This document shows, piece by piece, positions 1 to 64,000 of a DNA stretch of 64,000 bases (position 1 is its first letter; each line of letters starts with the position of its first letter). Made by a program: the position numbers and the translations under genes. The notes beneath the pieces are model-generated. The model ran no database searches, had not been told where the DNA came from, and saw only the letters and a program-made list of their open reading frames with translations. Source of the DNA: Clostridia bacterium (lineage in GTDB: Bacteria > Bacillota > Clostridia > Monoglobales > Monoglobaceae); the NCBI GenBank assembly GCA_045645485.1, contig JAZRIX010000020.1, positions 33,681-97,680 of the forward strand, in the 5' to 3' direction.

Positions 1-135
1 TGTGTTTCCCTGCGGGTCAATGTCTATAAGAAGTATCTTTTTCCCTTGCTTTCCGAGGCAGGCACTAAGATTTACAGCAGTGGTTGTTTTTCCAACGCCG
101 CCTTTTTGGTTTGCTATTGCAATAACCTTTCCCAT
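1..135 (-). CDS. soj: ParA/Soj-type chromosome partitioning ATPase, first 45 codons only (gene runs off the left edge)
   Basis: Minus-strand translation from the ATG at 135 gives [45 protein letters not shown], with the deviant Walker A KGGVGKTT of ParA/Soj. An AGGAGGA Shine-Dalgarno lies at 141-147 (complement). It is open-ended, so it is absent from the ORF track. Confidence 0.85.
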
Positions 136-229
136 CTTCATCCTCCTCTTTATGTATGTATACTCATTCTACCACTTTTCGGCTTTAATTACAATATCAA
201 TTTCAAAAAAAATCTATATTTTTTCAAAA

Positions 230-245
230 TGTTTCACGTGAAACA
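230..245. promoter_or_regulatory. parS: parS centromere-like site (Spo0J/ParB binding), perfect palindrome TGTTTCACGTGAAACA
   Basis: Exact match to the Firmicute parS consensus TGTTNCACGTGAAACA, located upstream of the soj start. Confidence 0.85.
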
Positions 246-259
246 TTTTTGTTTCTATG

Positions 260-290
260 AAAAAACAATCCCGATAAAAATCAGGATTGT
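260..290 (-). terminator. Rho-independent terminator candidate for the MATE gene
   Basis: On the minus strand the stem is acaatcc/ggattgt (265-271 and 284-290) with a 12-nt loop, followed by a T-run (plus-strand A-run 260-265). Confidence 0.5.
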
Positions 291-303
291 TTCACGTGAA
301 ACA
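288..303. promoter_or_regulatory. parS: second parS site, identical 16-mer TGTTTCACGTGAAACA
   Basis: Identical 16-mer 58 bp from the first copy, lying between the MATE stop codon (307) and soj. Confidence 0.85.
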
Positions 304-306
304 TCT

Positions 307-1641
307 TTATTTCACAAGATTTCTTATCCATTTTTTTGATTTAAAACGCCATATGGACATTGCGAGCTTTGCAAATTCTTCGCTCATCATAATAATATAA
401 ATCCATTCAAGAGGAAGCTTAAACACAAGACCCGCAAAAATAACTGCCGGCACACCGATAATCCACATGGAGGATATATCAATAAATGCAGCATATGTTG
501 AATCTCCGCCATTCCTGAATACACCCACAATAAAGAAGAATGTAAGAGCCTTCACCGTCATAATAAGAGCCGTAAAGAACAAAATTGTCAGCGTCTGGTC
601 AAGAATAGCATCTTCTACGTTATATGGCAGCAGCACAAGAGGTCTGATTATAATAAATACAGCCGCAACTATTATTGAAAAAACAGTATTCAAAAGGCAC
701 AGTCTTTTTGACACAGAATATGCATTTTCAAAATCTCCTGCCCCAACCAGCTTTCCTATAAGAATACCTGCCGCATTTCCTCCTCCGTGAAAGAATACCA
801 GCAGAAGTCTTTCAATGTTTTGTACAATGGTAATAACAACAAGTGCCTCTTTGCTTACCTGAGAGAAAACCCATGAATATGTAACGGTTCCCAGTGCCCA
901 CGCACTTTCGTTGAGGGTTATGGGAAGAGCGGCTTTGAAATACTTTTGAAGCATTCCTTTTGGAAATGAAAACATTTCTTTGAGGGGTGCCGCCTGAAGA
1001 AGCTTTTTGGCATAAATTGTCGCAACAATAATCAAAAGTTCACTGCCTCTGGCAATTATTGTTGCAATAGCCGCCCCTTCAATTCCAAGTGCAGGGCAAC
1101 CGAATTTTCCGTAAATCAGAATCCAGTTTGCAACCAGATTTACAAGTAATCCAACAAATCTTGCGGCAAATGATATATTTGCTTTTTCACAACAACAAAG
1201 ACTCATATCATATGCAGCAGCAAGTCCTGACAGCAAATATGAAAAGCAGACAATACGCAGATACTTTACTCCATAATCAATTACTGCCTTTTCATCACTG
1301 AAAACAGACATAACAACCTGCGGAGCAAAAACCGAGATACCTATAAAAACCGTTGCAAGGAGAAAAACCAACAAAAGATTTATTCCCAGCACTTTCCGCA
1401 TATTCTTTATATCTCTTGCTCCCCAATACTGAGATGCAAATACTCCCGCACCTCCGCACATTCCAAAGGTCATAACCGCATAAAGAAAGTACCATTGATT
1501 TCCGATTCCTGCGGCGGCAATAATATCCGTACCGAGAGGACCAAGCATTACAGTATCAAGAAGATTGATAAATGCCGCAATAAGCTCCTTGAATGCCATT
1601 GGAATGAGCAGGACAAAAAAACTTTTGTAAAAAGAATTCAC
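307..1641 (-). CDS. MATE family multidrug/sodium efflux transporter
   Basis: 444-aa polytopic membrane ORF. The N-terminus (FKELIAAFINLLDTVMLGPLGTDIIAAAGIGNQ...GGAGVFASQYWGARD) and a duplicated 6-TM organisation are typical of MATE/NorM proteins. Confidence 0.85.
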   Translation of the reverse strand: MNSFYKSFFVLLIPMAFKELIAAFINLLDTVMLGPLGTDIIAAAGIGNQWYFLYAVMTFGMCGGAGVFASQYWGARDIKNMRKVLGINLLLVFLLATVFIGISVFAPQVVMSVFSDEKAVIDYGVKYLRIVCFSYLLSGLAAAYDMSLCCCEKANISFAARFVGLLVNLVANWILIYGKFGCPALGIEGAAIATIIARGSELLIIVATIYAKKLLQAAPLKEMFSFPKGMLQKYFKAALPITLNESAWALGTVTYSWVFSQVSKEALVVITIVQNIERLLLVFFHGGGNAAGILIGKLVGAGDFENAYSVSKRLCLLNTVFSIIVAAVFIIIRPLVLLPYNVEDAILDQTLTILFFTALIMTVKALTFFFIVGVFRNGGDSTYAAFIDISSMWIIGVPAVIFAGLVFKLPLEWIYIIMMSEEFAKLAMSIWRFKSKKWIRNLVK

Positions 1642-1643
1642 TT

Positions 1644-3800
1644 TTATTCAATTCCTTTCATTGTAAGAGAAATTCTCTTTTTTTGAACATCAACATCAAG
1701 TACCTTTACCTTCACAATATCACCGATTGATACAACATCCATAGGATGCTTTACATATTTATCGCTGAGCTGTGATATATGAACAAGTCCGTCCTGATGC
1801 ACGCCAATATCCACAAATGCACCAAAGTCAATAACATTGCGGACTGTCCCGGTAAGAATCATATCAGGCTTCAGGTCTTCCATACTCATGACATCATCAC
1901 GAAGAAGTGGCTGTTCAACCGAATCACGGGGGTCGCGTCCGGGTTTTGTAATTTCATCCACAATATCCCGCAGAGTAGGCACACCAATTCCAAGCTCTGT
2001 TGCAAGAGACGACAAATCCTTGTCCTTCATACGGTTTTTAATATCACCGAGGTTTCCTTCTTCAACATCCTTCATTGTATAACCCAAAAATTCGATAAGC
2101 TTTTCAGCCGCATCATAGCTTTCGGGATGTACAGCAGTATTATCAAGAACATTCTTTCCGTCAGCAATTCTCAAAAAGCCTGCACACTGCTGGAATGCCT
2201 TGGGGCCCAGCTTGCCCACCTTCTTGAGCTGTGCTCTGCTTGTAAATCTTCCCTCTTCTTCCCTATATTTTACAATATTGGAAGCAATTGTCGAATTTAT
2301 GCCCGAAATATACTGAAGAAGGGGAGCAGATGCTGTATTCAAGTCAACCCCAACAGAGTTAACACAGTCTTCAACCACACCGCCCAGAACCTCGCCAAGT
2401 CTCTTCTGGTTCATATCGTGCTGATACTGACCCACACCGATTGCCTTTGGCTCAATTTTGACAAGCTCTGCAAGGGGGTCCTGAACACGTCTTGCAATAG
2501 AAATTGCACTACGCTGTGTTACGTCAAAGTCAGGAAATTCTTCAGTTGCAAGCTTTGACGCAGAATAAACCGAAGCTCCTGCCTCATTAGTCATAATATA
2601 TTTTACATTACATTCAGGTATCTCTTTGATAAGGTTTGCGGCAAAGATTTCAGTTTCTTTTGACGCTGTACCGTTACCAATTGAAACAAGAGTAACACCG
2701 TGCTTCTTTATAAGCCCTTTGATGAGTGCCTTTGCGGATTCCTTCTGACCTTCGGAGTGCGTAATGTAAATAACTCCCGTATCAAGTACCTTGCCTGTTT
2801 CATCAACAACGCCAACCTTGCATCCGGTACGGTAACCGGGGTCAAGACCAATAACAACCTGACCGCGGATTGGAGCCTGCATCAAAAGGTTCTTCAGATT
2901 AACCTTAAACACCTGCATTGCCTGTTCCTGAGCCGCATCGGTAAGCTCATTGCGGATTTCTCTTTCGATACTTGGCTGAATAAGTCGTGTATATGCATCC
3001 TCTGCCGCAGCTTCTACAAGATATGCAGTAATAGAGCTTTTGTCTGTGACTTCAGAACTCTTCAGATACGCAAGAATTTTTTCTTCATCACAGGAAACCG
3101 AAACCGATAAAAATTTCTCGTTTTCACCACGGTCAATTGCAAGAACTCTGTGTGGAACAGCTTTTGTAACGGGTTCTGCAAATTCATAGTAGTTTCTGTA
3201 AACAGAATCCTCCTCTGTCGCTGCCCTGGACTGAAGAAGACCGGTTTTTGTGGTAATCTCACGGATTTCCTTTCTATGCTCCGCATTGTCTGAAACTATT
3301 TCTGCAATAATATCCATAGCACCCTGAAGAGCATCCTCTGTTGTTTCAACTCCCTTTTCGGGGTTAATGTATTCCGCCGCAAGCTCATCAACAGACTCCG
3401 CCTTTGTGTTTTGCAGATAAATAATTGTTGCCAGAGGTTCAAGACCCTTTTCCTTTGCAACTGTTGCGCGGGTTCTGCGCTTTGGACGGAAGGGACGGTA
3501 AATATCTTCAAGCTCCGAAAGCTTTTCCGCCTTGTCAATTTCAGCAGAAAGTTCGTCGGTGAGCTTTCCCTGCTCCTCAATTATTCTCTTTATATCAGCC
3601 TTTCTTTCTTCCATATTCCGAAGATAAGTAAGGCGGTCAAAAAATGTACGGAGAATTTCATCATTCAATTCTCCCGTTGCTTCCTTGCGGTAACGTGAAA
3701 TAAAAGGAATTGTATTCCCCTCGTCAAGCAGTGCAATGGTGTTGTCAACCTGCCATTGCTTTAATTCCAGCTCCTGCGCGAGTCTTTCAGCAATTGTCAT
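1644..3800 (-). CDS. tex: Tex-like transcription accessory protein (YqgF/RuvX-like, HhH and C-terminal S1 domains)
   Basis: 718 aa. The N-terminus IAERLAQELELKQWQVDNTIALLDEGNTIPFISRYRKEATG is the canonical Tex start. The C-terminal S1 domain reads GTVRNVIDFGAFVDIGVHQDGLVHISQL. Confidence 0.92.
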   Translation of the reverse strand: MTIAERLAQELELKQWQVDNTIALLDEGNTIPFISRYRKEATGELNDEILRTFFDRLTYLRNMEERKADIKRIIEEQGKLTDELSAEIDKAEKLSELEDIYRPFRPKRRTRATVAKEKGLEPLATIIYLQNTKAESVDELAAEYINPEKGVETTEDALQGAMDIIAEIVSDNAEHRKEIREITTKTGLLQSRAATEEDSVYRNYYEFAEPVTKAVPHRVLAIDRGENEKFLSVSVSCDEEKILAYLKSSEVTDKSSITAYLVEAAAEDAYTRLIQPSIEREIRNELTDAAQEQAMQVFKVNLKNLLMQAPIRGQVVIGLDPGYRTGCKVGVVDETGKVLDTGVIYITHSEGQKESAKALIKGLIKKHGVTLVSIGNGTASKETEIFAANLIKEIPECNVKYIMTNEAGASVYSASKLATEEFPDFDVTQRSAISIARRVQDPLAELVKIEPKAIGVGQYQHDMNQKRLGEVLGGVVEDCVNSVGVDLNTASAPLLQYISGINSTIASNIVKYREEEGRFTSRAQLKKVGKLGPKAFQQCAGFLRIADGKNVLDNTAVHPESYDAAEKLIEFLGYTMKDVEEGNLGDIKNRMKDKDLSSLATELGIGVPTLRDIVDEITKPGRDPRDSVEQPLLRDDVMSMEDLKPDMILTGTVRNVIDFGAFVDIGVHQDGLVHISQLSDKYVKHPMDVVSIGDIVKVKVLDVDVQKKRISLTMKGIE

Positions 3801-3850
3801 AATTATTTTCCTTTCTATGTAAAACTAAATAATCTGCTATGTATTATTTA

Positions 3851-3962
3851 CCCTCTCCGTCACGGAAACCCGTAACACCTCTCCCACAGGGAGAGGCTTA
3901 AAGAAACCATATTTATAACAGGCTCTCCTTGGGGAGAGCTGTCACCAAAGGTGACGGAGGGA
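3851..3962. repeat. Inverted pair of a ~45-bp hairpin-rich repeat unit (family 2)
   Basis: The left unit is ccctctccgtcac..cctctcccacagggagagg. The reverse complement of the right unit is ccctccgtcac..ctctccccaaggagagcc. Internal hairpins lie at 3878-3896, 3922-3939 and 3941-3955. The outer arms ccctctccgtcac and gtgacggaggg are complementary. Confidence 0.7.
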
Positions 3963-3976
3963 GTATAATTATACAA

Positions 3977-6900
3977 TCAAATATCATCGAACAAAGATAT
4001 CTGGCTTGTTTCACTCATTCCTTTGAGACATCCGTTTTCGTTAAGGGTTTCAATAACGGTTTTTGTCAGCTTTGCCCTTTGCTTGAGGTCCTCAATTGAC
4101 ACAAACTCCCCGTCCTTTCTGGCATCAACAATATTTTGTGCCGCAGAATCTCCAACACCCTGAAAGGCATTGATGGGAAGCCTGATTTTTCCGTCCACTC
4201 TCTGAAACTTGAATGCGTCCGATTCATAAAGGTCAACGGGCATAAATTCAAATCCGCGCTGATACATTTCGTGAACAATTTCACAGATTGTATAAACAGA
4301 CTTTTCTGTCGCCGACCATTCATTTGAACGCATTTCCAGATTACGCATTTCACTCTGAAGATGTTCGTCGCCCTGTGCCATAATCTTTGCATCAAACAAA
4401 TCCGCACGGACGGTATAGTATGCAATATAAAATTCAAGAGGATGATGCACCTTGAAATATGCAACTCTGAATGCCATCATAACATACGCCGCTGCATGGG
4501 CTTTGGGGAACATATACTTAATCTTCTTACAGGATTCAATATACCAGTCGGGAACATTATTCTCACGCATGGGGATTTCATATTCCTCCGGCATACCTTC
4601 CTTTGCAGCTCGTCCCTTACGGACAAACTCCATAATCTTGAAGGCAAGACCCGGTTCAACACCCTTGTTCATCAGATACGTCATAATATCGTCACGAACA
4701 CCGATAACCTCAGAAAGAGTTGCAGTGCCTGCCTTGATAAGCTCCTGCGCATTACCCAGCCACACGTCTGTACCGTGTGAAAGACCCGCAATAAGAACAA
4801 GCTCATAAAAGGTTGTAGGAAGGGTGTCAAGAAGCATCTGTCTTGTAAAGGAGGTTCCGAATTCGGGAATACCGAAGGTTCCCACCTTGCTCTTTATCTG
4901 TTCGGGAGTAACTCCGATAGTTTCAGTGCTTGAAAATATCCGCATTGTATCAGGGTCGTCAAGAGGAATCTTGGTTGCATCAAGACCTGTAAGATTTTCA
5001 AGCATTCTTATAGTAGATGGGTCATCGTGACCAAGAATATCCAGTTTCAGAAGGTTATCGTGGATTGAATGGAAATCGAAGTGTGTTGTAATAATTCCCG
5101 ATTCCTTCTTTTCAGCCGGATGCTGTACCGGACAGAACTCGTGTATATCCATAGTTTTTGGACATACAATAATACCTCCCGGATGCTGACCCGTTGTGTT
5201 CTTTATATCAATAAGACCCTTGGAAACTCTTTTCAGCTCCGCCTGAGTGGGTTTTATTCCTTTTTTCTCATAATACTTCTTTCCGTAAAAACCGATTGCT
5301 GTTTTGTCAGCAATTGTACCGATTGTGCCTGCCTTGAACACAAAGGCATCACCAAACAGCTCACCTACATATTTATGTGCCGTTGCCTGATACTCACCCG
5401 AAAAGTTAAGGTCAATATCAGGAACCTTGTCACCCTTGAATCCAAGGAAGGTTTCAAAGGGGATATTGAAGCCATCCTTGTGGAGCTTCTCACCGCAAAC
5501 AGGACAGTTCTTGTCGGGCATATCTATTCCTATATTATATTCGCCCTTGGTGAAAAACTCGCTGTGCTTGCAGTTTCGGCAGATATAGTGAGGCGCAAGA
5601 GCATTAACCTCAGTAATTCCCGAAAGGTATGCAGCAAATGATGAACCAACCGAACCACGGGAACCGACAAGGTAGCCTGCTTCGTTTGACTTCTTAACCA
5701 GCTTGTGTGCAATCATATACATAACCGCATAACCGTAACGCAGAATACATCCAAGCTCTCTGTCCATTCGCTCCTTTACAATATCGGGAAGCTCATCACC
5801 GTACTCACGGTATGCCTTTGCGTGGCACATATCCTCTAGATCCTGCTCACAGTTCTCGATTGAGGGGTTGTATGTACCGCCCTTCAGGGGTTCAAAATCT
5901 TCAATCATATCAGCAATGAGGTTTGTATTTTTTACCACAACCTCATATGCCTTGTTCTTTCCAAGATAACTGAATTCCTCCAGCATTTCTTCTGTTGTTC
6001 TGAAATAAAGAGGGGCCTGCATATCAGCATCACTGTAGCCTTGAGCACCCTGCAGAACACGTCTGTAAAGCTCGTCCGACGGATCCATAAAGTGAACGTC
6101 ACAAGTAGCAACAACGGGTTTTCCCATTTCCTCGCCCAGTTCAACTATCTTTCGGTTGAAATTCATCAAGGCCTCCCTGTCGGGAACATCACCGCTTCGA
6201 ATCATAAATTCGTTGTTACCCAGAGGCTGAATTTCAAAATAATCATAAAATGCTGCAATCCTGCGGATTTCTTCTTCAGGCAGTCCTTCTTTCACTGCCT
6301 CATAAAGCTCACCCTGCTCGCAGGCACTTCCGATAATCAAGCCTTCACGGTAACGAGCAAGAACACTCTTTGGAATTCTCGGACGTTTGTAGAAGTATTT
6401 CAGGTTTGACCATGAAATAAGCTTGTACATATTTTTGAGACCCTGTTCATTTTTTGCAAGAATAATGATGTGCTTGTAGGGCTTTTTCAAAAATTCTTCA
6501 TTTTTATCAATTGTCCAGCTTTCATCAAGCTCGGATTCTCTTTCTTCTTTTAACTGAAGCATTTTTATAAGTGCTTCTGCCGTTGCCGTTGCATCATCCA
6601 ATGCACGGTGATGATTTTCCAAAGATACTCCGAGTCTTTCGCATATAAGATTCAGCTTGTGGTTCTTTTCGTGAGGGAAAAGCTCCTTTGAAAGGTCAAT
6701 CGTATCCATAATCGGATAGGAATCAAACTCCAGTTTGTTATCTTCGTGGCGTTTATTATATCTTTCAACCTCTGCTTTGATAAAGCTAACATCAAACTTT
6801 GCATTATGTGCAACAATTACATTTTTTACGTTATTCAGCTTTCCGCAGAAGTTAATAAACTCAGGTAAAATTTCATCAATGTTCGGTTTATCCGCAACCA

Positions 6901-8317
6901 TTTCATCTGTTATCCCCGTAAGCTCTGAAATTTGCGGAGGAATAGGGCGTTCGGGATTGATAAGCTTTGAAAAGGTGTTTACAATCTCCCCGTCCATAAT
7001 TTTTACACCGCCGATTTCGGTAATGGTTTCGGTTTCGGGACTGAGCCCTGTTGTTTCTATATCAAATACTATGTATATTCCGTCTTTATAGCTTTTCGGA
7101 ACGGTATCGACTCCAATCGGAAGGTCATTGACAAAATAACCTTCTGTTCCGTATATAACCTTGAAGTCCTGACCGGCCTTTCTTATTTTTCCAAGAGTTT
7201 TTAAAGCCTCAGGAAACGCCTGAGCAACACCGTGATCTGTTATGGCAATTGCCTTGTGCCCCCACTTTGCCGCACGGCTGATAAGGTCGGCAGGTGCAGT
7301 GATTGCATCCTTTGCACTCATTTTTGTATGAAGATGAAGTTCAACTCTCTTTTCCTCTGCGTTATCCATACGGATTCCGGGCTTGTTGCAAAGCTCAACA
7401 CTTTTAACCTTCATTTTTTCGCATCTTGCACGTTCGTCATAATCATATTCGCCGCGGATTGTAAGAATGTTTCCCGCAACAATGGCAGGCAGAACCTTTT
7501 TCACCTGTTCAGCTTTTCCGAAAATTTCTCCCGTAATCGCCCATGTATCGTCACCGATATCAAAGTTCACAGCAATATACATCAGCTTTCCGTCTTTGTT
7601 GATTTCACGGGTTTCCACATCAATAACTTCTCCGTGAACAGCACAGATTCCCATACCTGCACGAAGCTCAACCATATTTATAATATCTTCTGTTATTGGC
7701 TTTCCGAAAATACAGCCAACAGTCAGAGGTTCACCCGTAGATTCATCCTTTGGAGCTTCCTCCTTCTTCTTTTGAGCAGCCTCCGCCGCCTTTTTGCTGA
7801 AAGTGTTTATACGCTCTTCCTTCTCGCTGTTGTAGGCTTCCATATCAATACATTCTGCATCAATTTCAACAGAAATGGGTCTGTCAAGCTCATAACTGAT
7901 AATTTCCTTCATAATTGAAGCACACTTGTTTTGTTCAAGAATCTGCTTTCCGCATCTGACATTCTTTATTTTCAGAATGTTTCCTTCAAGCTGGCCATAG
8001 CTTCCCACAAGAAAAGCTTTGCATATACAGCTTTTTTTGAACAGCGAAACAAGGAGATTTCTGTAATACTTTTCAGAAAACTCCATCTTTTTATATTTAA
8101 CTTTTATTTCAAGGTCACTGAGCTCATAAACCGACTTTACCTGATCCGAAAAGGCAAAAAGCTCTGTTTTTGGTATCAGTTGGTCCGAAGAAAGCTCCAC
8201 ACGGATTGATTTATTCTTTATATCAACAAAGAAATCCAATACTTCTGTTTTTTCAAGAATCTCTGCAAAAGAATTAAGCACCGTGACCTTGTCAAATACA
8301 TCAAGTATACCAGCCAA
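3977..8317 (-). CDS. polC: DNA polymerase III alpha subunit, Gram-positive PolC type with inserted 3'-5' exonuclease
   Basis: 1446 aa. It has the exonuclease motif IVFDIETTGLSP and PHP and polymerase core motifs. Its TTG start lies 3 nt after the ispG stop. Confidence 0.97.
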   Translation of the reverse strand: MAGILDVFDKVTVLNSFAEILEKTEVLDFFVDIKNKSIRVELSSDQLIPKTELFAFSDQVKSVYELSDLEIKVKYKKMEFSEKYYRNLLVSLFKKSCICKAFLVGSYGQLEGNILKIKNVRCGKQILEQNKCASIMKEIISYELDRPISVEIDAECIDMEAYNSEKEERINTFSKKAAEAAQKKKEEAPKDESTGEPLTVGCIFGKPITEDIINMVELRAGMGICAVHGEVIDVETREINKDGKLMYIAVNFDIGDDTWAITGEIFGKAEQVKKVLPAIVAGNILTIRGEYDYDERARCEKMKVKSVELCNKPGIRMDNAEEKRVELHLHTKMSAKDAITAPADLISRAAKWGHKAIAITDHGVAQAFPEALKTLGKIRKAGQDFKVIYGTEGYFVNDLPIGVDTVPKSYKDGIYIVFDIETTGLSPETETITEIGGVKIMDGEIVNTFSKLINPERPIPPQISELTGITDEMVADKPNIDEILPEFINFCGKLNNVKNVIVAHNAKFDVSFIKAEVERYNKRHEDNKLEFDSYPIMDTIDLSKELFPHEKNHKLNLICERLGVSLENHHRALDDATATAEALIKMLQLKEERESELDESWTIDKNEEFLKKPYKHIIILAKNEQGLKNMYKLISWSNLKYFYKRPRIPKSVLARYREGLIIGSACEQGELYEAVKEGLPEEEIRRIAAFYDYFEIQPLGNNEFMIRSGDVPDREALMNFNRKIVELGEEMGKPVVATCDVHFMDPSDELYRRVLQGAQGYSDADMQAPLYFRTTEEMLEEFSYLGKNKAYEVVVKNTNLIADMIEDFEPLKGGTYNPSIENCEQDLEDMCHAKAYREYGDELPDIVKERMDRELGCILRYGYAVMYMIAHKLVKKSNEAGYLVGSRGSVGSSFAAYLSGITEVNALAPHYICRNCKHSEFFTKGEYNIGIDMPDKNCPVCGEKLHKDGFNIPFETFLGFKGDKVPDIDLNFSGEYQATAHKYVGELFGDAFVFKAGTIGTIADKTAIGFYGKKYYEKKGIKPTQAELKRVSKGLIDIKNTTGQHPGGIIVCPKTMDIHEFCPVQHPAEKKESGIITTHFDFHSIHDNLLKLDILGHDDPSTIRMLENLTGLDATKIPLDDPDTMRIFSSTETIGVTPEQIKSKVGTFGIPEFGTSFTRQMLLDTLPTTFYELVLIAGLSHGTDVWLGNAQELIKAGTATLSEVIGVRDDIMTYLMNKGVEPGLAFKIMEFVRKGRAAKEGMPEEYEIPMRENNVPDWYIESCKKIKYMFPKAHAAAYVMMAFRVAYFKVHHPLEFYIAYYTVRADLFDAKIMAQGDEHLQSEMRNLEMRSNEWSATEKSVYTICEIVHEMYQRGFEFMPVDLYESDAFKFQRVDGKIRLPINAFQGVGDSAAQNIVDARKDGEFVSIEDLKQRAKLTKTVIETLNENGCLKGMSETSQISLFDDI

Positions 8318-8320
8318 AGC

Positions 8321-9376
8321 CTATTCGTTCCCTTCCATTTTTTCAATTTCAGTCATCAACGTTTCAATAATCTTATCTTCGGGAATTTTTCCAACGATTT
8401 CGCCTTTTTTGAACAGCATTGCACAACCGTCACCGCCTGCAATACCAATGTCCGCATCTCTTGCTTCACCGGGACCGTTCACAACACATCCCATAACCGC
8501 AACCTTCAGTTTTTTGTCACAGTTTTCCAATCTTTCGTTTACTTCCTTTGCAATGGATATAAGATTTATTTTGCAGCGTGCACAGGTGGGGCATGAAACA
8601 ACCTCAATTCCGCCGTCACGAAGACCCAAAGCTTTGAGAATAATTTTTGCCGATTCAACCTCCAGAACAGGGTCATCAGTAAGAGAAACTCTGATTGTTT
8701 CACCTATTCCGTCAGCAAGAAGAGAACCTATTCCGATTGAAGATTTTACAATCCCGCTCTTGTATGTACCGGCTTCTGTAACACCGATATGCAAAGGGTA
8801 ATCAAAAGCTTCCCTTGCTAAGCGGTATGCAGCGATGGTCTTTTTTACATCCGATGACTTCATTGAAATAACCGTATCGTAAAATCCGTACTTTTCAAGA
8901 ATTTTTACGTGTCCCATTGCTGATTCAACCATCGCTTCGGGAGTTGCTTCACCATATTTTTCAAGCAGTTCCTTTTCAAGCGAACCACCGTTTACACCGA
9001 TACGGATTGGAATGTTTCGTTTTTTTGCTTCTTCGCACACAGCTCTTGCACGGTCTTCTGAGCCTATATTTCCGGGATTTATGCGAATCTTGTCGATTCC
9101 TCTTTCCATACACATCAAAGCAAGACGATAATCAAAGTGAATATCCGCTACAAGAGGTATGCTTATATTATTTTTTATTTCGTAAATTGCTTTTGCACTT
9201 TCCTCATCAAGAACCGCCACACGAACAATTTCACAGCCTGCCTTTTCAAGCTGATGAATCTGTGCAACGGTTTTTTCTGCATCTGCAGTATATGCCGTTG
9301 TCATTGACTGAATGGCAACAGAATTTCCGCCGCCTATTTCAACATTTCCGATTTTTACTTTGCGGATATTTTTCAT
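8321..9376 (-). CDS. ispG: 4-hydroxy-3-methylbut-2-en-1-yl diphosphate synthase (MEP pathway)
   Basis: 351 aa with IGNVEIGGGNSVAIQSMT, RVAV and the C-terminal Cys cluster VSCPTCARC...GCVVNGPGE typical of IspG/GcpE. Confidence 0.95.
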   Translation of the reverse strand: MKNIRKVKIGNVEIGGGNSVAIQSMTTAYTADAEKTVAQIHQLEKAGCEIVRVAVLDEESAKAIYEIKNNISIPLVADIHFDYRLALMCMERGIDKIRINPGNIGSEDRARAVCEEAKKRNIPIRIGVNGGSLEKELLEKYGEATPEAMVESAMGHVKILEKYGFYDTVISMKSSDVKKTIAAYRLAREAFDYPLHIGVTEAGTYKSGIVKSSIGIGSLLADGIGETIRVSLTDDPVLEVESAKIILKALGLRDGGIEVVSCPTCARCKINLISIAKEVNERLENCDKKLKVAVMGCVVNGPGEARDADIGIAGGDGCAMLFKKGEIVGKIPEDKIIETLMTEIEKMEGNE

Positions 9377-9397
9377 GATAATTCTCCTTATTTTTTA

Positions 9398-9477
9398 GAT
9401 TCTTCGACTACGCTGCCGCTTCTCTCAGAATGACAAAATTACTTCATTTACGGTCATGCTGAGTCTGTCGAAGCATC
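9398..9477. repeat. Two oppositely oriented copies of the GTCAnnnCTGAG..GTCGAAnnnTC hairpin module (family 1)
   Basis: The reverse complement of 9398-9434 is gtcattctgagagaagcggcagcgtagtcgaagaatc. 9453-9477 is gtcatgctgagtctgtcgaagcatc. Both lie in the ispG/rpiB intergenic gap. Confidence 0.8.
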
Positions 9478-9510
9478 TCAAAGTCTTATACAAAATCTCA
9501 AAAAATCTGT

Positions 9511-9948
9511 TTAGATTGTTTCGAATGCCATAAACTTGTCAATCCGATTCTGATGCCTTCCGCTCTGAAATTCTGCATTGAGGTACGCATTTACAATTTC
9601 AAGAGCAAGGTCACAGCCCGTAATTCTTTCACCAAGACAAATTACATTTGCATTGTTATGTTCCTTTGTCATTCTTGCGCTGTATGTATCTGTTACATGA
9701 GCGGCACGGATTCCGTCAACCTTGTTTGCAGCCATACTCATTCCTATGCCTGTTCCGCAGATAAGTATGCCCTTTTCACATTCGCCGCTGATTACTGCAT
9801 CACAAACCTTTTTTGCATAATCAGGATAATCGCAGGAATCTGTACTGTATGTTCCAAAATCTTTGTATTTCAATCCTTTTCCTTCAAGAAAAGTCTTTAT
9901 TGTTTCCTTTAAATTAATACCGCCATGGTCACATCCGATTGCTATCAT
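9511..9948 (-). CDS. rpiB: Ribose-5-phosphate isomerase B
   Basis: 145 aa with IAIGCDHGG...ILICGTGIGMSMAANKVDGIRAA...HNNANVICLGERI, the RpiB/LacAB signature. Confidence 0.93.
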   Translation of the reverse strand: MIAIGCDHGGINLKETIKTFLEGKGLKYKDFGTYSTDSCDYPDYAKKVCDAVISGECEKGILICGTGIGMSMAANKVDGIRAAHVTDTYSARMTKEHNNANVICLGERITGCDLALEIVNAYLNAEFQSGRHQNRIDKFMAFETI

Positions 9949-10018
9949 TTTAAAATTCTCCTTTTTGCATAATATACTAATTTAATTGTATCAAATTTTT
10001 TTTCAAATATCAATGATT

Positions 10019-10047
10019 TTGACAAAAAATATTATATATGTTATAAT
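10019..10047 (+). promoter_or_regulatory. Sigma-A type promoter for the phosphoglucomutase gene
   Basis: TTGACA (10019-10024), a 17-nt spacer, and an extended -10 TGtTATAAT (10039-10047). A GGGAGA RBS follows, with the ATG at 10077. Confidence 0.7.
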
Positions 10048-10076
10048 ATTATTAATAAAAAGAAGGGAGATATAAT

Positions 10077-11798
10077 ATGGACTATATGAATGAATATAAG
10101 CTCTGGCTTGAAAACGTAAATGAAACAGAAAAAGCTGAGCTTGAAGCAATACAAAATGACGAAAATCAAATAAAGGACAGATTCTATCAGTCTCTGGAAT
10201 TCGGAACAGCGGGTCTTCGCGGAGTTCTTGGTCTCGGTCTCAACAGAATGAACGAATACGTTGTTGCCCGTGCAACTCAGGGTCTTGCGAATCAGCTGAA
10301 GAAAACAAATCCCGATGCTGAAAACATAAGCGTTTCAATTGCATATGACAGCCGTATCAAGTCAGAAGAATTTGCAAAGGTTTCAGCCTGTGTTCTTGCG
10401 GCAAACGGAATCAAAGTACATATCTTTTCAGAATTAAAGCCCGTTCCTGAGCTTTCCTTCTCTATCCGCCACAAAAAGGCAACAGCAGGTATCGCAATAA
10501 CCGCAAGCCACAATCCAGCAAAATACAACGGCTACAAGGTTTACGGCAATGACGGTGCACAGCTCAATCCCGACCTTGCGTCAATTGTTCTTGAAGAAAT
10601 AGAAAAGACACCTATATTCGGGGGTGCAAAGCTCATAGACTTTGACGAAGGTGTAAAGCTGGGAATAATTGAAATTATGGGTGACGATGTTGAAGAAGAA
10701 TATTTGAACAATGTTCAAATGCAATGTATGAATCCTGATCTTGTACGTGAAAAAGGAAAAGAACTCAAATTTGTTTATACTCCCTTCCACGGAACGGGAA
10801 ACAAACCCGTAAGAAAAATACTTAACCGTATAGGCTTTGAAAACGTAATTATAGTAAAAGAACAGGAAAACCCTGACGGCAACTTTCCGACAGTAAAATC
10901 ACCCAATCCGGAAAATAAAGAAGGCTTTGAAATTGCAATAAAGCTTGCAAAGGAAAACGGTGCTGACCTTATTATAGGAACAGACCCCGATGCCGACAGA
11001 GTAGGTATTCTTGTGCGTAATGAAGAAGGCGAATATACCGTTCTCACAGGAAATCAGACGGGTGTTCTTCTCACCGAATATATTCTCAGTATGAGAAAGG
11101 AAAAAGGAATCCTTCCAAAAGACGGCTATGTGGTGAAAACCATAGTTACAACAAATATAACAAAGGATATTTGTGACTTTTACGGCGTTGAAATGAAAGA
11201 AGTTCTCACAGGCTTCAAATTTATTGGTGAAAAAATAAAAGAATCCGAAGAAACAGGAATCGGAACATATCTTTTTGGCTTTGAAGAAAGCTACGGTTGC
11301 CTTGCAGGTACTTATGCAAGAGACAAGGATGCAGTTGTTGCATCAATGCTTGTTGCTGAAATGGCACTTTATTACAGAGAGCAGGGTCTGAGCCTTTATG
11401 ACCAGCTTATGAATATCTACAAAAAATACGGATACTATGACGAATTTGTTGTTTCTGTAACAATGGAAGGTATTGAAGGAATAGAAAAAATAAAATCAAT
11501 TATGGAAGAGGTAAGAAAAAATCCTCCAAAAACCGTTGGAGGAAAAAAAGTTCTTGCTGTCCGTGATTACAGTAAATCAGAACGTCTTGACCTTGAATCT
11601 CAAAAGAAAGATGAAATTCTTCTGCCAAAATCAAACGTAATTTATCTTGAGCTTGAGGACAAAAATAACTTTATTATACGTCCTTCGGGAACAGAACCAA
11701 AAATAAAGCTCTACTGTATGCTTTGCGGAAAATCTCATGAGGAAACTGAGGAGATAAAAACAAAGGTTCAGGAAGATATAAAAAACATAATAAAGTAA
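10077..11798 (+). CDS. pgcA: Phosphoglucomutase/phosphomannomutase family protein
   Basis: 573 aa with the active-site loop TASHNPAKYNGYKVY, the metal loop GTDPDADR, and GFEESYG. Confidence 0.92.
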   Translation: MDYMNEYKLWLENVNETEKAELEAIQNDENQIKDRFYQSLEFGTAGLRGVLGLGLNRMNEYVVARATQGLANQLKKTNPDAENISVSIAYDSRIKSEEFAKVSACVLAANGIKVHIFSELKPVPELSFSIRHKKATAGIAITASHNPAKYNGYKVYGNDGAQLNPDLASIVLEEIEKTPIFGGAKLIDFDEGVKLGIIEIMGDDVEEEYLNNVQMQCMNPDLVREKGKELKFVYTPFHGTGNKPVRKILNRIGFENVIIVKEQENPDGNFPTVKSPNPENKEGFEIAIKLAKENGADLIIGTDPDADRVGILVRNEEGEYTVLTGNQTGVLLTEYILSMRKEKGILPKDGYVVKTIVTTNITKDICDFYGVEMKEVLTGFKFIGEKIKESEETGIGTYLFGFEESYGCLAGTYARDKDAVVASMLVAEMALYYREQGLSLYDQLMNIYKKYGYYDEFVVSVTMEGIEGIEKIKSIMEEVRKNPPKTVGGKKVLAVRDYSKSERLDLESQKKDEILLPKSNVIYLELEDKNNFIIRPSGTEPKIKLYCMLCGKSHEETEEIKTKVQEDIKNIIK

Positions 11799-11829
11799 TA
11801 ATAATTTTTTACTTATTTATAAATAGTAA

Positions 11830-11851
11830 GGGCGGGGATAAAACCCCGCCC
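11830..11851. terminator. Bidirectional Rho-independent terminator between convergent pgcA and fruK
   Basis: Stem gggcgggg/ccccgccc with a 6-nt loop, flanked by A/T-rich runs on both sides. Confidence 0.75.
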
Positions 11852-11871
11852 ATTTGTTATAGTTATAAATA

Positions 11872-12795
11872 TTACATTATACATAATTTTTCTGATATTT
11901 CATCATAAAGCTTCACAGCATCCTCTTTTTGTGCAAAGCCCTGAGAAAAAGCAGTTGCACTTCCGCAGGAAAGACCAAAAACAAAAGCTTTTTCCAAATC
12001 CTTTGAAATTCCGTATTCAAACAAAAATCCCGCAACCACAGAATCTCCTGCACCCGTGGAATTGACAAGCATGCCCTTTGGTGACGGACAAAAATAAGCT
12101 TTTCCTTCTTCACTCAAAAAAGCTCCTCCGTCCTTTCCCATAGAAACAATTATGTTTTGTGCTCCCATATTCTGAAGCTTTTTTGCAGCCTCTATAATCT
12201 TTTCTTTTGAATCAAGCTTCTCACCAATAATCTCTTCAAGCTCAAAATTGTTTGGTTTTATCAAAAAAGGTCTGTACTTCAGTGTATTTTTCAAAAGCTC
12301 CTTTTCTGCATCCACAACAAAATGTATATTCTTTGAAGAAAGCTTTTTCATTATATCAGCATAAAAATCTTTTCCAAACCCCAAAGGTATACTTCCCGCA
12401 AGAACAAGAGTATCTCCGTCCTTCAATTCTTCAAGCTTTTTTTCAAGACATTTTATCTCCTTTTTCGAAACAAAGGGTCCGGGAGAATTAATTTCGGTTT
12501 CCTTTTCATCCTTCAGCTTCAGATTTATTCTTGAAATGCCATCTTCAAGCTGAACAAAATCAGTTTTTATTCCCTGACTTTTCAACTCATCTTCAATAAA
12601 CCTTCCCGTAAAGCCTCCCAAAAAACCAAGTGCACAGCTTTCTCTACCCATATTCTTGAGAACCACAGAAACATTTATTCCCTTGCCTCCTGCAACAAAG
12701 GCTTCACTTTTGCTACGGTTAACCGCACCAATATTCAGGTTTTCAATTTCTGATATATAATCAATAGAAGGATTCAGAGTTAATGTGTAGATCAT
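11872..12795 (-). CDS. fruK: 1-phosphofructokinase / PfkB-family sugar kinase
   Basis: MIYTLTLNPSIDY is the usual FruK N-terminus, and the C-terminal motif is NSTGAGDSVVAGF. The ORF track extends to a GTG at 12846, with no RBS and 17 extra residues. An ATG at 12807 is also possible. Confidence 0.85.
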   Translation of the reverse strand: MIYTLTLNPSIDYISEIENLNIGAVNRSKSEAFVAGGKGINVSVVLKNMGRESCALGFLGGFTGRFIEDELKSQGIKTDFVQLEDGISRINLKLKDEKETEINSPGPFVSKKEIKCLEKKLEELKDGDTLVLAGSIPLGFGKDFYADIMKKLSSKNIHFVVDAEKELLKNTLKYRPFLIKPNNFELEEIIGEKLDSKEKIIEAAKKLQNMGAQNIIVSMGKDGGAFLSEEGKAYFCPSPKGMLVNSTGAGDSVVAGFLFEYGISKDLEKAFVFGLSCGSATAFSQGFAQKEDAVKLYDEISEKLCIM

Positions 12796-12855
12796 ATTAA
12801 TTTCCATAGCCTTTCTGCCGCAGGCAGGATTAACGTGATTTTTCACGTTAATCTC

Positions 12856-13422
12856 TCACACAAAAAACAAATGTTCGATCAAAATTTTCAGTCCTATTAT
12901 AATAAGAACACTGCCGCCAAATATCTCTGCTTTTTCTCTCAGAAATTTTCCGACAGTTTTTCCTATATAAACTCCTGTAAAACTCAATACCAGAGTTATA
13001 ACACAAATAACAACTGCAGCATTAATTATATTTATACCCAGAGCTGCAAAGGTAACACCCATCGCAAGAGCATCAATACTTGTTGCAACAGCCTGAAAAA
13101 AAAGCTCTTTTACCGTCAGATTTTTACATTCACATTCCTCAGGATTTTTTATGGCTGATATTGCTTCCTTTATCATATTAAAGCCTATAAGCGAAAGAAT
13201 AACAAAAGCAATCCAATGGTCAACACTTTTTATCAGCTCCGAAAAAATTATTCCTGCATAATAACCTATAAGAGGCATTATTCCCTGAGCAATGCCAAAA
13301 AAAAGTCCTACCTTCAAGGCATCAGAAAATTTTATTTTTTTCAGACACATTCCGTTTGTTATTGAAACCGAAAATGCATCCATAGCAAGACTCAATCCTG
13401 AAAACAGTACAGTAAGATACAT
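12856..13422 (-). CDS. mntP: Manganese efflux pump MntP (DUF204)
   Basis: 188-aa membrane protein. The sequence MDAFSVSI...GIAQGIMPLIGY is repeated as TSIDALAMGVTF, the duplicated DUF204 motif. Confidence 0.85.
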   Translation of the reverse strand: MYLTVLFSGLSLAMDAFSVSITNGMCLKKIKFSDALKVGLFFGIAQGIMPLIGYYAGIIFSELIKSVDHWIAFVILSLIGFNMIKEAISAIKNPEECECKNLTVKELFFQAVATSIDALAMGVTFAALGINIINAAVVICVITLVLSFTGVYIGKTVGKFLREKAEIFGGSVLIIIGLKILIEHLFFV

Positions 13423-13440
13423 ATATAAATTACTTCCTTT

Positions 13441-14199
13441 TTATTTTTTTATTTTGTTTGCACGTCTCGGAAACTGCGAAGAAGTTTCTTTTATCTTTTC
13501 AATAATAACTATTTTTCTAACAATATCCGACTGCGGAATTTTTACTTCTTTTATATCAGTTATTTTTCCGCCCAAAGAACCTATCATTGCCTTTGCGTCA
13601 TCAATTTCTTCATCAACCTCAAACTGTTTGAATGCAGCAAATATTCCGCCCACCTTTACAAAAGGAAGACAATATTCACACAGAACCTTCAGATTTGCAA
13701 CAGCACGCGAAACAGCACAGTCATACTTTTCACGGTACTTTTTGTCTCTTCCTGCCTCCTCTGCTCTTGCATGTACAAATTCTGCATTTTGAAAGGAAAG
13801 TTCACTTGACACTTCACGCAAAAAGCCTATTCTTTTATTAAGTGAATCCATAAAGGTAAAATCAAGGTCACTTCTCATAATTTTTATGGGAACACCGGGA
13901 AAGCCTGCACCTGTTCCAACATCAATAACCTTTGAACCTTCACGTATATCAATTGCACTAAGAGGAACAACACTGTCAAGAAAGTGCTTGACCGAAATAC
14001 CGTCAGGATCGGTTACAGCCGTAAGATTCATTTTTTCGTTCCATTCAACAAGAAGCTGTGAGAACTTTTCAAACTTTTCAATTTTTTCTTCATTTATATC
14101 AAAACCGCTCTCCAAAAGACCGTTTTTTAATATTTCTTTATTCATATCTTTTTCTGCCTTATAAAAATCAGATTTTTCGCTATGTCCCAGAATAACCAA
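13441..14199 (-). CDS. rsmG: 16S rRNA (guanine527-N7)-methyltransferase RsmG/GidB
   Basis: Contains WNEKMNLTAV and the SAM motif VIDVGTGAGFPGVPIKI. The start is uncertain: TTG at 14199 (AAAGGTGAG just upstream) or ATG at 14145 (MNKEILKNG, giving a more typical 234 aa). Confidence 0.88.
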   Translation of the reverse strand: MVILGHSEKSDFYKAEKDMNKEILKNGLLESGFDINEEKIEKFEKFSQLLVEWNEKMNLTAVTDPDGISVKHFLDSVVPLSAIDIREGSKVIDVGTGAGFPGVPIKIMRSDLDFTFMDSLNKRIGFLREVSSELSFQNAEFVHARAEEAGRDKKYREKYDCAVSRAVANLKVLCEYCLPFVKVGGIFAAFKQFEVDEEIDDAKAMIGSLGGKITDIKEVKIPQSDIVRKIVIIEKIKETSSQFPRRANKIKK

Positions 14200-14220
14200 G
14201 ACTCACCTTTACATAAAATC

Positions 14221-14246
14221 GTCACCCTGAGCAAAGACGAAGGGTC
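14221..14246 (+). repeat. Single family-1 hairpin module
   Basis: gtcaccctgagcaaagacgaagggtc, lying between the ferredoxin stop and the rsmG start. Confidence 0.75.
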
Positions 14247-14274
14247 TATTACATTTTTTTATAACTAAAAATTA

Positions 14275-14306
14275 AAAGAGAGTACAACTGACGCAGCACT
14301 CTCTTT
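14275..14306 (-). terminator. Terminator candidate for the ferredoxin gene
   Basis: On the minus strand the stem is aaagagagt/actctcttt with a 14-nt loop, followed by a T-rich run. Confidence 0.5.
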
Positions 14307-14324
14307 AAAAAATTTTGAATTTTA

Positions 14325-14492
14325 TTATGCCTGAGGAGCGTCTACGGGACAAGCACCTGCACAGCTGCCGCAATCAATGCAAGCATCAGCGTCAATAACG
14401 TACTTTCCATCACCCTCAGAAATTGCATCTACGGGACATTCGCCAACGCAAGCACCGCACATGATGCAATCATCACTAATTGTATAAGCCAT
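14325..14492 (-). CDS. fdx: Clostridial-type 2x[4Fe-4S] ferredoxin (55 aa)
   Basis: Hand translation gives MAYTISDDCIMCGACVGECPVDAISEGDGKYVIDADACIDCGSACGACPVDAPQA-like sequence with two CxxCxxCxxxCP motifs (CIMCGACVGECP and CIDCGSCAGACP). A GAGGTG RBS lies 7 nt upstream. It is below the ORF-track length cutoff. Confidence 0.9.
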   Translation of the reverse strand: MAYTISDDCIMCGACVGECPVDAISEGDGKYVIDADACIDCGSCAGACPVDAPQA

Positions 14493-14545
14493 TTTTTTCA
14501 CCTCTTATATGTAATATAGTTATGATGCCATATCATCACAATCAT

Positions 14546-14574
14546 ATAATATATTATTTTAAACAATTTGTCAA
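14546..14574 (-). promoter_or_regulatory. Sigma-A type promoter candidate for the ferredoxin gene
   Basis: On the minus strand: TTGACA (14574-14569), a 17-nt spacer, then TATTAT (14551-14546). Confidence 0.45.
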
Positions 14575-14602
14575 TAAAAAATTTATTTCAATAAACTAAA
14601 AG

Positions 14603-14611
14603 TTATCCACA
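14603..14611 (+). promoter_or_regulatory. Perfect DnaA box TTATCCACA
   Basis: Exact 9-mer consensus. Confidence 0.8.
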
Positions 14612-14972
14612 CAATTCTACTGATAACTTTTTTACTGAAAGTGAATAATTTTTTCTAATTTCTCTGTTTGTGGATTATGTTTATAACTTTTCACACTTAT
14701 CAACATAGATTTAAACATAATCTTTTCCTTTTATATCAACCGTTTCAAAGGTTTTTCACATTATCAACAGCACCTACAATAACTACAACAACACAAATAA
14801 TATATATTATATTTATATTATAAAAATTTTTTTACAACACTTTTTTATTTAAAAATCGCAACCATAAAAAAAAAGACTGTTTTTTTTCTTTTTATATACT
14901 TCTTTTTTAACCTTTTCAAAAGACCATTTACTGTAAAAATAAAAAAAACCCCCCATAAATCGCAAAAAATGA

Positions 14973-15001
14973 TTGATTTTATTACCCACATATGTTATAA
15001 T
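14973..15001 (+). promoter_or_regulatory. Sigma-A type promoter candidate for dnaN
   Basis: TTGATT (14973-14978), a 17-nt spacer containing the TTACCCACA DnaA-like box, then an extended -10 TGtTATAAT (14993-15001). Confidence 0.55.
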
Positions 15002-15053
15002 ATAATCGGCTGAAAAGGATAATATTTTAACCGAAGAAAGGGATTTTTCAAAA

Positions 15054-16160
15054 ATGAACATAATATGCAACAAAAATATATTAAACGAAGCAATCAGTGT
15101 TGTTTCAAAAGCAGTTTCTTCACATTCAAACTTTCCCATACTTGAAGGTATTCTCATAAGAGCCGATATTGAAGGAAATCTTACTTTTGTTTCAAATGAT
15201 ATGGAAATGGGAATTGAAGCAAAAACCGAGGCGCGTGTTATCAAACCCGGTCAGACTGTTCTCAATGCAAAGATGCTTGGAAATATTGTGAAAAACCTTC
15301 CTTTGGATGAAGTTTATATAGAAACAAACGAAATCAATTTCTGTACCATAAGAAGCGGAAATGCAAAGTTTGAGATTATGGGTCTCAATCCTCTTGATTT
15401 TCCTGAGCTTCCTCAGGTTGATCCTGAATATTCAATAAAGGTAAAAAGCAATTCGCTGAAAGAAATGATTTCAAAAACAATTTTCTGTACATCCCTCAGC
15501 GAAAACAGACCTGTTCTCAAAGGATGTCTTGTCGAAATCCAAGGTTCTACCATAAAAATGATTGCAACAGACAGCTTCAAGCTTGCTGTGAGAACATATC
15601 ATCTTGATACAGAATATCCGGAAAAGAGATTTATTATTCCCGGAAAGACTCTGGGTGAAATCTCAAAGGTCATAAAAGACGGTGATGAGCTTGTTGAGAT
15701 AAACTGTACATCAAAAAATGCAGTTTTCATTTTTGACAACTGCAGGATTGTTACCCGTCTTATTGAAGGCGAATATCTCAAGTACGAAAGTGCAATCTAC
15801 AACGATGCTGAAATAGAAATAACCTGTCCTCTTTATGAGCTTTATGACAGTGTTTACCGTGCATCTCTTATTATAAACGGAAACTCCAATGATGCTCCCG
15901 TAAAACTGAAAATTATGGAAAACAATATCAATGTCTCCTGCGAAACAATTATAGGAAACGTTGATGATAATATCAGTGTTGAGACGGGTGAAGCAAATCT
16001 TGAAATAGGTTTCTTTAATGAATTTCTTATTGATGTGCTGAGAGCCTGCGATGACGAAACTGTAAAGATAAAATTCAAGAAAAATATCAATCCTATGATA
16101 ATAACTCCTGTTGAAGGAGACGAATATCTCTATCTTCTTCTTCCGAGAAAGCTCAAATAA
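15054..16160 (+). CDS. dnaN: DNA polymerase III beta sliding clamp
   Basis: 368 aa starting MNIICNKNILNEAISVVSKAVSSHSNFPILEGILI. It has the typical three-domain length and sits in conserved synteny with recF and gyrB. Confidence 0.96.
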   Translation: MNIICNKNILNEAISVVSKAVSSHSNFPILEGILIRADIEGNLTFVSNDMEMGIEAKTEARVIKPGQTVLNAKMLGNIVKNLPLDEVYIETNEINFCTIRSGNAKFEIMGLNPLDFPELPQVDPEYSIKVKSNSLKEMISKTIFCTSLSENRPVLKGCLVEIQGSTIKMIATDSFKLAVRTYHLDTEYPEKRFIIPGKTLGEISKVIKDGDELVEINCTSKNAVFIFDNCRIVTRLIEGEYLKYESAIYNDAEIEITCPLYELYDSVYRASLIINGNSNDAPVKLKIMENNINVSCETIIGNVDDNISVETGEANLEIGFFNEFLIDVLRACDDETVKIKFKKNINPMIITPVEGDEYLYLLLPRKLK

Positions 16161-17266
16161 TGATTGTAAAAGACATAGAATTTTGTAATTTCAGAAATTA
16201 CAAAAAAGAAAAAATAGAATTTCACGAAAAACTGAATATAATCTACGGTAACAATGCTCAGGGAAAAACAAATATCCTTGAGGGAATATATCTTTTTTCT
16301 CTGGGAAAGTCAAACCGTGCTTCAAAGGATTTTGAAATGATAAGATTCGGTGAAGAATGTGCTGAAATCCTGATGAACTTTATTTCAAAAGAAAATGAAA
16401 CAAGCGGAGAAGTTGTTATAGACAGAAGAAAAAGAAAAAAAGTTCTCATAAACGAGATTCCCGTCAAGAAAAACAGCGATTTGGTCGGAAAGTTCAATGT
16501 TGTTTTTTTCGGACCCGAATATCTAAGTCTTATCCGTGAAGGACCGAAGAAAAGGCGTAAAAATATTGATATAATGATAAGTCAGCTGAAAATCGGTTAT
16601 GTAAATGTTCTTGCAGATTACAAAAAGCTGATTGAACAGAAAAACAGTCTTCTGAAAGAAGATTTTCCTGACAAGCTTCTTCTTTCGGTAATAAATGAAA
16701 AAATAAAAGAAATGTCGGTTTATATAATAAAAAACCGTTACGAATATATAAAAAAGATTGAAAAAATAGCAAAAAAAATTCAGCTTGATATTTCTCAGGG
16801 AAAAGAAGAACTGAAGATGGATTATGTATCCTGTGGTTTGAATATTGATGAAAAAATAATAGAAAATCTCGAAAAAAAGCTTTTTGAAAAAGCTGATGAA
16901 GTTTTTTTGAGGGAAATGAGATACAGAGAATCTATATTCGGTCCGCACCGTGATGATATAGAATTCAAAATAAACGGTGAGGATTTGAAGCTTTTCGGGT
17001 CTCAGGGTCAGCAGAAAACTGCAATTCTTGTTCAGAAGATTGCAGAAGTCGAACTTTTTCGTGAAGAAATAGGTGAATATCCTGTTCTGCTTCTTGATGA
17101 TATAATGAGCGAGCTGGACAGCATCCGTCAGGATTATATTCTCAACAAGCTTCGTAATATGCAGATTTTTATTACCTGTACGGACAGAGAAAAATTTTCT
17201 GAAATGACCTCGGGAAAGTTTATAAAAATAGAAAAAGGAAGTGTTTCTGAATGTACCTGCATTTAG
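16160..17266 (+). CDS. recF: DNA replication and repair protein RecF
   Basis: 368 aa with the Walker A GNNAQGKTNILE, the signature GSQGQQKT and the Walker B LLLDDIMSELD. Its start overlaps the dnaN stop (TAATG). Confidence 0.96.
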   Translation: MIVKDIEFCNFRNYKKEKIEFHEKLNIIYGNNAQGKTNILEGIYLFSLGKSNRASKDFEMIRFGEECAEILMNFISKENETSGEVVIDRRKRKKVLINEIPVKKNSDLVGKFNVVFFGPEYLSLIREGPKKRRKNIDIMISQLKIGYVNVLADYKKLIEQKNSLLKEDFPDKLLLSVINEKIKEMSVYIIKNRYEYIKKIEKIAKKIQLDISQGKEELKMDYVSCGLNIDEKIIENLEKKLFEKADEVFLREMRYRESIFGPHRDDIEFKINGEDLKLFGSQGQQKTAILVQKIAEVELFREEIGEYPVLLLDDIMSELDSIRQDYILNKLRNMQIFITCTDREKFSEMTSGKFIKIEKGSVSECTCI

Positions 17267-17511
17267 GCTGTGATACAGTTGTGAACACAAAAAATATAAT
17301 ATCAATTCTTGATCTTGAAAGTACCTCAATTTCAAAATATTCAAAAGAGTTTTTGAAAATAGTTGAGGAAGAAGGCTTTGTGAGAAATGTTTCTGAAGAA
17401 ATTCCAAAGTCCTTTGTTATATGTGAGGAAGACGGTCAGTCGGTAGTTTATATTACAAATATCTCAACAAAGGCTCTTGCGGGAAGAATAAAGAAATACA
17501 AAGAGATTTGA
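17251..17511 (+). CDS. remB: DUF370 / RemB (YaaB)-like small protein
   Basis: 86 aa starting MYLHLGCDTVVNTKNIISILDLE, which resembles B. subtilis YaaB/RemB. It occupies the conserved position between recF and gyrB. Confidence 0.8.
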   Translation: MYLHLGCDTVVNTKNIISILDLESTSISKYSKEFLKIVEEEGFVRNVSEEIPKSFVICEEDGQSVVYITNISTKALAGRIKKYKEI

Positions 17512-17546
17512 TTTAAAAACTCCCCAATTTCGGGTCAGAAAGGTAA

Positions 17547-19490
<1,944 letters not shown>

Positions 19491-19516
19491 GACTAATGAC
19501 AAACGATAAATTCAAG

Positions 19517-19658
19517 GCATGCTGAGCCTGTCGAAGGATAAAGTAAGGTCATGCTGAGCCTGTCGGAGCATCTATAAAAAAATAAACAAGATGTTTCGAC
19601 TTCGCCTGCGGCTTCGCTCAACATGACATAACGTCACCCTGAGTTTGTCGAAGGGTCT
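19517..19658 (+). repeat. Composite repeat A upstream of the GIY-YIG gene (four family-1 modules)
   Basis: The modules lie at 19517-19540, 19548-19572, 19590-19627 (inverted, long variant) and 19633-19657. The core 19548-19658 is near-identical to 19995-20104. Confidence 0.9.
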
Positions 19659-19667
19659 GAAAAGAGA

Positions 19668-19919
19668 ATGTTTATTATGTTTTATGTTTATATGCTAACA
19701 AATTATAATAATAATGTATTATATATTGGTGTGACAAACAATCTTGAAAGGCGTTTGTATGAACATAAAAATAAAATAATAAAGGGGTTTACTGAAAAAT
19801 ACAATCTAAATAAACTGGTTTATTATGAAACATCTGATACTCCTGAAGATGCTATAAAAAGAGAAAAACAACTTAAGGGATGGAAAAGAGAAAAAAGAAT
19901 AAACTTATTGAATCATTAA
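19668..19919 (+). CDS. Minimal GIY-YIG nuclease domain protein (UPF0213/YhbQ-like)
   Basis: 83 aa with FYVYMLTN..NVLYIGVTNNLERRLYEHK (GIY...YIG...R...E pattern) and the tail REKQLKGWKREKR, typical of the small stand-alone GIY-YIG family. An alternative ATG lies at 19677. Confidence 0.85.
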   Translation: MFIMFYVYMLTNYNNNVLYIGVTNNLERRLYEHKNKIIKGFTEKYNLNKLVYYETSDTPEDAIKREKQLKGWKREKRINLLNH

Positions 19920-19961
19920 ATCCAAGTTGGGAAGATTTATCAAGTAATTGGTAAAAGTATA

Positions 19962-20104
19962 GTCATCCTGAGCGTAGTCGAAAGATAAAGTATAGTCATG
20001 CTGAGCCTGTCGGAGCATCTATAAAAAACAAATAAGATGTTTCGACTTCGCCTGCGGCTTCGCTCAACATGACATAACGTCACCCTGAGCCTGTCGAAGG
20101 GTCT
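19962..20104 (+). repeat. Composite repeat B downstream of the GIY-YIG gene (four family-1 modules)
   Basis: The modules lie at 19962-19986, 19995-20019, 20036-20073 (inverted, long variant) and 20079-20103. The order and orientation match repeat A. Confidence 0.9.
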
Positions 20105-20136
20105 AAAAAGAATAAAAAGAATAAAGGTGTAAAACT

Positions 20137-20967
20137 ATGAGCAAAGCAGATAAAATCTTTGTGGAAATGTGCAAGGATATAATTGAAGACGGCTGGTCGG
20201 ATGAAGGCCTTGATGTACGTCCGAAATGGGAGGACGGAACTCCTGCACATACCGTAAAAAAATTCGGTGTTGTGAACAGGTATAATCTTGCTGAGGAATT
20301 TCCAATTTTGACTCTCCGTCCCACATATCTCAAAAGTGCTATTGATGAAATTCTCTGGATATGGCAGAAAAAATCAAATAATATCAAGGATTTGAAAAGT
20401 CATATATGGGACAGCTGGGCTGATGAAAACGGCTCAATCGGAAAAGCCTACGGCTATCAGATGGGTGTAAAGCACAAATACAAAGAGGGCGAGTTTGATC
20501 AGGTTGACAGAGTTCTTTTTGACCTGAAAAACAATCCTCAAAGCCGCAGAATTATGACAAATATATATGTGCATCAGGATTTGAATGAAATGAATCTTTA
20601 TCCCTGTGCATACAGTATGACATTCAATGTTACTGGAAACAAGCTGAATACAATTCTTAATCAGCGTTCTCAGGATACATTGACTGCAAACAGTTGGAAT
20701 GTTTGTCAGTATGCAGTGCTTACACATATGTTTGCACAGGTAAGCGGTCTTGAAGTAGGCGAATTTGTTCATGTTATTGCCGATGCTCATATTTATGACA
20801 GACATATTCCTCTTGTTGAGGAGCTTATCAGCCGTGAACAGTTTGATGCACCGAAGCTTATAATCAACAAGGATATAAAGAATTTCTATGATTTTACTCC
20901 CGATGACTTTGTACTTGAAAATTACAAAGCCGGTGAACAGATAAAAAATATTCCCGTTGCAATTTAA
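20137..20967 (+). CDS. thyA: Thymidylate synthase (ThyA type)
   Basis: 276 aa with EFPILTLRPTYLKSAIDEILWIWQ, RRIMTNIY, the catalytic-Cys context LYPCAYSMTFNV, and LNQRSQD. Confidence 0.95.
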   Translation: MSKADKIFVEMCKDIIEDGWSDEGLDVRPKWEDGTPAHTVKKFGVVNRYNLAEEFPILTLRPTYLKSAIDEILWIWQKKSNNIKDLKSHIWDSWADENGSIGKAYGYQMGVKHKYKEGEFDQVDRVLFDLKNNPQSRRIMTNIYVHQDLNEMNLYPCAYSMTFNVTGNKLNTILNQRSQDTLTANSWNVCQYAVLTHMFAQVSGLEVGEFVHVIADAHIYDRHIPLVEELISREQFDAPKLIINKDIKNFYDFTPDDFVLENYKAGEQIKNIPVAI

Positions 20968-20986
20968 TGAAGAAAGGAAAAATAAT

Positions 20987-21481
20987 ATGAACATAATTGC
21001 GGCTGCAGATTTGAATTGGGGAATAGGAAAAGACAATGACTTGCTTGACCATATTCCGGAGGATATGAAATTTTTTCGTGAAAAAACAACAGGTTCGGCT
21101 GTTATTATGGGGAAAAATACTTTTCTTTCTTTCCCAAATCAGAAACCTCTTCCAAAACGTTTGAATATTGTTCTTACAAGTGACAAAAGCTTTGCGCCTG
21201 AGGGTGTTACTGTGTGCAGGTCAATGGAAGAAGCAATAGATACGGCAAAAAAAGAATATGATAATGAAAAAATATTTTTTATCGGCGGTGAATCAGTATA
21301 TCGCGAAGCCGAAAAATATGCTGATACTGCGTATATAACAAAAATAGAAAAGGAATATGAAGCTGACAGATTTTTGTTGAACTTTGATGAAAAAGACAAC
21401 TGGTATATTGCAAATGAAGAAATGATGAAAACAGAAAAGGGTATTTATATTACCTTTGTGACTTATAAAAAAACTGTATAA
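20987..21481 (+). CDS. folA: Dihydrofolate reductase
   Basis: MNIIAAADLNWGIGKDNDLLDHIPEDMKFFREKTTGSAVIMGKNTF, LPKRLNIVLT and FFIGGESVY. The ATG at 20987 has an AAAGGA RBS 9 nt upstream. The track's TTG at 20957 overlaps thyA and is less likely. Confidence 0.93.
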   Translation: MNIIAAADLNWGIGKDNDLLDHIPEDMKFFREKTTGSAVIMGKNTFLSFPNQKPLPKRLNIVLTSDKSFAPEGVTVCRSMEEAIDTAKKEYDNEKIFFIGGESVYREAEKYADTAYITKIEKEYEADRFLLNFDEKDNWYIANEEMMKTEKGIYITFVTYKKTV

Positions 21482-21484
21482 AAA

Positions 21485-21505
21485 AGGGCTTATGAGCCCT
21501 TTTTG
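21485..21505 (+). terminator. Rho-independent terminator after folA
   Basis: Stem agggct/agccct with a 4-nt loop, followed by TTTTT. Confidence 0.7.
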
Positions 21506-21548
21506 TGCATAATAAAATGTTTCGGACAGTCAGAAAGAGAGTAGAAAA

Positions 21549-22790
21549 ATGATTGAAGTAAAAAATCTGACAAAAACATACAAGATTTATGATAAGCCTT
21601 TTGATAGAATAAAGGAGTCTCTTTTTCCTCGGTTTTATGAGAATAAAATCAAGGAATTTAATGCTCTTTTTGATGTTAATTTTGTTATAGAAAAAGGCGA
21701 AACCGTGGGTATAATAGGAAAAAACGGTTCAGGGAAGTCAACACTTCTGAAAATTCTCACAGGGGTTATAAACCAGACCTGCGGAGAAAAGGTTATGGAC
21801 GGAACTGTGTCTGCTCTATTGGAGCTTGGTGCAGGATTCAATCCTGAATACACGGGTATAGAAAATATATATCTCAACGGAACAATTATGGGAATGAAGA
21901 AGGAAGAGGTAGACGAAAAGATAAATGATATAGCAGAATTTGCTGAAATCGGAGATTTTATAAACCGTCCCGTAAAGAATTATTCAAGCGGTATGTTTGT
22001 ACGTCTGGCTTTTGCTGTTGCAATCAATACCGACCCTGATATTCTGATTGTTGACGAGGCTCTGGCAGTTGGTGACTACCGTTTTCAGGCAAAATGCTAC
22101 AACAAGTTTGAAGAGCTGAAGGAAAAAGGAAAAACCATTCTTTTTGTAAGTCATGATATTGATGCTGTACGCCGTTTCTGCACAAGGGCAATCTGGATAG
22201 ACAACGGAAAGGTTGTTCTGGACGGTGACGTGAATGAGGTTACTTCAAAGTATATGGAGTTCATAACAAGCAACGCTGCATCGGCAGAGGAGCTTTTTGC
22301 AAAAGAGAAAGAAAAAATAACTGTAAGAATTGATGAAATAAAAGAATTTAATGAAATAAACCGTTTTGGTTCGGATGTGGGTTGCATAAAAAATGTAAGA
22401 CTTCTAAAAAACGGAATGGAAACAGAAATATTTGAATGCGGTGAGAATATTACAATTGAAACAGTTGTGGATATTCCAAAAGAAGCAAACCTCCAGAATG
22501 TAGGCTTTGCTGTGGCACTGAAAAACAAGAACGGTCTTGATATGCTTGTTTCTGCGATTCACGATGTAGAAAAAAGATTCAAAAAAACAGGAAGAAACAT
22601 AGTGAGAGTTACCTTTCCAATGTATCTGAATGTGGGTGAATATACAGTTATTTCAAGCCTCGAAAAAAGGGAAACCGTGCCTATTCAGTATTATGATTAT
22701 ATAGAGGGTGCGGCTTATGTAAAGGTAATATGTGACAAAGAACATTTTGGTGTTTTGAATGTTCCTGCAGAAATTGTTATAGGAGAATAG
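21549..22790 (+). CDS. Polysaccharide/teichoic-acid export ABC transporter ATP-binding protein (Wzt/TagH-like) with a ~160-aa C-terminal extension
   Basis: 413 aa. The N-terminal NBD starts YKIYDKPFDRIKE, typical of ABC-2 glycan exporters. It has Walker A GKNGSGKSTLLK, signature YSSGM and Walker B ILIVDEAL. Residues about 250-413 form a non-NBD region resembling the Wzt C-terminal carbohydrate-binding module. Confidence 0.85.
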   Translation: MIEVKNLTKTYKIYDKPFDRIKESLFPRFYENKIKEFNALFDVNFVIEKGETVGIIGKNGSGKSTLLKILTGVINQTCGEKVMDGTVSALLELGAGFNPEYTGIENIYLNGTIMGMKKEEVDEKINDIAEFAEIGDFINRPVKNYSSGMFVRLAFAVAINTDPDILIVDEALAVGDYRFQAKCYNKFEELKEKGKTILFVSHDIDAVRRFCTRAIWIDNGKVVLDGDVNEVTSKYMEFITSNAASAEELFAKEKEKITVRIDEIKEFNEINRFGSDVGCIKNVRLLKNGMETEIFECGENITIETVVDIPKEANLQNVGFAVALKNKNGLDMLVSAIHDVEKRFKKTGRNIVRVTFPMYLNVGEYTVISSLEKRETVPIQYYDYIEGAAYVKVICDKEHFGVLNVPAEIVIGE

Positions 22791-22792
22791 CT

Positions 22793-25700
22793 ATGAAAAA
22801 CCAAAAAAATGTTGAAATAAATTCCGGTGATTATTGGGAAAAACGCTTTGCCAGCGGTGACTGGGATCTCAATGAAGGACGTGAGCAGAGCATATTTTTT
22901 TATGAGCTGGCTGTCAATAATTTTCCCGTATGGCTGGGTGAGGATGCAAAAAAGAACCGTCTTTCCGTCTGTGACATAGGATGTGCAGAGGGTGAAGGTG
23001 TAAATGTTCTTGGAAAATATTTTACGGAAAGTGAAATTACAGGCACCGATATTTCCGAATCTGCTCTTGAGATTGCCAAAAAAAGATACCCAAAGTATAA
23101 TTTTGTGAAGGATGATGTGAACAACTTCAAATCGGAGTTTGACATAATTTTTTCCTCAAATACTCTGGAGCACTTCACAAACGGCGGTGAGCTTTTGCGA
23201 AAGCTGATGAAAAACAGCCGAAAATACTTTGTTGTTCTTTTGCCGTTCAGAGAATTTGACAGAATTGACGAGCATTTTTATACCTTTGATTACAAGACAT
23301 TCTCTCTGATAAACGAAGAATTCAATCTTATATTTTTCAAAGAAATTGACTGCACTTATATTGAAGGTACTCAATGGCCCGGAAAAGAAATCCTTGTAAT
23401 CTATCAGCGAAAAGATACAGAAGGAATAAAAGACAGAACTCTTGAGGATATTGGAGAAGGCCTTCTGGATTCTTTGAACATTGCTCAAAATAATGTAGAA
23501 AATCTTGGCGCAAAAATAAAAGAGCTTCAGCAAAATCTTGAAGAAGAAAAAGGAAGAAGTATTCAGCTTGAAGAGAGAATAGAAGCGGACAGAAATGCAA
23601 TTATGCAGATTCAGTTTGAAGCTCATCAGCACAAGCAGGAGGAGCTTGACCTTCACGAGACTTATGTATGGCGTACGGGTTTGAAAATAGAAAAAATTCT
23701 TCAAAAAACCGGTATTTCATTCATACGTTCTCTTTTGGTGCTTTCGGATTACAAGAGAATGGGTCTTTTTGTTACATTGCGAAAAGGCCTGAATGAAGCT
23801 ATGAACCGTGAGAACGTAACTCACAAAAAACGCAGAAAGCTTCAGCTTTGCAGAGCAAAATTCAACAGATACAAAAAAGAACGCAACAATGCTATGGGTG
23901 ACATTCTTTCTTCATTCAAAACACCTTGTGAAGAAGGGCTTGTTTCCATTGTTCTGCCTGTTTTCAACGGTGAAAGTGTTCTTGCAGAATCAATTGAATC
24001 CGTTCTGGCACAAAGCTACGGGAATTTTGAGCTTATTGTGGTTAATGACGGCTCAACGGATAAAAGTCTTGAAATAGCCGAAAGGTATGCAGAAAAAGAT
24101 AACAGAATAAAAATAATCAGCCAGTGCAACAAAAAGCTTCCTACAGCACTGTCTGTTGGTTTCCGTAAGGCAAAGGGTGAATTTTTGACCTGGACAAGTG
24201 CGGACAATATTATGCTTCCTGACTGCTTGAAGATTCTTGTTGAGAATCTTGAAAAAAAACCTGATACTGCTATGGTTTTCGGAAATATGCGTCTTATAAA
24301 CAGCAAGGGAAAAATAAAAAGAGGTCATTTCTGGTTTGAAAAACCCTTCTTTTCGGGCAATGTGTCTCTGCCCAAATCTGTTGAAAGCCTGAATACCTTT
24401 GCAAATAACACAATCGGTGCAGCATTTATGTACAGAAAATCTGCGGCATTTTTGCTTGAAGATTATTCAAAATACAAGACAAATCTTGAAGATTACGACT
24501 ACTGGATGAGAATGAATTCCTTGCTCAGAATAGAGCATATTGATGAAGACAAGCCTCTTTATCTTTACAGAATTCACGATGAATCTCTCACTGCTCACGA
24601 CAAGGAGCTGGGTATAACAAAGAACCGTTACAAGCTGATGGTGCTTGATGACTTCAGACGTGATTTTTATATGTCGGTTATGGTATGGATAATAGAAACT
24701 GAGGACAGCGAAAATATACATTACAAGGAATTTGTGAAGGCGGTTGAGAATGCAGGACATATGATTTTCAGCCGTGAAGAGGCGAACTCTGTTTCAGCTC
24801 CCGAGAATTATTCCTGTTTTTGTTATGCATATTTCGGAAAGGCTGAAAATGCTTCGACAGACGGCATCAACATAAATCTTTCAGGTTCGGTTCTGGTGTG
24901 TGATGAGCCTTGTGAAAAGGATGGATTTGATCTTTTGGTTACCTGCAACTCCGATGCGAAAATTTTTGATGCAGGGGATTACAGAGGCTGGTTCGGTGCA
25001 AAGGACGGAAAAGCTGTTTTTGATATTGCCGATACAAAAATAAAGAACAAAATTTTGTACCGTCTTGAAAAAATGATTGATGACCCTGACGATTATCAGA
25101 GAAAGATTTCTATAATTATCTGTACCTATATGAGAGGCGAAAAGCTGATTGACGCAATCTGGTCGGTAATCCGTCAGTCAATGAGCAAAAAGGAATATGA
25201 AATTATAATTGTGGACAATGCTCCCACAACGTCCGGAATAAGAGAAACTGTTGATGATTTCAGAAAAAAATACAGCGATAATGAAGGATTTATCAGGTAT
25301 ATAGGTGTTCCGCAAAAGGGTTTGTCCTATGCACGTAACGCAGGAATGTGGAACGCAAAGGGTGAATATCTTCTGTTCCTTGATGATGATATTCTGGCGG
25401 ATTATTATTTGCTGGAGGAAATATTCACGGGCTTCAAATATCATCCTCACGTTGGCATTGTGGGAGGCCAGGTTATTCTTGAAAGACCCTTCCCAACTCC
25501 CAAGGTTCTCAGAAAAGGCTGGGAAAGTCTCTGGAGTCAGTTCAAGATATCAGGAAATACCTTCAGGGAGGTTACTCAGCAGTTTGAATTCCCTTACGGT
25601 GCAGATTACGGTGTACGCCGAAGTGCAATCTGGAGAATCGGCGGTTTCCGTATGTGTTACGGCAGAGTGGGTAATGATTTTGCAGGCGGCGAGGAAACAG

Positions 25701-26038
25701 CTCTTGCCTTCAAAATGCTTGATATAGGCTACGGTATCGGTCTTCAGCCGAGAGCAAAGGTTCTGCACAGAGTTGACCATTCACGATTCACTCACGAACA
25801 CGTGAAAAAGACTATCCGTGCAGGAGTTCTCACCACTTACAGATTCTTCTGCGACCTTCATACCGATATTGGCTGGACGCGCAGATATGCCAAAAATCAG
25901 ATAAAAATTACCCAGAAGGAAATAAATATTCTTACAAGAAAAAATGCAGACAGTCTTGATATATTCTACAAAAAATCATATCTTGATGCATGGCAGAGAC
26001 TTCTTGAGTATATTCAGGAAACCGAAGCGGAAAGGTAG
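22793..26038 (+). CDS. Multidomain glycan synthesis protein: class I SAM methyltransferase, coiled coil, GT2 glycosyltransferase, second GT2 glycosyltransferase
   Basis: 1081 aa. The methyltransferase motif I is VCDIGCAEGEG, with DIIFSSNTLEHF, in aa ~1-205. A heptad-rich segment (NVENLGAKIKELQQNLEEEKGRSIQLEERIEADRN) spans aa ~215-290. GT2-A reads VSIVLPVFNGESVLAESIESVLAQSYGNFELIVVNDGSTD. GT2-B reads ISIIICTYMRGE...YEIIIVDNAPT...LFLDDD. Confidence 0.85.
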   Translation: MKNQKNVEINSGDYWEKRFASGDWDLNEGREQSIFFYELAVNNFPVWLGEDAKKNRLSVCDIGCAEGEGVNVLGKYFTESEITGTDISESALEIAKKRYPKYNFVKDDVNNFKSEFDIIFSSNTLEHFTNGGELLRKLMKNSRKYFVVLLPFREFDRIDEHFYTFDYKTFSLINEEFNLIFFKEIDCTYIEGTQWPGKEILVIYQRKDTEGIKDRTLEDIGEGLLDSLNIAQNNVENLGAKIKELQQNLEEEKGRSIQLEERIEADRNAIMQIQFEAHQHKQEELDLHETYVWRTGLKIEKILQKTGISFIRSLLVLSDYKRMGLFVTLRKGLNEAMNRENVTHKKRRKLQLCRAKFNRYKKERNNAMGDILSSFKTPCEEGLVSIVLPVFNGESVLAESIESVLAQSYGNFELIVVNDGSTDKSLEIAERYAEKDNRIKIISQCNKKLPTALSVGFRKAKGEFLTWTSADNIMLPDCLKILVENLEKKPDTAMVFGNMRLINSKGKIKRGHFWFEKPFFSGNVSLPKSVESLNTFANNTIGAAFMYRKSAAFLLEDYSKYKTNLEDYDYWMRMNSLLRIEHIDEDKPLYLYRIHDESLTAHDKELGITKNRYKLMVLDDFRRDFYMSVMVWIIETEDSENIHYKEFVKAVENAGHMIFSREEANSVSAPENYSCFCYAYFGKAENASTDGININLSGSVLVCDEPCEKDGFDLLVTCNSDAKIFDAGDYRGWFGAKDGKAVFDIADTKIKNKILYRLEKMIDDPDDYQRKISIIICTYMRGEKLIDAIWSVIRQSMSKKEYEIIIVDNAPTTSGIRETVDDFRKKYSDNEGFIRYIGVPQKGLSYARNAGMWNAKGEYLLFLDDDILADYYLLEEIFTGFKYHPHVGIVGGQVILERPFPTPKVLRKGWESLWSQFKISGNTFREVTQQFEFPYGADYGVRRSAIWRIGGFRMCYGRVGNDFAGGEETALAFKMLDIGYGIGLQPRAKVLHRVDHSRFTHEHVKKTIRAGVLTTYRFFCDLHTDIGWTRRYAKNQIKITQKEINILTRKNADSLDIFYKKSYLDAWQRLLEYIQETEAER

Positions 26039-26046
26039 GAAGGAAA

Positions 26047-28275
26047 ATGTTCAGTTATTTAAAAAAGTTATTTTTCGGAGTGAATGAGCCTGAAGAAAAG
26101 GTTCTGAATCTTTATCAGTACAAGTTTCTGAGATATAAAGAGGAACGTGACAAAAAGTATCCTCTTGATTTGAAAAAAGTTCACGTTCCACAGAAGAAGG
26201 ATATGATTTCTGTTATTCTGCCCGTTTTCAACGGCGGTGATATTCTGGCAGATTCAATTGAATCTGTTCTGAGACAAACATATTCCAACTTTGAGCTTAT
26301 TATCATAAACGACGGTTCAAAGGATAATACTCTTGAAATTGCACGCAGTTATGAAAAGAAGGACAGCAGAATACGTGTGCTTACACAGGAGAACAAGAAA
26401 ATTCCCAGAACCCTTTCAAGAGGCTTTCGTGAGGCTGTGGGCGAATTCCTTACGTGGACAAGTGCTGACAATGTTATGGACGACAATTTTCTTGAAAAAA
26501 TGGTGGGTGATTTGAAATCAAAACCCGATGCTGCAATGATTTGGGGGAATATGCGTCTTATTGATGCAAAGGGAAAGAAACTGAAGAATCATGGTTGGTT
26601 TGAATATCCTATGGGAAGCTCAAACGTTATGTTTCCGCACAACGCCTTTGAGCTTAATACCTATGCCAACAACACAATCGGTGCGGCATTTATGTACAGA
26701 AAGGTCGCTGCTGAAATTTTAGGCTGTTATTCAAGCTACAAGCATACTCTTGAGGATTATGATTACTGGATGCGGATGAATTCTCTCTTTCAGCTGAGAC
26801 ACACGGATTTTTCTGAGCCGGTATATTCCTATCGTTGGCACGACGGTTCACTGACGGCAAAGGACAAGGAGCTAGGCATAACAAAGAACCGTTACAAGCT
26901 TATGGTTTTTGACGATTTCAGACGGGATTATTATCTTGCACCGCTTATCTGGTATGTCTGCAGTGATGAAAAAAATGCAGCTTTAGCTGATGAATTCAGA
27001 AAAAAAATAATTGAAACAGGACATATATTGGTGGAAAAAGAGGATTTTGCGGATATGTTCTTTGGCAAAGGTGTTTCCAATCTTGTATTTGCAGATTTTG
27101 GCGGTGCAGGTTGTGACACGGTTTTGCCTTTTGATGCAATAAAAGTCGGAATAAATACTTCAAAATCCGAAAGCTATGGTTTTGTCACAGCCTTGACCGA
27201 TGATGCGGATGAAGGCTTTGACGGCTATTGTGTTGATGATGTTGAAACACTGTTCTCCTTTATTGATGCAAAGGCAAAAAATGATATTCTTTACAGCATA
27301 GAGGGACGATTGGACAGCGAAACCGAATTTTCAAAGAAGGTTTCTGTTGTGCTTTGCACACACAAGATTTCTGAAACACTTTCTGACTGTATGGAGGCTC
27401 TTTGCAACCAGAGTGAAAAATCGGAAAACTTTGAAATTGTGTTTGTAAATAACAATTTCCGTGACAGAGAGTTGAAGGAATTTGTTCAGGAAACAAAGAA
27501 AAAATACGGTGATGTTGAAATAAATTACATAACAGCACCCCAGAAAGGCTTGTCCTTTGCCAGAAACTGCGGTATGTGGGAAGCCAAGGGTGAAATTGTA
27601 CTTTATGTGGACGACGACTCTATTGCATCACCCAATCTGATAAGTGAAACAATAAAATCCTTTGAAGGTCGTGAGGATCTGGGTACCTGCGGCGGTCAGG
27701 TGCTGCTTACTGTTCCCAAGGAGGCCGAAGAGCTGGTAACTGAAAAAACCATCGGTCTCTGGAGCAACCTCAGTATTGAGGGCAAGGGCTTCAGATACGC
27801 AAAGGATTACGGTGATTTCCCCTACGGTGCAAACTTTGCTGTGAGAAACAGCTGTCTCAGAATGATTGGCGGCTTCAGATGCAATTACGGCAGGGTGGGA
27901 AATAACTTTGCCGGGGGCGAGGAGACCCTTGTATGCTTTATGATGGAGCAGATAAATATGAGGGTTGGTCTCAATGCGGATTCTGTGGTTGAACACCGTG
28001 TAAGTCCTGACAGATTTACTCTTGAGCATATAGAAAAGACAACCTGCTCGGGAATTATGACTCAGTACAGACTGAGAAGAGATTTGTATGCTCCTCAGGA
28101 CTGGAACGATATAAATATAAAAGAACGTGCTCAAAAGGCTGAGAAAATGGCAAAGCTTTCAAAAGAAGGAACAGCCGATTTTGTTTATTATGCATCTACT
28201 GCAAAGGCTTTCAGAGAGGTTCTTGTATCAAGACAGAATGATTATGAATATCTGACAAAGAATAAATGCAGATAG
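26047..28275 (+). CDS. Dual-domain GT2 glycosyltransferase, paralog of the C-terminal two thirds of the preceding protein
   Basis: 742 aa. GT2-A reads ISVILPVFNGGDILADSIESVLRQTYSNFELIIINDGSKD. GT2-B reads VSVVLCTHK...FEIVFVNNN...LYVDDD. The shared blocks LEDYDYWMRMNSL and ELGITKNRYKLMV align with the upstream gene. Confidence 0.88.
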   Translation: MFSYLKKLFFGVNEPEEKVLNLYQYKFLRYKEERDKKYPLDLKKVHVPQKKDMISVILPVFNGGDILADSIESVLRQTYSNFELIIINDGSKDNTLEIARSYEKKDSRIRVLTQENKKIPRTLSRGFREAVGEFLTWTSADNVMDDNFLEKMVGDLKSKPDAAMIWGNMRLIDAKGKKLKNHGWFEYPMGSSNVMFPHNAFELNTYANNTIGAAFMYRKVAAEILGCYSSYKHTLEDYDYWMRMNSLFQLRHTDFSEPVYSYRWHDGSLTAKDKELGITKNRYKLMVFDDFRRDYYLAPLIWYVCSDEKNAALADEFRKKIIETGHILVEKEDFADMFFGKGVSNLVFADFGGAGCDTVLPFDAIKVGINTSKSESYGFVTALTDDADEGFDGYCVDDVETLFSFIDAKAKNDILYSIEGRLDSETEFSKKVSVVLCTHKISETLSDCMEALCNQSEKSENFEIVFVNNNFRDRELKEFVQETKKKYGDVEINYITAPQKGLSFARNCGMWEAKGEIVLYVDDDSIASPNLISETIKSFEGREDLGTCGGQVLLTVPKEAEELVTEKTIGLWSNLSIEGKGFRYAKDYGDFPYGANFAVRNSCLRMIGGFRCNYGRVGNNFAGGEETLVCFMMEQINMRVGLNADSVVEHRVSPDRFTLEHIEKTTCSGIMTQYRLRRDLYAPQDWNDINIKERAQKAEKMAKLSKEGTADFVYYASTAKAFREVLVSRQNDYEYLTKNKCR

Positions 28276-28294
28276 AAATCGGAGAAACTGAATT

Positions 28295-30070
28295 ATGTTC
28301 AAAAAAATGCAATGGAAAATAGTTGTTCTGTTCGTGGCACTGGTTCTTGCCATTATGCTTATTGTGGGAGTGTATATGTTCAACAGTATTGTAAAGATGT
28401 ACACAAATTCTTTTAATGAACAGATGGACAAGGTTATGTCAGGCGATTTCACAACAGTTATAACAGAGATACTGACAAGCAATGCAAAGGCTGAGGAGCG
28501 TGTAAACAAAATAAATACAGTTATTTCGGCTTATTCTGCTCAGCTTGGACTTTCTGAACAGAGACAGTGTGCTGTGCTGAACGCCGCAGATGCATCAAGG
28601 GTTGTTTATACAGGTGCAAATGCCGAGGTTTTTGAGAAAACTCCCAACATTCTTCAGGCAATGACGGGTACTGTGGGCAAGGATGTACGTTTCTCGTCTG
28701 AGTATATGGATTATGCTTATTTTGTAAATGGCGGAAAAAACGGAAATTATATTATTTATGTGAAGGATAACAAAGAGGATATCAATGACCTGATTCAGAA
28801 TATGCTTTACATTATTATTCAGGCATTGCTGTTCGGAAGTCTTGCGTCCATCTTTCTGGGATACTTTCTTTCAAGAACAATTACCAATCCTATTTCCATT
28901 CTTACCGAAAAGGCAGAAGACTTTGCCGAAAGAAACTTTGACTCAAATCTGGAGGTTTTCTCAAAGGATGAACTGGGAACTCTGGTTGAGACCTTTAACT
29001 ATATGGGCGGAGTTATGAAAAATGCCATAAACGAGGTTGCAGGCGAAAAACACAAGCTGGAAGTTATACTTGAAAATATCAACAACGGTATAATAGCTTT
29101 TGGAACAAATCAGGAAATCATTTCAATTAATATGGCGGCAAAAAATATGCTGAACATTGATGAAACAGAAGGAATACTTTTTGATGATTTCTTCCGTGAG
29201 TTAAGCACAAATGTATGTATGGCTGAATTTATGTATCTCAAGAGATTCCGAACCGAGACACGTGATATGGTTGCCAACAACAAGCACATAAAGGCATATT
29301 TTCTTCCCTTCCGCATTGAAGAAAACAGTGTGGGAGGAGTGGTATGTGTATTCAATGATGTTACCGAAGAATTCAATCTTGAGTGGTCGCGGAAAAAGTT
29401 TGTTGCAGAGGTTTCGCATGAGTTGAAAACTCCTCTGACTACCATCGGCACATATACCGAAACTTTGATAGACAATTATCCTGTGGGCGAAGAAATGGAG
29501 CTTTCATTCCTCAAAACCATTCATAATGAAACAATAAAAATGACAAATCTTGTAAAGAACCTTCTTACTCTTTCAAAGTTTGATGCCCAGAGTGTTGAAA
29601 TGAACAAGGAGGCGTTTGAGCTTGGAGAAATGCTTCGGGAGGTTGTGCAGACTTTCAGGGTGGAGGCCGAAAACAAAAATCAGGAGCTTATTTTCAATGT
29701 AGTAAACGTAATACCTATCGTATATGCAGACAAGTTTCAGCTTGAAAGAGCTGTGAAAAATATAATTTCGAACTCAATGAAATACACTCCCGAAAACGGA
29801 CGTATCGGAGTTTTTGCAGGTTTTGTGAATAATGAGGCATACATAAAAATTGAGGATAACGGAATCGGTGTTCCTGAGGGTGATCTTGAGCACGTTTTTG
29901 ACCGTTTTTATCGAGTGGACAAGGCACGTTCAAGAGAACAGGGCGGAACGGGTCTCGGTCTTTCAATTGCCAAGGAAATTATAGAGAATCACAAAGGTAC
30001 AATAAGTATGGAAAGTGTTCACGGCGAATTTACCAGAGTGACCATTACTTTGCCCATAAATACTGAATAA
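28295..30070 (+). CDS. Membrane sensor histidine kinase (TM, extracytoplasmic domain, TM, HAMP, PAS, HisKA, HATPase)
   Basis: 591 aa with the H-box FVAEVSHELKTPLTTI, the N-box and G-boxes, and GGTGLGLSIAKEIIENHKG. It starts 19 nt after the GT gene. No response regulator gene is adjacent. Confidence 0.9.
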   Translation: MFKKMQWKIVVLFVALVLAIMLIVGVYMFNSIVKMYTNSFNEQMDKVMSGDFTTVITEILTSNAKAEERVNKINTVISAYSAQLGLSEQRQCAVLNAADASRVVYTGANAEVFEKTPNILQAMTGTVGKDVRFSSEYMDYAYFVNGGKNGNYIIYVKDNKEDINDLIQNMLYIIIQALLFGSLASIFLGYFLSRTITNPISILTEKAEDFAERNFDSNLEVFSKDELGTLVETFNYMGGVMKNAINEVAGEKHKLEVILENINNGIIAFGTNQEIISINMAAKNMLNIDETEGILFDDFFRELSTNVCMAEFMYLKRFRTETRDMVANNKHIKAYFLPFRIEENSVGGVVCVFNDVTEEFNLEWSRKKFVAEVSHELKTPLTTIGTYTETLIDNYPVGEEMELSFLKTIHNETIKMTNLVKNLLTLSKFDAQSVEMNKEAFELGEMLREVVQTFRVEAENKNQELIFNVVNVIPIVYADKFQLERAVKNIISNSMKYTPENGRIGVFAGFVNNEAYIKIEDNGIGVPEGDLEHVFDRFYRVDKARSREQGGTGLGLSIAKEIIENHKGTISMESVHGEFTRVTITLPINTE

Positions 30071-30118
30071 TTTCTGGTTTTTTATGCGAAAAAATACAGA
30101 ATATAAAGTTTTTTTTCA

Positions 30119-30147
30119 TTGACGAAACAAAAAAAATAGGGTATACT
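30119..30147 (+). promoter_or_regulatory. Sigma-A type promoter candidate for smpB
   Basis: TTGACG (30119-30124), a 17-nt spacer, then TATACT (30142-30147). Confidence 0.55.
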
Positions 30148-30190
30148 CATATAGAAAGCAAAAACCAAAGGGAAAGGAGAGGGAAAACTT

Positions 30191-30661
30191 ATGGCAGAAC
30201 AAAAAACAGTCATCAAATCGGTTTCAAAAAACAAAAAAGCATTTCATGATTACTTTGTTGACGACACATATGAAGCCGGAATATCCCTTTTCGGCACCGA
30301 GGTAAAATCTGTCCGTGAGGGGAAAATAAATCTCAAAGACAGCTATGTTTCTGTGAAAACAGGGGAGGCATTCCTTATAGGGATGCATATTTCTCCTTAT
30401 GAAAAAGGAAACATCTTCAATCGTGACCCTCTCAGACAAAGAAAGCTTCTTCTTCACAGAAGGGAAATCAACAAGCTTATCGGCCTGACTCAGCAGCAGG
30501 GTTACACCCTGATTCCTCTTGAGGTATATTTCAAGGGTTCCCACGTGAAGGTTGCACTTGGTCTTTGCCGCGGCAAAAAGAACTATGACAAGCGCGATGC
30601 TATGGCAGAGCGTGATGCAAAGCGTCAGATTGACCGCGCACTGAAGGAGAGAATGAGATAA
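30191..30661 (+). CDS. smpB: SsrA-binding protein SmpB
   Basis: 156 aa with [16 protein letters not shown], and [11 protein letters not shown]. Confidence 0.96.
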
Positions 30662-30692
30662 AAAATTTAAAGTGCAAAATTGACCGACGAGA

Positions 30693-30718
30693 GTCACCCT
30701 GAGCGCAGTCGAAGGGTC
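30693..30718 (+). repeat. Single family-1 hairpin module
   Basis: gtcaccctgagcgcagtcgaagggtc, lying between smpB and ssrA. Confidence 0.75.
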
Positions 30719-30757
30719 TTGGAAATATTAACTATTACCTTTTACTTCAATATATAT

Positions 30758-31105
30758 GGGGGCGTAATGGTTTCGACGGGGATTTTGAAGTATCTGGAGC
30801 GAGCCGCAGTGGGCAGCTGCGAAAAAATGTCCAACTAAAATTAAACGCTAACAATAATTTAGCTTACGCTGCCTAAGTAATAGGCGCTGTCCTTCCCTGA
30901 TTACCGCGCTCGGGGGCAAGGGCATCAAAACAGCGGTGAACGTGAACAGGCAAAGCTTTGAGTCTGTCATGAATCAATGAAGCTACCGTCAGCTGTAGCC
31001 TGTCTTTGGGCGGCAGCTGTGGGGAATCTCAAACAAAGACTACGCTCGTAGTGCCGGATATGAATAGATTTTCGGACAGGGGTTCAACTCCCCTCGCCTC
31101 CACCA
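30758..31105 (+). ncRNA. ssrA: tmRNA (SsrA), 348 nt
   Basis: The 5' GGGGGCG pairs with the 3' CGCCTCC-ACCA, including the G3:U Ala identity pair. The sequence GGTTTCGACGGGG lies near the 5' end, and a T-arm-like GGTTCAACTCCCC lies near the 3' end. The tag reading frame 30847-30876 (GCT AAC AAT AAT TTA GCT TAC GCT GCC TAA) encodes ANNNLAYAA. The gene is adjacent to smpB. Confidence 0.93.
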
Positions 31106-31106
31106 T

Positions 31107-31154
31107 AATAACGAGATGATTTTACTGTCAGTAAGGTCATCTCGTTATTTTATA
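31107..31154 (+). terminator. Rho-independent terminator of ssrA
   Basis: A ~13-bp stem aataacgagatga/tcatctcgttatt followed by a T-run. Confidence 0.75.
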
Positions 31155-31163
31155 GAAAAAAGC

Positions 31164-31197
31164 TGCTTCGCCGCTCGCCTTGCGGCGGTCGAAGCAT
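31164..31197. repeat. GC-rich hairpin, possibly a degenerate family-1 module
   Basis: tgcttcgccgc..gcggtcgaagca. The 3' half gtcgaagcat matches the family-1 consensus, while the 5' half is diverged. Confidence 0.35.
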
Positions 31198-31403
31198 ATA
31201 CGCTTTGTTTGCCCATGTGCATTACGGACTTGCCGAAAATGAATTAATGACGAAAAAAAAGAGTTTTTCTGTTATTACGGGTGCTCTCACACCCCAATCC
31301 CACCTTAAAACGTGCCACCGCACCTTTTTTACGGTGCAACGGGAAATATAATTTTTTTTGTTTAATAGGATTTAGTACTGGTAAATAGTAAATTCCTGTA
31401 TAC

Positions 31404-31431
31404 AAAAAAGACAGCCGCATGTGAGCGGCTG
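31404..31431 (-). terminator. Rho-independent terminator, probably for the PEPCK gene
   Basis: On the minus strand the stem is cagccgc/gcggctg with a 6-nt loop, followed by TCTTTTTT. It lies about 117 nt downstream of the pck stop. Confidence 0.6.
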
Positions 31432-31547
31432 CCTGAAATTGTAATGCAGTGTCAAACTTCAATACCTCATACAGAGACGAAGTCTGCAATAAATCCCTTA
31501 TAGGGATGTGCAAACCAAAAGTTTAACAGTGGTTTTGATTAAAATTA

Positions 31548-33320
31548 TTATTTGTTGAGGTTTGCTTCCAGTGTATCCATGCTGTCCTTGATTTCCTTGG
31601 GGAGCTTATCACCGAACTGAGCAAAGAATTCTCTCTGGTTTGCGAGGTCTTCCTTCCATGCGTCGATGTCGATTGAAAGGAGTTCATCAACAACCTCGTC
31701 GCTGAGGTCAAGACCGTCGAGCTGGAGGTCTGCCTTGTTGGGAACGTAACCGATTTCTGTTTCAACTGCGTCAACCTTGCCTTCGCAACGGTCAAGAATC
31801 CAGTTGAGGACACGCATATTGTCACCAAATCCGGGCCACATAAAGTTGCCGTCATTGTCAAGTCTGAACCAGTTTACATTGAAGATAGCGGGGGGATTTG
31901 CAATCTTCTTGCCCATATCATACCAATGCTGGAAGTAGTCAGCCATGTTGTAACCAACGAAGGGTCTCATTGCCATGGGGTCACGTCTTACCACGCCTAC
32001 TGCACCTGCAGCAGCTGCTGTTGTTTCAGATGCCATTGTTGCGCCAACGAATACACCGTGATCCCAGTCACGAGCCTGATATACCAGCGGAGCTGTCTTT
32101 GCACGGCGGCCGCCGAATACGATTGCTGAAATCGGAACACCCTGAGGATTCTCAAATTCAGGAGAAATGCAGGGACAGTTCTTTGCGGGAGCTGTAAATC
32201 TTGAGTTGGGATGAGCAAGCTTGTTGCCGTCAGCTGCGTATGCCTTGCCGTCAACCTTTGCACCCTTCCATTCAATTGCATTGCTGGGAGGATTCTTGTC
32301 AAGACCTTCCCACCAAACTGTCATATCTTCTTCGTTGATAGCAACGTTTGTGAAGATTGTGTTCTTCTTTGTAGCCTCAAGAGCATTGAAGTTTGATTTT
32401 TCAGAAGTACCGGGAGCAACACCGAAGAAACCTGCTTCGGGGTTGATTGCGTAAAGTCTGCCGTCTTCGCCAACACGGAGCCAAGCAATATCGTCACCTA
32501 CTGTCCATACCTTGTAACCCTTTTCCTGAAGGAACTTGGGAGGAATAAGCATAGCGAGGTTTGTCTTGCCGCAGGCTGAGGGGAATGCAGCACAGATGTA
32601 CTTAACTTCGCCCTTGGGATTCTCTAAACCGAGGATGAGCATATGTTCAGCCATCCAGCCTTCCTTCATACCCTGATAAGATGCAATACGGAGTGCGAAA
32701 CACTTTTTGCCAAGAAGAACGTTGCCGCCGTAAGCTGAGTTAACAGACATAATTGTGTTGTCCTGAGGAAAGTGAACAATGTATCTTTCGTCGGGATTTA
32801 CGTCCTTCTTTGCGTGGAGACACTTAACAAAATCGCCGTCTTCGCCAAGAGCATCAACAACAGCCTTGCCAACTCTTGTCATAATATCCATATTGAGAAC
32901 AACGTAGATGCTGTCTGTAAGTTCAACACCGATTTTTGAGAAGGGTGAACCAACGGGACCCATTGAGTAGGGGATAACGTACATTGTACGACCTATCATT
33001 GAACCGTCATAAAGTGCGTTGAGCTTTGCATACATTTCAGCGGGAGCCATCCAGTTGTTGATGGGACCTGCCTCGATTTCGGTTTCGGTGCAGATAAAGG
33101 TTCTGTCTTCAACACGTGCAACGTCGTTTTCTGCTGTTCTGTGGTAGTAGCAACCAGGAAGCTTTTCCTGATTGAGCTTAATCATTTCGCCGGTAGCAAC
33201 TGCTTCTGCACGGAGAGCTTCAAGCTGTTCCTCTGAACCGTCAATCCAGACAACATTGGCGGGCTTGCAGAGGGCTTTCATTTCTTCAAGCCAGGTGAGT
33301 ACTTTTTTGTTTGTAGTCAT
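31548..33320 (-). CDS. pck: Phosphoenolpyruvate carboxykinase (GTP-dependent)
   Basis: 590 aa. The kinase-1a loop reads AAFPSACGKTNLAML. The length and the N-terminal WIDGSEEQ block are typical of GTP-PEPCK. AAGGAGG RBS. Confidence 0.95.
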   Translation of the reverse strand: MTTNKKVLTWLEEMKALCKPANVVWIDGSEEQLEALRAEAVATGEMIKLNQEKLPGCYYHRTAENDVARVEDRTFICTETEIEAGPINNWMAPAEMYAKLNALYDGSMIGRTMYVIPYSMGPVGSPFSKIGVELTDSIYVVLNMDIMTRVGKAVVDALGEDGDFVKCLHAKKDVNPDERYIVHFPQDNTIMSVNSAYGGNVLLGKKCFALRIASYQGMKEGWMAEHMLILGLENPKGEVKYICAAFPSACGKTNLAMLIPPKFLQEKGYKVWTVGDDIAWLRVGEDGRLYAINPEAGFFGVAPGTSEKSNFNALEATKKNTIFTNVAINEEDMTVWWEGLDKNPPSNAIEWKGAKVDGKAYAADGNKLAHPNSRFTAPAKNCPCISPEFENPQGVPISAIVFGGRRAKTAPLVYQARDWDHGVFVGATMASETTAAAAGAVGVVRRDPMAMRPFVGYNMADYFQHWYDMGKKIANPPAIFNVNWFRLDNDGNFMWPGFGDNMRVLNWILDRCEGKVDAVETEIGYVPNKADLQLDGLDLSDEVVDELLSIDIDAWKEDLANQREFFAQFGDKLPKEIKDSMDTLEANLNK

Positions 33321-33392
33321 TTTTTGACCTCCTTATATAATAGATATTAATTTAATACAAATAGTATATTAGATTACCGACAAACGGTGTTT

Positions 33393-33473
33393 GTCATTCT
33401 GAAGGAGCGAAGCTATTTGAAGAATCTTGAATTTTAACACAGTTTAAGAACCTTCGACTACGCTCAGGATGAC
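33393..33473. repeat. Two oppositely oriented family-1 modules
   Basis: 33393-33426 is gtcattctgaaggagcgaagctatttgaagaatc. The reverse complement of 33448-33473 is gtcatcctgagcgtagtcgaaggttc. Both lie between pck and proB. Confidence 0.8.
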
Positions 33474-33626
33474 GTTGTTGATTTTGTCAGCAATTTCGAT
33501 GCGGAAGATTTTTCAACTTCTCCCTTGTTTAACATATTATCATACTTTTTGCAAATTTTCAATAGATTTCTGACAAAAGTTTAACAAATTTTCAAGTTTG
33601 CGCAATGTTTCGTTTGGGGTAATTTG

Positions 33627-34421
33627 CTATTTTTGCCCCATAAACAGAGTGCCCACGGATTCGCCTTCAAAAATACCGTATATTCTTTCGGGGTGTGCAC
33701 CGTTTGTTATTATCATATCTATGCCTGAGGGGTTGACGATTTCGGCAGCCTTCAGCTTGGTAATCATTCCGCCTGTTCCTCTGCGGCTGCCTGCACCGCC
33801 TGCAATGGAATAAATGGTTTCATCCACTTTTTCTACAATGGGAATCAGTTTTGCGTCGGGATTGGTCTGGGGGTTGCTGTCATAGAGTCCGTCAATATCC
33901 GAAAGTATAATCAGAAGCTGTGCATCAACCAGCTCTGCAATATATGCCGACAGCGTATCATTGTCACCAAATTCCAGTTCATAGGTTGAAATAACGTCGT
34001 TTTCGTTGACTATGGGGATAACCCCATAATCAAACATTGTTTCAAAGGTGTTTTTTGTGTTGCGGTAGCGTTCTTCGTCATCAAGGATAAATTTTGTCAA
34101 AAGTACCTGAGCCGAGGAATGTCCGTATTCCGAAAAGAAGCGGTCATACATGGAAACCAGTGTTGCCTGACCGATGGCGGCAAGAGCCTGTTTCTTTATG
34201 GTTTCGGAGGGTTTTACGGAAAGGTTCAGCTTTCCAACGCCTGCACCAACCGCACCGCTGGATACCAGAACCACTTCAATTCCTCTGTTGCGAAGGTCTG
34301 ATACTACACGAACAATGTTTTCGATTTTCTTTATGTTCAGCTTTCCTGTTTCATAGGTCAGGGAGGAGGTTCCCACCTTGATTACAACTCTTTTTGTTTG
34401 AATAAGTTTTTCGTAATTCAT
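33627..34421 (-). CDS. proB: Glutamate 5-kinase (short form without PUA domain)
   Basis: 264 aa with VVIKVGTSSLT, VVLVSSGAVGAG, FGDNDTLSA and GTGGMITKL. Confidence 0.93.
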   Translation of the reverse strand: MNYEKLIQTKRVVIKVGTSSLTYETGKLNIKKIENIVRVVSDLRNRGIEVVLVSSGAVGAGVGKLNLSVKPSETIKKQALAAIGQATLVSMYDRFFSEYGHSSAQVLLTKFILDDEERYRNTKNTFETMFDYGVIPIVNENDVISTYELEFGDNDTLSAYIAELVDAQLLIILSDIDGLYDSNPQTNPDAKLIPIVEKVDETIYSIAGGAGSRRGTGGMITKLKAAEIVNPSGIDMIITNGAHPERIYGIFEGESVGTLFMGQK

Positions 34422-34591
34422 TTTTTTGCTCCATATTGCTGTATTTGGGAGAAAATATGTCGAAATATCCCCATTATGATTTAAATTATACCTTGAATTA
34501 TATGGCTTGTCAAGGCAAAACCATTGACAAAAGGCTGATATTATAATAAAATGTCAAAAAAATAAAAATTCGGAAGGGTGCTGAAAAATAT

Positions 34592-35599
34592 ATGCTGAAA
34601 ATAAAAAATCTTGAGCTTGAAAACAATGTTTTTCTTGCGCCAATGGCGGGGGTTACCGACAAAGCCTTCAGAATGATAACTAAACCCTTTGGTCCTGCAC
34701 TTATGTATACCGAAATGGTTTCGGGGAAAGGGTTGTTTTACAAGAGTCAGAAGACCGCAGACCTTCTTGCAACAGAGGAAGAAGAAAAACCCGTGGCCAC
34801 TCAGCTTTTCGGTCACGAGCCTGAGGTTCTGGCATCTATTGCGGAAAAATCTCTGGATTTTGGTGCGGAGCTTATTGATATAAATATGGGTTGTCCTGCT
34901 CCCAAAATTACGGGGAGCGGTGACGGGTCGGCACTTTCAAAAAGTCCCGAACTTGCAGGAGAGATTGTGGCGGCGGTTGTGAAGGCAGTGGATGTTCCCG
35001 TAACGGTGAAAATCCGCAAGGGGTGGAATGACGAAAACATCAATGCTGTAAAAATGGCAAAGATTGCAGAGGCAAACGGTGCTTCGGCGGTGACCGTTCA
35101 CGGCAGAACGCGGGAGCAGTTTTACAGCGGAGCTGCTGACCTTGATATAATCAAGGCGGTAAAAGAGGCGGTCTCCATTCCCGTTATCGGCAACGGCGAT
35201 ATTATTGACGAAGAGAGTGCAAAAAAAATGCTTGACTATACAGGCTGTGACGGAATAATGATTGGCAGAGGTGCTCAGGGCAATCCATGGTTATTCCAAA
35301 GGGTCATTCACTATCTTGAGACGGGTGAAAAGCTTTCGGAGCCCACTATTTGGGAACGGGCAGAAATGATGGAACGGCATCTGGAATTGCTTCTTGAATA
35401 CAAGGGCGAGCACAGAGGAATTCAGGAGGCTCGCAAGCATATGGCGTGGTACATTAAGGGATGCAAGGGCGGTGCAAGGCTCCGTGATGCAATAATGAAA
35501 GCCGCCACAAAGGAAGAAATGCTCAAAGTTATCGGCTTTATAAAGAAAGATTCCCTGATATCCGTCAACAAGCAAGGTTACGGAAATCACAATTGGTGA
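34592..35599 (+). CDS. dusB: tRNA-dihydrouridine synthase
   Basis: 335 aa with LAPMAGVTDKAFR, IDINMGCPAPK, VTVKIRKGW and TVHGRTREQ. Confidence 0.93.
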   Translation: MLKIKNLELENNVFLAPMAGVTDKAFRMITKPFGPALMYTEMVSGKGLFYKSQKTADLLATEEEEKPVATQLFGHEPEVLASIAEKSLDFGAELIDINMGCPAPKITGSGDGSALSKSPELAGEIVAAVVKAVDVPVTVKIRKGWNDENINAVKMAKIAEANGASAVTVHGRTREQFYSGAADLDIIKAVKEAVSIPVIGNGDIIDEESAKKMLDYTGCDGIMIGRGAQGNPWLFQRVIHYLETGEKLSEPTIWERAEMMERHLELLLEYKGEHRGIQEARKHMAWYIKGCKGGARLRDAIMKAATKEEMLKVIGFIKKDSLISVNKQGYGNHNW

Positions 35600-35724
35600 A
35601 GGAATAACCCATATCTGCAAAAGAAGCTTGATCAACTGTATTTCGGACTATAACAGATTTTCAAATATTTTTCTTGACAGAAAAAAATGATTGTGATATA
35701 ATTGTTTACAAATTAGATTAAGGC

Positions 35725-35960
35725 AAAGATGAAGAGAGTAATGCAAAGGGCTCGTTCTGAGAGAGTTGTGGGTGCTGGGAACACGGCAACGGGTTTTGCA
35801 TGAAAAACACTTCGGAGCTTGCGGAAGAAAGCCGCTTGGGTGATTAGAACCGCACGTTCATCGCGAAAAGATGTTCAAGGGGACCGTTTTTCGGTCAATT
35901 TGGGTGGTACCGCGGAAGATAACCTTTCGTCCCATATTTTTGGGATGAAAGGTTTTTTTA
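35725..35960 (+). promoter_or_regulatory. T-box riboswitch leader controlling aspS-gatCAB, apparent specifier AAC (Asn)
   Basis: Stem I pairs 35741-35747 (atgcaaa) with 35795-35801 (tttgcat). It contains an AGAGA bulge and a distal loop ggtgctggga. The specifier loop reads agagta / gaaaAACa, with AAC at 35806-35808 followed by a purine. The T-box sequence is aatttgggtggtaccgcg (35897-35914). The terminator is acctttcgtccca/tgggatgaaaggt plus a T7 run (35921-35960). Confidence 0.88.
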
Positions 35961-36016
35961 TTCCATTTTAAGGTTAGTATATAATTAAACAGATAAATTT
36001 TTTGGAGGTTATATTT

Positions 36017-37792
36017 ATGCTCAGAACACATACTTGTAACGAACTGAACGCCGAACATATCGGGAAAAAAGTTGTACTCACAGGCTGGATTGAAACAATC
36101 CGTGACCACGGCGGTGTACTTTTTGTGGACCTTCGTGACCACTACGGCGTAACTCAGATTGTATTTTCTGATGACAGTCTGCTTGCAGGAATGTCAAAGG
36201 AAACAGTTGTTCTTATTGAAGGCACTGTTACTGAAAGAGATTCCGAAACAGTGAACCCCAAGCTTGCAACAGGTCTTGTTGAGGTTCGTGCTGAAAAAAT
36301 TGAGGTGCTTGGTCCCTGTCAGCTGGGACTTCCCTTTGAGATTGATGCTTCAACTCTCACACGTGAAGAAGTGAGACTCAAATACAGATACCTTGACCTT
36401 CGCAACAGAAAGATTCATGACAATATCGTTCTTCGCTCAAAGATTCTCAGCTATCTGCGCAGTCAGATGGAGGACCTTGGCTTTATGGAAATCCAGACTC
36501 CCATACTCACAGCATCATCACCTGAGGGTGCACGTGACTATCTGGTGCCAAGCCGCAAGCACAAGGGTAAGTTTTACGCTCTTCCTCAGGCTCCTCAGCA
36601 GTTCAAGCAGCTGCTTATGGCTTCGGGCTTTGACCGTTATTTCCAGATTGCTCCCTGCTTCCGTGACGAGGATGCACGTCAGGACAGATCACCCGGCGAA
36701 TTCTATCAGCTTGACTTTGAAATGTCCTTTGCAACTCAGGAGGATGTTTTTGAGGTTGCAGAAACAGTAATATACAACACCTTTACAAAGTTTTCTGACA
36801 AAAAGGTTTCAAAGCCGCCCTTCCGTCGCATCACTTTTGCTGATGCAATGATGAAGTACGGCTCTGACAAGCCTGACCTTCGCAATCCTTTGATTATTCA
36901 GGACCTGACAGACTTCTTTGCAAAGCACGAATTCCTTACAATCAACGGTAGAACCGTTCCCTTCAAAAACAAGCTTGTTCGCGGTATAGTTGCAAATTAT
37001 CTTGTGAAGAAGGATGGCGACGGTGACGGAAAGAAGGCTTTCGAAAAAGCAATTGATGCTTATTCAAGAAGCATCGGTATGAAGTTCGGTATCGGTTATA
37101 TCACTCTTGAGGACGGCGAATACAAGGGTCCTATTGCCAAGTTCCTTTCTGAAGAACAGAAGGCAGAGCTCACAGAGCTTGTCGGCATAAAGGAAGGCGA
37201 ATCACTGTTCTTTATCAGTGACAGCGCATCTGTCATTGACAGACTTTCGGGCGAAATGAGAACATGGATAGGCAATGAGCTTGGTCTTATCAAGGATGAT
37301 TCCTTTGAATTCTGCTTCATTGTTGACTTCCCCATGTATGAACTCAACCCTGAAACAAACAAGATTGACTTTACACACAACCCCTTCTCAATGCCTCAGG
37401 GCGGTATGGATGCACTTCTCAACAAGGATCCTCTTGATATCTTTGCATATCAGTACGACATTGTCTGCAACGGCGTTGAGCTGTCTTCGGGTGCGGTAAG
37501 AAACCACAATCCCGAAATTATGAGAAAGGCATTTGAAATCGCAGGCTACGGAGAGGAAGACCTGAAGGCAAAATTCGGTGCACTTTATACTGCTTTTGCA
37601 TACGGTGCTCCTCCTCACGCAGGAATGGCTCCCGGTGTTGACAGAATGATTATGCTTATCGCAGGAGAAGAAACCATCCGCGACGTTATTGCATTCCCTC
37701 TCAACGGCAATGCTCAGGACCTTATGATGGGTGCTCCGGGTGAAGTTACAGAGCAGCAGCTCCGTGAGGTTCACATCAAGGTAAGAGACTGA
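36017..37792 (+). CDS. aspS: Aspartate--tRNA ligase (likely non-discriminating, given its operon with gatCAB)
   Basis: Starts MLRTHTCNELNAEHIGKKVVLTGWI. It has the class II motifs FYALPQAPQQFKQLLM, FRDEDARQDR and GAPPHAGMAPGVDR. The ATG at 36017 is preceded by GGAGG (36004-36008). Confidence 0.95.
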   Translation: MLRTHTCNELNAEHIGKKVVLTGWIETIRDHGGVLFVDLRDHYGVTQIVFSDDSLLAGMSKETVVLIEGTVTERDSETVNPKLATGLVEVRAEKIEVLGPCQLGLPFEIDASTLTREEVRLKYRYLDLRNRKIHDNIVLRSKILSYLRSQMEDLGFMEIQTPILTASSPEGARDYLVPSRKHKGKFYALPQAPQQFKQLLMASGFDRYFQIAPCFRDEDARQDRSPGEFYQLDFEMSFATQEDVFEVAETVIYNTFTKFSDKKVSKPPFRRITFADAMMKYGSDKPDLRNPLIIQDLTDFFAKHEFLTINGRTVPFKNKLVRGIVANYLVKKDGDGDGKKAFEKAIDAYSRSIGMKFGIGYITLEDGEYKGPIAKFLSEEQKAELTELVGIKEGESLFFISDSASVIDRLSGEMRTWIGNELGLIKDDSFEFCFIVDFPMYELNPETNKIDFTHNPFSMPQGGMDALLNKDPLDIFAYQYDIVCNGVELSSGAVRNHNPEIMRKAFEIAGYGEEDLKAKFGALYTAFAYGAPPHAGMAPGVDRMIMLIAGEETIRDVIAFPLNGNAQDLMMGAPGEVTEQQLREVHIKVRD

Positions 37793-37831
37793 TAAATTTC
37801 GAAAATTTTTAGAAAAGGAGCCTGATTTATT

Positions 37832-38113
37832 ATGGACAGAGAAACACTCAGAAAGCTTGAAATGCTCAATCAGCTGAGTCTTACCGAGGCTCAGAAGGAT
37901 GAAGTTATTGCATTCTTTGAAAAGAAGGATGCGGAGCTTGATATTATTAACAAAATTGACACAGAGAACACTGAACGTATGGTACACGTTATGCCAATCC
38001 TTACGGTTGTACGTGAAGACAAGGTGAACAAGACCTTCACAAGAGAGGCACTCCAGCAGGGTGCTCCCGAAACCGATGAGGGCTACTGGTGTGTTCCCCG
38101 TGTTATGGAATAG
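37832..38113 (+). CDS. gatC: Asp/Glu-tRNA amidotransferase subunit C
   Basis: 93 aa with LEMLNQLSLTEAQKDEV, and it sits before gatA/gatB. Confidence 0.85.
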   Translation: MDRETLRKLEMLNQLSLTEAQKDEVIAFFEKKDAELDIINKIDTENTERMVHVMPILTVVREDKVNKTFTREALQQGAPETDEGYWCVPRVME

Positions 38114-38133
38114 ACGGATGGAGGGATTTTTCT

Positions 38134-39327
38134 ATGAAACTGTATAATACAAAAATTGAAGCTTCATCCGATAAAACCGTTGTTGCGGATGATATGATTC
38201 TGACAAAGGATATGCCTACCACAGCAGGTTCAAAAATGCTTGACGGTTATATGAGTCTTTTTGATGCAGAAGTGCTGACCCGTCTTTACGGTGCAGGCTA
38301 TACTCTGGGCGGAAAGGCAAGCGTTGGTGAGTTCGGCATAGACCTTCTGGCTGAAACTGCTTTTGACGGTGAATGCTTTGAAGACGGAAAGCTCATCAGT
38401 CCTGCAGCTGAAATTGTGAAGGCAGGCGAGGCTGTTGCCGCTGTATGTCTGGATGTCAACGGCTCGGTTCGCCGCGGTGCGGCACAGAGCGGTCTTGTGA
38501 GCATAAAGCCCACATACGGAACTGTTTCACGTTACGGAACAATTCCTGTTGTCTGCTCAGGTGAAACCGTAAGCGTTATGGCAAAAACTGCGGCAGATTG
38601 CCGTGATATTCTTGATGTTATTGCAGGTCACGATGACAAGGACGGAACAAGCCTTGCTGAAGACCTTTGCTCAATGCTGAAAAAGGATGCAGACAGAACC
38701 GAAATCAAAAAGGTGGCTTGCCTCAAGTCTATGACAAAGGGTATTGACACCGAGTCTTTGGATGCTCTTGAAGCTTTTAAAAAGAGCTTGTCTTCAAAGG
38801 GCGTTGAGGTTTGTGACGTTGACGATGAGGTTATTTGTGCCGCAAAGGTTGCATGGAATATTCTTATGAGCGCAGAGCTTTGCAACAATGTTTCACGTTA
38901 TGACGGTGTGAAGTACGGTTACCGCACAGAAAACTTCAATAACCTTGATACACTTTATACAAACAGCCGTACAGAAGCCTTTGGCGACCTTCTCAAAACG
39001 GCTATCCTCTTCGGTTCCGAAACTCTTTCAACCGATAACTATATGAAGGTTTATGACAAGGCACTTCGCACACGCAGAGTGATTGTTGAAGCCTTTGAAA
39101 AGCTTTTTGAAGAATTTGATGCAGTGCTTATGCCTGCCTGCTCAGCTATGACTTTTGCTGAAGCTGGTGTGAAGGCTGACAAGTATGCGTCTTTTGAAGA
39201 AAACTTCTACACTGCACCTGCATCAATCAGCGGTCTTCCTGCTGTTGTTGCAGGAGGCGTTCAGCTTGTGGGAAGAGCGTTCAGCGAAAATGCTCTTCTT
39301 GATATTGTTGAAAAGGGGGAGAAATAA
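38134..39327 (+). CDS. gatA: GatA-like amidase-family subunit, short and divergent (397 aa)
   Basis: It lies between gatC and gatB. Conserved blocks are TTAGSKMLDGY, NGSVRRGAAQSGLVSIKPTYGTVSRYG and NVSRYDGVKYGYR. The ATG at 38134 has a GGAGGG RBS 8 nt upstream. It lacks about 65 N-terminal residues and the GGSSGGS stretch of canonical GatA. Confidence 0.8.
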   Translation: MKLYNTKIEASSDKTVVADDMILTKDMPTTAGSKMLDGYMSLFDAEVLTRLYGAGYTLGGKASVGEFGIDLLAETAFDGECFEDGKLISPAAEIVKAGEAVAAVCLDVNGSVRRGAAQSGLVSIKPTYGTVSRYGTIPVVCSGETVSVMAKTAADCRDILDVIAGHDDKDGTSLAEDLCSMLKKDADRTEIKKVACLKSMTKGIDTESLDALEAFKKSLSSKGVEVCDVDDEVICAAKVAWNILMSAELCNNVSRYDGVKYGYRTENFNNLDTLYTNSRTEAFGDLLKTAILFGSETLSTDNYMKVYDKALRTRRVIVEAFEKLFEEFDAVLMPACSAMTFAEAGVKADKYASFEENFYTAPASISGLPAVVAGGVQLVGRAFSENALLDIVEKGEK

Positions 39328-39329
39328 TT

Positions 39330-40772
39330 ATGAAATATGAAACAGTCATTGGTCTTGAGGTTCATGTTGAGCTCGCGACCAACTCAAAGATATTCTGCTC
39401 CTGTTCGGCACACTCATACGGTGCTGACCCCAATGAACACGTTTGTCCTGCATGCTGCGGTATGCCCGGTATGCTTCCCGTTGTGAACAAGAGAGTTGTT
39501 GACTTCGGTATGAAGGCGGGATTGATGCTCAACTGCGATATCAACCGCACTACAACCTTTGACAAAAAGAGCTATTATTACCCCGACCTTCCTGCGGCTT
39601 ATCAGACAACCCAGTGGTTTGCTCCCGTTGCTGTGAACGGCACTGTGGAAATTGAAACCTCCAAGGGCAAGAAGGCTGTCCGCATAAAGCAGATTCATAT
39701 GGAAGAGGATGCAGGAAAGCTTGTACATGATATCCGTGAGGATACAACTCATGTTGACTTCAACAGAACAAGCGTTCCCCTTATTGAAATTGTAAGCCAG
39801 CCTGACCTTTCGAGTGCAGAGGAGGTTGAAGCTTATCTTGACAGACTCAAGAACCTTCTCCGTTACGCAAAGGTTGCAGAGTGCGAAATGGCACACGGCA
39901 CAATGCGCTGTGACGTAAATCTTTCGGTTCGTCCCGAGGGAACAGACATTCTTGGTGTACGTACAGAAATGAAGAATATGAACTCTGTTGAGGCAATCAA
40001 GAGAGCTATCGAATACGAAACAGCAAGACATATTGATGCAATTGAAAACGGTACAGAGGTTCTTGTTCAGGAAACAAGACGCTGGGATGACATCAAGGGC
40101 AAGAGTTATTCCATGAGAACAAAGGAAACAGCAGGTGATTACCGTTATTTCCCTGACCCCAATGTTATGCCCGTTGTTATTGATGATGAATGGTTTGAGT
40201 CAATAAAGGCATCACTTCCCGAATTCCCTGAAGTGAAACGTGCAAAGTATGCTGAAGACTTTGGTCTCAGCGAATATGATGCTGAACAGCTTTCAAAGAG
40301 TATTGCTCTTTGTGAATGCTTTGAGGATGCCGTTGAGGTATGCAAGAATGCAAAGGATGCCGCAAACTGGATGATTTCTGAGGTTATGAGTATTCTGAAC
40401 GCAAGGAAAATGACCTATGATATGCTGAGCATAAACGGCAAGGCTCTTGGTGAAATTATTGTTCTTGTTTCAGAGGGCAAGGTCGGCAGAGCAAACGGAA
40501 AGAAGATTCTTTCGGCTATGTTTGAGGATGCATCAATCCAGCCTTCCAAGTATGCAGAAGAAAACGGTCTTGTTATGTCAAACGATACAGGTCTTATTGA
40601 AACAACCGTCAAGGCGGCTGTTGCGGCTGACCCCAAGGCTGTAAGCGACTTCAAGGGCGGAAAAGAAAAAGCTCTTATGTCACTTTTCGGAAGATGTATG
40701 AAGGAACTCAAGGGCAACTGCGACCCTCAGGTTCTCAGAAAGATTCTTATTGATGAGATAAACAAGCAGTAA
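39330..40772 (+). CDS. gatB: Asp/Glu-tRNA amidotransferase subunit B
   Basis: 480 aa starting MKYETVIGLEVHVELATNSKIFC, with MRCDVNLSV and a C-terminal YqeY-like tail. Confidence 0.96.
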   Translation: MKYETVIGLEVHVELATNSKIFCSCSAHSYGADPNEHVCPACCGMPGMLPVVNKRVVDFGMKAGLMLNCDINRTTTFDKKSYYYPDLPAAYQTTQWFAPVAVNGTVEIETSKGKKAVRIKQIHMEEDAGKLVHDIREDTTHVDFNRTSVPLIEIVSQPDLSSAEEVEAYLDRLKNLLRYAKVAECEMAHGTMRCDVNLSVRPEGTDILGVRTEMKNMNSVEAIKRAIEYETARHIDAIENGTEVLVQETRRWDDIKGKSYSMRTKETAGDYRYFPDPNVMPVVIDDEWFESIKASLPEFPEVKRAKYAEDFGLSEYDAEQLSKSIALCECFEDAVEVCKNAKDAANWMISEVMSILNARKMTYDMLSINGKALGEIIVLVSEGKVGRANGKKILSAMFEDASIQPSKYAEENGLVMSNDTGLIETTVKAAVAADPKAVSDFKGGKEKALMSLFGRCMKELKGNCDPQVLRKILIDEINKQ

Positions 40773-40783
40773 ATACAAAAATT

Positions 40784-40820
40784 AAGCCTGAAACGGTAAA
40801 ATGTTTCAGGCTTTTGCTTT
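40784..40820. terminator. Bidirectional terminator between convergent gatB and the transaldolase-family gene
   Basis: An 11-bp stem aagcctgaaac/gtttcaggctt followed by a T-rich run. Confidence 0.75.
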
Positions 40821-41501
40821 TTAAAAATCCAGAATTGTATTATCCCCGTAGACTGCTTTCCAGTCTCTGTCAAACACGGCAATTGCGGCATCTGTCATAG
40901 GGTGGGAGATGATTCCTCTGAAGAGGTCAGCGGCAATTGTCACCGAATGACAGCCGCAAAGGGAGCATTTGTGAATCTGTTCCACATTTTTGAAGCTTGC
41001 GGCAAGAACCTGACAGTCAAGACCGTAAAGGTCAAACTGTTCCACAATTTCAGCAACAACCCGTGTACCGTCCCCCACAATGTTGTCAAGTCGGTTTACA
41101 TAAGGTGCAACAAAATCTGCTCCTGCGGCGGCGGCAATGAGTGCCTGAGCAGGGGTAAAGATTGCGGTCATGGTCACGCCTATGCCAAGCTCTTTCAGCC
41201 GCATTGCAGCCTTTAGACCTTCTTCACCAATGGGGATTTTTACATAAAAGTTGCCATCCAGTTCCTTTTGAAGAATCAGTGCTTCCTGAACAATCCGGTC
41301 TGCTGTAGTCTGAACTGTCTGTACGTGGAGCATTTTTTCGCGTCCGATTACCGAGCGGATATCCTTCAAAAGCTGCCAGAATTCAGATTTTTCCTTTGCT
41401 ACAAGTGTCGGGTTTGTGGTAACTCCCGCAAGAGGAAAAAACTCGTTGCAGTACTTGATTTGTTCAAGGTTTCCGCTGTCAAGCATATATTTCATTTTCA
41501 A
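40821..41501 (-). CDS. Transaldolase 3B / fructose-6-phosphate aldolase family protein
   Basis: 226 aa with MLDSGNLEQIK, GVTTNPTL, the Schiff-base Lys context FYVKIP, and APYVNRLD. Confidence 0.88.
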   Translation of the reverse strand: MKMKYMLDSGNLEQIKYCNEFFPLAGVTTNPTLVAKEKSEFWQLLKDIRSVIGREKMLHVQTVQTTADRIVQEALILQKELDGNFYVKIPIGEEGLKAAMRLKELGIGVTMTAIFTPAQALIAAAAGADFVAPYVNRLDNIVGDGTRVVAEIVEQFDLYGLDCQVLAASFKNVEQIHKCSLCGCHSVTIAADLFRGIISHPMTDAAIAVFDRDWKAVYGDNTILDF

Positions 41502-41610
41502 TCATTCCTTTATATTATGTTTTCTGTAATTATATAACGGAAAAATTGGCTTGTCAAGAAAAAAGGTTTTGTGTCGCATATAGAAAACCGGCACTTTTTT
41601 TATTTAGAGG

Positions 41611-41639
41611 TTGACAAATGCTTTAAATAACAATAAAAT
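41611..41639 (+). promoter_or_regulatory. Sigma-A type promoter candidate for the DeoR-family regulator/kinase operon
   Basis: TTGACA (41611-41616), a 17-nt spacer, then TAAAAT (41634-41639). Confidence 0.55.
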
Positions 41640-41693
41640 ATATAAATAGGGCATTAGTGTACATAAAAATTTTTTGTCCGGAAAGAAACAGCT

Positions 41694-42464
41694 ATGAATA
41701 TTAAAGAAAGAAGAGAAAAAATTCTTGAAATTCTCAATACTCAGGGTCAGGTGAAGGTTTCGGAGCTTAGCCGTGACTTCGGAATTTCAAGCATAACAAT
41801 ACGGTCTGACCTTGCAGGTCTTGAAGACAAGGGTCTGCTTTTCCGTATTCACGGGGGAGCCATAAATTCGTATAAGTCATATTGCGATATGGACCTTCAG
41901 CAGCGTCTGGGAACAAACCTGAGGGCAAAACAGCTGATTGCCAAACGTGCCGTTGAAATGGTAAAGGATCACGATACGGTTATGTTCAATTCAGGAACAA
42001 CAACCCTGACGGTCTTTCGTGCTCTTCCTGCTCAGTTTCAGTTGAATATTGTTACAAATTCAATCTCGATTGCTCTTGAAGCAAGCGGAAATCCCAATTT
42101 CAATGTCGTTCTGCTGGGTGGCTTTGTGAACCCCAAGTATCAGTTTATTTACGGTGACGATGCCGTAAGTCAGCTGAAGAATTATCACGCAGACAAGCTG
42201 TTTTTGTCTGTTGACGGAATTTCACAGAGGTCGGGACTTACCACCTATTATGACCGTGAAGCCGAGCTTGCAAGGCTTATGCTTTCACAGTCGGCATCAA
42301 AGATTATTGTGGCGGATTCGTCAAAGCTGGGAAGAACAGCGTTTGTGAATATTGCAGAAACGGCATCTGCTGATTGCTTTATAACCGATGAGCAACCTGA
42401 ATATACAGAGGATCTGGCGGCTCTCAAAAAGAATATCAGCAAAATAATTACAGTAAAGGAATAG
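41694..42464 (+). CDS. DeoR/GlpR family transcriptional regulator
   Basis: 256 aa with an N-terminal wHTH (RREKILEILNTQGQVKVSELSRDFGISSITIRSDL) and a C-terminal sugar-phosphate sensor domain. Confidence 0.9.
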   Translation: MNIKERREKILEILNTQGQVKVSELSRDFGISSITIRSDLAGLEDKGLLFRIHGGAINSYKSYCDMDLQQRLGTNLRAKQLIAKRAVEMVKDHDTVMFNSGTTTLTVFRALPAQFQLNIVTNSISIALEASGNPNFNVVLLGGFVNPKYQFIYGDDAVSQLKNYHADKLFLSVDGISQRSGLTTYYDREAELARLMLSQSASKIIVADSSKLGRTAFVNIAETASADCFITDEQPEYTEDLAALKKNISKIITVKE

Positions 42465-42480
42465 GAAGGAAAAGAATGCT

Positions 42481-43881
42481 ATGAAATACTTATTGGGTGT
42501 GGATATAGGTACAACTTCTTTGAAGGCGGCGGTCTTCAATGAAAAAGCAGAGTGTATGAAATCTGTTACAAAGGATTATACACTTGAGGTAAAGGATGAC
42601 TATGTGGAATTTTCCGCAGAGAATTACTGGACACTTTTCAGCGAGGCTCTTGAGGAGCTTTCGGCAGAGTATGAGATTTCGGCAATGAGTATTGACACTC
42701 AGTGCGAGACCATTATTCTTGCAGACGAGGAGGGCAAGCCTCTCAGAAAGGCAATAGTATGGCTGGATAACCGTGCAACAGCAGAGGCAGAATATATTGA
42801 AGAACGTTTTGGAAACAAAAAGGTATATGAGGTTACGGGTCAGCCTGAAATTACTGCAACATGGCCTGCCAGCAAGCTTCTTTGGCTCAGAGGAAATGAA
42901 CCTGATACCTTCAGAAAAATAAGAAAGGTATTTCTCCTTGAAGACTATCTGCTGTACCGTCTTACGGGACGCTTTGTGACTGAAAGAACATTGCAGTCTT
43001 CTACTATTTATTATGACATAAAGAAAAACATCTGGTGGAAGGAAATGCTTGACTTTATCGGTCTTGGTGAGGAGGTTTTTCCTGAGATTCTTCCCAGCGG
43101 TGAGGTTGTGGGTGAATACAAGGGCATAACTGTTGTGACGGGTGCCATTGACCAGATTGCAGGAGCAATCGGTGCAGGTATTGTCAGAAAGGGCGTTGTC
43201 AGTGAAATGACAGGAACTACAATGGTTGTTTTTGTTCCCTCTGACGAGGTTCCTGACTATACTCCCAACTCCATTATTCCCTGTCATGTGAATTATGACG
43301 GAAAATACTGTCTGCTTTCATGGACTCCTACGGCAGGAATTGCACTCAAGTGGTTCAAAAACAATTTCTGTGAAAATTTCAGCTTCCGTGAACTTGATGA
43401 ACTGGCTGAAAAGGCAGACCCCGGTTCAAACGGACTGACATTCCTTCCGTATCTTTGCGGCTCAACAATGCCGAAGTATAACCCTGATGCGAGAGGAGTG
43501 TTTTATGGACTCACCATGGAGCACGGAAGGGGTCATGCTGTCCGCAGTATTCTGGAGGCAGTGTCTTGTATGCTCAAACAGAATCTTGATTATCTGGGCA
43601 TTGAATGTGATGAAATCCGCACTATGGGCGGAGGTGCATCCAGTCCGCTCTGGTGCCAGATAAAGGCTGATATGACGGGCAAGAGAATCGTAACCCTCAA
43701 AAATGACGAAACTGCATGTCTTGGCTCTGCCATTCTTGCAGGCGTTGCAACCGGAGTTTTTGAGAGTGTTGAAAAAGCCTGTGACATGGCTGTAGAACAA
43801 AAACGTGTATTTGAGCCTACGGGCACGGATTACAGTGAATGTTATAAGCGTTTTTGTGAGTTGGATGACAAGTTATTCTAA
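42481..43881 (+). CDS. FGGY-family carbohydrate kinase (xylulokinase-like)
   Basis: 466 aa with LLGVDIGTTSLKAAVF and GGGASSPLWCQIKADM. Confidence 0.88.
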   Translation: MKYLLGVDIGTTSLKAAVFNEKAECMKSVTKDYTLEVKDDYVEFSAENYWTLFSEALEELSAEYEISAMSIDTQCETIILADEEGKPLRKAIVWLDNRATAEAEYIEERFGNKKVYEVTGQPEITATWPASKLLWLRGNEPDTFRKIRKVFLLEDYLLYRLTGRFVTERTLQSSTIYYDIKKNIWWKEMLDFIGLGEEVFPEILPSGEVVGEYKGITVVTGAIDQIAGAIGAGIVRKGVVSEMTGTTMVVFVPSDEVPDYTPNSIIPCHVNYDGKYCLLSWTPTAGIALKWFKNNFCENFSFRELDELAEKADPGSNGLTFLPYLCGSTMPKYNPDARGVFYGLTMEHGRGHAVRSILEAVSCMLKQNLDYLGIECDEIRTMGGGASSPLWCQIKADMTGKRIVTLKNDETACLGSAILAGVATGVFESVEKACDMAVEQKRVFEPTGTDYSECYKRFCELDDKLF

Positions 43882-43888
43882 CATATGT

Positions 43889-43920
43889 GAGAGGGCTGTC
43901 GCATTAAGCGACACCCTCTT
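43889..43920 (+). terminator. Terminator candidate after the FGGY kinase gene
   Basis: Stem agagggctgtcgc/gcgacaccctct with one bulge and a short T-run. Confidence 0.55.
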
Positions 43921-43961
43921 TATGCTTGTATTAACGGAAAAAATTGCATGGGTTCAAAGTG

Positions 43962-43990
43962 TTGATATGACAAGCTTTGTGTGATATAAT
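43962..43990 (+). promoter_or_regulatory. Sigma-A type promoter candidate for malQ
   Basis: TTGATA (43962-43967), a 17-nt spacer, then an extended -10 TGaTATAAT (43982-43990). Confidence 0.6.
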
Positions 43991-44025
43991 AGTACAATCA
44001 CACCTATATGACAGGAGGAGTCAGA

Positions 44026-45456
44026 TTGAAAAGAAAAAGCGGTGTTCTGATGCACATTTCATCCCTTCCCGGAGATTATTCCTGCGGAAGCTTTGGTAAA
44101 AGTGCAAAGGAATTTGTTGATTTTCTGGCAGAATGCAAATTTTCCTATTGGCAGGTGCTGCCATTTTGTCCTGTTGATGAATATAATTCGCCGTACAAGT
44201 CTTATTCGTCTTTTGCGGGGAATCCGTATTTTATCGACCTTGAAAAGCTTTGTGAAAAAGGTCTTATTTCACGGGCGGAGCTTGAGGATGCACGTCAGGA
44301 GAATCCGTATCTCTGCGAATTTGAACGGCTTTGCACTGAGCGGATTACCCTTCTTCGGACTGCGTCTTTGCGTTGTACTTATAAAGAAAAGGTTGAAGTC
44401 TTTGCAAATGAAAATTTTTACATAAACGATTTTTGCAGATTTATGGCACTGAAGTCAGCCAACAATCTTTCGGAATGGCAGAAGTGGAGCACCGGGGACA
44501 TTGATTCAGAGGAGCTGTTTTTGTGGAAATTTATGCAGTTTGAATTTTTTGAACAATGGAAAGAACTAAAGGCTTATGCAAATGAAAAGGGAATTAGAAT
44601 AATCGGAGATATACCCTTTTATGTTTCTTCGGACAGTGCCGACGTGTGGGCAAACCCCGATTTGTTTTTGCTTGACAAACGCAATATGCCCTCTTCTGTT
44701 GCAGGAGTTCCGCCTGATTATTTCTCTGAAGACGGTCAGCTCTGGGGCAATCCTCTGTACGACTGGAAAAAAATGAAGAAAGATGGATACAAGTGGTGGC
44801 TTGACCGTATCGGTTGTATGCTTGATATGTTTGACGGATTGAGAATTGACCATTTTCGGGCGTTTGAAGCATATTGGTCTGTTCCGTCAGGTGAGACTAC
44901 TGCCAAAAACGGCAAGTGGGAAAAGGGTCCCGGAATGGATCTTGTGTCAAAGATAAGAGAGGTTGCAGGTGAAAAGCTGATTATAGCAGAGGATCTTGGT
45001 CATATCACCAAAGAAGTTGAACAGCTTGTGGAAGACAGCGGATTCCCCGGGATGAGAGTTTTTCAGTTTGGGTTTTTTGGAGGAGAGTCCACCCATATGC
45101 CCCACAATTACAAGCAAAACTGTATTGCATATGCTGGAACTCACGACAATAATACCCTTCTTGGGTATCTTTGGGAGCTTGATGATGAAAGCCGTCGGAG
45201 AATGCTGGAATACTGCGGTTATGAGGACGGGGATTGGACAAAGGCTCTGCCTGCTATGATACGCACAATATGGCGTAGCTCAGCGGGAACGGTTATTTTC
45301 ACAATTCAGGACCTTTTGGGATACGGTTCGGATACACGGCTGAATTTCCCCGGCAGAGCAGAAAACAACTGGAAATTCCGTATTACAAAAGAACAGCTTG
45401 ATACAATTGACATAGAACGCTTCAGAAGGTTGAATGAAGTATATTTCAGAATATAA
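44026..45456 (+). CDS. malQ: 4-alpha-glucanotransferase (amylomaltase)
   Basis: KRKSGVLMHISSLPG, WQVLP, GDIPFYV, VAGVPPDYFSEDGQLWGNPLY and LRIDHFRAF. The TTG at 44026 lies 7 nt after AGGAGG (44013-44018). The track's ATG at 44008 has no SD. Confidence 0.93.
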   Translation: MKRKSGVLMHISSLPGDYSCGSFGKSAKEFVDFLAECKFSYWQVLPFCPVDEYNSPYKSYSSFAGNPYFIDLEKLCEKGLISRAELEDARQENPYLCEFERLCTERITLLRTASLRCTYKEKVEVFANENFYINDFCRFMALKSANNLSEWQKWSTGDIDSEELFLWKFMQFEFFEQWKELKAYANEKGIRIIGDIPFYVSSDSADVWANPDLFLLDKRNMPSSVAGVPPDYFSEDGQLWGNPLYDWKKMKKDGYKWWLDRIGCMLDMFDGLRIDHFRAFEAYWSVPSGETTAKNGKWEKGPGMDLVSKIREVAGEKLIIAEDLGHITKEVEQLVEDSGFPGMRVFQFGFFGGESTHMPHNYKQNCIAYAGTHDNNTLLGYLWELDDESRRRMLEYCGYEDGDWTKALPAMIRTIWRSSAGTVIFTIQDLLGYGSDTRLNFPGRAENNWKFRITKEQLDTIDIERFRRLNEVYFRI

Positions 45457-45466
45457 AATCATGTTA

Positions 45467-45501
45467 AAGAGGACTATCCAAATGGACAGTCCTCTTTTTG
45501 T
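45467..45501 (+). terminator. Rho-independent terminator after malQ
   Basis: Stem aagaggact/agtcctctt followed by TTTT. A second hairpin aaccacgc/gcgtggtt lies at 45511-45534. Confidence 0.7.
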
Positions 45502-45767
45502 ATAAAGAAAACCACGCTAAGTCTTGCGTGGTTCAAAAGAGCTTAAGCGGTGACCAGAAAACAAATCAGATACAATATATAAATTAAAAGTTTGTTTGCA
45601 TATGAAATCTTTTATTTCAATGCATATTGTGGGAAAGCCTTCCCCTCAGTAAATAAAACTATATTTTCGGTATATCATATTTGAAAAAAATGTCAATCAA
45701 AGTGAACTTGTATATTTTTGTGAAATATACAGACAATAGAAAAAACTGAATTCAGGAGGAGAAAAAG

Positions 45768-46217
45768 GTGACTTATAACAAAAAGGATTACAAAAAATAT
45801 ATTGAGAAAAAGTCTCCTGACAGCAAGCTGCTGAGAAACATATTTTTTGCTTTTGTGACCGGAGGAATTATCTGCACAGTGGGTCAGGCTGCAGGGAATA
45901 TCTGCCAGAGCTTTCTGGGTCTTGATGAAGAAGCGGTAAAGTCGGCTGTTCCTGTTATTATGATTTTTCTGGGTGCATTGCTTACGGGACTCAATATTTA
46001 CAACAAGGTGGCAAAATATGCAGGGGCAGGAACGATTGTACCCATTACGGGCTTTGCCAACGCCGTTGTATCCCCTGCCATTGAGTTCAGGAAGGAAGGC
46101 TTTGTTCTCGGACTTGCGGCAAAGATGTTTGTGATTGCGGGGCCTGTGGTTGTGTACGGAATAAATTCTTCGATTATTCTGGGACTTGTGGTGTATTTTT
46201 TTGAGATGGCAAGGTGA
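45768..46217 (+). CDS. spoVAC: Stage V sporulation protein AC
   Basis: 149-aa membrane protein with FAFVTGGIICTVGQ and GAGTIVPITGFANAV. GTG start with an AGGAGGAG RBS. Confidence 0.92.
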   Translation: MTYNKKDYKKYIEKKSPDSKLLRNIFFAFVTGGIICTVGQAAGNICQSFLGLDEEAVKSAVPVIMIFLGALLTGLNIYNKVAKYAGAGTIVPITGFANAVVSPAIEFRKEGFVLGLAAKMFVIAGPVVVYGINSSIILGLVVYFFEMAR

Positions 46218-46232
46218 AAGGGAGTGGATACT

Positions 46233-47249
46233 TTGAACAAACGGTTGGGAAAACAGACTGTAGCTTTTGAAAACCCCGTCAGCTTTCTGGCAACTGCCTG
46301 TGTTGGAGGGACAAAGGAAGGACACGGTCCTTTGGGGCGGTATTTTGATATTATTATGGAGGATGCAGAATGGGGTGAAAAAACGTGGGAAAAGACCGAA
46401 AGCAAAATGCAGAGGTCAGCTCTTGTGCGTGCTGTGGAGAAAAGCAAAACTGATGTGAAGGATCTTAACTACATTTTTGCGGGAGACCTTCTCAATCAGT
46501 GCATAAGCTCATCCTTCGGACTGATTGACTTTGGTGTTCCTTTTATGGGAGTGTACGGTGCATGCTCTACAATGGCGGAAACCATCGGTCTTGCGGCTAT
46601 GGCAATTGACGGAGGCTTTGCAAAGCACGCGGCGGCAGTAACCTCCAGCCATTTCTGTACGGCAGAAAGACAGTATCGAAACCCTCTGGAATACGGCGGT
46701 CAGCGTACCCCTACGGCACAGTGGACAGTGACGGGGGCAGGAGCGGCAATTCTTTCGAATGACGGGAGCGGTCCTTTTGTTACCCATTTTACGTCGGGAA
46801 GGATTGTGGATATGGGAATAAAGGATGCCAACAATATGGGGGCGGCAATGGCTCCCGCGGCGGCTGATACTCTGGAAGCACATTTCAGGGATACGGGCAG
46901 AAGTCCTGAATTCTATGATATAATTCTTTCGGGGGATCTGGGGCTTGTGGGAAAGTCCGCACTGGTTGACCTTATGTATGAAAAAGGCTTTCTTATCTCC
47001 AAAAACTATGAGGATTGCGGATGTATGATTTTTGATATAAAACGTCAGGATGTTCACGCAGGCGGCTCAGGCTGCGGATGTCTTGCAACAACTCTCTGCG
47101 GTTTTGTTATGGATGCCATAAAAGCGGGAAAGTATAAAAATGTACTGTTTATGGGAACAGGAGCTCTCCTGAGCCAGACTTCGACCCTTCAGGGGGAATC
47201 CATTCCTTCTGTTGCCCATGTTGTAGCGGTTACTGCGGAAAGGTTGTGA
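46233..47249 (+). CDS. spoVAD: Stage V sporulation protein AD
   Basis: GKQTVAFENP, GDLLNQ, GACSTMAE, TSSHFCTAERQYRNPLEYGGQRTPTAQ and GGSGCGC. The TTG at 46233 lies 8 nt after AAAGGGAG. The track start at GTG 46224 is the alternative. Confidence 0.93.
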   Translation: MNKRLGKQTVAFENPVSFLATACVGGTKEGHGPLGRYFDIIMEDAEWGEKTWEKTESKMQRSALVRAVEKSKTDVKDLNYIFAGDLLNQCISSSFGLIDFGVPFMGVYGACSTMAETIGLAAMAIDGGFAKHAAAVTSSHFCTAERQYRNPLEYGGQRTPTAQWTVTGAGAAILSNDGSGPFVTHFTSGRIVDMGIKDANNMGAAMAPAAADTLEAHFRDTGRSPEFYDIILSGDLGLVGKSALVDLMYEKGFLISKNYEDCGCMIFDIKRQDVHAGGSGCGCLATTLCGFVMDAIKAGKYKNVLFMGTGALLSQTSTLQGESIPSVAHVVAVTAERL

Positions 47250-47253
47250 TAAT

Positions 47254-47619
47254 ATGGAAATGTTTTGGGAATACTTCAATGCTTTCTGGGTGGGAGGCTT
47301 GTTTTGTGCCATTGCCCAGCTTCTTATTGACAAAACAAAGCTGACCCCTGCCAGAATTCTTGTGGGTTTTGTTGTTGCAGGTGTTATTCTCGGAGGTCTT
47401 GGTATTTATGAAAAAATTGTCGACTTTGCAGGAGCAGGTGCAACGGTTCCCATTATAGGCTTTGGAAACACCCTTGCAAAAGGAGTTATCAAGGGTATAA
47501 GCGAGCATGGATTTCTGGGAATTTTTACGGGTGGCGTTACCGCCGCCGCAGGCGGAATTGCTGCTGCTGTGTTTTTTGGGTTTATTGCGGCACTTTTCTT
47601 CAAACCGCACCAAAAGTAG
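47254..47619 (+). CDS. spoVAE: Stage V sporulation protein AE (AEB type)
   Basis: 121 aa with FAGAGATVPIIGFGNTLAKG, paralogous to SpoVAC. Confidence 0.9.
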   Translation: MEMFWEYFNAFWVGGLFCAIAQLLIDKTKLTPARILVGFVVAGVILGGLGIYEKIVDFAGAGATVPIIGFGNTLAKGVIKGISEHGFLGIFTGGVTAAAGGIAAAVFFGFIAALFFKPHQK

Positions 47620-47707
47620 CTAAAAATTTCTCCAAAGCCCTTGCAAAAACACTAAAATAATAGTATAATAAAATAGTATATCTTTAAAATAAGGGGAGTG
47701 TTTTTGT

Positions 47708-49117
47708 TTGAAGGAAATTGACAGCTTGGAAATGGAAAAGCAACGGGATTTTATGGAAAAAATTCGCATGGAGAATCATGCCTCCCAAAGACAACCGCTT
47801 GCTTTTGTTGAAACATACGGCTGTGCCCAGAACGAAAACGATTCGGAACGGCTTTGTGGTATGCTTGCGGATATGGGATACGGCTTTTGTGAGAAGGCGG
47901 AGGATGCTGATTTGGTTATATACAATACCTGCGCTGTCCGTGAAAATGCAGAGCTGAGGGTTTTCGGAAATCTAGGTGCTCTCAAAAACATAAAACGCAA
48001 AAAGCCCTCATTGCTTATCGGTGTGTGCGGCTGTATGATTCAGCAACAGCATATTGCCGAACAGATAAAAAAGAAATACAAGCATGTTGATATGATATTC
48101 GGAACACACGTTGTCTATCGGTTTCCCCAGATTCTTGATGAAGCACGGTCAGATTCAAGAGTCCTTGATATCGAAGACAGCGAAGGCAGAATTTTTGAGG
48201 GAGTGACCTCCAGACGCGGGGCACCTCCTCTTGCCAAAATTCCCATTATGTATGGCTGTAACAATTTCTGTACATATTGCATTGTGCCTTATGTCAGAGG
48301 CCGCGAACGCAGCCGCAGTGCGGACAACATTCTGAAAGAGGTAAGAGAGGTTGCCTGTCAGGGTTACAAAGAGGTTATGCTTCTGGGGCAGAACGTCAAT
48401 TCCTATGGAAAGGACCTTGACGAAAGGATTTCTTTTGCGGAGCTTTTGTCCATGGTGTGCCGTATTGACGGAATTGAGCGTGTGCGGTTTATGACATCGC
48501 ATCCCAAGGATATTTCTGATGAGCTGATTGAGACTATGTCACGTGAACCCAAAATCTGCAAACAGCTTCATCTTCCGGTGCAGTGCGGCTCGGACCGTAT
48601 TCTGAAAAAAATGAACCGCAGCTACAGCCGTGAAAGGTATCTTGAAATTGTGAAAAAGGTTCGCGACAAAATGCCCGAAATTGTTCTCACAACCGATATT
48701 ATTGTGGGCTTCCCCGGTGAAACAAACGAAGACTTTGAAGAAACCATGTCCATTCTTGCGGAAGTGGAATACGATATGATTTTCTCCTTCATTTATTCAA
48801 AGCGCAAGGGAACCCCTGCGGCTGAAATGGAGGATTGCCTCACCGATGAGGAAAAACACCGCAACTTTGAAAGAATGGTGGATTTCCAGAACATTATTTC
48901 GAAAAAGAAAAATGATAAGTACCACGGAACCTGTCAGAAGGTTCTGGTTGAGGGACCCAGCAAAACAAATCCCGAATTTTTGTGCGGCAGAACCGACGGA
49001 GGAAAAATCGTAAACTTCAGGGGTACTGCGGATATGACGGGCCGGATTCTTGATATAAAAATTACTGAAGTAAAAACATGGTCATTGATTGGCGAGATAA
49101 TACAGGAGGAAGAATAA
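47708..49117 (+). CDS. miaB: tRNA-2-methylthio-N6-dimethylallyladenosine synthase (radical SAM methylthiotransferase)
   Basis: ETYGCAQNENDSE, the radical SAM motif CNNFCTYCIVP, and a TRAM domain at the C-terminus. The start is TTG 47708 (GGGGAG RBS) or ATG 47732. Confidence 0.93.
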   Translation: MKEIDSLEMEKQRDFMEKIRMENHASQRQPLAFVETYGCAQNENDSERLCGMLADMGYGFCEKAEDADLVIYNTCAVRENAELRVFGNLGALKNIKRKKPSLLIGVCGCMIQQQHIAEQIKKKYKHVDMIFGTHVVYRFPQILDEARSDSRVLDIEDSEGRIFEGVTSRRGAPPLAKIPIMYGCNNFCTYCIVPYVRGRERSRSADNILKEVREVACQGYKEVMLLGQNVNSYGKDLDERISFAELLSMVCRIDGIERVRFMTSHPKDISDELIETMSREPKICKQLHLPVQCGSDRILKKMNRSYSRERYLEIVKKVRDKMPEIVLTTDIIVGFPGETNEDFEETMSILAEVEYDMIFSFIYSKRKGTPAAEMEDCLTDEEKHRNFERMVDFQNIISKKKNDKYHGTCQKVLVEGPSKTNPEFLCGRTDGGKIVNFRGTADMTGRILDIKITEVKTWSLIGEIIQEEE

Positions 49118-49521
49118 TGAGAAATACAATTATTGAAAAAGCACAGGAGCTTGGAACACTTATTTCCGAAAGCCCCGAAAAGGAAAGACTGGCGGCTGCC
49201 GGTGATGCTATGAACAATGACGAGGAAGCAACAACTCTTCTTCGTACTTACAATGAAAACAGAAAGACTGCAACAGAAAACCTTCGGGGCAAGGAACCCA
49301 CCAAGGAAGAACTGGAAGAATACAGAAATTATGTTCAGTCCGAATTTGAAAAGATTGCATCAAACAAGCTGATTGCGGAATATATCGAAGCCAGCAAGGA
49401 ATTTGACCTTATGGTTCAGCAGGTAAACGCTGTACTCAGTTACTTTATTACGGGTGAAGAACAGGCAAGCGGCGAAGGCAGCTGCAGCGGTAATTGCTCA
49501 AGCTGTTCCTCCTGTCATTAA
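49117..49521 (+). CDS. ymcA: YmcA/YlbF (RicA-like, DUF964) family protein with a Cys-rich C-terminal tail
   Basis: 134 aa starting MRNTIIEKAQELGTLISESPE. It has a helical YlbF/YmcA-like profile and the conserved position downstream of miaB. Its start overlaps the miaB stop (TAATG) after GGAGGA. The tail is CSGNCSSCSSCH. Confidence 0.75.
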   Translation: MRNTIIEKAQELGTLISESPEKERLAAAGDAMNNDEEATTLLRTYNENRKTATENLRGKEPTKEELEEYRNYVQSEFEKIASNKLIAEYIEASKEFDLMVQQVNAVLSYFITGEEQASGEGSCSGNCSSCSSCH

Positions 49522-49605
49522 TCTATTGACGAAGATTCGCCTTATTTTCGTCTGACGAAGATTCGTTGAAATATTGCATCTCTAATAAGTTTGGAGGAAT
49601 AACAA

Positions 49606-52221
49606 ATGGCTGAATATACGCCGATGATGCGTCAGTATTTTGAAATTAAAAATGAATACAAAGACAGCATACTGATGTACAGACTGGGTGACTTTTATGA
49701 AATGTTTTTTGATGATGCTCAGATTGCGGCAAAGGTTCTTGAAATCACTCTGACGGGCAGAGATTGCGGTCAGGAGGAGCGTGCACCTATGTGCGGTGTG
49801 CCATTCCATTCTGTTGACAGCTATATTGCAAAGCTGGTTGAGAATGGCTATACCGTTGCTATATGCGAGCAAACCGAGGACCCTGCCGCCGCAAAGGGCA
49901 TCGTGAAAAGAGAGGTTGTCCGTGTTATTACTCCCGGTACAATTATGGATTCTGCCGCCCTTGATGAATCCAAGAACAACTACCTTGCTTCGGTGTTTGT
50001 GGAAGGTAAGGCGGCGGGAATTTCTTTTGTCGATATTACCACAGGTGAAATTTCTGTAAATGAATTTGAAGGTGAAGATATTGAAATTCAGCTTCTCAAT
50101 GAAATAAGCAGATTTTCTACCGCAGAAATTGTTATGAACCGTGAAGCATACGAAAAAGATGTTTTCGTAGGAATGATTGCAGAACGCTTCGGTTGTCCCA
50201 TAAGAAATTATTATAACTGGGCATTTGACCGTGAAACTGCAAAAAAGACGGTTTTTGAAAAATTCGGAGAGGTTCAGCAGGAGCTTTTTGACAAAGGCTT
50301 TGCCATATGCAGTCTGGGCGCGCTTCTTATGTTCCTTTCAGAAACACAAAAAACAGAGCTTGCCAATCTTCGTGAGGTTCAGGTTGTTGAAAGTCAGGAA
50401 TATATGGAGCTTGACCTTTACAGCATCAGAAATCTGGAGCTTCTTGAAACAATGCGTGACAAGAAAAGCAGAGGAAGTCTTCTGGCGGTGCTGAACAAAA
50501 CAAAAACCTCTATGGGCGGAAGACTGCTCAGAAGGTGGATAACAATGCCTCTTGCCAACTGTGCAAAAATTCAGAACAGACACAAGGCGGTAGGGGAGCT
50601 TGTGAAGAACCCCATATTGCGTGAAGAAATTATTGATGCCCTGAAGCCTGTTCAGGATATTGAAAGACTGGTTGCAAAGGCTACATACAAAACTGCAAAC
50701 TGCCGCGATTTGCTGGCTATTGCGGAATCACTTGAAACTCTTCCGGATGTGAAAAGACTTTTGTCCCAGTGCTCATCGGGAATTTTTCAGAATCTTTGCA
50801 GACAGCTTGATACCCTTGAGGATGTGAAAGGCGTTATCAGGGATGCAATCAATCCCGAGCCTCCCATTTCACTGAGAGAAGGCAATCTTATCCGTGACGG
50901 ATTCAGCAGTGAGGTTGATACCCGCCGTGAGCTTATGAAAAACGGCGTAAACTGGATAAAGAACTTTGCTGAGGAAGAAAAGGGAAAAACAGGCATAAAA
51001 AATATAAAAGTAGGCTACAACAGAGTATTTGGTTATTACCTTGAAATAAGCAAGCAAAACAGCGGAGATGTACCTGATTATTTTGTAAGAAAGCAGACTC
51101 TTTCCAACTGTGAGAGATACATTACTCCCCAGATAAAAGAGGTTGAAGAAAAAATTGTGGAAGCCGAAAGTCAGATTGTCAATATGGAATATGATATGTT
51201 CTGCAAGGTTCGTGACCTTGTGGCGGAGCAGGTAGGACGTATTCAGGCAACGGCTCACGCGGTTGCCACCATTGACGTTTTGTGCTCCTTTGCCTTTATT
51301 GCCGAGAAGAACAGATACGTTATGCCTGATATGAGCATTTCGGACAGAATTGTGATAAAAGACGGAAGACATCCCGTCATTGAAAACCTTACGCCTATGT
51401 TTATTCCCAATGATACCGAGCTTGACGGCAACAGCCGTCAGATTGCTATTATTACGGGCCCCAATATGGCAGGTAAGTCTACATATATGAGACAGACAGC
51501 TCTTATTGTGCTTATGGCACAGATGGGCTCCTTTGTTCCTGCGGCATCGGCTGAAATCGGAGTTGTGGACAAGATTTTCACCCGTGTGGGTGCATCCGAC
51601 GACCTTTCGGCAGGACAGAGTACCTTTATGGTTGAAATGAATGAGGTTGCATACATTCTTGACAATGCAACAAAAAAGAGTCTTGTTATTCTTGATGAAA
51701 TCGGCAGAGGCACAAGCACCTTTGACGGACTTGCAATTGCCTGGGCTGTGGTTGAATATATGGCAAACAAAAACAAGTGCGGAGCAAAAACCCTTTTTGC
51801 AACTCACTACCACGAGCTTACGGAGCTTGAGGACAGAATCGACGGGGTGAAGAATTACTGCATTGCCGTGAAAAAGAATGGTGATGACATTACCTTCCTC
51901 AGAAAGATTATCCGCGGCGGTGCCGACGGAAGCTACGGTGTTGAGGTTGCGGCTCTGGCAGGGGTGAAAAAGGATGTTACAAAGCGTGCCAAGGAAATCC
52001 TGAAGGAGCTTGAGCTTCGTGACGGCGGCACGGTGGATATTCCGCAGAAAAAGACTCAAAAGAAAAAGAGCGTTGATTTGTTCTCAGACCAGCTCAGCTT
52101 TGGCGGTCTTGAAGAAAATGAGATTGTCGCTGAAATAAAGGGACTTTCTCTTGACAATATGTCTCCCATGGAGGCTCTCACCAAGCTTTATGCCCTCAAG
52201 GCGAAGGCTGATAATTTGTAA
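49606..52221 (+). CDS. mutS: DNA mismatch repair protein MutS
   Basis: 871 aa with TPMMRQYFEIK, the Walker A ITGPNMAGKSTYMRQ, and ILDEIGRGTSTFDG. Confidence 0.98.
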   Translation: MAEYTPMMRQYFEIKNEYKDSILMYRLGDFYEMFFDDAQIAAKVLEITLTGRDCGQEERAPMCGVPFHSVDSYIAKLVENGYTVAICEQTEDPAAAKGIVKREVVRVITPGTIMDSAALDESKNNYLASVFVEGKAAGISFVDITTGEISVNEFEGEDIEIQLLNEISRFSTAEIVMNREAYEKDVFVGMIAERFGCPIRNYYNWAFDRETAKKTVFEKFGEVQQELFDKGFAICSLGALLMFLSETQKTELANLREVQVVESQEYMELDLYSIRNLELLETMRDKKSRGSLLAVLNKTKTSMGGRLLRRWITMPLANCAKIQNRHKAVGELVKNPILREEIIDALKPVQDIERLVAKATYKTANCRDLLAIAESLETLPDVKRLLSQCSSGIFQNLCRQLDTLEDVKGVIRDAINPEPPISLREGNLIRDGFSSEVDTRRELMKNGVNWIKNFAEEEKGKTGIKNIKVGYNRVFGYYLEISKQNSGDVPDYFVRKQTLSNCERYITPQIKEVEEKIVEAESQIVNMEYDMFCKVRDLVAEQVGRIQATAHAVATIDVLCSFAFIAEKNRYVMPDMSISDRIVIKDGRHPVIENLTPMFIPNDTELDGNSRQIAIITGPNMAGKSTYMRQTALIVLMAQMGSFVPAASAEIGVVDKIFTRVGASDDLSAGQSTFMVEMNEVAYILDNATKKSLVILDEIGRGTSTFDGLAIAWAVVEYMANKNKCGAKTLFATHYHELTELEDRIDGVKNYCIAVKKNGDDITFLRKIIRGGADGSYGVEVAALAGVKKDVTKRAKEILKELELRDGGTVDIPQKKTQKKKSVDLFSDQLSFGGLEENEIVAEIKGLSLDNMSPMEALTKLYALKAKADNL

Positions 52222-52256
52222 TACAGTACTCAGATTGAAAATGAAAGGAAAAGGTT

Positions 52257-54251
52257 ATGGCGGAAATCAGAGTTTTGTCTCAGGCTGTTGCTGACAAGAT
52301 TGCCGCAGGGGAGGTTGCTGAAAGACCTTCGGCTGTGGTAAAGGAGCTGGTTGAAAACTCAATAGATGCAGGTGCTGACAGAATTACTGTTGAAATCAAA
52401 AAAGGCGGTATTTCGTATATTTTGGTGGAAGACAACGGCAAGGGTATTCCCTTTGACGAGGTCGAAACCGCATTTGTCCGTCATGCAACAAGCAAGCTGA
52501 GAGAAATAGATGACCTGTTTGAAATTTATACAATGGGCTTCAGAGGCGAGGCTCTTGCCAGTATTTGTGCCGTGTCGGATGTGACTGTCATAACAAAACA
52601 GAAGGATGCGGCAGAGGGTGCACATGTTACGGTGAACCACGGTCGTATTTCAAAAAAGGAAACCGTTGCCTGCAATGACGGAACTGTAATGGTGGTGGAA
52701 AACCTTTTTGCATCTGTTCCTGCCCGTATGAAATTTCTGAAAAAGGATTCAACAGAGGCAGGGTATGTTGCGGATGTTCTTAACAGGATTGCTCTTTCAA
52801 GACCTGATATTGCCTTCAGATATATCTGTGACGGAAAGGAACTGTTTTCTACCTCTGGTGACGGAAATCTGAAAAATGCAATCCTCAATATTTACGGCAT
52901 TGACCATGCAAAAGGTGTTCTGGAGGTTGACCACACCGAGCACGGTGTTTCGGTAACGGGCGTGGTGGGAAAGGCTGAGCTTTCCAGAGGAAACCGTATG
53001 AGACAAACACTTTTTGTCAACGGCAGATACATAAAGAATCACGTTGTTTCAAAAATTGTTGAGGAAGCATACAGAAATGTTATTATGACGGGAAAGTTTC
53101 CCTTCTTTGTCCTTGACATAAAGCTGTCACCAAGTCTGGTGGATGTAAACGTGCATCCCGCCAAGACGGAAATTAAATTTGCAAACGAGAAAGAAGTTTA
53201 TGATATAGTATACCATGCGGTGAAAAATGCAATCTACCGCCGTGAATCTGCAGCAATTGAAAGCATACCGCAACAGTCGGAAAACAAGACCGAGCCTATG
53301 AAAGCGTCATATAATCCCATGCCCAAGCCTTTGTCAGAGACACAGGAAAAAAGAACCTTTTCTACTCCTGAACAAAAGCATATAGCTCAGTTTATGGAAA
53401 GTACGGTTCCCAAAAAGGCGGGAGGAATTGTCTTCAGAGAGCCTGAAATGCCAAACCCTTTCGAAAAACTGAAAACAGGGCAATTTGACTCTGAGCTTGA
53501 AAGAAAAATGCAGGAAATGAAGGCTGCTGTGTCGAAGGTGAGTGCAGAAGAGAAGATTTCTGAAATTTCAACGGAAGGCAAAAGCCTTTTGGAGGACCTT
53601 TCGGCTGAGAAAACCGAAAAGGTTCAGGAATCCCTTTTTGATATTACCGAGCCCGAACAGAAAAAGGATGAAGCTATTCGGGTTGTGGGTCAGGTGTTTG
53701 ACACATATGTTATTGCCCAGCAGGGTGAGAAAATGTTTCTGGTTGACCAGCACGCCGCTCACGAGAGAAAGCGTTTTGAAATTCTGAAAAAGGATTATGA
53801 GGAACGGGGAGTTTCGGGGCAGATGTTGCTTGAACCAATTGTTCTGGATGTGGACAGCCGTGAAATTCAGGTTGTGAAGGACAATAAAAATATTCTTGAA
53901 AATATGGGCTTTGAAATGGAAGAATTCGGTCGGACTTCGGTACTGATACGCCAGACCCCCTTTGTCTCGGACGAGGAGGATATCAAGAATCTTGCCCTTG
54001 AGGTTATTTCCATACTTTCTGACGGCAGACCTGCGGGAATGCTGAGCTTTGAAGAAAGAGTGCTTGACACGGTTTCCTGCAAGTATGCCATAAAGGCAAA
54101 CAAAAAGCTTAGTGCTCTTGAAATGGAGGTTCTTCTGGCGGATGTGGCTGACCTTGAAAAGTCGGGAATTACAACCTGTCCTCACGGAAGACCCATAAAA
54201 ATTGAGTTTTCAAAGCGTGAGATTGAGAAAATGTTCAAAAGAATTGTTTAG
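52257..54251 (+). CDS. mutL: DNA mismatch repair protein MutL
   Basis: 664 aa with IAAGEVAERPSAVVKELVENSIDAGA, GFRGEAL and the endonuclease motif DQHAAHERKRFE. Confidence 0.97.
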   Translation: MAEIRVLSQAVADKIAAGEVAERPSAVVKELVENSIDAGADRITVEIKKGGISYILVEDNGKGIPFDEVETAFVRHATSKLREIDDLFEIYTMGFRGEALASICAVSDVTVITKQKDAAEGAHVTVNHGRISKKETVACNDGTVMVVENLFASVPARMKFLKKDSTEAGYVADVLNRIALSRPDIAFRYICDGKELFSTSGDGNLKNAILNIYGIDHAKGVLEVDHTEHGVSVTGVVGKAELSRGNRMRQTLFVNGRYIKNHVVSKIVEEAYRNVIMTGKFPFFVLDIKLSPSLVDVNVHPAKTEIKFANEKEVYDIVYHAVKNAIYRRESAAIESIPQQSENKTEPMKASYNPMPKPLSETQEKRTFSTPEQKHIAQFMESTVPKKAGGIVFREPEMPNPFEKLKTGQFDSELERKMQEMKAAVSKVSAEEKISEISTEGKSLLEDLSAEKTEKVQESLFDITEPEQKKDEAIRVVGQVFDTYVIAQQGEKMFLVDQHAAHERKRFEILKKDYEERGVSGQMLLEPIVLDVDSREIQVVKDNKNILENMGFEMEEFGRTSVLIRQTPFVSDEEDIKNLALEVISILSDGRPAGMLSFEERVLDTVSCKYAIKANKKLSALEMEVLLADVADLEKSGITTCPHGRPIKIEFSKREIEKMFKRIV

Positions 54252-54259
54252 GAGATGTT

Positions 54260-55183
54260 ATGCTGAAAAAGATTATAGCTGTTGCCGGACCCACCGCTTC
54301 GGGGAAGACTGCATTGGCTATTGAGATTGCCAAAAGATTTGACGGTGAAATTGTTTCGTGCGATTCCATGCAGATTTACCGTAATATGGATATCGGCACT
54401 GCAAAGCCTACCCCTGAGGAGCAAAGTGCGGCACCCCATCATATGATTGACATTCTTGAACCTTGGGAAAGCTGCAGTGTTGCGGATTTTGTGAAAAAAG
54501 CAAGAACTGCCGTTGACGGTGTACTTGAGAGAGGAAAGCTGCCCGTTGTGGCAGGGGGTACGGGTCTTTATATGGACAGCGTTCTTGAAAATATTGTATT
54601 TGAGGATTTTGGTGCAGACCCTGACTTTCGTGAAGAAATGAATGTACTTGCGCAAAACCAAGGAGTGGAAGCCGTTCACAGTCTTCTTCGGGAAAAGGAC
54701 CCTGTTGCCGCAGAAAAAATCCACCCCAATAACGTAAGACGTGTTATAAGAGCTCTGGAGGTTTGCCGTCTGACAGGAAAGACCTTTACACAGGTTAATG
54801 AGGAATCAAGACGTGAGCCTGTGTATGATGCGTTGATTCTGGGAATTGATGCAGAGCGTGAAGTGCTTTATGACAGAATAAATCTGAGAGTGGACAAAAT
54901 GGTTTCCGAAGGACTTCTCAAAGAGGTTGAACACCTTGCCGAAATGGGCATCGGCCGTGATACCACAGCTATGCAGGCAATCGGCTACAAGGAGCTTCTG
55001 GATTTTCTTGAAAACAGGACAACCTTTGACGAGGCCGTGGAAAAAATCAAAATGGAAAGCAGAAGATATGCCAAAAGACAGCTTACGTGGTTCAGAAGAA
55101 ACGAAAAAATCTGTTGGGTCAAAAATCAGACAGAGGATGACATAAAAGAAATAATTGACCTTTGTGAAAACTTTTTGAAGTAA
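54260..55183 (+). CDS. miaA: tRNA dimethylallyltransferase
   Basis: 307 aa with the P-loop GPTASGKT, CDSMQIYR, and RYAKRQLTWFR. Confidence 0.96.
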   Translation: MLKKIIAVAGPTASGKTALAIEIAKRFDGEIVSCDSMQIYRNMDIGTAKPTPEEQSAAPHHMIDILEPWESCSVADFVKKARTAVDGVLERGKLPVVAGGTGLYMDSVLENIVFEDFGADPDFREEMNVLAQNQGVEAVHSLLREKDPVAAEKIHPNNVRRVIRALEVCRLTGKTFTQVNEESRREPVYDALILGIDAEREVLYDRINLRVDKMVSEGLLKEVEHLAEMGIGRDTTAMQAIGYKELLDFLENRTTFDEAVEKIKMESRRYAKRQLTWFRRNEKICWVKNQTEDDIKEIIDLCENFLK

Positions 55184-55186
55184 TAA

Positions 55187-56491
55187 ATGAATGGAGTTTT
55201 TGACATGGAGGAGAAAAAAACATCCACCAGACATGAAAAAAGAATAAAGAAAAAAAAGAACAGAAGAAATTTTGCTTTTATTCTGTTTGTGGCTTTTGTG
55301 CTGTGTGTTGCTTTTAATGTTATTATTAATATGGGTGACAGACTTGAAACCATGATTGTCCGACGGGGCAGTGAGGAGGAGAGCATAGAAACAGACGGAT
55401 ATATATTCAGGGAGCAGACAGTAATAAACGCTCCTGAAGGCGGTTTTCTCCGCTACGAAGCCGATGAGGACCAGCGTGTTAAAAAGGGTGAGCTTGTTGC
55501 TTATGTCTATGAAAAGGAGATAAGTCCTTCGGCAAACAGTGAGCTTAAGGCAGTAGAAGCAGAAATTGAAAAGCTTTCTTCAAAAACGGGAAAACGTGAT
55601 GTTTTCAGCAGTGACTCAAAAAAGGTGGAACAGACCATTGCCAGAAATCTTAAGCAGATTCCCCGTCTCGGCTATCAGAACGAGGCTGAAAAAATTGCTG
55701 AAATCAGAGATGAGATTGATGAGCTTATCAAAAGCCAAAGGGTAATAAAAGGCGAGAGTACGGCAGAAAATGAGGAAAATGAGCTTGAAAGGCTGAAACA
55801 GAAAAAAGCGGTGCTGGAGGCTGAACACGGTATTGACCGCAGCCCGGTTTATGCACCCGTGGCAGGAAGCTTTACTGCAAATCTTGACGGACTTGAAGAT
55901 GTTTATACCATTGAAGCTGTGGAGAATATAACACCCTCCTCTCTCAAGGAGCTTGGACGGAAAAATCCCAAAAACAACTCCACAAACAAAATCAGTAAGG
56001 ATGCTCCTCTTGGAAAGATTGTTAACAATTACAAATGGTATGTGGCGGTGTTGCTTGATGCAAAGGTTGCAGAAGATTTGGATGTTGGCGACAGTGTTGA
56101 AATACGCTTCAATGAGCTGAATGTCCGTACTGTTCAGGGAACGGTGGCGGCTGTCTCGCCTGAAGAGGGTGGAAAGGTTGCGGTTGCCGTCAAATCAAGC
56201 AAGTACGTTGAAGCAATTTATTCAACCTCAAAGGTGTCTGTTGAGCTTATCAAGCATTCCTATGAAGGGCTCAAGATTCCCTCTGAGAGTATCCGTATTG
56301 TTGACGGAAAAACGGGAGTATATGTTGTGAGGAATGACAAAGCGAGATTCTTCCCCGTGAAAATTCTGTACAACAACAAAAAATGGGCTGTTATTTCTGA
56401 AAGCCTGCCTGACGGCGAAACCACAATAAAGCTCTATGATGAACTGATTGTGGACGGGAAAAATTTATATGATAACAAGGTCGTGAGATAA
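55187..56491 (+). CDS. Membrane-anchored HlyD-like / biotin-lipoyl-like and coiled-coil protein of unknown function
   Basis: 434 aa. It has a basic N-terminus and one TM (FAFILFVAFVLCVAFNVII), the motif RVKKGELVAYVY, and coiled-coil stretches (ELKAVEAEIEKL, ENELERLKQKKAVLEAE). The C-terminal half is beta-rich. Confidence 0.55.
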   Translation: MNGVFDMEEKKTSTRHEKRIKKKKNRRNFAFILFVAFVLCVAFNVIINMGDRLETMIVRRGSEEESIETDGYIFREQTVINAPEGGFLRYEADEDQRVKKGELVAYVYEKEISPSANSELKAVEAEIEKLSSKTGKRDVFSSDSKKVEQTIARNLKQIPRLGYQNEAEKIAEIRDEIDELIKSQRVIKGESTAENEENELERLKQKKAVLEAEHGIDRSPVYAPVAGSFTANLDGLEDVYTIEAVENITPSSLKELGRKNPKNNSTNKISKDAPLGKIVNNYKWYVAVLLDAKVAEDLDVGDSVEIRFNELNVRTVQGTVAAVSPEEGGKVAVAVKSSKYVEAIYSTSKVSVELIKHSYEGLKIPSESIRIVDGKTGVYVVRNDKARFFPVKILYNNKKWAVISESLPDGETTIKLYDELIVDGKNLYDNKVVR

Positions 56492-57187
56492 ATGTTTTAT
56501 ATTGAAAAAAATCTCGAGCAGGTTCGCACACAGATTAAGGAAGCAACAGAGGCTGCGGGCAGAGAAACGGAATCCGCAAGACTTATTGCTGTTACAAAAA
56601 CCTACGGAACAGACGTCATAAATGAAGCTATAAGGCTTGGGGTTCAGGACATAGGCGAAAACCGTGTTCAGGAGATTATGGAAAAGTATCAGGATGTTTT
56701 GCCTGTGAGGTGGCACCTTATCGGACACTTGCAAAAAAACAAGGTTAAGTATATAATAGACAAGGTGGAGCTTATTCACTCGGTGGACAGCTTTGAGCTG
56801 GCAAAGGAGATTGATAAGCACGCAAAGAAGATTGACAAGGTTCAGAGGATTTTGCTTGAGGTGAATGTTTCGGGTGAGGAATCCAAATTCGGAATCAGAC
56901 CTGATGAATGTGCTGACCTTTGTGAAAGAATAAGCCTTCTTGAAAATGTAAAAATTGAGGGCCTTATGACCATTGCTCCGTTTGTTGATGATGAAAAGCT
57001 CCTGACGGAGGTTTTTTCCGGACTCAGAACACTGGCAGAGAAAATTGAAGCAAAAAATCTGGACAGAGTGGATATGACAGAGCTTTCCATGGGTATGACA
57101 AATGATTTTCCCCTTGCAATCCGTGAGGGTGCAACAATGGTCAGAGTGGGAACCGGAATTTTTGGAAAAAGAGACTATACAAAATAA
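56492..57187 (+). CDS. ylmE: YggS/YlmE family pyridoxal-phosphate homeostasis protein
   Basis: 231 aa with LIAVTKT, GENRVQE, WHLIGHLQKNK, and MGMTNDF. Confidence 0.92.
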   Translation: MFYIEKNLEQVRTQIKEATEAAGRETESARLIAVTKTYGTDVINEAIRLGVQDIGENRVQEIMEKYQDVLPVRWHLIGHLQKNKVKYIIDKVELIHSVDSFELAKEIDKHAKKIDKVQRILLEVNVSGEESKFGIRPDECADLCERISLLENVKIEGLMTIAPFVDDEKLLTEVFSGLRTLAEKIEAKNLDRVDMTELSMGMTNDFPLAIREGATMVRVGTGIFGKRDYTK

Positions 57188-57291
57188 AAAATATGTGATA
57201 TAATGTAGTATAGGTATATGTGTCATTGGCAAAATGACCTGACAATGTTGTAAATTATTAAACTATAATATATATTCGGGAGGAAAAAATT

Positions 57292-57747
57292 ATGAGTATC
57301 GTAAACAAAATGTTGAATCTTATTGGTTTTGAAACTCAGGAAGATTATGAAGAAGAGTTGATTGAAAGCAGTGAGTTCTCAAACAGCAATGTCTATGATG
57401 ACGATGAAATCGAGACTATCGACGGCGGAAAACGCAACAAGGTTGTCAAGATTCATACAACTGCTCAGCTCAAGCTGGTTGTTATGCAACCCGAGAATTT
57501 TGAGGATGCAAGAGATATTGCAAATCACCTCAAGAACAAGAAGCCTGTTGTAATCAACCTTGAAAATGTTGAAAGAAATCTTTCACAGAGAATCGTGGAC
57601 TTCCTCAGCGGTGCGGTTTATGCCCTTGACGGAAATATCCAGAAGGTTTCAAACGGTATATTCCTTATTGCTCCCTATAATGTTGGTATTATGGGTGACT
57701 TCAAGGACGAACTCAGAAACAAGGGAATTTTCCCCTGGAACAGCTGA
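57292..57747 (+). CDS. sepF: Cell division protein SepF
   Basis: 151 aa with the conserved core VVMQPENFEDARDIANHLKNKKPVVINLE...RIVDFLSGAVYALDGNIQKVSNGIFLIAP. Confidence 0.93.
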   Translation: MSIVNKMLNLIGFETQEDYEEELIESSEFSNSNVYDDDEIETIDGGKRNKVVKIHTTAQLKLVVMQPENFEDARDIANHLKNKKPVVINLENVERNLSQRIVDFLSGAVYALDGNIQKVSNGIFLIAPYNVGIMGDFKDELRNKGIFPWNS

Positions 57748-58502
57748 TGACTGTCGGTGCAGAAGAAAAAATGCTCATTGCAAGAGCTGAAGATACGGTG
57801 GAGCTTTGTGAAAAGCAAAACTGTATAAAATTTCTGGGATTTCTCACACCCACAGAGGCGGAGCTTGTAAGGCGAAACGTCAGAAAAAGCTCTGTTTCAA
57901 CAGTTTTCTTCGGTGGATATCCTGATGCGGAGCGTACCCTTTTTGTGGCACTTCCTGACTATCTGGAGGAGGACAGTGCGGAGGAGCTTGTGTCGGTTGT
58001 GGAGATTACGGGCAGAGAAATCGGTGAGCTGAAGCATCCTGATTTTCTCGGAAGCCTGCTGGGTCTCGGAATAAAGAGAGAGAAAATCGGCGATATCCTT
58101 GTTCTGGAAAACAGATGTCTGGTTTTTGCGGCAGAAAATATTGCGGAATATATTGCAGAAAACCTTTCAAAAGTCGGAAGAAAGGGTGTAAATTGCAAAT
58201 GCATCGAGCTGAACGCTGCAGAGATTCCGCCCAGAAAAACCGAACTGATTCACGGTACGGTTTCGGGTCTCAGGCTTGATGCTGTTGTGGCGGTTGCCAT
58301 TCATTCATCCAGATCTGTTGCGGTGGAAGCACTTTCTCAGGGAAGGGTTTTTGTGAACTGGATTCAGACAGAAAGCCCTTCATTCAAAATAAAGCCGGGA
58401 GATGTTTTTTCGGTAAGAGGCTACGGAAGATTCAGACTGACAGAGGAAGTGAATGAAACCCGAAAAGGAAGACTTGGTATTCGCATTGAGAAAATGATTT
58501 GA
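57747..58502 (+). CDS. ylmH: YlmH-like RNA-binding S4-domain protein
   Basis: 251 aa with a C-terminal S4 domain (LRLDAVVAVAIHSSRSVAVEALSQGRVFVNW). It lies between sepF and divIVA. Confidence 0.85.
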   Translation: MTVGAEEKMLIARAEDTVELCEKQNCIKFLGFLTPTEAELVRRNVRKSSVSTVFFGGYPDAERTLFVALPDYLEEDSAEELVSVVEITGREIGELKHPDFLGSLLGLGIKREKIGDILVLENRCLVFAAENIAEYIAENLSKVGRKGVNCKCIELNAAEIPPRKTELIHGTVSGLRLDAVVAVAIHSSRSVAVEALSQGRVFVNWIQTESPSFKIKPGDVFSVRGYGRFRLTEEVNETRKGRLGIRIEKMI

Positions 58503-58535
58503 AAAATTTGTTTATAATATGATGGAGGAAATATT

Positions 58536-59192
58536 ATGTTGACACCATTGGAAATTGAAAACCGAAAATTTAAAAAAGAGTTTCAGGGCTACAGCAAGGT
58601 GGAGGTTCAGGAATTTATCAGTGTGATTTCTGAAAACTATGAGCTTATTTACAAAGAAAACCTTGCAAACAAAGAAAAGATAACTATGCTCTCAAATGCC
58701 ATCAAGCAGTACAAGAGCATGGAAGAAACTCTGCAGAGCTCTATTGTTATTGCAAAGAGCACAAGTGATGAAATTATTCAGAACGCAAAAAGGAATGCGG
58801 ATAATATTATAAAGGAAGCAGAGAACAGAGCTTCTCAGCTCATTTCGGATGCGGGACGTGAGGTTACACGTGTCAGCTATGAGTATGAAGAAATGCGCAG
58901 AAGTGTTGAAGTTTTCAGAACAAAGATTATTTCTCTGCTTACTTCACAGCTTGATATTGTGAAGGAATTTGATTTACCCAAGGATGTTGAGACAAGGGCT
59001 GCCAAATACAGTGCAAATCCTCAGCATATTGAGCTGAAAACATCTCAAATGGATACAACTGCCGGTGTTATGTCAACTCTTGAAAAGCTGGAGCAGGTTA
59101 CTATGGAGCTTCCAAAGATTGATGTTAATGAAAAAGGCGAGTTTGTGGAGAGAAACACCAAGGACGAAGCTGACGGCAAAAAGAAGAAATAA
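58536..59192 (+). CDS. divIVA: DivIVA domain cell-division/polarity protein
   Basis: Starts MLTPLEIENRKFKKEFQGYSKVEVQEFI, the canonical DivIVA N-terminus, followed by a coiled-coil body. Confidence 0.93.
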   Translation: MLTPLEIENRKFKKEFQGYSKVEVQEFISVISENYELIYKENLANKEKITMLSNAIKQYKSMEETLQSSIVIAKSTSDEIIQNAKRNADNIIKEAENRASQLISDAGREVTRVSYEYEEMRRSVEVFRTKIISLLTSQLDIVKEFDLPKDVETRAAKYSANPQHIELKTSQMDTTAGVMSTLEKLEQVTMELPKIDVNEKGEFVERNTKDEADGKKKK

Positions 59193-59217
59193 TACATAAT
59201 ACTTGCGGGTGAGACAG

Positions 59218-59694
59218 ATGATTTATTTCGTTATTGGGGTGGTGCTTGCTGCCGTAGACTTGCTGACAAAAGTTTGTGCAAATTCACGTCTTCAGGAGAT
59301 TGGAACAATTCCGTTGATTGAAGGCGTGTTTCATCTCACTTATGTAGAGAACAGAGGTGCGGCATTCGGCATTCTCCAGAATCAAAGATGGTTTTTTGTG
59401 GTGATTGCTGTTGCTTTTGCGGCTGTTTTGGTATATGTTCTGCTGAAATTCAAAAACAGACCCGCACTTTTCAATCTCGGTCTTTGTTTTATGGCGGCAG
59501 GGGCACTGGGAAATACAATTGATAGAATCTGGCGGGGATTTGTAGTTGATTTTTTTGATTTCAGACTCATAAACTTCCCTGTTTTTAACGTTGCTGATAT
59601 TTGTGTGTGCGTTGGCGCAGGGTTATTGGCAATTTTTTTTGTTTTTATCGACAAAAAAGAGAAGGATTGTGAAGAAAATGCTGTTGAAAGTTGA
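59218..59694 (+). CDS. lspA: Lipoprotein signal peptidase (signal peptidase II)
   Basis: YVENRGAAFG, GALGNTIDR and FNVADICVCVG. The ATG at 59218 is preferred over the track start at 59203. Confidence 0.92.
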   Translation: MIYFVIGVVLAAVDLLTKVCANSRLQEIGTIPLIEGVFHLTYVENRGAAFGILQNQRWFFVVIAVAFAAVLVYVLLKFKNRPALFNLGLCFMAAGALGNTIDRIWRGFVVDFFDFRLINFPVFNVADICVCVGAGLLAIFFVFIDKKEKDCEENAVES

Positions 59695-60580
59695 TTTGGC
59701 AGGAAAGAGACTGGATGCGTATCTTGCAGAAAATATTGAGAGCCTTACACGTTCGAGAATTCAGAAGCTTGTTTCTGAAGGCTTTGTTGTGGTAAACGGC
59801 AAAGAGGTAAAGTCAAATTACAAGCTTCGGGAAGGCGATGAGATTACAATTGAAATTCCCGAAGCCAAGGAAACGGAAATAGTGGCAGAGGAGATTCCTC
59901 TGGACATTGTCTTTGAGGATGACTGTATGCTTGTGGTGAACAAGCCTCAGGGGATGGTTGTTCATCCTGCGGCGGGGAACTACAGCGGAACACTGGTGAA
60001 TGCACTGATGGCACATTGCGGAGACAGACTTTCGGGCATTAACGGTGAAATCCGACCCGGAATACTTCACAGAATAGACAAGGACACCAGCGGACTTCTT
60101 ATGGTAGCAAAAAATGATACGGCACATCTGGGTCTTTCGGAACAGATAAAGGAGCACAGCCTGACAAGAGAATATCTTGCTCTGGTTCACGGGAAAATAA
60201 AAGAAGACAGCGGTACTATTGATGCTCCTATCGGTCGTGATGAAAAAGACCGCAAAAAAATGACAATTACACAGAAAAACTCCAAAAATGCGGTTACGCA
60301 TTTTTTTGTATTGGAAAGATTTGATAAATATACATTTATACGTTGCAGTCTTGAAACAGGACGTACACATCAGATAAGGGTTCATATGTCCAAAAACGGT
60401 CATCCCATTGTGGGCGATCCTGTTTACGGTGTGAAAAAAGAAGAGTTCAGACTGAACGGGCAGCTGCTTCATGCACATACTGTTGGATTTGTGCATCCCA
60501 TATCGGGAGAATATATGGAGTTTTCCAGGGAGCTGCCTGAATATTTTTCAGAGGTTCTGGAAAAACTGAGGAGGAAGTAA
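59678..60580 (+). CDS. rluD: RluA-family 23S rRNA pseudouridine synthase (RluD-like)
   Basis: It has an N-terminal S4 domain (RLDAYLAENIESLTRSRIQKLVSEG) and the catalytic motif HRIDKDTSGLLMVAKN. The ATG at 59678 (or GTG at 59669) overlaps the lspA end. The track's 59591 start adds a hydrophobic out-of-context extension. Confidence 0.92.
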   Translation: MLLKVDLAGKRLDAYLAENIESLTRSRIQKLVSEGFVVVNGKEVKSNYKLREGDEITIEIPEAKETEIVAEEIPLDIVFEDDCMLVVNKPQGMVVHPAAGNYSGTLVNALMAHCGDRLSGINGEIRPGILHRIDKDTSGLLMVAKNDTAHLGLSEQIKEHSLTREYLALVHGKIKEDSGTIDAPIGRDEKDRKKMTITQKNSKNAVTHFFVLERFDKYTFIRCSLETGRTHQIRVHMSKNGHPIVGDPVYGVKKEEFRLNGQLLHAHTVGFVHPISGEYMEFSRELPEYFSEVLEKLRRK

Positions 60581-60582
60581 CT

Positions 60583-61278
60583 GTGGGTTTGCATGATAAA
60601 CACAGAATGAGACTTGACAAAAAGGTCTGTGAAAACGGTCTTGAAATGCTGGAGCCTCATGAACAGCTTGAATACATTCTTTTCACTGTTTTTGCAAGAG
60701 GTGATACAAATGCTCTTGCACACAGACTTCTGGACAGATTTATTTCTGTTGCCGGTGTTCTGAATGCGGATGTTGAAGAGCTTATGGAGGTTGATGGAGT
60801 AGGGCACAGAACCGCTATGTTTTTGACGTCTCTTCCTGACCTTTTGGGTATTGTGGAAAGAAGTCTGACTGTTGATGCTCCTCCGCAGCTTGATACACCA
60901 GAAAAGATTGAAAAGTTTGCACGTACATATTTTTACGGAAAGCTCACCGAGGCGGCTTATCTCATAAGCCTCAATTCTACATACAGAATACTTGCTGTTC
61001 ACAAAATTTCAGACGGTGCACAGCATGAGATATATGTTTATCCCTCAAGGGTTGTTAAAAGGGCAATCAGGGATAATGCAAGTGCAGTTATTGTGGTTCA
61101 CAATCACCCTTGCGGCAGTGTAAAACCGTCGGTGGATGATATTATGGTTTCAAGAAATCTTGCCAGAGCACTTGATGCTGTTGATATTGTTTTTGCAGAT
61201 AGTGTGATTATTTCAGAGGGAAAAATATTCAGTATTCAAAAAAGCGGTTATATAGATGTAACCTCACGGGAATACTGA
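60583..61278 (+). CDS. radC: RadC-like JAB/MPN domain protein
   Basis: 231 aa with an HhH-like segment (ELMEVDGVGHRTAMFL) and the JAMM-like motif VVHNHPCGSVKPSVDD. Confidence 0.88.
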   Translation: MGLHDKHRMRLDKKVCENGLEMLEPHEQLEYILFTVFARGDTNALAHRLLDRFISVAGVLNADVEELMEVDGVGHRTAMFLTSLPDLLGIVERSLTVDAPPQLDTPEKIEKFARTYFYGKLTEAAYLISLNSTYRILAVHKISDGAQHEIYVYPSRVVKRAIRDNASAVIVVHNHPCGSVKPSVDDIMVSRNLARALDAVDIVFADSVIISEGKIFSIQKSGYIDVTSREY

Positions 61279-61342
61279 CCGACAATCCGGAAAGACGGAA
61301 ATTTTCTGAAAGAAAAGTTTAAGAACTTTTTGAGGTTGTGTT

Positions 61343-63313
61343 ATGGAATTTAAAGTGGAATCCCCCTACAAGCCTTCAGGCGACCAGCCTCAGGCAATAG
61401 AGGCACTGGCAAAGGGCATTCTTGACGGGGATAAGTTTCAGACACTTATGGGTGTTACGGGGTCAGGAAAGACCTTTACCATGGCAAACATTATTGAAAA
61501 GGTGCAAAAGCCAACCCTTGTTCTTGCCCACAACAAAACTCTTGCGGCACAGCTTTGCAGTGAGTTCAAGGAGATATTCCCAAACAATGCGGTGGAATAC
61601 TTTGTTTCATACTATGACTACTATCAGCCTGAAGCGTATATTCCAAACTCCGACACTTACATTGAGAAGGATGCCCAGACCAATGAAGATATTGACAAGC
61701 TGCGTCACTCTGCGACAGCGGCTCTTTTTGAACGCCCCGATGTAATTATTGTTGCATCGGTTTCCTGTATTTACGGTCTTGGTGACCCTATTGACTACAA
61801 TAATATGGTAATTTCCCTTCGTACGGGGATGGAACGTGACCGTGACGAGGTTATTGAAAAGCTCATTGAAATCCAGTATGAGCGGAACGACATTAATTTT
61901 ACACGAAACAAATTCAGGGTACGTGGAGATGTAATTGACGTTTTCCCTTCCTATTCATCGGGTAATGCTATAAGAATAGAATTTTTCGGTGACGAGGTTG
62001 ACCGCATTGCGGAAATCAGTTCTGTTACAGGTGAGGTCATAAAGGTACTGAAGCACGTTGCGATTTACCCTGCTTCCCACTACGTTGCAAGCAAAGAAAA
62101 GCTTGAACGTGCAATCGGGCAGATTGAGGCGGAAATGGAAGCCAGAGTTGAGGAATTCAAGGCAAAGGAATGTCTTATTGAAGCTCAGCGTATAAAGGAA
62201 AGAACCAGATATGACATTGAAATGCTTCGTGAAACGGGGTTCTGTCAGGGCATTGAAAACTATTCACGGCACATAAGCGGCAGAGAACCGGGAAGCCCGC
62301 CTTTTACGTTGCTTGATTATCTACCCAAGGACTTTTTGCTGCTTGTAGACGAGTCACACGTTACCATTCCTCAGGTTCGGGCAATGTATGCAGGCGACCG
62401 TGCAAGAAAGAACAACCTTGTGGAATATGGTTTTCGACTGCCTTCGGCTTACGATAACAGGCCTCTTAATTTTGATGAATTTTATGACCATATAAATCAG
62501 GCGATTTTTGTCAGTGCAACGCCTGCAGATTTTGAAAAGGAGCGTTCAACCAGAATTGTTGAGCAGGTTATCCGTCCTACGGGACTCCTTGACCCCAAAA
62601 TCTCGGTACGTCCCATTGACGGCCAGATTGATGATCTGTACGGTGAAATCAAGACAAGAATTGAAAAAAATGAAAGAGTGCTTGTGACAACCCTTACCAA
62701 AAAAATGGCGGAACGGCTTACCGAATACTTTGAGGAAATGGATTTGAAGGTTCGTTACCTTCATTCTGAGGTGGAAACCATTGAGAGAATGGAAATCATC
62801 CGTGATTTGAGACTTGGAGTTTTTGATGTTCTGGTAGGTATAAATCTTTTGAGAGAAGGTCTTGACATTCCTGAGGTATCTCTTGTGGCAATTCTTGATG
62901 CGGACAAGGAAGGCTTTTTGAGAAGCGATACCTCACTTATTCAGACAATCGGACGTGCGGCAAGAAATGCCGAGGGTACGGTTATAATGTATGCAGACAC
63001 CGTTACGGGGTCAATGCAAAGAGCCATTTCAGAGACGGAACGCCGCCGTGAAATTCAGGCGGCATATAACGAAAAACACGGAATTATTCCAAGGACAATC
63101 CGAAAGGAAGTACACGAAATAATCGAGGCAACCGTTGCGGACAGCAAGGTTCCCAAACACGGAAGAAGAAATGCACAAGCGACATCAGCAAATGTAACGC
63201 AAAAGACCATTGCCGAGCTTACAACGGAAATGAAGAAGGCGGCAGAGCTGCTGCAATTCGAATTGGCTGCGAAGCTTCGAGACGAGATAAGAAATTTAGG
63301 TGGAGAAATATGA
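61343..63313 (+). CDS. uvrB: Excinuclease ABC subunit B
   Basis: 656 aa with [11 protein letters not shown], the Walker [15 protein letters not shown], and a C-terminal UVR domain. Confidence 0.98.
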
Positions 63314-64000
63314 TGGAGAACAAATACAGCAAATATATTCACGTCAAAGGTGCCAGAGAGAACAACCTCAAAGGCATTGACGTAAAAATTCCAAGAGACA
63401 AGATGGTTGTGCTTACGGGTCTTAGCGGTTCGGGGAAATCCTCTCTTGCTTTTCAGACAATTTATGCAGAGGGTCAGAGACGGTATGTGGAATCACTTTC
63501 GGCATATGCACGTCAGTTCCTCGGTCAGATGGAAAAGCCAAATGTGGATTCCATTGAAGGACTTTCTCCTGCTATATCCATTGACCAGAAGACAACCAGC
63601 AAGAATCCCCGTTCAACGGTTGGTACTGTTACAGAAGTCTATGACTATGTACGTCTTTTGTTTGCAAGAATAGGTGTTCCCCACTGTCCAAAGTGCGGAA
63701 AGGAAATCAAATCACAGAGCATCGACCAGATTGTAGATAGCGTGAAGGCACTGCCCGAAAAGACAAAGATGCAGATTCTTGCTCCCGTTGTAAGAGGAAG
63801 AAAAGGCGAGTATACCAAAATTTTTGAGAAGGCGGCAAAGGACGGCTTTGTGCGTGTCCGTGTTGACGGTGAGATTTTTGACCCGTCTGTCGATGAAATC
63901 AAGCTTGACAAGCAGAAAAAGCATAATATTGAAATTGTTGTTGACCGTCTTGTGGTGCGTGAGGGAATGGATAAGCGACTCACCGATTCCCTTGAAACAG
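63313..64000 (+). CDS. uvrA: Excinuclease ABC subunit A, N-terminal ~229 codons (runs off the right edge)
   Basis: Hand translation gives [72 protein letters not shown]...CPKCGKEI. An AGGTGGAG RBS lies at 63298-63305, and an in-frame ATG also exists at 63310. It is open-ended, so it is absent from the ORF track. Confidence 0.95.

Follow-up and report, generated by a model that had tools for sequence, protein, structure and literature searches.

The small gene between gyrB and thyA in a 64-kb stretch of a Clostridia metagenome-assembled genome (MAG; the stretch is hereafter called the window) very probably represents a member of the Ssn family of site-specific single-stranded DNA (ssDNA) endonucleases, situated within an array of its cognate hairpin repeats, the SRM. 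Ssn proteins are 94-aa single-domain GIY-YIG nucleases that cut only ssDNA, adjoining the hairpin repeats (NTS/SRM) that flank their genes (Chenal et al., Nat Commun 2025, PMC11893778). The initial annotation of this locus had recognized a minimal GIY-YIG nuclease gene bracketed by hairpin repeats and was aware of no described equivalent with such a nuclease. The Ssn/SRM pairing, published in 2025, is that equivalent and the locus is therefore no new kind of system; besides Ssn/SRM, we found no other literature description of GIY-YIG genes with flanking repeats.

As currently read, ssn occupies positions 19668..19919 (+ strand) and encodes 83 aa, with the ATG at 19677 as the likely real start. 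Its left neighbour is gyrB (17559..19490, +; Pfam DNA_gyraseB, Toprim and HATPase_c), whose product shares 96% identity with GyrB proteins from uncultured Clostridia/Ruminococcaceae MAGs, and its right neighbour is thyA (20137..20967, +; Pfam Thymidylat_synt, E 1e-89). The Pfam search placed the GIY-YIG domain PF01541 at residues 4-79 of the ORF (E 4.6e-19) and detected neither a second domain nor a DNA-binding extension, in agreement with the earlier description; there is also no intron. By BLASTP, the window protein is 51% identical to the gonococcal SsnA ortholog over 85 aa without gaps, and the resulting E-value of 2e-30 lies below the homolog threshold of E < 1e-10 that was used when the ssn-SRM association was reported, where Ssn proteins were delimited as single-domain GIY-YIG proteins of < 150 aa with cd10448 (GIY-YIG_unchar_3) as their best CDD hit (PMC11893778). 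In this gapless alignment the catalytic residues Y8, Y19 and E66 (83-aa ORF numbering) correspond to Y6, Y17 and E64 of SsnA with the same spacing, and this Tyr/Tyr/Glu set is invariant across our Ssn family alignments. The reference protein used here is the N. gonorrhoeae ortholog (PLSDB), which stands in for Nm SsnA; in the strain concerned, the 5' end of this ortholog appears disrupted. Its numbering reproduces the published Y6/Y17/E64 and 94 aa, and it was identified as one match in an N. gonorrhoeae chromosome, located amid 11 canonical NTS copies.

Homologs of the window protein are 94 aa long, equal to Nm SsnA, and span 94-100% of the frame-corrected query. For a full-length homolog with 79% identity, the AF2 model reaches a pLDDT of 92.9, and the PDB entries that it resembles most closely all have the GIY-YIG fold. 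Among them BH0048 (1zg2), a UPF0213 protein, ranks first, and one might consider a different GIY-YIG group, namely a homing endonuclease, either free-standing or intron-encoded, or a structure-specific repair nuclease of the UPF0213/YhbQ-Slx1 type. TIGR01453 (group I intron endonuclease) matches the N-terminal part weakly, and weak PHROG matches to homing endonucleases point the same way. We regard such an assignment as highly improbable: the TIGR01453 match reaches 22.7 bits against a cut-off of 56 bits and covers residues 7-42 only, the DNA-binding domain and intron are lacking, and the sequence match to BH0048 has an E-value of 0.064 compared with 2e-30 for SsnA. Searches of NCBIfam, PADLOC and PHROGs gave weak generic GIY-YIG/homing-endonuclease matches and no specific family, while the PDB sequence search contained no Ssn structure and a match to STING that was spurious. 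Exact database look-ups of the 83-aa ORF (P0001) and of the window ThyA returned no record, and the cluster look-up returned no name. A promoter/terminator scan found no terminators at the ssn locus, and the promoter-like matches fall within the AT-rich ORF and are uninformative.

The 83-aa product, which the initial annotation had taken as the protein, is not the native form. DNA alignment with intact genes revealed that one nucleotide is missing from an A-run at 19891..19896 (+), which has six A residues in the window and seven in the intact relative L082. The conserved C-terminus, KLIESLNPSWEDLSSNW followed by the stop codon, is encoded in the displaced frame at 19901..19954 (+), as seen in the translation and as a second tblastn HSP. 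Because of this frameshift, which had previously gone unmentioned, the ORF reads 83 aa instead of ~94. The 1-nt deletion costs the window Ssn its conserved last ~20 residues, which are replaced by other sequence, and judging from the sequence this copy is therefore probably inactive. The frameshift could also be an assembly error, and an intact ssn copy may be located elsewhere in the genome, beyond the 64-kb window. Programmed frameshifting at the A-run is unlikely, since only six A's are left, the phase is not that of an X XXY YYZ site and intact relatives read straight through without a shift, L082 with A7 and L088 with a run broken by a G.

The gene is enclosed by two composite direct repeats, identified by a repeat search at 19530..19665 (left copy, families D1/D2) and 19977..20111 (right copy), both on the + strand. 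Over 136/135 nt their identity is 93.4%, a single 1-nt indel separates them, and the alignment confirmed that the differences are confined to the A-rich spacer and two bases of the last module, as had been noticed by eye. Each composite is built from three modules, namely a (+), b (-), which is longer, and c (+); the frame of these oriented modules is GTC followed by an A-Y stem and, on the other side, an R-T stem followed by C. In the left copy, module a (GTC-ATGCT-GAGCCTGTCGG-AGCAT-C) lies at 19548..19572 (+), module b (GTCATGTTGAGCGAAGCCGCAGGCGAAGTCGAAACATC on the - strand) at 19590..19627 (-) and module c (GTC-ACCCT-...-AGGGT-C) at 19633..19657 (+), 10 nt upstream of the ORF; their right-hand counterparts occupy 19995..20019 (+), 20036..20073 (-) and 20079..20103 (+), respectively. 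The extra diverged module that had been reported ahead of each copy was recovered as well: m0 (GGCATGCTGAGCCTGTCGAAGGATA, 19516..19540, +) carries three mismatches to the consensus, one stem mismatch and a GGC in place of the 5' GTC, and m0' (GTCATCCTGAGCGTAGTCGAAAGAT, 19962..19986, +) has essentially no fold. Thus, oriented hairpin repeats of 20-50 nt, in which a conserved GTC precedes the stem and a C follows it, lie to the left and to the right of ssn.

These modules represent an SRM variant in which a 5-bp outer stem is followed inwards by tandem GA on both sides and then by a GNA mini-hairpin, of which the inner cores in the window are mostly less canonical (GCCTGTC, GTTTGTC and GCGCAGTC). 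The long hairpin that had been proposed for the oppositely oriented modules was also obtained by folding: in the ssDNA minimum-free-energy structure, module b pairs with module a, and the resulting hairpin is long but imperfect (-17.4 kcal/mol, z -2.3). Single modules fold weakly, with about -2.5 kcal/mol and z about 0 compared with -9.2 for the NTS, in nearest-neighbour DNA models that give no credit to tandem G.A pairs or GNA mini-hairpins.

The published SRM pattern, HGTCWYN(0-2)YYVSBRHN(0-5)WNVSBRGN(0-2)RNCYNB, had no match in the window (0.14 expected by chance) and none near ssn in 80 relatives, whereas it retrieved 8 NTS copies in the gonococcal locus that served as positive control. 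The window modules are at least 2-3 substitutions away from this pattern, which becomes unspecific at that looseness, and the assignment of the cognate repeats therefore rests on our structural definition. With this definition, the window contains 14 modules compared with 1.9 ± 1.2 in dinucleotide shuffles, and 9 modules with the inner GA...GA signature compared with 0 in the shuffles. The module family had been said to occur at five or more other intergenic sites; we counted six further modules away from the ssn locus in the 64-kb window, and they lie in four intergenic gaps. One gap holds two modules (9398..9477, with 9398-9434 on the - and 9453-9477 on the + strand), a second module site borders the gap of a probable oriC (14221..14246, +), a third lies between the smpB stop codon and the tmRNA gene (30693..30718, +), and the fourth is a convergent pair (33393..33473, with 33393-33426 on the + strand and 33448-33473 on the - strand, the latter with one stem mismatch).

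That the modules are hairpins between genes and show compensatory changes in their stems would, taken by itself, be as compatible with a function in RNA as with one in DNA, and they might act as structured untranslated-region elements, terminators or small RNAs, with the nuclease as an RNA-processing enzyme. This is very unlikely in our view. Rfam gave nothing relevant, either at the gathering threshold for the whole window or at a permissive threshold for the locus, none of the modules has a terminator-like T tract, and the modules occur in both orientations relative to their neighbouring genes. Moreover, the inner GCGNAGC/GNA element is known as a hyperstable DNA mini-hairpin (d(GCGNAGC), PMC13037366; GNA triloops, PMC3201870), and Nm SsnA neither binds nor cuts RNA of the same sequence (PMC11893778).

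A cognate pairing of gene and repeats is supported by the loci of the 80 nearest Ssn relatives, which are spread over many phyla. Modules were present within 400 bp of ssn in 72 of these 80 homologous loci, and on both sides in 54, which also answers whether other copies of the gene are flanked in the same way. Module density was 3.87 per kb near ssn and 0.23 per kb farther out, a 16-fold difference. We verified the structural definition with a covariation test that was anchored on unpaired bases only and did not impose pairing: 26% were fully paired compared with 1.9% with permuted partners, with 9 well-populated compensatory arm types, and the inner 7-mers paired at 97% and 88%, with GNA loops in 74%. 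The inner core of most modules in the clade is GCGAAGC, GCGCAGC, GCGTAGC, CCGAAGG or ACGAAGT, with two closing pairs and a GNA loop, an arrangement seen in 74% of the 7-nt cores. Among 120 metagenome contigs retrieved with modules as seeds, 118 lacked ssn on the fetched stretch (median 5.6 kb) and the other two had a module at most 63 bp from the gene, which fits many dispersed repeats and few ssn copies.

These numbers bear on the second reading that had been offered, in which an unrelated small nuclease gene landed between existing repeat clusters by chance. In its favour, decayed modules are found at this site in the closest relatives, which lack the gene; the repeats can therefore occupy the site on their own. 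However, modules within 400 bp in 72/80 loci (two-sided in 54/80), which share the same module frame across unrelated contexts and phyla, together with the 16-fold local enrichment, lead us to reject such a chance landing, and the same gene-repeat association was found in the published work (PMC11893778); we would give this explanation practically no weight. The core idea was right in that the small nuclease belongs together with the hairpin repeats around it, in a single system comparable to REP/RAYT.

The cassette has a patchy distribution. In L088, as in the window, it fills the gyrB-thyA slot, and in L082-L087 it lies between a remA-like gene and gyrB, a difference that is seen among genomes with gyrB 93% identical. 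In the closest relatives, L089-L092, ssn is missing from both slots; the gyrB/thyA site contains two decayed modules in L089-L091 and a bare 12-bp spacer in L092. Among the assemblies of this group, GCA_045592825.1 and GCA_045648205.1 lack ssn at the locus, and GCA_045647905.1 has it. One decayed module of L089-L091 lies at the position of the right module c and has the same rare arm type, and the two are therefore probably orthologous. In addition, one 56-bp module is present in L082 and L084 and missing in L083, while all three encode an identical Ssn, and the same ~146-bp composite occurs on both sides of ssn and, as a gene-less copy, in the adjoining slot of L088, with 86-90% identity between copies. 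Given that ssn is absent or in the adjacent slot in close relatives, the cassette has been gained, lost or moved, plausibly by recombination between the repeated composites.

This raises the question of whether the system is a selfish or domesticated RAYT-like element, in which the nuclease spreads both the gene that encodes it and the repeats. By a homing-like route, for instance, it could nick SRM hairpins in ssDNA, and repair of the nicks by recombination would then place copies of the cassette in further SRM clusters. This possibility would extend the Ssn/SRM explanation and is compatible with it, and a mobility (repeat-spreading) hypothesis was likewise raised for Ssn in PMC11893778. The layout is IS-like: in 34 of the 54 two-sided loci, the module closest to the gene has sense orientation on the upstream side and antisense orientation on the downstream side. 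The slot difference and the absence from the closest relatives, the composites, which would provide homology arms, and the module that is present or absent between strains also fit, and a protein identity of 52-69% across very distant phyla suggests horizontal spread. On the other hand, neither a target-site duplication nor defined ends were found at the ssn cassette, repeated deletion between direct repeats explains the patchy distribution equally well, and the nuclease is only a putative cause of the rearrangements and of the propagation of the repeats. To our knowledge, GIY-YIG enzymes hydrolyse DNA, with no covalent intermediate or strand transfer known, and a protein of this kind could not transpose DNA alone. 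Taken together, we consider the RAYT-like extension possible but rather doubtful. Only tentatively, we would go a step further and propose that ssn plus SRM is an active homing-like mobile unit, in which recombination between SRM composites copies or moves the gene and single modules into other SRM clusters, and that the GA-bracketed GNA class of SRM may be the commonest Ssn target. If true, such mobility would account for the change of slot, for composites that lack the gene, for the single module that differs between strains and for the occurrence of ssn in many phyla.

For the Ssn/SRM explanation itself, the mechanism can be predicted from the four Ssn enzymes that were characterised in vitro, which bind the hairpin in ssDNA and cleave a few nucleotides 5' of it, with the GTC and the 3' C as the bases most critical for cleavage and binding (PMC11893778). 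By homology, the full-length 94-aa protein would bind the module solely in ssDNA, would recognise both its hairpin and the bases next to it, namely the invariant 5' GTC and the C behind the stem, and would hydrolyse the module-bearing strand in the presence of Mg2+, at a distance of a few nucleotides on the 5' side of the module; it is predicted to be inactive on dsDNA, RNA and the opposite strand. The inner mini-hairpin may take part in recognition, as we infer. The dispersed intergenic modules would mark ssDNA cut sites in transforming or conjugating DNA and in replication or repair intermediates. In Neisseria, Ssn lowers the recombination of incoming DNA that bears the repeats (PMC11893778).

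The repeat class of a large, cross-phylum Ssn clade, to which each of the 80 nearest relatives analysed here belongs, is invisible to the published SRM pattern, and published estimates of repeat flanking and of repeat-rich genomes may therefore be too low. By the same token, the catalogue of enzyme/site pairs for ssDNA tools is wider than this pattern suggests. The small clade of gut or rumen Clostridia around the window provides a series in which the site is bare, holds only decayed repeats or is filled, or in which the neighbouring slot is filled instead, which allows the mobility of the cassette to be examined, and the frameshifted window copy is a natural C-terminal truncation that can be compared with the restored protein.

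Among other known systems, the locus resembles REP/BIME-RAYT and the TnpA of IS200/IS605 in having a small nuclease gene flanked by dispersed hairpin repeats that are often clustered as mosaics, although this analogy is one of layout only, and in the recognition of the hairpin in ssDNA, which for Ssn is expected by homology. RAYT and TnpA belong to the HUH/Y1 enzymes, which pass through a covalent 5'-phosphotyrosine intermediate and are able to rejoin DNA. The window protein, in contrast, is by sequence and fold an unrelated hydrolytic GIY-YIG enzyme, and a cut-and-rejoin mechanism is therefore not expected. The closest solved folds are those of UPF0213 (BH0048, PDB 1zg2; E. coli YhbQ) and Slx1/HIGLE, and UPF0213 proteins are ~100-aa stand-alone GIY-YIG domains like the window family. 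The sequence similarity to BH0048 is marginal, as described above, Slx1 needs its partner Slx4, and we know of no report of flanking hairpin repeats for UPF0213/Slx1 nucleases. Homing endonucleases of the I-TevI type share the catalytic domain and a patchy, mobile-looking gene distribution. GIY-YIG enzymes of this kind have a C-terminal DNA-binding domain, cut dsDNA and are encoded in introns or phage intergenic regions, whereas the window ssn is single-domain, chromosomal and placed between gyrB and thyA.

By far the closest match is the Ssn/SRM system, for which the analogy to REP, RAYT and IS200/IS605 was drawn in PMC11893778 itself. Both share a ~94-aa single-domain GIY-YIG family, an ssn gene embedded in oriented hairpin repeats and further repeats in intergenic DNA, here the six modules in four gaps of the 64-kb window, and, as in Neisseria, the arrays flanking the window ssn alternate in orientation. 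Like the NTS (CGTCATTCCCGCG...GCGGGAATC), the window modules begin with GTCAY and end with RTC within the frame given above; unlike the NTS with its one continuous ~8-bp GC-rich stem, they combine a 5-bp stem, tandem GA and a mini-hairpin. The window also differs from the published cases in its host, a Gram-positive-type Clostridia MAG (Firmicutes are unnamed in the main text of PMC11893778), and in the frameshift of its ssn copy, and is thus a further, slightly unusual example of the known Ssn system.

The interval between gyrB (17559-19490) and thyA (20137-20967) very probably harbors a member of the Ssn nuclease family together with its cognate repeats, which form a variant of the Ssn-related motifs (SRM). 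The ssn ORF (19668-19919, + strand) encodes a GIY-YIG domain and no further domain (Pfam, E 4.6e-19) and is bracketed by two composite direct repeats (19530-19665 and 19977-20111), which are 93.4% identical, differ by one 1-nt indel and recur with a 446/447 bp period. Each composite is preceded by a degenerate module and comprises a module a (+), a longer module b (-) and a module c (+). All modules share one frame, namely GTC, a 5-nt arm starting with A-Y, a variable core, a complementary arm ending in R-T, and a final C, and the arms of different copies differ in a compensatory manner (ATGCT/AGCAT, ACCCT/AGGGT, ATTCT/AGAAT, ATGTT/AACAT). Within the window, 14 sites fit this definition compared to 1.9 ± 1.2 in dinucleotide shuffles, while the additional inner GA...GA signature is found at nine sites compared to none in the shuffles; six genuine modules lie outside the ssn locus, across four other intergenic gaps. 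Given the repeat identity, the shared frame, the counts above shuffles and the dispersed copies, the direct repeats of hairpin modules that the initial annotation had described around the GIY-YIG ORF proved right in all essentials. Nearest-neighbor DNA folding assigned single modules only marginal stability (about -2.5 kcal/mol, z about 0, versus -9.2 for the Neisseria repeat NTS) and predicted one extended hairpin for the a/b module pair (-17.4 kcal/mol, z -2.3). The window also contains a T-box leader and a tmRNA gene (30758-31105); within the 96 bp that separate the smpB stop (30661) from this gene, an intact module (30693-30718) lies 40 nt before the 5' end of mature tmRNA. The window's GyrB is 96% identical to MAG proteins labeled Clostridia/'Ruminococcaceae', and the host is, judged by sequence, an uncultured lineage of that group.

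Ssn proteins are single-domain GIY-YIG proteins (CDD cd10448; 94 aa in N. meningitidis) that bind a hairpin repeat in single-stranded DNA only and cleave this DNA a few nucleotides 5' of the repeat; they are inactive on dsDNA, on RNA and on the opposite strand (Chenal et al., Nat Commun 2025, PMC11893778). These repeats, called NTS (CGTCATTCCCGCGMAVGCGGGAATCYRG) or, more widely, SRM, flank ssn genes and are dispersed through the genome, and the N. meningitidis enzyme makes transformation with repeat-bearing DNA about 5-fold less efficient (PMC11893778). As reference we used the N. gonorrhoeae ortholog, which was found by tblastn of PLSDB in two complete chromosomes listed there as plasmids (NZ_CP119142.1 and NZ_CP119140.1, 2.17 Mb). 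The match occurs in a single place, amid 11 canonical NTS copies within 1.5 kb on either side, and its frame fits the published numbering (Y6, Y17, E64, end at residue 94; PMC11893778). The frame-restored window protein aligns with this ortholog at 51% identity over 85 residues without gaps (BLASTP, E 2e-30), with Y8, Y19 and E66 matching the three catalytic residues. Based on this match and the aligned catalytic residues, the window protein is an Ssn; by contrast, UPF0213 protein BH0048, the nearest solved protein and nearest fold, gave a marginal sequence match (E 0.064). In the gonococcal locus itself (NZ_CP119142.1, 1880219-1883473), the ssnA ortholog (~1494-1773 of that segment) has no ATG in its reading frame: the conserved frame starts at ~1498, the ATG at 1494 belongs to a different frame, and the longest ORF (71 aa) begins with TTG. 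This copy may therefore be 5'-disrupted in that strain.

The published degenerate SRM pattern had no match in the window and none beside ssn across the 80 most similar loci among reference genomes. The pattern as translated here works: at the gonococcal locus it recovers 8 NTS copies. To match it, the window modules would need at least 2-3 substitutions, and a pattern loosened that far loses specificity. Since our first search had imposed pairing, we re-analyzed covariation anchored on the unpaired bases alone (GTC...GA...GR...C). Under these conditions, 26% of the matches were fully paired versus 1.9% with permuted partners, with nine well-populated compensatory arm types. The unconstrained cores typically have two closing pairs, which are Watson-Crick in 97% and 88% and alternate between G-C, C-G and A-T, and a loop that is a GNA triloop in 74%, with GA bracketing both sides (e.g., GA-GCGAAGC-GA or GA-CCGAAGG-GA). 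The window's own cores (GCCTGTC, GTTTGTC and GCGCAGTC) are less canonical within this GA-bracketed class. GCGNAGC is a classic hyperstable DNA mini-hairpin (PMC13037366, PMC3201870), and the resemblance of the GNA cores to it fits a target that is read as DNA, not RNA. NTS and window-class modules have in common a 5' GTCAY, a hairpin and a 3' (R)TC. These shared features coincide with the most critical repeat positions: for cutting, the three bases that precede the palindrome, and for binding, the C that follows it (PMC11893778). In a Dehalococcoidia locus (L072), an NTS-like module with an 8-bp continuous stem (GTCATTCCCGACCCCGATCGGGAATC) lies ~188 nt downstream of ssn, in one cluster with GA-bracketed modules; the two repeat classes may coexist or interconvert.

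The association between gene and repeats extends across phyla. The 80 loci most similar to the window ssn among reference genomes (52-69% protein identity) span Clostridia, Alpha-, Gamma- and Deltaproteobacteria, Chloroflexi, Acidobacteria, Patescibacteria, Cyanobacteria, Verrucomicrobia, Planctomycetes and others. The initial annotation had proposed checking whether other copies of the gene are similarly flanked, and almost all have such repeats nearby: modules of the above frame occur within 400 bp of ssn in 72/80 loci and on both sides in 54/80, with 3.87 modules per kb near ssn and 0.23 per kb farther out in the flanks. In the most frequent layout, inverted repeats frame the gene, with the nearest upstream module in sense in 46/64 loci, the nearest downstream module in antisense in 44/62, and both orientations holding in 34 of the 54 two-sided loci; alternating-orientation arrays likewise flank the gonococcal gene. 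The direct-repeat layout (+,+) of the window is a minority (8/54) and recurs where ssn lies inside composite arrays, for example in L002, L012 and L088. In a module-seeded search, 2 of 120 metagenome contigs bearing the window module variant carried ssn, both with a module within 63 bp of the gene, as expected if the repeats are numerous and dispersed and the gene is present in few copies. On a soil-metagenome contig (L120, 3291-3539), the 25-nt module occurs seven times, and six of these copies form a perfect head-to-tail array that repeats every 28 nt; no such array was seen at the ssn loci.

The window's ssn copy carries a frameshift. Ssn homologs are ~94 aa long and cover 94-100% of the frame-restored query, whereas the window ORF departs from their alignment after WKREK and soon stops, where every homolog continues with LIExxNPxWxDLS. 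The missing tail is still encoded at 19901-19954 in another frame, as shown by translation (KLIESLNPSWEDLSSNW*) and by a second tblastn HSP, and DNA alignment with intact relatives mapped the lesion to an A-run (19891-19896; A6 versus A7 in the relative L082). All neighboring housekeeping genes equal those of relatives in length; the assembly therefore does not appear riddled with homopolymer errors, and the frameshift is more likely a true mutation than an artefact. In the AlphaFold model of a full-length, 79% identical homolog (P0002; pLDDT 92.9), the lost segment corresponds to most of helix 71-81 and the terminal helix 88-91, and it holds the invariant L77, N82 and W85. Structure and conservation thus suggest an inactive truncated product, and we lean towards regarding this copy as non-functional.

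Close relatives share the backbone dnaN-recF-remA-like-gyrB-thyA-folA and form a presence/absence series at two slots, remA-like/gyrB and gyrB/thyA. L092 (GyrB 94% identical to the window's at the amino acid level) has no ssn in the first slot and 12 bp without a module in the second, and L089-L091 (96%) have no ssn in either, the second being 97 bp with two decayed modules. The window has 47 bp without a module, followed by composite-ssn(frameshifted)-composite; L088 (91%) has the same composite without a gene, followed by composite-ssn-composite (composites mutually 86-90% identical); and L082-L087 (92%) have SRM(+)-ssn-SRM(-), followed by 98 bp without a module. The gene occupies different slots in L082 and L088 despite 93% identical gyrB DNA. 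One decayed module of L089-L091 lacks its 3' C, while the other (GTCACCTTTAGCGTAGTCGAAGGGTC) has the rare ACCCT/AGGGT arms and the thyA-adjacent position of the window's module c. Ssn proteins are identical in L082/L084 and L083, and the loci differ by one 56-bp module. This segment (L082 3316-3371; TAAAAGTAACAGTAAGCG-GTCATCCTGAGGGAGCGAAGCGATTCGAAGGATC-TTAA) is precisely missing from L083, with otherwise nearly identical flanks and a short imperfect repeat (TAAAAG/TAAAG) at the junctions. The slot differences may reflect insertion into existing SRM clusters or deletion between direct composites; under either scenario, SRM clusters are sites where ssn comes and goes. In L088 (595-5118), hardly an intergenic gap in the origin-proximal gene cluster is free of composites, which occupy remA-like/gyrB, gyrB/ssn/thyA, thyA/folA and folA/ABC transporter; ~18 modules lie in 6.3 kb, compared to none across the corresponding stretch in L089-L092.

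A probable chromosomal replication origin is located at 14200-15053, ~5 kb left of the ssn locus, where the GC skew changes sign (~14-15 kb) and gene orientation switches between rsmG/gidB (13441-14199, -) and dnaN (15054, +). This 850-bp gap contains five DnaA-box-like 9-mers, one perfect (14603) and four with one mismatch each (14669, 14697, 14761 and 14982); dnaA is not adjacent to dnaN. Right of the origin, 9/12 modules, which are non-independent, are in the (+) sense, i.e., that of the lagging-strand template.

By analogy with characterized homologs, the module would be bound in ssDNA only, its sense strand would be cut a few nucleotides 5' of GTC, and Ssn might limit or shape ssDNA recombination. 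A mobile, homing-like extension, in which Ssn activity itself drives the spread of repeats or gene, seems unlikely to us. To our knowledge, GIY-YIG enzymes only hydrolyze DNA, so any mobility of the cassette would proceed via host recombination.

The suggestion that no equivalent layout had been described does not hold, as the Ssn/SRM system is already published and its discoverers likened the NTS-ssnA-NTS layout to IS elements and REP/RAYT (PMC11893778). The main text of that work does not discuss the window's host group. To the known system, the window locus adds a further host group, a repeat class outside the published pattern, a probably pseudogenized copy and comparative evidence for turnover.
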